A stretch of DNA of 32,000 nucleotides from Zygophlyctis sp. KS116. Its lineage: Eukaryota > Fungi > Chytridiomycota. Below, one piece after another: positions 1-32,000 of this stretch; the stretch's first letter is position 1; each line of letters starts with the position of its first letter. Made by a program: the position numbers and the translations under genes. The stretch spans positions 1 to 32,000 of the forward strand of contig BAAFSQ010000049.1 of the NCBI GenBank assembly GCA_054661495.1, read 5' to 3'. The notes under the pieces were generated by a model that saw only the letters and a list, made by a program, of their open reading frames with translations, searched no databases and was not told where the DNA came from.

Positions 1-2
1 AG

Positions 3-1076
3 AGTAATAAAGCATCATCTATGATTGGGTTAGCTGTTATAGAACTGAAGGATACAAGTATATCTCCTCTAGAACAAATTGGGCAAGCTTATGCATCCTG
101 CAGTAATATTATCATGAGCCATCTGAGGCTAGGAATACCGGCTGAAGAGTGTGCAGTACCTCTTGTTTTAACAAATGGAAATCTTTATCAGTTTGGTTGG
201 GTCACTTTATTGAAGCCTTCTTTTCCTGTACTTCATTTAACAACTGGTATTTTAGATGCTTATATTCATTTGGATAATGTCTCTGTTCATTTGACAGCCT
301 TGAAAATATTTTGTAGGCAAACGGCAAGGAAGATCAATTCATTGTTACAATCCAAAGTCAAATCTCTTCACGGGGACAAAATCTACTTGAACGAAGATAT
401 CTATTATCAGAAAAAAAGAAAGGACTTTTTTTTCCGTTATGACAACGAAGATGAATCATTTCATTACATATGGAAAATATATGAGGCACTCAATGAGGTT
501 CCTGAAGCTGTCAAGCCTTTGGCTTACAGTGCTTTGGAGCCAGGGGAGAATGGAAATTACCCTTGTGTAATATATCCAAAGTTGGTAGGTTACTCAATGG
601 GATTTCCTTTGGAAGAAAGGCTTTTTAATAGTTTTTTGGCTGAAATGAAAAGGATCTTAGATGCCATGCACAAGTGCAATGTGATCCATATGGACCTGTA
701 TCCCAGTAATATTCTCTGGAAGAAAGAAAACGACAAGATTGAAGTGCGATTCGTGGATTGGGATGTAGCTACTTTTAACCAAGATCCAATTCCAGAAAGT
801 ATTAAAGATCGAATTTCGCAGTATTACTATAAGAAAACCAGTCCTGCAGAGCCAAAATGCGATTACTGGTTTTTGTATATCATAACACTCGTGAATGAAA
901 AAGAAAAACAAAAAATTAGTGAGGATATTAACCAAGTCAATGTTTTCTATCGGGCTTCGGTCGATCGTTGTTCTCAAGAGATGGGCGGTAGGGACAAATT
1001 AGCGGCTGCATTTGAATCGTGGTATGAAGAAAACATAATACGATCCAGCGCTACTGAATTAGCGCTACTGAATTGA
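3..1076 (+). CDS. 5'-truncated Crinkler(CRN)-like protein: putative PD-(D/E)XK restriction-endonuclease-like domain followed by a kinase-like domain
   Basis: The frame is open from position 3 (AGT AAT AAA GCA TCA TCT ATG), so the gene probably starts outside the window. Kinase catalytic loop HMDLYPSNILW and DFG-equivalent VDWD are present. N-terminal 'LAVIELKD...QIGQAYA' resembles an ExK...Q REase motif. No introns seen. Confidence 0.55.
   Translation, partial: SNKASSMIGLAVIELKDTSISPLEQIGQAYASCSNIIMSHLRLGIPAEECAVPLVLTNGNLYQFGWVTLLKPSFPVLHLTTGILDAYIHLDNVSVHLTALKIFCRQTARKINSLLQSKVKSLHGDKIYLNEDIYYQKKRKDFFFRYDNEDESFHYIWKIYEALNEVPEAVKPLAYSALEPGENGNYPCVIYPKLVGYSMGFPLEERLFNSFLAEMKRILDAMHKCNVIHMDLYPSNILWKKENDKIEVRFVDWDVATFNQDPIPESIKDRISQYYYKKTSPAEPKCDYWFLYIITLVNEKEKQKISEDINQVNVFYRASVDRCSQEMGGRDKLAAAFESWYEENIIRSSATELALLN
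1047..1074 (+). repeat. Perfect 14-nt tandem duplication (agcgctactgaatt x2) at the 3' end of the first ORF
   Basis: 1047-1060 and 1061-1074 are identical. Confidence 0.95.
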
Positions 1077-1222
1077 AAGCGATTCAATATCTGCAGCCAG
1101 ATCATTTTGGCTAGTAAATCTCTTTAGGAAAATTATTAGTAGACTAGAATAAAATATGTTTGCTATTACCTTAATCTTTGAATATTCTACAAGGAAGGGT
1201 TCTCAGTTAAAAGACAAGAATT

Positions 1223-3110
1223 ATGTCAATTCAGGAACAAGAAAAGGATCTTAGGCGAAAGGCTCAATTGTATTTAGAATATAACAAGGACGAGAAACAT
1301 TCGCTGGTGATTTCGCAGTATTTACAGGAAAATAACTTTCAAAAGTTGAAGGATCTGCTCTGCGAAAGATTAAGTTTTGGAACTGCAGGACTGAGAGGAT
1401 CTTTAGGCCCAGGATTGAATCAAATGAATTCTTTGGTGGTTTTGCAAACTACTCAAGGTGTGATTTCTGTTTTGCATGATCAATACAATGGCTCAATGGA
1501 AAATTGGAAAGATTTTGGAGTTGTAATTGGTTATGATCATAGACACGAATCAAGGGATTTTGCTCATTTGATATCCGGCTCTTTTATTGGAAAAGGTATC
1601 AAAGTTTACTTGTTTAGGAATTTCATTCATACTCCAATGATTCCGTTTTCCGTTACTAGATTGAAGGCGCTGTGTGGAATAATGATTACAGCTTCGCACA
1701 ATCCAAAAAATGATAATGGGTACAAATTATATTGGGAAAATGGTTGTCAAATAATTCCTCCTATTGATAAAAAAATTGCGAATGCAATTTTAGATAATTT
1801 AAAACCTTGGAATTGGAATCCTGAATTGGCAACGCAGTCTATAGATTCAGAATTCTTGATACAGGAATATTTCTCTAAAATATCAAGTCTTAAAAGTTTT
1901 GATTTAGGAGCAAGTAAAGTCTCGTTTTGTTATACTGCTATGCATGGCGTTGGGTATCCATTTGCAAAAAAGGCATTTGAGGTCTTTGGGCTTGGATCTA
2001 AACTAGTTCCAGTTTTGGAACAGGTAAAGAAAAAGTTTATAATGAAAAGGTTGATCCTGATCCTGAATTTTCAACTGTTGTATATCCCAATCCAGAAGAA
2101 GAGGGTGCGTTGGTAATATTTACAAATAATTTAGTAGAATATGGCAATTAAAACGGCCACGGAAAAAGGTTGCCAAATAATTCTTGCAAATGATCCAGAT
2201 GCTGATCGGTTGGCTGTAGCTGAGAGGCTACCGAATGGGGAGTGGTATGTATTTAATGGTAATGAGCTCGGATCAATATTGGGTTCCCTGACTTTTGAAA
2301 ATCATAAAAGGAAACATCCTCATTCAGGTATGCACGTATTACTGAAATTCTTAGATAATTCCAAAATTGTTATTCTAGCGAGCACCGTGTCGTGTCATTT
2401 TCTAGAGCATTTTGCTGAAATACAGGGTTTACAATTTAGAGAAACTCTAAGTGGTTTCAAATGGTTGGGAAATGAAGCCTTAAAGTTGAAGGAAAAAGGA
2501 TTAATTCCAATTTTTGCTTTTGAGGAGGCCATAGGCTATATGATTGGTGACATAGTTGCTGATAAAGATGGAATAAGTAGTCTTGCAGTTTTGGCTGAAA
2601 ATATTGAAAATCTCTATAGCGAGAATAAAACCCTGCTTAGCTATTTGAATGATTTGTATAAGACGTATGGACTGGCTCTTTCTGAAAATGGCTATTTTAT
2701 ATGTTATTCGCCAGATAAAATTAAGGACATATTTACAAAGTTTCGTTTCGGGGAGAAGGTGCGAAATGTTTTTTAATTTCATGTAGTCTAAAAAAGAGTT
2801 ATCTTATCCTACCAAGGTTGGAAACGTAGATATCTTGTCCATTCGAGATTTGACAGTTGGCTTTGATTCATCGCAGCCAGATAACATTCCTATACTTCCT
2901 GTTTCTTCATCATCTCAAATGATAACGTTAAAATTAAGTAATGGATGTTTGTTCACTGTTCGAACTTCTGGTACAGAACCGAAAATTAAGTACTACTCTG
3001 AAATTCGGGGCGATGACTTGGACATAATGTATAAAGAATTACACAAAACAGTTAAAGAATTGATAGCTTTGATATTAGAACCTGACGCCAACGGCCTTAT
3101 TCCTAAATAA
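1223..3110 (+). CDS. PGM2: Phosphoglucomutase-2 / phosphopentomutase (alpha-D-phosphohexomutase family), ~593 aa, 4 introns
   Basis: Motifs FGTAGLR, TASHNP (phospho-Ser), DPDADR (metal), AFEEAIG and RTSGTEPKIKYY. GT-AG introns at 2024-2049, 2113-2137, 2328-2354 and 2759-2786 give 1782 nt = 594 codons. Confidence 0.93.
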
Positions 3111-6100
3111 AAAAAGCTATGCTTTTTCTCATCAGCGTTTCTGGGTCTTCTTTTGCTCCCATCGCCACAGAAAATAGTAAATCTGATCTGTCTTCATTGA
3201 TATATACTGGCACAATTATTTCACTGCTTAAACATAATTTCTGAATCTTTTCCATCCATAAGAGTTTAAGAGGTCCAATAATTACGGTTTTTGTATGTGA
3301 CACATTTGAAAGTAGCCCTGAATCTAATGCCCCTCCTTGAATGCGGATTCCTATCGTTAATAATTCGAGCTTATACCATTAATGCAAAAAGGAAGCTTTT
3401 CTGTATTAGCTTCTTCATCAAAGGAAAGAGATATTTCCATGTTTTCTAAAGAAAGGGATAACTTTCTGGAAACAGCTTGACGAGTAGCCGTAAGAAATCC
3501 ATATGGATCAAAAAGACCTCCAATCCATATTTCCTGTTTAAGGGACAATGAATGTTCTATCAAAAAATTAAGCCGAGCTACTAAATTCTGTACCCAATCA
3601 TTCAATGAAAATGACTTTGGATACTTGAAGTAATTTTTCCAACATGAAGGAACGGTACCTTAAAATGAAATAACTAAAAATACCTTTCAGAATATTTTCT
3701 CGGATAGCTAGTATTTCATTTGTATATTCGGCTTCATTTTTGCAGTAGTTTTTTAAAGACACTAATTGATTCCTGACTACAGCATGAATGTTGTATGCAG
3801 CAGAATATTCCCTATTGAAAAACTGAATTAAGGGATCATTTTCGCAATCAAAATTCTTTTTGGGCACCGTTGGCAAAATATTAATAAACAGATCAGCTTG
3901 TTTCACAATTTTTTCTCTGACCATTGAGTCCCAAGGTTGATTTTCGAACTTAACGTGTTTCAAAATACGCAAAGAATTCAAAAAATCCATGCCTATATAT
4001 CAATCAGTCTATAGCACAATACCTTTCTTCAAATTAACAACGATTTTCATATCTTCTTCAAAACCAATTAAATTCAAAGATTCTCGATTCAACTGTGAGA
4101 GCCACGACTTAAAATTATCATAATCAGTTCCTTTCGGGACAAGAATATCGTCGAAGCCTTCGCCAAGGGGGAAGTTTATTTTGCATGTTTCATTGAAAAT
4201 TTCGGGCTTTAAGAAATACTTAATCATGCTCTCTAGTATCATAACATCTGTATTTTTATCCATCTTGTCACCATAAATGCCTCCAATCAGGGCTCTTATA
4301 GCCTTCCATGGAATTAAATCAGGAGAAATGTTGCTTCTTCCAGCAGCGAACTTTTTAATCCAATCTCCTGTGATTTGGAGAGCAAGCAAAAGGTCTGAAT
4401 CACTAAATGAATAATTTGATGTCCATCCTATTGGAAGATATTTCGATCTTTCCAAAATAATTGTATGAATCCAGCAAATGAAAAATGTTATTCTACCAAA
4501 TTCTTTAGGTCCTTTATAAGGTTGACACAAGGAAAGATTATATTCCATGTTCACTTTCATGCCTTGCGTTTCTTCAATCATAACTAATCTACAAGATCTT
4601 AATAGGCTAATTGGTAATGTATAATCCATTTTAGATGTGATTATCACTTTAGAATTGTTTCCAAAATGAAGACGCTGTAATCGACTCTCCAGTCGATTAA
4701 GCCAATTACTGGCAAGATGAATATTTTCTAAATGGACCCATGTATTTGCTTTTGTCACAGAATTTAGTATGCTTTCAGCTGACGTAATACTCTCTTGAGA
4801 GCCCAATGCAATAGTAATTAAATCAAACTCAAATTCTGATGTAACCTGGTCAATAATTGAAGTCACGTCTTCTCCACCAGAAAACATAATAAGTATTGGA
4901 CGTAAATCCACATGATCGTGTAATGCATCTTTAAAAGCCGCTTCTTGATCGTGCTTAGAAATTTTCAAATCATTTTCAATCATTTTCATAGTAAACTCTG
5001 GTAATTTGTCGACTCTACATGCCCTTACTACCAGAAGCCTTCTAAACCTATTTTTTAAATCTTCTAGTATTGATTAAATAAAATAAATCATACCATTTTC
5101 AGTGCTGGAAAATTCTGGAATATCAATCTGTGCATTAGAATCAAAAAACATTTTTGTCCACCATGATCTGCTATTTTGCATTTCATCGATTAGATTTCCA
5201 AATCCTGGTAAAGCTAAAAGCCCCTTAATTCCATCTAAACTTTCTGTCGGAACATGTTCCGGTAATTCAACATTATCTTCACCAATGTCCGAAATACTAA
5301 GTCCCAATAAAAAGTCCATCCATCGTTTATCTAATATTTCGTCCAAATCATTTTTCAATTCAAAAAGACCGAAAAGTAGTACTAGACGATCGCACTGTAG
5401 TAAAGAAAGAGCACTGCGTTCAAAAAAGGTCCTGTATATCTCCATAAAAAGGAAATTTAACCGAGAAGCTGATGATATTGAATTAATTTGATTCTTTTTC
5501 AGAAAGTCTGAAAATATTGTAAGAAACCACTCTACGGAGAACTGATAAGATCTGTTGAGAGACGAAAAACGTTCTAGTAAAAAGTATATATCTGAACATT
5601 TCTGAGACAACATTGAATAATGAAGAGCGGCGCCTTCGATTTGGGCAAGAGTGCTGTCCGCTTCACGGGATTTGTTGGATAGATCAAGTGATTCACATTG
5701 TAGCTTTTCAAGATGCGTGATAACGGTTTCGTCATTCAAAATATTGCCCGAAGAGGAATTTAGAGATTCAAGAAGTTGGTCTTCCAAAATTCTGAGTTTG
5801 AGCTGGTATTCACCCTGTAATTTCAGTAAATCCTGCCTTTTTTGGCTTATGTCTGGACGCTCGGCTTCGAGGGTCCTATCCAGAATTTCATTTTTTAGAC
5901 TGGATCTGGTGACAGTGAAGTTAACTAAAGTTAAGCGACTGCAAATTTCAGGTGGTAAATAAACATTTGGATTTTTAGAGAGCAGAAAGAGTCTAAAAGT
6001 CGGGCAAAAATCAATCTCCTTTGTTCCAAGCCTGATGAGAACTCTTCCGCTAGCTTTGCGAATTTCTTTGCCAAGAACACTTAAAAGTAAAGGATCCACC

Positions 6101-9100
6101 CTTTCTACATCCTCAATTAGTAGTGGACTCCCGAATCTGATTGCATTTTCCAATTGCCTCTGAAAATTTGGTTCCTGAAACGTAGTTTTGACTATCTTAT
6201 CATTTTTATAGCTCCTCATCAAATACTGAGACATTGAAGACGAGGGATCAATAATAAGCGGGTATAAGGAGCATCGAGATAGTATGGTAGCGTTATCAAA
6301 CGATATCTTATCATTCTTTAATCCATCTTCTTGCCATTTAGTACGCTCATAATGCGGAGACAAAAATTCTGAAATTGAAAGCTGATGGTTAAAAGCAATT
6401 TTGAACTTTTTGCAAGCATTCTTCCATTGGTCGAACAGGTACATTCGGTGTACTTGATCAAAAAAGCCACAGTAAGTGATGTATGAAGCTGAAATTAGAC
6501 AATTCCCTACCAGCGTTTTGCATTCATCGCCGTAACATTCCCTAAAAATTAAATGTTTTAAATCTTATACCGACTATATTCCCATCGAGACTTTTCTGAA
6601 TCCAAATTCTGAAGAAGTTTCAAGCTTCTGCTGATCCGGTCTGTAACCTGATCCATATCATACTTAATCCTTTGAGTTTCCGCTATTAAATTTGAATATT
6701 CATTCCGTAGAGAGTCTATTTGACCTTCTAAAGTAAAGATAAGTTCCTTCATTTGTAAAGCTTTTGTTCTGGCACATTTTGCATCATCTTCTAAATGCTC
6801 TACTTGCTTTCTAAGTGGTTCAACCTTTTCAAGTATCGATGCATATCGGACCTGCGCAACAACCCATTGTAATAAAGGACCGCAAGCTTTACTGGCCCTA
6901 TTGACGGTCTCAAAATTGAATGAAGGATTATTCATGTAATGATTTTCAATTTCGTCGATTATTCTTCGAGTAAGCTTAGCAGTGTCATAGTTGGTTATAT
7001 TCGCGATAAAGTCGTCTTTCCTGGATATTGTTTGCACGGTTTTCCATGAATCAACTTTATTCCCAAGCATTATGCAAACACTTTCCATGGTTATTTTAAC
7101 CGGTTCTGGAGGATGAGCCATGGTTCTCAATTCCTGCAAATGTTGCCTTTTAATACTTGATACGCTTTCCTGAGCTTGTTCCACCAGTGGCTCAACTTCA
7201 GCTAGTTCAGATAGCACAGTATCCTTTCTTATTCTTATCTGTTCCTCCTGATGAGAAATAGTTTTCTGCAGCTTAAGAGAGTCACACTTCTGCCGCTCTG
7301 CTTCCTGCTGATCAGCCATCATGATCTTTAATTTATCATTTGCAAGTTTATTTTTTTCAGATAGAATCGTCTCTTTTTCTGCCAATTGAGTCCGCATAAG
7401 TTCTACATCCAACAGAGTTGACTGGATTTTCTCTAGACCATCAATAATATGTCGCTGATGATCATCTTGTGCTGTTTTTTTAGAAGTTAAGATATCTTCG
7501 AACTGGCGAAATATTTCGAGATATTGCTGTGGTGTGATTATAGGCTGAATATCCAGTTTCAGAGACTCTTCTTTGGCTGTTGAATGTATAAAAGGTAAAA
7601 TTTCTGGCAGTGCATCAAACAATGAATTGTCATTTTCTGTTGCCAAATCTAGGTTATCTAGCAATTCTTTGGCAACTTGTTTTAAAGCTGTAAAAGACCA
7701 ATCTCCCATCCAATTGATAGTACATCGATTAAAAAGGGCTGGTGAGGCGGTCAGCTTATCTTGTAAATTTTCACTGCTACACGGGGGATTCATGGTGAAG
7801 ACTATGTGAAGATTCTTCATAATTTGAAGACGAAACCATTCATATACTCTATCAGTTGAATCAAGAGGAATACCCAAAGTAGAAGCCGCTTCTTTAGTAT
7901 TCGATATTAGAGATGAAAATTCATCTCCTTCAAAAAGACCAGGAATTTCCGCATTTGCTAAAAGTGTATTCATACGCTCTAGAATTGATATATCTGCAAC
8001 ATCCGATTCATCTATTGCAAAACATATTTTTTCCCCTTTACAGCCGGAACGTATTAAAATCTTCTTCAAATCTTCGTCGAAATCAAAAGACTGATAATTA
8101 TTGTGGATTTTTAAATTAACATATGATAGACCATCCATCCATGCAGTAAACCGTGTCAGTAAAGTTTTTCCCGATCCACTAATTCCAATTAATAACATAT
8201 GTCCTTGAATTTGACTATATTTAAAGACAAAAAAGGTACCGAAATGATCTATCAAGGCGGAGAATATGGTCCAGAGCATCGTCGAAGAACACTAAATCAG
8301 TTTCCATTTCCTCATTGCAAAAAACTTCAAGTTTATCCCTTATAAAGCTTCTCATTTCTTCAGAACTAATTGGAGTAAGATTGCGGGAAGTCCAATTGGT
8401 AAATAGCAAAGGAGCTTTAAAGATTTGTGACTGATCAAAAGTAGGAAAGTATTTGCCAATTATTTCCTCTAATGCTAATGAATTTGATTTTCGTTCGCCT
8501 TCGGTAACCAGACGATCGCAGAACAGCCTTTGAGCTTCGTAAACAAATATCCGTACAAAATCATTAAGATAAAGTGTTTCCAAAAACATTGTGGCTTGAA
8601 AGATACCCCGTACCCATCTTGATAGCTCCCTTGGGGAATAAATATAATGTGAATATCTGTCTACTGTATAATTCCTACGCGAATGTTGATAAAATTCAAT
8701 CATAGCACCAACAATAGAATCAACATGACCAAGGAATGAAGGAAATCTCTTAAATATTGCCTGCAGGAATGTAGTGTAAATCATTGACAATGATTGATCA
8801 GAGGGATGATCAATATATAAAATAGCACAATGTCTCAAAAATCGCAAAGAAAGTGGCTTCCTTCCTGGATCAGTAGGTGGATTACTAATGTTAGTTTAGT
8901 TGATTGTTTTTTACCAAGCCCCTAAAAATTGAATATTTTCAAGATCAACCCAGGAATTTGTTACTATATCCCAAAATCCGTTATACTCAATCAGCTGCCT
9001 CATAAAAGAAATAATGCGCTGAGTGCCATATTCATCTTCATCCGGTAAGTTAATTTCGTCGCAAAATACTTCGATTACATAATACAAAACTTACCCACCA

Positions 9101-12100
9101 ATCTTTTGCAGAATTTAGGCGTAAGCGATATTCCATGTGGATTTTTTTTTAACGAACATAAATTTGATAGGGATCTGAGAAGCATTTGAGGAGTTGATGT
9201 GCTTGAAAAGTTGATTACCAATACGTTGACATCGGGCAGTACTCGCAAGCAAGACAAAATAGTCATACTCTTCCCGCACCCCGGTGGACCACACAGCAAA
9301 ATAGACTTTCGTTCTGCAAGAAATGAAAAGATTAAACTTTCATAATAGATTGTATCAGTAGTCTTAATAATAGTATCTGACAGCTGCCCTTCGGAAACAG
9401 AAATATTCAACTTTTCTATATGATCTAACAACGGCATCCAATCTCCAGTGCTAACCGCGACATCATATTGCAATATATCGCCACAGGGAAGTTGAACGAT
9501 CTGAAATGATTTTATCAGATCAATCACTTTCTGTTTTTCACTATACTTGCTATCTCCAACTGTAGAGACAATTAATCCTTTTACTAATTTCTTAACCAAG
9601 TATGTTTCTAAAATATTGCTGGATATGACAGTTTCTGCCTGAAAGCAGTTTTGATTTGATATGAAACCATCTATTGAAGCGTTTAAATACGAAATAAGGG
9701 TAGATATGGCCCTGCAAGAACTGAAATCCATGATATGAGTAGCTGCTCCAGCCAAAAATAGAACCTGATCCACTAAATCATCCTTCTGGAACAATGGGGA
9801 AAAGAGATCAACCACTTTCTTGTAAACGTAGGAGTCAAAGTTCGAAGACTCATTTTTTGATCTCTGGAGAACCTGAGCCAACCAACCATGATATCTCATC
9901 TGACTGGACACCGTATTATTATCATAATAAACCATTCCGGATCTACTAACAGTCGCAAGCGTAGCCTAAGTAGTTAAAACAAATAATTCTTACTTTCTCG
10001 AGATTTTCCACTTCAAAAATTAGTTTTATATTTGAAGGGAATTTAATTCGCTCACCAGTTGGTAATGTGAGAACTTTGTTATCATCCAACACAGAATTTA
10101 GATTTTCAATCCAGATTGGATCTACATCACCGTCAAAGATAATAAAGTGCCGCCTTTTGCCCTCTCCTCGATGATCCTCTACTATTTTCCGCAGAAGGCC
10201 CGTAAATATACCATCTCTCCATTCCATTGTTGTAGTATCAAGAACACCATATATATCATCTTTATCTAATGATTTTGGATCAAACCGATAAATGGTATTT
10301 TCCACTTTATCACAAGCAGCCATGGCATTTAATAGAATCTCAAGCGATTTTGATTTTCCTGAACCTGAAGGTCCTACCAACGTGATTCCATGATGTAGCT
10401 TTATAATTTCATATAGCTGTAATAATTTATCCGTCCAATCAGACGATACAATAAGAAAGTCAGCTTCAGAGTACTTTCGTATGTTAGCCTGAAGGTCTGA
10501 ATGTAAGTGCTCCATTCCAGAAATATCACCAAATATGTCTAACAAAAGATCAGAAAAAAGGTTAAGATCTTTTGAAACCAGCTTTGGTTTTATAGAGTCC
10601 TTGACCGCCTGGAAAACCAATGCTAACTCGCTTGTTGAATTATCCAATGTTCTCTTAAATAATCCCGCACATACGAGGACATTTTTTAGAGAACGCAAGC
10701 CAAAGTCATAATGCGCTTGTTTGGAAAGTTGCTCTTGAAATAAATCGAACAAATGAACCATTTTAGCAGCCAAAGATTTAGCTTCATTAAATCCGTGACT
10801 AAAAAGCATTACTTCGGCTATCATATATAAATCAGGTTTAGTCTATTATTAAATATTTCAATCTATTACCATTGAAATTGATCGGAAAAGCCTTTTCAAA
10901 TTATCAGGAAGAAGTGACCTTCCAGCATACCCCGGATTCATCGTGACAAAGATCCCTTTTGTATTAAAATATTCCATCTTACCAGTGGTTTCCTCAACCA
11001 TAGCACGTGATCCTGAGATTTCAATCTCTTTATGTAGCCGCAATCCGTTCTGTATTGCATGAATTTGTTGCGACACTGAGGATAAAATTCGTTCCTCTAG
11101 ACGATTAAATTCATCAAAGCAGACCCAAGCACCTACTTTACAAATACCAATCAGTATGCGGCCCATACTTGCTATGTTAAAATGCTCGTCACAATTAAAT
11201 ACCAAAACCAGCCTTCCTAGATGAGCCCCTAGAGCTTTGACCGTTTCAGTCTTTCCAGTTCCAGCGGGACCGAAGGGAGATCCACCCAACCGATAATTCA
11301 AAGCTTGTGATAGCGTTGAATAACATCGATCCGTTAGAGGTGTTTGAACCAATCTATCAATAACGCCGACGTATTCAAACCCATAAAAGAATGACGAATT
11401 TGTAATTTCAATAGACACTTTTTTTCTTGCATCTAATTCAGAATGATTGTAATAAAATCTTAAGTAGTTTTTCCAGCCAAAATCATCAGAATCAGTGATC
11501 GAATTGTTTATTAGCGTTTGCAAAGTATCTCTTTGATGAACAAACTCCATGATCATACTTTCGACTTTTTTCCGTTCCAAATCTTCAATTTCATTAGCAA
11601 GTGAAGATGCCAGGATTTGCAGATAGTCTTGAATGCTAGTCAAGATAGCATCTAGCTTTTCTTTGTGGTTGATGGAGGCATTTAATGCTTTCTCGACTAC
11701 ATCAGTCCACCAAATCTGAAGACGTAAAATAATTATTTGACACGGAACGGTTTTCAGCCAACAAAATATGTCGAATTTATCATTCAAAAAGTTTTCTGTG
11801 GCGATTGCGTTATCAAGTGACATACATAAAGTTTGGCAAATTGATTGTTCCAGAGTTTCAAGTAAAGCCACTAAATCCAGATTCTTTCGTTGGATCGGAT
11901 CCTGTAGATATAACACTTCTCCTTCAGAAGATTCAATAGAAAGTATTGACTCTTCTTGAGAATCAAAGCGAATCGACGATACCCCAGGAATCATTTTTTT
12001 GATATGCTTCTGAATCTGACAAACGTCCTTTGAATTACCGATAATGTCCAATAAATCTTCATCTCCAATAAAGAAAAAACGTGGATATTTTGTTCGCTGA

Positions 12101-15100
12101 ATTTGCAAAAACTCTCCCAGAGATTTCTGTAGTGAAACAAAAAGATTTGCGAATCTTTGCAAGGTTTCGCCTATTTCGGAAATGGAAATGACATCTAGAA
12201 TCTTTCCTGCACGATTAACTTTGGCCATTAATTGTAGAAATTCAACATTGATCGTTCGGAACCTTGTTGTTTCAATTGGGAGAATAGATCCTATTTCATT
12301 ATCGCCTGAGAATACACCCTCGAGATATATCCACTGGCGCTGAATATCAACCCAAGAATCAAAGATCATGTGAATAGTACTCAGCTTACGTTCAAGAGAA
12401 AGAGCGTCCTCTTCAAATACCGAGTAATATACAGAGTTGGTCATAGAACTGAGAGAGGATAAATGTTCTTCACAAAGAACTAATATTTCCTCAAACCCCC
12501 TTACTAATCTACATTTGTTTTGATACGGCACGAACGATAGTTCGGTGTTTGCCCATGTACTCCGCACATTCTGAAGAAAATCTTCCAAAGCAGCTTCTCC
12601 AGAAGCTGCAGACATAATTTGCTTGATCATATTCTCATTCATTATAACAGGGGCATCCCAAAAGTCTCCCAACGACAGACCAGATTTTTTTCGAAGACTG
12701 TTTATTGAAAGAATCGAATACAGCTGACTCCAGTGCCGCTCTCTAAAAACATCAGACTTAAAGTCCAGTAGAATTTGGTTGGTTTTGACCAATTCATCAA
12801 TTTTAGATGACAATGTCAAATATCCTTCATATTGCTTAACAAACGTTGGTATAGATTTCTGCAACGCTAAAATATCACACAAACTGGTCTTGAGCTTATT
12901 ATAAGAGAGAGAACTCCAAGGAGTCCCTTTAAGGTCATTAATCATTTTCCAAACTTCTCCGACTGATGACCAAGCTAACTGTAAGGCTTTAAGCTCCTCT
13001 AAAGCTACACGAAGTTCTAGATGATCATCCTCTATTAGTGCAACTCCCAGCACTTTCCGCGCATTGGAAAATAATTTGTAATCCACCGCCATCTTTTCAA
13101 ATACAACGTGATTTTCACAGAGAAAGTCTAAAGCCTTGGAATAATCATAATCCTTATCAATAGGCTTATTTTCTGACCAATACTGAAGTTGAAGACTGAT
13201 ATTTTCATTCAAATTCCTGCTCTCTTCAGAAACACGCTTCATTAACGGTCCTACATTCTCAAAAAACAATTTTACCTAGCCTTGTATCCATTAAATCCCT
13301 TCTAAGTTTTAAAACCGAAAATATTGCATTCTAGATTTAAATAAGAAAAAATACTAATTCATTATTTAGGCAATCTAGGCCGATCCATTCATTTGGATAT
13401 ACAAATCGTTGCTTTTTCAAGAGCTTGTCAGAAGCATCAAACTCTTTAAAATCTGCCATCCAGACATGCTCATTTGCGGCCATTTCTTGTAGGTAGACTA
13501 TTGATGATACATCATCTTGTATCGAAAAAGAATCAAAATTCAGCTTTTCCAATCCTTCCCTCGCCGTTTGTAAATCAATTAAGAATCGTTTTGCCTTGGT
13601 TTGCAATATCTCTCCAAAAGCTTGCAAGATTCGATTGTGCCAAGTCACGAATTTATTATGGACTTTAGAAGCTACTATCCCCTATAATAGTTATAACGAC
13701 AATTAATTACGTGTTTGATCAAAACTGGCCCAAAACATTGTGAGTTTTCTTCGCTATCCATCATAAGTCGCGCCTCTTGAATTTCAGAAACTAATAATGC
13801 CCAGCGATCGATATCTAGTCCAAGATTTGAATAGACCATTTCAGGGCTCAAATCCCAAAGGCTTTGATAGTTGAACCATTTAGCGGTAAATATTGATATA
13901 GATGAAACAAGATCTTCCACTTTGCCATATGCATTTAGTAAAATAGTCTCCGGGATCATGAGCATCTGATTTATTTTAGAGAAATTATATCAACTTACAA
14001 GATTAGAATAATTTTTGTATTTATGACAAACAATTCTGTCCATTTGCTCATAATTTGATCTATGTAATCTAGGAAGGGAACAGACAGTGTCTAAAAATTA
14101 AATGATTTGTAAAGACAAACCTACAATGTCCTCTAACAAGCCAAAAAAATGAATTCTGCAGTATTCTAGAGGAGGCTCTAGTGATATACTTTGATTCTTG
14201 ATCCTAAACTCAAATTCAAGATGGGACGATTCATGGGATTCTAGTTTCCAGTACTATTAAAATTAAGTAAGTAGAACTACCTGCAATTCCGACTCTAACC
14301 TTTTTCTCAGTATTTGCTGAATCTCAGAATCCAGCTGAGTCACCCAAAAAGATATATTAGAGCATCCTTCTAGCGCAACATCATCAATCTGTTATTTTTA
14401 GTAGCTAATATTTACTATCTTTTGACAACGCGTGATGTTCTGAAGTAAATCAGATTTTCTGAAATTGCATATAATTAAATTTTGAAGACACAAACGAACT
14501 CCTTCCCATAATTTAACAATTCTTTTTACGCGAGTTGTAATGTTTGAAACCGACGTCGATAATTCTTTTACGAAATTCGTAAACCGATTCTCATCCGCTC
14601 CAGTAATTCGGGAATCATACTATGGTCATACTGACAAATTACTTACAATGTTAACAAAAAATTCCCATTTCAGTTTGGATCCCCCATTCACTAATAAATC
14701 ACGGATCTCTTTCCTCCAATTTTCGACTAATGGAATTATATCCGAATATTTTTCCACCGTTTTTGACATTTTTTCGTACTCCTGTATAGTTTCCGTTAAA
14801 GAGATCACGAATGGCTGAATTCGTGCAGAATCCCGACCCAGAGACATAATACTATGTGGTATTTGAAATCCTAGCGAAATCAAAAGCCTTACTTCTTTAA
14901 ATAATTCACAAAGTTTGGGATCGAAGTGCACTTTGAGATGCATTTTTTTATCTATTAAGTGTAAGCCAACAAATAGCAAACCTTTGTCCCTAGTATCTTT
15001 TACCACCTGGAATACAGAGCCGGTAACAGAGTAATTAGCAGAGATAACTTCATTCATCCAATTTTTGAATGTCATACCAACATCCAGCTTTTGTTGGAAT

Positions 15101-17036
15101 GCTAAACTCTCTTCTTTTATTTTCTGGCCTTCAGTGTATAAGTCCCAATCGTCTCCAAGCACATTCTGCACTCGTTTCAAATACATTACTAGATGTTCAT
15201 TCAGCTGCCTCGCCCACATTATTTTTCCCGACACAATTGGAACATCTAAATGAGAATTCATTCTAGCGGCACTAGTATTTTGATATTCTTTCTTAAATTT
15301 ATCATGTAACTAATGGTCATTTACAAGGGAAAAACCTTATTAATATCTTCCTTCACTCCCTCCAATAATTGTGCCTGATATTCATGAACAGCCCCACGAA
15401 TTTTCGGTCGTATAAACAGTGAGCTATCATGATAAACATAAAGAAACATACTTGAATTTAGAAAATACTCTAAGCATGTCTTTTGTATTCTTTACAAGGT
15501 CCAATTTATCTCTTAAATTGATGATGATTTCATTTTCGACTCTTGAAACTTTTTCATTGTAGGCTTTTTCTGCTACAACCCAGGCGTCCGTTCCGTCATT
15601 AGTCAAGTTGAGAGCTTCAACATGCTTTACACGTTCATAAGCAAGACTGATGTCTTCAAGAGCATGAGAATTGGATGATATTGTTTCTCCTAAAGCCAAA
15701 GCTTTAGCAAATATAGAAAAAAGCTGTTCGTGTTGCTTCCTAAAACTATAAATGAATTCCAATCGTTCCTGAAGCTTATTATGAGCAGCATTAATTTTGA
15801 TAGCTATTATTAAAGATTCATATAAAGTTACGTATAAACTTATCTCCTCTTTTTCTTGTTAATTCTCTCGCTACAGAAATGAATTCCTTCACATTTTCAT
15901 CCCAAATATCAATTGTCCCACAAACTCCGTGATAAACTTCAATAAAATCTTGAAATCTTTGATGCATCAACTTTTTTTCCTCTAATATCTTGATGAGTTG
16001 ATCATTTAAATCCTTGGAAATAGCTTCAACAAATTGTAATGCCCTTTTGATGGGATACTGAGATATTCTCAACTTTTTATTCAAGTGAGAAAAAATAAGT
16101 TCCACTGCATCACCAACTTTTCCGAAATCTGAAGCGGAAAGAAGTTCATTTATTGGAAAATCCTAATTGGTAAATTTCAAGTAAACAGTACCTTGAGAAG
16201 CAAATTAAACTTTTGTACTTTTTCTGTAGCCTCCTTCAACCCGGTATCAGCCAAAAAAGATACTGTTACATGATATCTCTTTGCATATTTTAATATATCT
16301 AATGTGAGACTAACCCCTACGGTCTGCAAACTTTTTTCGGTATTTAGAAGCACGCCTAAATTATTAAAATCGGACTCGTAATTAAACCCCAAAAAAACAA
16401 TAAATTACCTTCTAAATTTCCCCAAAACATTATTTCTGAGATAGCAGTTCCTTGCATTTCCCTTGAAAGGCTTGTAACCTTTTGAATCTCCTTTATCCAA
16501 GTATTAACGTGTCCCTGTAGTCTATTTAAAAATGAAGAATCTTCTAAAAGTGGCCCCAATTGTTCAACACAGGTCTTACCATTACTTATTAGCAGAGATA
16601 TTTGATGATCAACATCTAGTTGTACATTCGGCAACTGTTCTTCATTCAATGACGATAATGATAATTCAAGTTCAGTACATTTTTTCTTTGCTAGAGCCAC
16701 TGGTTTTGAGTCACCAGTCAATGAAAGTATTGGATTCATGGCCTGTACCATACACGAGAGCGTTGAACAGGTAGCTTGAGTGTCCTGAGTGTCTGGCAAA
16801 TGAATCAACTGTAAGAGTGAGCTCCAATCACCATTTCCGGACAAAATAGGAGAACGTTTTGCAACTACAAGAGCTAGATTTGTCACTGGTGCTAAATGAC
16901 ATTCAAAAGACTTGGAAATGTACAGATACTTAGTCTGCGGATTAGAGAAACTCTCAATTATTTCATGGTCAATCTTTAATTCAGATCCATACAGGCAAAA
17001 AACAATGTCTGAGAGGAATTCAGAAAGTCCCTTCAT
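3103..17036 (-). CDS. DYNC1H1: Cytoplasmic dynein 1 heavy chain, ~4404 aa, 25 introns
   Basis: Four P-loops ([32 protein letters not shown]), [23 protein letters not shown] and a stalk/MTBD ([11 protein letters not shown]). Introns (+ coordinates): 3351-3376, 3659-3683, 3993-4022, 5064-5093, 6542-6570, 8215-8239, 8885-8914, 9069-9094, 9966-9993, 10843-10869, 10956-10982, 13251-13275, 13331-13354, 13682-13710, 13966-13998, 14091-14120, 14254-14280, 14389-14415, 14620-14646, 14952-14981, 15310-15335, 15424-15451, 15804-15831, 16163-16191, 16356-16408. Removal leaves 13215 nt = 4405 codons. Confidence 0.96.
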
Positions 17037-17072
17037 ATTTAATAAATCGATTTTAAAATATCGCGAAGTTAC

Positions 17073-18570
17073 TTAATTAAGTAAGCACTCCTTTATAGAA
17101 TTTACAGCAGCAGACTGAATACGAGATTCAGAGAGTATTGAGAGCTTATTTAAAGCCTCAGAGATCATTGTTTCCCTTTTGAATAGATTCCTCTTTGCAT
17201 TTTCATTAGATTCTAAAACTAGAGAAAATTCGGTTTTGATCTTTTCTAGTTTAGCATTAGCTTCACAGAGAGCTTTATTCTTGAGATCAAGAGTATTTTC
17301 TAGTTCCTGAATTCTGGATTTAGTATCCATATTTGCACGTCTCTTTAATGCTTGATTTAGTACAAGTAATTTTTCAAGTTTAGATTCTAAAACTGTACTT
17401 GTATCTTGAAAAGAAGAGACTTGATCTTTTAATCCTTTAAATTCATGTATAGCAGATTTCATTTTAGAATCTAAGGATTCCTTTAGCTGAGCAAAGGTTT
17501 TTATATGACTCTAAAGATTTAAAAAAGATAATATTACAGCATCAATTCCATGTTTCATAAAGAGATCTAGACTTTTATTTACATCTACAAGAGCTGTATT
17601 TCTTTCTTTGAGTTCAAAAATATATCTAAAAATTAGTAAATAAGATGTGACCTCTTCTTCATTTTTTCAAATACTTGTTCCTTTTCTCCAAAATCCTTTA
17701 ATAGAGTCTCCAACTGCAAGATTTTAGAGTCTTTTTCTTCCAAACATTTTTCTGATTCCTTACTAGTCTCTTGAATTAGAGTCTCCAACTGCAAGATTTT
17801 AGAGTCTTTTTCTTCCAAACGTTTGTCTGATTCCTTACTAGTCTCTTGAATTAGAGTCTCCGACTATAGTTTAAGACTAGAAAAAATATTACCTTGAGTT
17901 TACTTATCCTATTTTCTAAAGATGCAATGAGAGCAGAATTTTCCTCTTGAAGTAGTAAAAGTGCTTGATTTTCCTCTTGTATTTCTTGAAATCTCTTTTC
18001 TTGCTGTAAAACTTGAAGAGATCTATCCTTTATATCCTCTTTCAGACTTGAATTTTCATTTACAAACTCTTTTCTAGACTCTACAATTTCCATTTGCAAC
18101 TCCTGAATTTGAAAAACAAGTTTTGAGTTTAATTCCCATAATTTTTCCAATTCTTCCCTTAATGCGGTACCAGTTGTATCTAGAGCCATCAGAGTCATGT
18201 TCTTTTCTTCCTCTTCATATTTAATAAATATAGTCATTGCATCAATAGTTTTTTCCTTTGAATGTATTAAACTTGCCAAATGTAAATTATCATTTTCCAA
18301 TTCCTTGTATTTTTCAATAAATTCTTCCTGAGAGTAAAAGTCCTGTAGAGACTGTAATTCACTTAATTCATTTAGTAATTGATTCTTTTGAATTTCTGAT
18401 TCTCTTAAATTTGATTTTAATTGAGAAATCTGCTCAATATAGTCAATTTGACCGTCATTTAATGTCTCTGACAACAAATATATTCTCATTTTAAGTTCAA
18501 AGTTTTCCTTTTTCAAAGAATCAAAGAGAGTTTCCTTTTGTAATAATCCCAATTCCTCATTCTGTAACAT
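17073..18570 (-). CDS. Centrosomin N-terminal motif (CM1) coiled-coil protein, Mto1/CDK5RAP2-like gamma-tubulin complex receptor, ~471 aa, 3 introns
   Basis: N-terminal LFDSLKKENFELKMRIYLLSE matches the CM1 consensus LKKENFxLKLRIYFLEE, and the rest is E/K/L-rich coiled coil. Introns 17864-17892, 17626-17651 and 17511-17537 give 472 codons. Confidence 0.8.
17703..17861. repeat. 75-nt coding tandem repeat (2 copies + 9 nt) encoding ETLIQETSKES(D/E)K(R/C)LEEKDSKILQL
   Basis: Units start at 17703, 17778 and 17853. The two full copies differ at only 2 positions. Confidence 0.95.
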
Positions 18571-18591
18571 TTGATTATTTTTTGATAAAAA

Positions 18592-19069
18592 TTAAATCCA
18601 CGATGCCTCTACAGACTCTTTGACTCTCTTGACATATTCCTTTTTATTATCTGTAAATAGTCTTGCAGCCTCTGCATTAGCAGGAGAGTTTGGATTTGGA
18701 TCATGTAAAAGAGATTGAACAGATGTCAGAATTGCTGATACATCATAAGTAGGAGACCATCTATTCTGTAGTATATCAAGACATAAATCCCCATTTGCAT
18801 ACACATTAGGATGAAATATAGATGATAGAAATTTAACATGAGGTGGTTTAGTGGGATAAGATTCATCAAAGGTTAAAAGTAATTTAAAAGTTCCATCTTC
18901 AAAAGGAGTCTCTTCTGGACCAAAAATAACTGCATTCCAGACTAGTACATTATCCTAAAAAATTAGAATTTCAAGTTACAGGACATGGAGCTCCCGAAAT
19001 TCCTTCAGGGGGATCAGACTGGAGTCTTTTGAAATCTCTCATTAATCGTCTCTTTGCTGGAGTTGACAT
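18592..19069 (-). CDS. RAD6: Ubiquitin-conjugating enzyme E2 Rad6/UBE2A-B, 150 aa, 1 intron
   Basis: [21 protein letters not shown]..., [25 protein letters not shown]. Intron 18955-18979 (25 nt) gives 151 codons. Confidence 0.97.
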
Positions 19070-19083
19070 TTATCTAGGAATTC

Positions 19084-19091
19084 TAGGGTTT
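19084..19091 (-). promoter_or_regulatory. AAACCCTA (telo-box-like) motif in the 76-nt divergent RAD6/POLG spacer
   Basis: TAGGGTTT on + lies 14 nt upstream of the RAD6 ATG. The same motif occurs at two other divergent promoters in the window. Confidence 0.5.
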
Positions 19092-19145
19092 ACATTTGCA
19101 AAGTAGATTTGGGGTTGCGTGTTCTCAAAAGAGTTTTGACACAAT

Positions 19146-22100
19146 ATGAATCCACTAGGAATACAAATACTCAAAGACTCTATTTCTAAATTTATATTTC
19201 CAAAACCATTGGTTCCAGACATAAAAAAAATTAATCTTTCTAAAAAACACTTGCAAGAGTTTGGACTATTAAATAAGAATTTAGATCCACTTCCTGAACT
19301 CAAGGGACTAGAGGGGATTTTAGAATTTTTAACGCCAAGAAAAAAAGAGTCATGTATAGGAATGAAGCAGTTTTTTAAGATTCTAGGAAGAGAACAGTCT
19401 GACGGTAAAAGGAAAATATTATTGGATTTAGCTGGTTCTAAAATTCCTGAAATTCCAAACAAATTCAAGTTGCAATCTGGTTGGACTAGATACTCTAATG
19501 AATTGGAAAATTTTAAAATTTCAAAAGTATTACATCCCTTGGAGGAGTCTCTGGTTTTTGATACAGAGGTTCTCTATAAAATTTCACATTTTCCTGTAAT
19601 TGCATCGGCTGTGTCGCAAAAGGCTTGGTATATATGGCTTTCTCCAGAGTTATTTTCAGACTCGATAGCGGATATAGAGTCTAGAGATAAATTGATTTCT
19701 TTAGGTGACTCAAAAGTAATAGTAGGACATCATGTTGCTTTTGATAGAGTTAGGATTAAAGAGGAATACGCTTTAAAGGATTCTAATCTCACATTTTTAG
19801 ATACAATGAGTTTGCATGTTACAATTGGTGGTTTATCAAGTCAGCAAAGAGGTTCTTGGATGAAATATAAAAAGGAATTAGAATTAATGGATTTATCCTT
19901 GGTAAAAAAAGAAAAAGATTGGAAAGATGTTGGAGCTCCTAATAATCTGCAAGATATTTATAAATTATATACTGGGAAATATTTATCAAAAGAAGTTAGA
20001 TCAGAGTTTGATGGGACAGATATAAAGAAAATATCAGAGCCAGAAACTTTACAAAGGTTAATTAGGTATTGTGCTTCAGATGTACAAGCAACACATGAAT
20101 TACTATCTGTACTATTGCCCAAATTCATACAAAAATGTCCACATCCAGTTTCTTTTGCCGGAGTTTTGCACATGGGAAAAGGTTATTTAACGGTTACAAA
20201 GGACTGGGATCAATTTATCAAAGATGCAGAAAAAAAGTGTGATGAATATCAGTCTTTAATAGAGAAAAGATTGACTTCTCTGGCTTATAAGGCCTTGGAG
20301 ACCCCTCTTTCAGAAATTTCTGATGATCAATGGCTAAGACATTTAGATTGGGAAATAAAGACACCGAGGAAGAAAGATCCAATTCCGTTTAACTTTTTAA
20401 TTCCTGCAGCTCAAAAATCAGCATTGGCTTTGGCACCAAAATGGTACAAGGACTTGTGGGACTCTAAATTAAAGCGAGTTCGTATTACTACTAGCAAGCG
20501 AGTTTCGCCTTATCTGCTCAAGTTGGAATGGAAAGGTTTCCCAATCTGTTATTCTTCTATTTATGGCTGGATGTATAGAGTTCATATGTCTGATGCAACA
20601 AAATTAATGGGTAAACCGCTTGTATTTGACACTGATGAAACTTCAGATACATTTGATCCGATAGCTTCTCTGGATAATGAGAATTATTATTTCCAAGTGC
20701 CTCATCCTGACGGGGAGGGCAAGAACTGTGGTAATCCGTTATCAAAGAATTATCTTTCTGCTTTTGAAGACGGAACACTTAGTTCTGCTTATTTGGATGC
20801 TAAAGAAATTCTCAGGTTGAATGCACAGTGCTCATATTGGGTTAGTGCGCGGCAAAGAATTAAAGATCAATTTGTGGTATGGAATGATTCCAATAATTCT
20901 TTAATTGGTGATATATCTGCTCCGGATGGATCGAAAGTTGGCGTGATTCTCCCTCAATCTATAACCATGGGAACTGTGACTAGGAGAGCTGTTGAAGCAA
21001 CTTGGATGACTGCTGCCAATGCGAAAGAGAATCGGATCGGATCAGAACTAAAAAGTCTAGTAAAGGCTCCAAAAGGTTATAGATTTGTTGGAGCGGATGT
21101 AGATTCACAAGAGCTATGGATTGCATCACTTCTAGGTGATGCACAATTCGGTATACACGGAGCATCTGCCATCGGTTTTATGACATTGCAGGGTACAAAG
21201 CATCTTAAGACCGACTTGCATTCAGTCACAGGCGCAATCATAGGAGTTTCGAGAGATTCAGCAAAAGTGTTCAACTATAGTCGAATATACGGTGCTGGAA
21301 AGCAACATGCTTGCCAATTACTCTTAAAAAATAATCCAAGTATGGTCAGAAAGGAAGCAGAAAGAAAAGTCGCACAATTGTATAAACAGACAAAAGGTCA
21401 AAAATATAATATTCAAAGAAAAACTATACCTATTGGTATTCCCAAGCAGTTTTGGTTCGGAGGTTCCGAATCATTTATGTTTAATGCCATGGAAAAAATT
21501 GCTACTTCTCCCAATCCGAAAACTCCTGTTCTTGGATGTGAAATACCAGACTCCCTTTTGCCTGAATATGTTGGAACTAATGTATGTTTTTTAAAATTAA
21601 TCTCCTAGTTTATGACTAGTAGAGTAAATTGGGTGGTACAATCGTCCGGTGTCGACTATTTGCATTTGCTCTTGGTTGCAATGTCATATTTATTTCGCCG
21701 CATGCAAATTGATGGACGGTTTTTGGTTAGCATTCATGATGAAGTTCGGTTTCTTGTGAAAGAAGAGCATAGTTTTCGGGCTGCTTTAGCACTTCAGTTA
21801 GCTAATCTTTGGGTGCGAGCTCTATTTGCTGAAAGTGTTGGAATTTCTAATTTACCACAAGTATCATTTTCTTACATTAACCTTAGAATGTTGCATTTTT
21901 CTCAAGTATAGATGTAGATCATGTCCTTCGAAAAGAGATTGACGTGTCTTGCGTGACACCATCAAATCAAGTCCCTATCTCCAATGGGCAATCTCTAGAT
22001 ATTTATCAAATTTTAAATCATTTTTCAAGTACAGATGTAGAGTCTGTTTTTGGTCAAGAATTAGAATCGGTCAAGGCGCTCTTGAATGAAAATTTGGAAG

Positions 22101-22261
22101 ATGATTCCGAACCTGTTCCGACTCATGGAACAAATTGGATAGAAATTCAAATGGCCAAATCAGCATATGATTTGGATAAACAACTTTCACCGCGGATTTC
22201 CAAAAGAGGATTTTTAGAAAAAACAAATGTTATGAATGAAAATGTTGATAAATGTTTATAA
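19146..22261 (+). CDS. POLG: Mitochondrial DNA polymerase gamma (Mip1), ~1020 aa, 2 introns
   Basis: Exo motifs [17 protein letters not shown] and YCASD. Pol motifs [24 protein letters not shown] and SIHDEVR, plus [21 protein letters not shown]. Introns 21582-21608 and 21861-21886 give 1021 codons. Confidence 0.96.
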
Positions 22262-22313
22262 TACAATATAAAAAGGATTAAACTCTATCGGATTATAAAT
22301 CGGAAGATTTCCC

Positions 22314-22751
22314 ATGAATATTCTGCTAAATGAGGCACTTTTGGACACCAAACAAATTAGTAATGCAGCAATCATAAGATCCAAAGATGGGAATATCAGA
22401 GCAAAATCTCCAAATTTCTCAGTAATCAACTGCCCTAATTTTTAGATTTCCCCTGAAGAATATAAACTGATTTGTAATGCATTTGAGAACCCAAAACATG
22501 TCCGATCTACAGAAAATGGAATATATTTTATGGATATTCCATATAAAGCGATCCGAGCAGATACTCAAAGTGTCTATGGAAAGAATGCAGTACTTTAACG
22601 ATTTTAAAACTAGGAATCTAAATCAGGAATCATTATATGCAAAACCCATGGACTATACATTCTTGGAACTTATGATCAAAGTATGTTTGCAAGTGTGGCA
22701 GTTGAGGCTGTAGAGAAATTAGCAGAATATTTTAGGAAGAAGAATAAGTAA
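22314..22751 (+). CDS. PFN4: Profilin, PFN4-like, 129 aa, 2 introns (absent from the ORF track)
   Basis: Spliced product MNILLNEALLDTKQISNAAIIRSKDG...GIYFMDIPYKAIRADTQSVYGKN...SGIIICKTHGLYILGTYDQSMFASVAVEAVEKLAEYFRKKNK resembles profilin-4 as recalled ([40 protein letters not shown]). Introns 22422-22445 and 22590-22613 are both 24 nt. Confidence 0.85.
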
Positions 22752-23586
22752 TACATTTTCTTGCAAGCCAATATCCGATCCAATAAAAATCCCATTGTCC
22801 GGTTTCTTTTGCTAAATCTGACCATGTCTGATAAACTTGTGGCGGAATAGAATGACAAGTCTCTATAATCTTGAATAAATACAACAGGCCCACTTCTTTT
22901 CCAGCCTTTATCTTTTCCGATTTAAGACTAAATCTGCTCGGACCATGATAAGGATCCAACTTTAATACCTTTTGATAAGAGTCTACTGATCCCTTAACTT
23001 GAGCATTTAACGCCCAAGAATGAATACAATTAGGATATTTTGATACTAGTTTTAATAGCTCTGTCTGAATGCATCCATGATCAACATTTCGCGATATCAA
23101 GAGTTGAATCAAATCCAGTCTTGTACTTAAAGACTCTTGAATTTCCAATGAGTGCTCATAATATTCATTGACCCCTTCCAAGCTCTTTCCTTGCAAAGCC
23201 AAACAATACCCAACTTCTTTCAACCAAAACCATTGATCAGAGTCTGTAATTTTAGAGAATAGAATTGCCATTTCTAAACACTTTTCTAAATCTCCATTCC
23301 CCATCATAAGTTTATATATTTCCTGTATTTTTATTTCATGAATTTTACCATTGATAGCCCTGTTGATTTAATTTCCTGTATATCCAGAGGCATTGGCAAA
23401 GAGTAAAAATCCTTTACTAATTTCCCATTAATCTTGTGAAAACATTTAATGGCCAATTGCCACATTATCTGATATTACTTTTTAGTTTTTTACTTTATCA
23501 AAAGGATTCCTAACTAGACCTTGAAATGATTCTCTTAATGCTTCAGAATATCTTCTTGTCCGATACAGATGGTAGACTCTGTCCAT
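22732..23586 (-). CDS. Divergent, shortened BBS8/TTC8-like TPR protein, ~267 aa, 2 introns
   Basis: YRTRRYSEA...RNPFDKIMW, DLEKCLEMA...DQWFWLKEVGYC, KYPNC and YQKVLKLDPYH parallel recalled BBS8 blocks (FRRRKFQLC..SPYDQAAW; DVKTALDLA..KDWWWKVQIGKC; KFPGE; YKEVLKQDNTH). Introns 23469-23493 and 23323-23348. Confidence 0.6.
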
Positions 23587-23715
23587 TATTCCTGCGCGTT
23601 TTCTTCAATTAGCACATTCACCGATTGCAAGTAACAGTAAGTAGGTAGTTCAAAAACTCTAAAAAAATTGGAAAAAATCATTGATTATATAATGCTTCCA
23701 AGAATGTATAATTCT

Positions 23716-24337
23716 TTAAAAATCACTTAAATTGATTTCTTTAATTCCATTCTTATCAATCACCTTGACTTTAAAATCCGTCATATTCACAATATAACGA
23801 GTCTTCAACTCTTTAATACACATCTTCAACACAAAAATAGCCTGATCTAAATTCATATTTTCCTTCCAGTATCTATCCATTGTTGACATACAAAAGTAGG
23901 ATGCATGACCATGAGCCGCAAATTTCATTGCTGTACATGAAGAGAGATAATCCAACCAGTATAATTCTGGTTTATTCTTGTATGTATCATACCCAGCCAC
24001 TAGAGTATTGATAGAATAAGGATTCTATAATTTTAAAAAAAAGAGAAATTACTCTTGATCTTAGCGCTTCTGCCAATTCTCGTCTCAACATACTTGACAA
24101 GGCAAAAGGCGACAAGTCTACAGAATGACGCATAGAGTACAATTGAGCATTTTTCTGTATAAATTCAGCAAATTGAACAGTATCTCCTGGTTCTCCCGTG
24201 AATAATAACAAAGAAGTCTTGTTTAGAGCTCTTGACTTGTCTTCTCCTCTCTTCATGACAACAATAGAACGAGCAGTGAGAGTATCAGAGGCTGTTAGAA
24301 CGAAATCTGCACCGACGATTCCGAGTAAAACTTCCAT
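23716..24337 (-). CDS. PRE1: 20S proteasome subunit PRE1 (beta4) / PSMB2, 197 aa, 1 intron
   Basis: MEVLLGIVGADFVL, GEPGDTVQFAEFIQKN, LRSR|NPYSINTLVAGYD, PELYWLDYL, AAHGHA. Intron 24025-24052. Confidence 0.96.
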
Positions 24338-24353
24338 TTAAACTTTTTGGTTT

Positions 24354-24408
24354 TAGGGTAAAACAAACTTACTACCCTTTTGTACCCTAGTCAACAATGT
24401 AAACCCTG
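24354..24408. promoter_or_regulatory. Cluster of four ACCCT cores in the 77-nt divergent spacer between PRE1 and the 317-aa gene
   Basis: TAGGGT at 24354 (pointing to PRE1). TACCCTT at 24373, TACCCTAG at 24383 and AAACCCTG at 24401 (pointing to the ATG at 24415). Confidence 0.55.
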
Positions 24409-24414
24409 GAATTT

Positions 24415-25368
24415 ATGACATTGTGGATCTTTAGTCCATCGCTTTTTCTCAATTTCCCTATTAAATTTTGGTTGAATGACTCTCAAGAAACTGTAGAATT
24501 AGTCAAATGCACTCAAAATACTGCAAAGATCTCTAAAAATGCTCTTATTATTGGAATTATAACAAGACTAAATCTAAAAAATAGGAAAAATTCAGATTCT
24601 GTTCTAGAAATTTATATTCAAAATCCTATAAATTCTCTAAAAATTCATTCGCTAGTCAATGATCAGAATTTGGAAATTGGAGATTTGATATATTTAAGAA
24701 ATTCTATACTCAAATTAGACTCGGATTCTCAATATTACTATTTAGATCAGGAATCTAAAATAGAAATAGGACATCGGTTTCTTTCAGATGAAATTATTCC
24801 TATCAATTACAAATTAACAGATTTAAATCATAAAATTGGACTAGAAAACTTGATAAAATGGGGGTCTAAACAAGATTGGATTAGATTTAGTGGTGAAAAT
24901 TCTGGTCATCAGAGTATTAAATTACCATTAGTAAGGACATTTAAAGTTTATGCGACATTTTCAAAATTAATAATTATAAATGCTCTAGGACAAGAAATTC
25001 AAGTACATGATTTCAAAGACTTTAAGGAATTTATATATTTATTGTGTAATATCAGATGTGATATTTGTCAAAAGTGTAATTTTAGACAAGATTTTTGTAT
25101 ATTTTGTAAATCTAGTTTGGAATTTTGTAAAAGGACTGATTTACCAGATTTAAGAATGGAAATAGACTGCTTAGATGGACTAAAAGTAATTAAATTAGGG
25201 GATTGGTGTGATTTATGGTTTCCAGAAATTATTCAGTTTCCCCGGTTAAAGTCAGAGTATGTATATCATAGATTTAATAGGACAATAAAGAGAATAAAAG
25301 AATTGAAGCAAGTGTCAATGGTGCTTCAACAAGTCTCAAAGTCATACTTTCTTTTAGACGTGGAATAA
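24415..25368 (+). CDS. Uncharacterised 317-aa protein, putative OB-fold ssDNA-binding protein with C4 zinc ribbon
   Basis: Intact intronless ORF filling the space between two conserved genes. Contains IIGIIT...LEIGDLIYLRN (OB-fold-like strand pattern) and CDIC..C....CIFC. Confidence 0.55.
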   Translation: MTLWIFSPSLFLNFPIKFWLNDSQETVELVKCTQNTAKISKNALIIGIITRLNLKNRKNSDSVLEIYIQNPINSLKIHSLVNDQNLEIGDLIYLRNSILKLDSDSQYYYLDQESKIEIGHRFLSDEIIPINYKLTDLNHKIGLENLIKWGSKQDWIRFSGENSGHQSIKLPLVRTFKVYATFSKLIIINALGQEIQVHDFKDFKEFIYLLCNIRCDICQKCNFRQDFCIFCKSSLEFCKRTDLPDLRMEIDCLDGLKVIKLGDWCDLWFPEIIQFPRLKSEYVYHRFNRTIKRIKELKQVSMVLQQVSKSYFLLDVE

Positions 25369-25384
25369 TATTTTCGGAATTATA

Positions 25385-27261
<1,877 letters not shown>

Positions 27262-27281
27262 AGATGAGGAGTAAAATAAAG

Positions 27282-27307
27282 GATCTAGAAACGATCTAGA
27301 AACGATC
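27282..27307. repeat. 11-nt tandem repeat (gatctagaaac x2 + gatc) between KATNAL2 and LRR gene A
   Basis: Directly visible in the sequence. Confidence 0.9.
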
Positions 27308-27378
27308 AGTTGACGCAATTTTGTTCAATTAAAACCAAATTTGAGTGAAAACAAGCTGCTTCTGGCCTTTTCGATAAA

Positions 27379-28538
27379 ATGCTATCCAGTCCAGTCATGA
27401 AATTGCTATATCTAGCACTCTTGAATATTCTTCTCGTCCATGCTGTTCCCTACGATAGGCCACGACATAAGCCGTTTGATGATTTAGAAATGGCAAATAA
27501 AGAAAATAAACCTCTGCATTCACTGCTCTCTAGGCGATCTGACTGTGCTATTGTTGTTGAAATATGGCAAAGTCTGGGAGGAAAAACTAGATTAAAACCT
27601 GAAAGTGTTGGGTATCATGGATGTTGTAATACATGGTATCATAAATCAGACATTCCAAATATTGTATGTTCTGGATCTAAAGTCAAAAAGATGTAAGTCT
27701 GAATAATTAATATAAAAAGTAATTGGATTTCTCAAAATCTTAAAGGGGATCTACCTCCTTCAATAAGTGAATTGGTACAATTGGAAGAACTGTATGATAC
27801 TTGTATTAAAACTAGATGGTTATCGTTTAATGAACTTTCAGGAAACATTCCAAAATCAGTTGGAGTTTTGACCAATCTAAAATGTTTGTAAGATTTCTTT
27901 CTATAACTCAATAGTATGTTGTCTTCTAATAATTTGACTGGAGAGATTCCAAAACAGGTTGGATACCTCAAGTCTTTACAATGGCTGTATTATAAACTCA
28001 ACTTAAATTAGAGCATTGAGAAATAACCAATTATCAGGTAGAATACCACCAGAGATTGTTTTATTAAAAGATTTGAAACATTTGTAAGAAGATTATAGGA
28101 TTAATATATAGGGATTTTTCATTTAATCAACTCTCTGGACGAATTCCAAGAGATATGAAACGGTTAACAAACTTGCGTGAGTTATGGTTAAGAAATAATC
28201 AATTAAACGGGACGATTCCTGCTGATTTAGGGAAATTAGAACAATTAGTTACACTTTCTCTCTCTTTTAATCAGTTTTCTGGAGAAATACCTAGGGAATT
28301 GGGAGAATTACATCAACTGTTGTGGTTGTAAGTTTAAAATAGATAACGATAGTGGATTTGTAAACAATAATATTTCTGGTACTATACCAGAGGAACTAGG
28401 TCAATTAAACCGATTAAGATCGCTGTAATGTCTTTTTATCTTACAAGTAGCGGTAAAAGTAATAATACGCTTCTGTCTGATACATTGCCTGCTAATCTGC
28501 AGGATAGAGCTGATAGAAGCTTTTTGTTTTTATATTGA
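27379..28538 (+). CDS. Secreted plant-type leucine-rich repeat protein A (signal peptide, Cys-rich N-cap, 8 LRRs), ~325 aa, 7 introns
   Basis: Signal peptide MKLLYLALLNILLVHA (the start could be this second ATG). 24-aa repeats LxxNxLSGxIPxxxxxLxxLxxL. Introns 27693-27719, 27792-27815, 27888-27914, 27987-28011, 28084-28111, 28328-28352 and 28425-28450. Confidence 0.9.
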
Positions 28539-28644
28539 TTGTTCTAATAGTTTTGTTGTTTTGAAAGTATTAATGCATTGAGTAAATTTTGTAATCGGGA
28601 CACTTCAAGCGTATAAATTAGCGGTAAAATAAGTTTTTGAACCA

Positions 28645-29413
28645 ATGTTTTTTTATTTTTTGGGAATTCTGAGCGTAGCCGCATCTGCAAAGGTGCATCG
28701 GATGAATAATAGGCTACCTGGTGATGTGGAAGAATGGGTCAATCAGATTAATGAGGCGGAAGAAACAAAAGATGAAATGTTCCATTCAAAAGTTGAGACT
28801 CGATCTGACTGTTCAATTGTTGTAACTCTTTGGAAGAAAATGGGGAAAGAAACGATTTTAGATCCTCAAAATGTAGCTCCAATGGGTTGTTGCAGCACCA
28901 ATAAGTATAATGATGTTGGCCATGTTGTGTGCAACGGAGAAAATGTTATTCAGATGTGAGTATTGTTTTCTGAATTCATTAGAGATTGGAGCTATAATCA
29001 TCTTCAAGGCGAAATTCCGCAAGAGATTGGTATGTTGGAACATGTCAAAGAATTGCGTCTTGCCGGTAATGAACTCGATGGATCAATTCCAGCATCAATC
29101 GGTGATTGTAAAAGCTTGATGTATCTGTATGAATTCTTGCATTTTAAAACGTAGAGATTTGGCTGATAACAAGCTTTCTGGTAATATTCCAAAAGAAATG
29201 GGGAAAATGGTAAATTTGGGATACCTGTTTTTCTGGAATAATAACCTTGAAGGAACTATACCTGATGCATTCGGTAATTTGATTAATTTGGTCTCATTGT
29301 AAATTGCATTTTCTAAATTTAGTGGCGTCGGTGGAAACTCTCTACTGTCTATTGATGTTCTACCTGAACCATTGCAAAAGCGTAAGGATGCTTGGAACTT
29401 GTGGATAACATAG
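28645..29413 (+). CDS. Secreted plant-type leucine-rich repeat protein B (paralog of A, 4 LRRs), ~229 aa, 3 introns
   Basis: Signal peptide MFFYFLGILSVAASA and the shared cap RSDC.IVV..W...G..T.L.P..V...GCC....VC.G. Repeats NxLxGxIP. Introns 28956-28982, 29127-29154 and 29299-29322. Confidence 0.9.
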
Positions 29414-29477
29414 ATAAAAGTCCATAAATTCAATTTTAATTAAAAACCATGAGATGTCCGAAATCCAAAAATATAAA

Positions 29478-31432
29478 TTATAGTGAAAATGGATAAAAGA
29501 TATCGTTGGGTAGAGGAGGTATTAAGCGTGGTGCAGGAGGAACTACAAGTGACGGATCCTCCGAAATTGGAACAAAAGATACAGTAGATTTAATACGGAA
29601 AAGCTGAGGTGTAGCACCAGGAGTGTTTGAACCACCGGTAATGAGATCTGATGGCTTTATACAATCTAATGCATTTAAACATCGGTATGAGATTGATCCA
29701 GAAGTATAAGAATAACGAGCCCCGACAATGCCTAACTGAGGATTTGATGTAGATCCAAATTTTGCTGTTAGAAATTCAATATTAAATTCCGTGAGGATCG
29801 ACGTACAAGTTCCAGCGAGAGGCTCTATGATAGGAACAGTTCCTGTCAATGAGTTTGGAACATCATTAATAATTGGAACCCAATCGTCAACATTTAAGAA
29901 ACTGGTATTGCCAAACTTCCCGACATGAGTAAGGGAGGAAGCTGTCAGAGTTTGAATATTAAAAATATCACGCCGAATCGCCCCGCAGTTGTTGATCATA
30001 TCAGCAAAATTGTATGAGAGCGTACAATAACTGTGCATTTCCTGCCCAAAAAGTACTGGAATGCGATGCGATTTGTCCGAAATTCCAGAGCACGTTACGC
30101 TTGTACCACCAGGAGCCACAAAATCAGCAGCCAAAGATAGACCATACAGAGGATCTGCATATTGCTGGATTGCGGATTGTTTATTATTGGTAGTAATAGT
30201 ACCAGCCAGTACAGGTTTACCTATGACGTATCCTGGACTTCCTGATTTAGAAATAGGAGAATTTGATGAGCCACTCTACTCAATAAATTTCAAGACAATA
30301 CCTTTACAAAGGAAATCCCAAACTTTAAAGCAGTCCCGGCGTAATTAGTTACTGGTATAGTCACCAATGTGGTATCAGCCACAATCGAATCTATAGAAAC
30401 AATTCCTGTAGATGCCACAGAATATTGCACAGTCCAAGATATTTGATGAACCGCATTATTGCATTTCGAATTTACAGCATCCCATGATGGAGAACTTTGA
30501 GCGCAACTAGTAGTTATTCCTGTTAATGGATCATAGCAAGTAGTAGACCCTTGTGTTATGCTTATCGAATCTGCAGATGATGAACTCTAGTATAAGTATT
30601 CTTGATAATACCTTTAAAACAGTAAAACCTACTGCATAATACATTGCATCAAGTTGAGTTCCTTGAGCACAAGAAGCTGCACCTGTACTAAAATAATAGA
30701 CACAAGAAGATGATTCACTAATTCCAAATTCTTAATCATAAATTTAAAGCTTCTTACTTGCATTAGAGTTTGGATTACATTCTCCAGAATCAGTAGGCCT
30801 TGGGAAGCCAAAAGCCCCACCCAAGCCAGCAGCAACATAAACAACCTTTATGGAATCTCCAGTCTTACAGTTAAAAATTAAAGAGATACCATATAATTTT
30901 GTGAATAAAGCAATACATTTTCTATTGAATTACTTTTAGATTCAATAGGAAAATCATTTAACGCATATTTACTCAAAAAATCAGAATCTTTTGTAAATAT
31001 TCCTGGATTTCCATAAAAAGTGCCCTTGATTGGTGAATTTGACAATAGAACACAAGTAGCTGAATCCACTCCATGTTTATATACGGACATCATTATACCA
31101 TTTCGGACATTCACAGACACGAGTTGATCCGAACAATAAGGAATTTGTGATGTATTTCCAGCGGATGATTCTAACAAGCAACCGCCTTTAAAAGTTTTCA
31201 AATCGCTAGAGGAGCAGTCCGAATCACAGCAACAGTTTGGATCACAGGAAAACCTAGTTAAATCGCAGATGCACTTTCCAAAATCTGCATTGTAATTTAG
31301 AATAGTGGATGCCGTCGCCACCTATTATCAATACAACATAATGTATACACTTGACCAATCTATAGAATACGGGGATGGAACAATTTGACCCCATACATTC
31401 GATATTACAAGGACCACTAGTCCGAATTTCAT
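29478..31432 (-). CDS. TCTN1: Tectonic (ciliary transition-zone protein, TCTN1-like), ~607 aa, 5 introns
   Basis: Signal peptide MKFGLVVLVISNVWG, CICDLTRFSCDPNCCCDSDC, SGSPGYVIGKP, PVLFG..M.SYC and C-terminal LPNDIFYPF. Introns 31322-31348, 30864-30889, 30731-30757, 30587-30611 and 30276-30301 give 608 codons. Confidence 0.9.
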
Positions 31433-31434
31433 TT

Positions 31435-31450
31435 TAGGGTTTTCGCGTTT
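31435..31450 (-). promoter_or_regulatory. AAACGCGAAAACCCTA: overlapping CGCGAAA and AAACCCTA motifs 2 nt upstream of the tectonic ATG
   Basis: The + strand reads tagggttttcgcgttt at 31435-31450. Confidence 0.5.
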
Positions 31451-31555
31451 TCAACTTGAGGTAATGTGCAGGTTTTTACAGGCTAATTAAAAGCTGATAA
31501 TACAGTGATAATACTTGCTAGATTGCACTAGGTGAAACTTGACAAAAAAAGAAAA

Positions 31556-32000
31556 ATGCAAGATCTCATTCAAGACAATCAGCTCAAATATTTAATCGAA
31601 CTCTGCAAAGCTAAAAACATTCCAGATGAAGAGATTTTAAAGATTTTGGAAGAAAATTCAAAATCTGAATTTTTGAAAATTGTTTGTGATTCTTGGAAAA
31701 ACTCAAAGGATTTTGCTCTAGTGCCAAGCAAATGGCAGGAATACTCTATGAAATACATTGAATACATGGGATCTATCATGGATCCTACTAAAAGATACTC
31801 TACTCTTCCTTTAGAACCAAATTGGCCAAATCCTCAAGTCAAAAAAAAGACTGAAATCAAGTTCAAAAGAGATCTGATTCTCTTTGTGCTGAAAGAGAAG
31901 AATAAAATTCTGGTAATTTTTTTTTGTAATACAATAGAAGACAATTTTGAAAGAATCATCAGACTTTTCAGAAATGTTTAATGTAAATTCAAGTGATGTT
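31556..32000 (+). CDS. Hypothetical protein, 3'-truncated by the window edge
   Basis: ATG at 31556. A probable 25-nt intron at 31913-31937, after which the frame (KTILKESSDFSEMFNVNSSDV) runs off the window. No family recognised. Confidence 0.6.

What the first reader, a model, noticed from the sequence alone, without database searches (positions are those of the whole stretch)
27379..29413. Tandem secreted plant-type LRR genes built from 72-nt exon modules: candidate diversifying recognition/effector system
Seen: all 10 introns of the two paralogs are phase 2 and fall at the same LRR register. Internal exons are exactly 72,72,72,72,216,72 nt in gene A and 144,144 nt in gene B. The two genes share N- and C-caps but carry 8 vs 4 repeats. 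Known: the LxxNxLSGxIP consensus is typical of plant extracellular LRR receptors and PGIP, and one-LRR-per-exon layouts occur in plant SERK/ERECTA genes and in brown-algal ROCO genes proposed to shuffle exons. Inference: any module can be skipped, duplicated or swapped in frame, making this a candidate combinatorial system for secreted immune-like binders or host-mimicking effectors in a zoosporic fungus.
Basis: partly seen in the sequence, partly recalled or inferred. Interest (0 to 1): 0.85.

Follow-up and report, generated by a model that had tools for sequence, protein, structure and literature searches.

The report
Two conserved secreted plant-type LRR genes
Two neighbouring genes of a lake chytrid fungus encode small secreted leucine-rich-repeat binding proteins built from 72-base exons exactly as in plant receptor genes, but related strains and species keep them unchanged, so this pair is an ordinary conserved member of a known kind rather than a shuffling recognition system.

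Summary
Gene A (27379-28540) has internal exons of 72, 72, 72, 72, 216 and 72 nt. Gene B (28645-29413) has internal exons of 144 and 144 nt. All 10 introns are 24-28 nt and phase 2, and each splits the codon of the first Leu of LxLxxN.

This layout is already published for plant LRR-kinase genes (PMC3050792) and for brown-algal ROCO genes. It also recurs in the annotated chytrid Globomyces pollinis-pini.

The diversifying reading fails at this locus.
- A strain about 5% diverged keeps every intron, exon size and repeat number.
- dN/dS there is 0.12 (A) and 0.33 (B) over the repeats and tail, within the range of neighbouring genes.
- A species about 30% diverged keeps 8 collinear repeats in A and the same layout in B as far as its contig reaches.
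- Binding-face residues change no faster than other variable residues.
- No module shows recent exchange.

RNA data were too thin to test splicing or exon skipping.

The wider family in this genome is large. A different cap subtype forms long one-exon-per-repeat arrays with recent tandem duplication and hypervariable binding-face positions. The scan had already found that family on other DNA of this genome (s1-560669, s1-558314).

Verdict: a new member of a known kind, of modest interest.

The parts
27379..28540 (+). Gene A: 8 exons, 326 aa; signal peptide, pro-region, 4-Cys N-cap, 8 plant-type LRRs, Cys-free partial repeat and tail ...FLFLY
   Evidence: collinear ortholog in L050 (95% nt) and L055 (63% aa in the repeats)
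27379..27444 (+). Gene A putative signal peptide (MLSSPVMKLLYLALLNILLVHA)
   Evidence: read from the sequence; no signal-peptide predictor was available
27445..27537 (+). Gene A linker/pro-region ending in RR just before SDC; the fastest-changing part of the gene (7 of 9 changes in the first 150 nt are non-synonymous)
   Evidence: cleavage at RR is inference
27538..27692 (+). Gene A N-cap (SDC..VV..W..LGG...GCC....C...V), end of exon 1
   Evidence: no non-synonymous change against L050
27720..28083 (+). Gene A exons 2-5 (27720-27791, 27816-27887, 27915-27986, 28012-28083): one 72-nt exon per LRR, separated by introns of 24, 27 and 25 nt
28112..28327 (+). Gene A exon 6, 216 nt: three LRRs with no intron between them. 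The relative L055 has an intron between the first two.
28353..28424 (+). Gene A exon 7, 72 nt: LRR 8
28451..28540 (+). Gene A last exon: partial repeat and tail, stop TGA
   Evidence: tail conserved in L055 (...FLILY)
28645..29413 (+). Gene B: 4 exons, 229 aa; own signal peptide, pro-region, N-cap, 4 LRRs, partial repeat and tail ...NLWIT
   Evidence: orthologs in L050 and L055. Lake metatranscriptome contigs lie on exon 1 only, 28647-28952.
28645..28689 (+). Gene B putative signal peptide (MFFYFLGILSVAASA); similar starts in orthologs P0014, P0015 and P0026
28690..28803 (+). Gene B acidic pro-region (LPGDVEEWVNQIN...SKVETR); one copy here, 2-4 tandem copies in orthologs from other samples
28804..28955 (+). 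Gene B N-cap, end of exon 1
28983..29126 (+). Gene B exon 2, 144 nt: LRR 1-2
29155..29298 (+). Gene B exon 3, 144 nt: LRR 3-4
29323..29413 (+). Gene B last exon: partial repeat, KR site and tail, stop TAG

Best explanation
These are two old, separately transcribed paralogs of a chytrid family of extracellular plant-type LRR proteins.

How each protein is built and works (the order of steps is inferred):
- It enters the secretory pathway through its own signal peptide (read from the sequence).
- It probably loses a fast-evolving pro-region at the basic site just before SDC (inferred).
- It folds into a short curved solenoid, with 8 repeats in A and 4 in B. A 4-Cys helix-plus-strand cap closes the N-terminal end. 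This was modelled on a paralog, not on A or B.
- It binds a conserved extracellular partner on its concave sheet (inferred). B is about the size of a plant SERK/BAK1 co-receptor ectodomain.
- There is no membrane anchor, kinase or other domain.

The 72-nt exon design is inherited. The family grew by tandem duplication of one exon-plus-intron unit whose intron sits in phase 2 in the first Leu codon of LxLxxN. That is the same position as in plant LRR-kinase genes. A and B then lost some of these introns, which gives the 216- and 144-nt exons.

At this locus the cassettes are frozen. Orthologs keep repeat number, order and binding-face residues under purifying selection.

The ligand is unknown. 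A conserved target on the substrate or host surface, or on the chytrid's own wall or receptors, fits best.
For: Gene models, phases and register.

Plant-type repeats:
- Pfam LRR_1 and LRR_4 match.
- All top solved-structure hits are plant LRR receptor kinases such as GSO1, FLS2 and PEPR1.
- A model of the paralog on C138 (cap plus 4 repeats, pLDDT 87.8) matches SERK1, BAK1, BIR3 and SOBIR1 ectodomains at TM 0.8-0.85.

Conservation:
- L050 is 95.3% identical over the locus and has identical exon sizes, introns and repeat numbers.
- dN/dS is 0.12 for A repeats plus tail and 0.33 for B. Flanking reading frames give 0.09-0.42.
- The 3 amino-acid changes within A's eight repeats are Leu/Val/Ile swaps (a fourth non-synonymous change lies in the tail), and none of the changes in A or B falls on an exposed strand position.
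- L055 (63-65% aa identity) has 8 collinear repeats in A and the same 144 + 144 layout in B up to the contig end.
- 7 of the 11 comparable modules have their positional ortholog as the best nucleotide match, and 3 more have it as second best.

Separate genes: B has its own conserved signal peptide and A has a conserved stop and tail.

Inherited layout:
- Globomyces KAI8896052.1 has about 31 introns of 26-36 nt at the same register.
- Rice LRR-kinase introns 'split the first Leu ... of xxLxLxx with phase 2', with 72- and 144-nt exons (PMC3050792).
- Intron presence differs between the window and L055 while the 72-nt register is kept.
Against: - No RNA read crosses any intron, so splicing and constitutive use of all exons are inferred from comparison only.
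- No signal-peptide predictor was run.
- The structure model is of a paralog. The joined A and B proteins were not folded or searched.
- Only two diverged relatives were available, and the L055 contig ends inside B's fourth repeat.
- The difference between binding-face and other variable positions is not significant (Fisher p = 0.07).
- The ligand and biological role are untested.
Confidence: 0.7

Rival explanations
1. First reader's reading. The pair is part of an active combinatorial system in which 72-nt cassettes are skipped, duplicated or swapped to make varied secreted binders. This could happen in the germline or by alternative splicing.
For: - All internal exons are symmetric.
- Elsewhere in the genome, arrays with another cap subtype show recent block duplication. 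Examples are C641 with a 4-module period at 0.87-0.91 identity, C13 modules 5 and 9 at 0.90, and a C488 gene duplicate at 0.99.
- The C543 array has hypervariable binding-face positions on a near-uniform scaffold: entropy 2.97 against 0.93.
- Those arrays sit on dozens of contigs and have no collinear counterpart in the GROS21 strain.
- Brown-algal ROCO genes with the same exon design are alternatively spliced (PMC11378527).
Against: At this locus:
- Repeat number and order are constant across three lineages.
- Selection is purifying and the binding face is not accelerated.
- No module is more than 0.71 identical to any other.
- Three cassette boundaries have lost their introns.
- A and B carry a different cap subtype from the expanding arrays.
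Confidence: 0.07
2. A and B are host-directed effectors that mimic the LRR ectodomains of algal or plant surface receptors, like the Zymoseptoria sLRR effector that binds BAK1.
For: - Both are secreted LRR-only proteins of SERK/BAK1-like fold and size.
- Secreted plant-like LRR proteins occur across fungi, including a chytrid, and some suppress plant immunity (bioRxiv 10.1101/2025.08.22.671746).
- The cap family also occurs in Sanchytrium, an algal parasite.
Against: - The Globomyces representative tested in that preprint was among the nine candidates without ROS-suppressing activity.
- From my own knowledge, not a tool result, Globomyces and Gorgonomyces are saprobic chytrids, and both carry the cap family.
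- Paralogs with the same cap are membrane proteins with a cytoplasmic SH3 domain, which points to the fungus's own signalling.
- Evolution is slow and purifying, unlike typical arms-race effectors.
- The lifestyle of this organism is not known to me.
Confidence: 0.15
3. The family, introns included, was acquired by horizontal transfer from a green alga or plant. This would explain the identical intron position and phase.
For: - The intron position and phase are the same as in rice LRR-kinases.
- The closest solved structures are all from plants.
- The preprint notes a patchy fungal distribution, with most BLAST hits coming from plants.
Against: - The N-cap is a distinct 4-Cys variant. Pfam LRRNT_2 does not detect it.
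- A profile of the cap finds only 134 representative proteins in 1.84 billion. Those checked for a name are chytrids or a sanchytrid; most hits were unnamed or not looked up.
- The same exon design exists in brown algae, so it may be ancient or may arise repeatedly.
- No phylogeny was built.
Confidence: 0.12

Closest known systems
Plant LRR receptor kinase / receptor-like protein ectodomains and PGIP (plant-specific LRR class), especially the small SERK/BAK1, BIR and SOBIR1 ectodomains
   Same: - 24-residue LxLxxNxLSGxIPxxxGxLxxLxx repeats.
- An N-terminal helix plus Cys cap ahead of the first strand.
- Extracellular location.
- LRR introns in phase 2 in the first Leu codon of xxLxLxx, with 72- and 144-nt exons (PMC3050792).
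- Fold match of a paralog at TM 0.8-0.85.
   Different: - No transmembrane helix or kinase.
- The cap has four Cys (DC...CC...C) and is not detected by Pfam LRRNT_2.
- No Cys-rich C-cap in A or B.
- Introns are only 24-28 nt.
- The host is a chytrid.
Fungal secreted LRR (sLRR) proteins such as ZtLRR of Zymoseptoria tritici and GppLRR of Globomyces pollinis-pini (bioRxiv 10.1101/2025.08.22.671746)
   Same: Signal peptide plus a single plant-like LRR domain with nothing else. The class is also present in a rhizophydialean chytrid, the group of the nearest named relatives of this genome.
   Different: I had no sLRR sequence, so direct homology to ZtLRR or GppLRR was not tested. No host or immune-suppressing role is shown here. 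The preprint does not discuss exon structure (no occurrence of 'intron').
Brown-algal ROCO / LRR genes with shuffled 72-bp phase-2 exons (PMC3341825, PMC11378527), and Tetrahymena LRR genes with 90-bp phase-2 exon arrays (PMC6564038)
   Same: One repeat per exon, all introns in phase 2, growth by tandem exon duplication. In this genome the array-type relatives behave the same way.
   Different: - Those proteins are intracellular and carry a GTPase (ROCO), or have a different repeat length (Tetrahymena).
- A and B themselves show no shuffling, no variation in repeat number and no positive selection.
Globomyces pollinis-pini KAI8896052.1 (P0005) and Gorgonomyces haynaldii KAI8907413.1 / KAI8913509.1, all annotated as hypothetical proteins
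   Same: The same 4-Cys cap. In the Globomyces gene, checked here, plant-type repeats are encoded one per exon, with tiny introns at the same register.
   Different: They are long chains, with six cap-matching stretches each in P0005, P0129 and P0132. In P0005 the units also carry Cys-rich C-caps. A and B are single units, each with its own signal peptide.

Membership tests
Plant-specific-type extracellular LRR proteins | Tandem 24-residue repeats with consensus LxxLxLxxNxLSGxIPxxLGxLxx | tested here: met
   12 modules listed. Pfam LRR_1 E 2.6e-13 and LRR_4 E 4.3e-12 on exon 6. Top solved-structure hits are GSO1, FLS2 and PEPR1.
Plant-specific-type extracellular LRR proteins | N-terminal cap of the LRRNT_2 type (helix, then C.W.GV.C, then first strand) | tested here: inconclusive
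   - Pfam LRRNT_2 is not detected in A, B, paralogs or homologs at E up to 0.1-1.
- The paralog's CC..GI.C...V..INW does align to the cap of plant GSO1, and its alignment to PEPR1 covers almost the whole sequence (residues 4-139).
- The model has the helix and matches plant ectodomains from their N-terminus.
Plant-specific-type extracellular LRR proteins | Secretory signal peptide | not testable with these tools
   Hydrophobic N-termini are visible in A and B and are conserved in orthologs. No predictor was available.
Plant-specific-type extracellular LRR proteins | LRR-region introns in phase 2 in the first Leu codon of xxLxLxx, with exons of 72 nt or multiples (as described for rice LRR-kinases) | tested here: met
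   against PMC3050792.
Exon-shuffling diversifying LRR repertoire (brown-algal ROCO type) | Symmetric one-repeat exons | tested here: met
Exon-shuffling diversifying LRR repertoire (brown-algal ROCO type) | Recent duplication or exchange of LRR exons within or between genes | tested here: not met
   For A and B the best identity to any of 186 modules is 0.71 or less, and modules are collinear with those of L055. The feature is met only by other family members: C641, C13 and C488.
Exon-shuffling diversifying LRR repertoire (brown-algal ROCO type) | Diversifying selection on concave-face residues | tested here: not met
   dN/dS 0.12 and 0.33. Concave x positions changed in 41% of cases against 56% for other x positions.
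Exon-shuffling diversifying LRR repertoire (brown-algal ROCO type) | Alternative splicing that varies LRR content | tested here: inconclusive
   Only three short metatranscriptome contigs were found, all inside B exon 1, and none reaches a junction.
Fungal sLRR effectors (ZtLRR type) | Secreted protein consisting of a single plant-like LRR domain | tested here: met
   Secretion is inferred from the sequence.
Fungal sLRR effectors (ZtLRR type) | Binding to a host LRR co-receptor and suppression of host immunity | not testable with these tools
   The host is unknown. The chytrid representative in the preprint was inactive in the plant assay.

The most novel reading that the evidence does not exclude
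A and B are the conserved, fixed-length members of a large chytrid repertoire of cell-surface and secreted plant-type LRR proteins. The array-type members of that repertoire diversify by germline duplication of one-repeat exon cassettes. The small conserved members would serve as common partners for the variable ones, much as SERK-type co-receptors do in plants. In this reading the shared intron position with plant receptor genes reflects a single ancient LRR exon unit, older than the split of fungi and plants. That would give fungi a plant-like surface recognition system, which they have been thought to lack (PMC2939053).
Probability: 0.15. Interest if true: 0.7.

Novelty: new member of a known kind. 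Interest (0 to 1): 0.3.

Why it matters
On its own the pair matters little. It adds two conserved secreted plant-type LRR genes to a class already reported in fungi, and its exon design is the textbook design of plant LRR receptor genes.

Three points have some wider value:
- A fungus with 25-nt introns keeps the very intron position and phase seen in plant LRR-kinases. This bears on how old this exon unit is.
- The pair is a slow-evolving internal control against which the fast-changing array-type relatives in the same genome can be judged.
- Relatives with the same cap include membrane proteins with an SH3 tail. This touches the question of whether early-diverging fungi have LRR surface receptors.

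Tried and rejected
- An automatic spliced-ORF search first timed out. A dynamic-programming version then read through stops and fused A with B. I dropped it and used hand-set introns plus an LRR-module HMM. One search was an empty script.
- RNA: the four lake metatranscriptome runs held little of the stretch. Two gave nothing and two gave only short contigs inside B exon 1, so there is no splice or skipping evidence.
- The search for related loci in JGI metagenomes with A exon 1: 166 pattern matches, none confirmed.
- The search for homologous proteins with A exon 1 gave a single cluster, but its members led to the useful contigs L050 to L053.
- I tried to compare an array gene (C543) between strains. 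The best GROS21 contig (L056) is only 81-87% identical, has a different 5' flank, and has no collinear counterpart anywhere in the genome. I therefore make no claim about allelic repeat-number variation there.
- Whether the third gene of L055 is the ortholog of the gene on C360 stayed open, because only the first module matches best.
- A single fused A-B gene (as in Globomyces) was considered and rejected. A has a conserved stop and tail, and B has its own conserved signal peptide.
- A ciliate-type genetic code was considered because of the 25-nt introns, and rejected. B ends in TAG, and the nearest named relatives are chytrids.
- Joined spliced proteins were not sent to any search or folding tool. 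Exons were searched by reference only, and joins were made only inside local scripts for translation and dN/dS.
Full report
**What is there**

The window is AT-rich (31-39% G+C) and its genes are densely packed. Reading 27379-29413 and removing short GT..AG introns gives two head-to-tail genes on the + strand, 104 nt apart.

Gene A has exons of 314, 72, 72, 72, 72, 216, 72 and 90 nt. Gene B has exons of 311, 144, 144 and 91 nt. The ten introns are 24-28 nt. The first exons are 2 mod 3 and all internal exons are multiples of 72, so every intron is phase 2.

When the proteins are cut into 24-residue modules at the exon boundaries, each intron falls in the codon of the first hydrophobic residue of LxLxxN.

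Each protein consists of the following parts:
- a hydrophobic N-terminus that looks like a signal peptide;
- a 31- or 38-residue linker, so that SDC begins at residue 54 in both;
- a cap, SDC..VV..W...G...CC......C...V;
- 8 (A) or 4 (B) repeats;
- a Cys-free partial repeat with a short hydrophobic tail.

**Are the introns real?**

RNA evidence is almost absent. Four lake metatranscriptome runs held small shares of the stretch, and only three short contigs could be laid. All three lie inside B exon 1 (28647-28952), and none reaches a junction.

The support is comparative instead:
- In a related contig (L055) every LRR exon remains an exact multiple of 72 nt, while three of the six shared introns differ in length by 1-2 nt.
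- Nine of the ten introns carry an in-frame stop if retained.
- Against a close strain, introns differ at 13 of 261 positions (about 5%). A's repeat exons differ at 12 of 576 (about 2%).

**What kind of repeat and cap**

Pfam sees only generic LRR models in the repeat exons and nothing in exon 1. Against solved structures, the three-repeat exon of A and a single-exon paralog (contig C138, locus L045) hit plant LRR receptor kinases first: GSO1, FLS2, PEPR1, ERL1 and SERK1. The paralog's cap aligns with the plant cap.

A model of that paralog (cap plus four repeats, pLDDT 87.8) matches the SERK1, BAK1, BIR3 and SOBIR1 ectodomains at TM 0.8-0.85. This was done on a paralog because the spliced A and B proteins have no reference. 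The joined step was left out of all search and folding tools.

Pfam LRRNT_2 does not detect the cap in any member. A profile of eleven caps from this genome finds only 134 representative proteins among 1.84 billion. The named ones are from Globomyces pollinis-pini, Gorgonomyces haynaldii and Sanchytrium tribonematis. The cap is therefore a chytrid-lineage variant of the plant-type cap, and the organism is a relative of rhizophydialean chytrids.

**Is the exon design special?**

No. Rice LRR-kinase genes are described in the same terms. [quoted passage not shown]

Brown-algal ROCO genes have 72-bp phase-2 LRR exons (PMC3341825, PMC11378527). Tetrahymena has arrays of 90-bp phase-2 LRR exons (PMC6564038).

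Mapping the annotated Globomyces protein KAI8896052.1 onto its DNA shows about 31 introns of 26-36 nt at the same register.

Within this genome, 27 sampled loci gave 186 modules. Of these, 132 are preceded by AG and 147 are followed by GT at the same position.

**Does this pair diversify?**

I found the locus in other samples through the exon-1 reading frame. Two contigs are identical to the window. One, from another lake metagenome (L050), is 95.3% identical over A-B, against 96.5-97.1% in the flanks.

L050 keeps all ten introns, all exon sizes and both repeat numbers. The Nei-Gojobori dN/dS values are:

| Region | dN/dS |
|---|---|
| Gene A, whole | 0.23 |
| Gene A, repeats plus tail | 0.12 |
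| Gene B, whole | 0.28 |
| Gene B, repeats plus tail | 0.33 |
| Five flanking reading frames | 0.09-0.42 |

dS is similar throughout, about 0.06. The 3 amino-acid changes within A's eight repeats are Leu/Val/Ile swaps at core positions. The four in B's repeats lie on the convex side, with one more in B's C-terminal partial repeat. Only the signal and pro-region of A approaches neutrality.

A more distant contig (L055, about 70% nt identity) carries an A ortholog, a third paralog and a B ortholog in that order.
- The A ortholog again has eight repeats and the same tail.
- B has the same 144 + 144 layout up to the end of the contig.
- Seven of the eleven comparable modules find their positional counterpart as the best nucleotide match, and three more find it as second best.
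- Across these orthologs, core positions changed in 16% of cases, concave-face variable positions in 41% and other variable positions in 56% (Fisher p = 0.07).

The binding face is therefore, if anything, more constrained. No module of A or B is more than 71% identical to any other module in the genome.

What does vary is intron presence. The intron between repeats 1 and 2 is absent in L055. An intron between repeats 5 and 6 is present there but absent here. This fits piecemeal intron loss from an all-intron ancestor.

Splice isoforms remain untested. Also, gene number in the tandem differs (two against three).

**The wider family**

The scan had met this family before on other pieces of the genome (s1-560669, s1-558314). 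My own checks agree in part.

A second cap subtype (PQCCWVVRSWQLMGK) heads long arrays of one-repeat exons on dozens of contigs, many of them short. These arrays show recent block duplications: C641 has a four-module period at 0.87-0.91 identity, C13 modules 5 and 9 are 0.90 identical, and C488 holds a gene duplicate at 0.99.

In the 16-module C543 array the concave positions have entropy 2.97, against 0.93 for other variable positions. Gene A shows no such contrast (2.21 against 2.07).

The best counterpart of C543 in the diverged strain is only 81-87% identical and is not collinear. I could not show that it is an allele.

A and B thus belong to a slower, cap-distinct subfamily of about a dozen loci. 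That subfamily includes a membrane form with an SH3 tail (P0053 and the paralog on C138).

**Most likely function**

A and B are soluble extracellular LRR binders with a conserved partner. A host-mimicking effector role, as for the Zymoseptoria sLRR that binds BAK1, is possible but less likely:
- The Globomyces member tested in that work was inactive.
- The cap family occurs in Globomyces and Gorgonomyces, which I know as saprobes; that is my own knowledge, not a tool result.
- The genes evolve slowly.

**Verdict**

It is a new member of a known kind, with interest 0.3.

Noticed in passing
L055:1-3197 (Logan contig of a related species): The A and B orthologs are separated by a third cap-plus-7-LRR gene that is absent between A and B in the window. 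The tandem therefore differs in gene number between relatives, although each gene keeps its own repeat number.
   Followed up: partly
window 28690-28803; P0014, P0015, P0026: The acidic pro-region of gene B (LP.DVEEWV.QIN...SK.E) is a single copy here. It is 2, 3 and 4 tandem copies in orthologs from other samples, some of them flanked by KKR sites. The repeat variation in B lies in the pro-region, not in the LRRs.
   Followed up: partly
window 27792-27815: Intron 2 of gene A is 24 nt and has no in-frame stop. If retained it would add 8 residues (YDTCIKTR plus the junction) instead of truncating the protein. The other nine introns carry stops.
   Followed up: no
L048:1375-1701 (G000 contig C73, minus strand): One open frame runs from the last LRR of an array straight into a second N-cap with no signal peptide. 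The same pattern is seen in Globomyces KAI8896052.1, whose protein has six stretches matching the cap profile. Multi-unit LRR chains therefore exist in this family.
   Followed up: partly
L045 (G000 contig C138) and P0053: A cap-bearing paralog has close homologs in lake metagenomes with the architecture cap, about 7 LRRs, a transmembrane helix and a C-terminal SH3 domain (SH3_9, E 1.5e-9). This is a receptor-like layout that I have not seen described for fungi.
   Followed up: partly
L036 (G000 contig C543), L033 (C641), L022 (C406), L019 (C488): Array-type relatives carry a different cap (PQCCWVVRSWQLMGK) and up to 16 near-uniform one-exon repeats with hypervariable concave positions. They lie on dozens of mostly short contigs, so the assembly probably breaks at these arrays.
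   Followed up: partly
L019 (G000 contig C488), open frame at region positions 3-686: The reading frame upstream of one array-type cap continues for about 150 residues of unrelated sequence (DNLYKLTVDGQTIPVDPKYGW...). This suggests an extra N-terminal domain fused to the LRR unit.
   Followed up: no
window 25500-27262 and 29478-30134: The neighbours are unrelated housekeeping genes. Upstream on the + strand is an AAA ATPase. Downstream on the - strand is a tectonic-like (TCTN/DUF1619) gene. Both identifications come from the Pfam tags on the orthologous contig L050. There is no sign of a functional cluster with the LRR pair.
   Followed up: no
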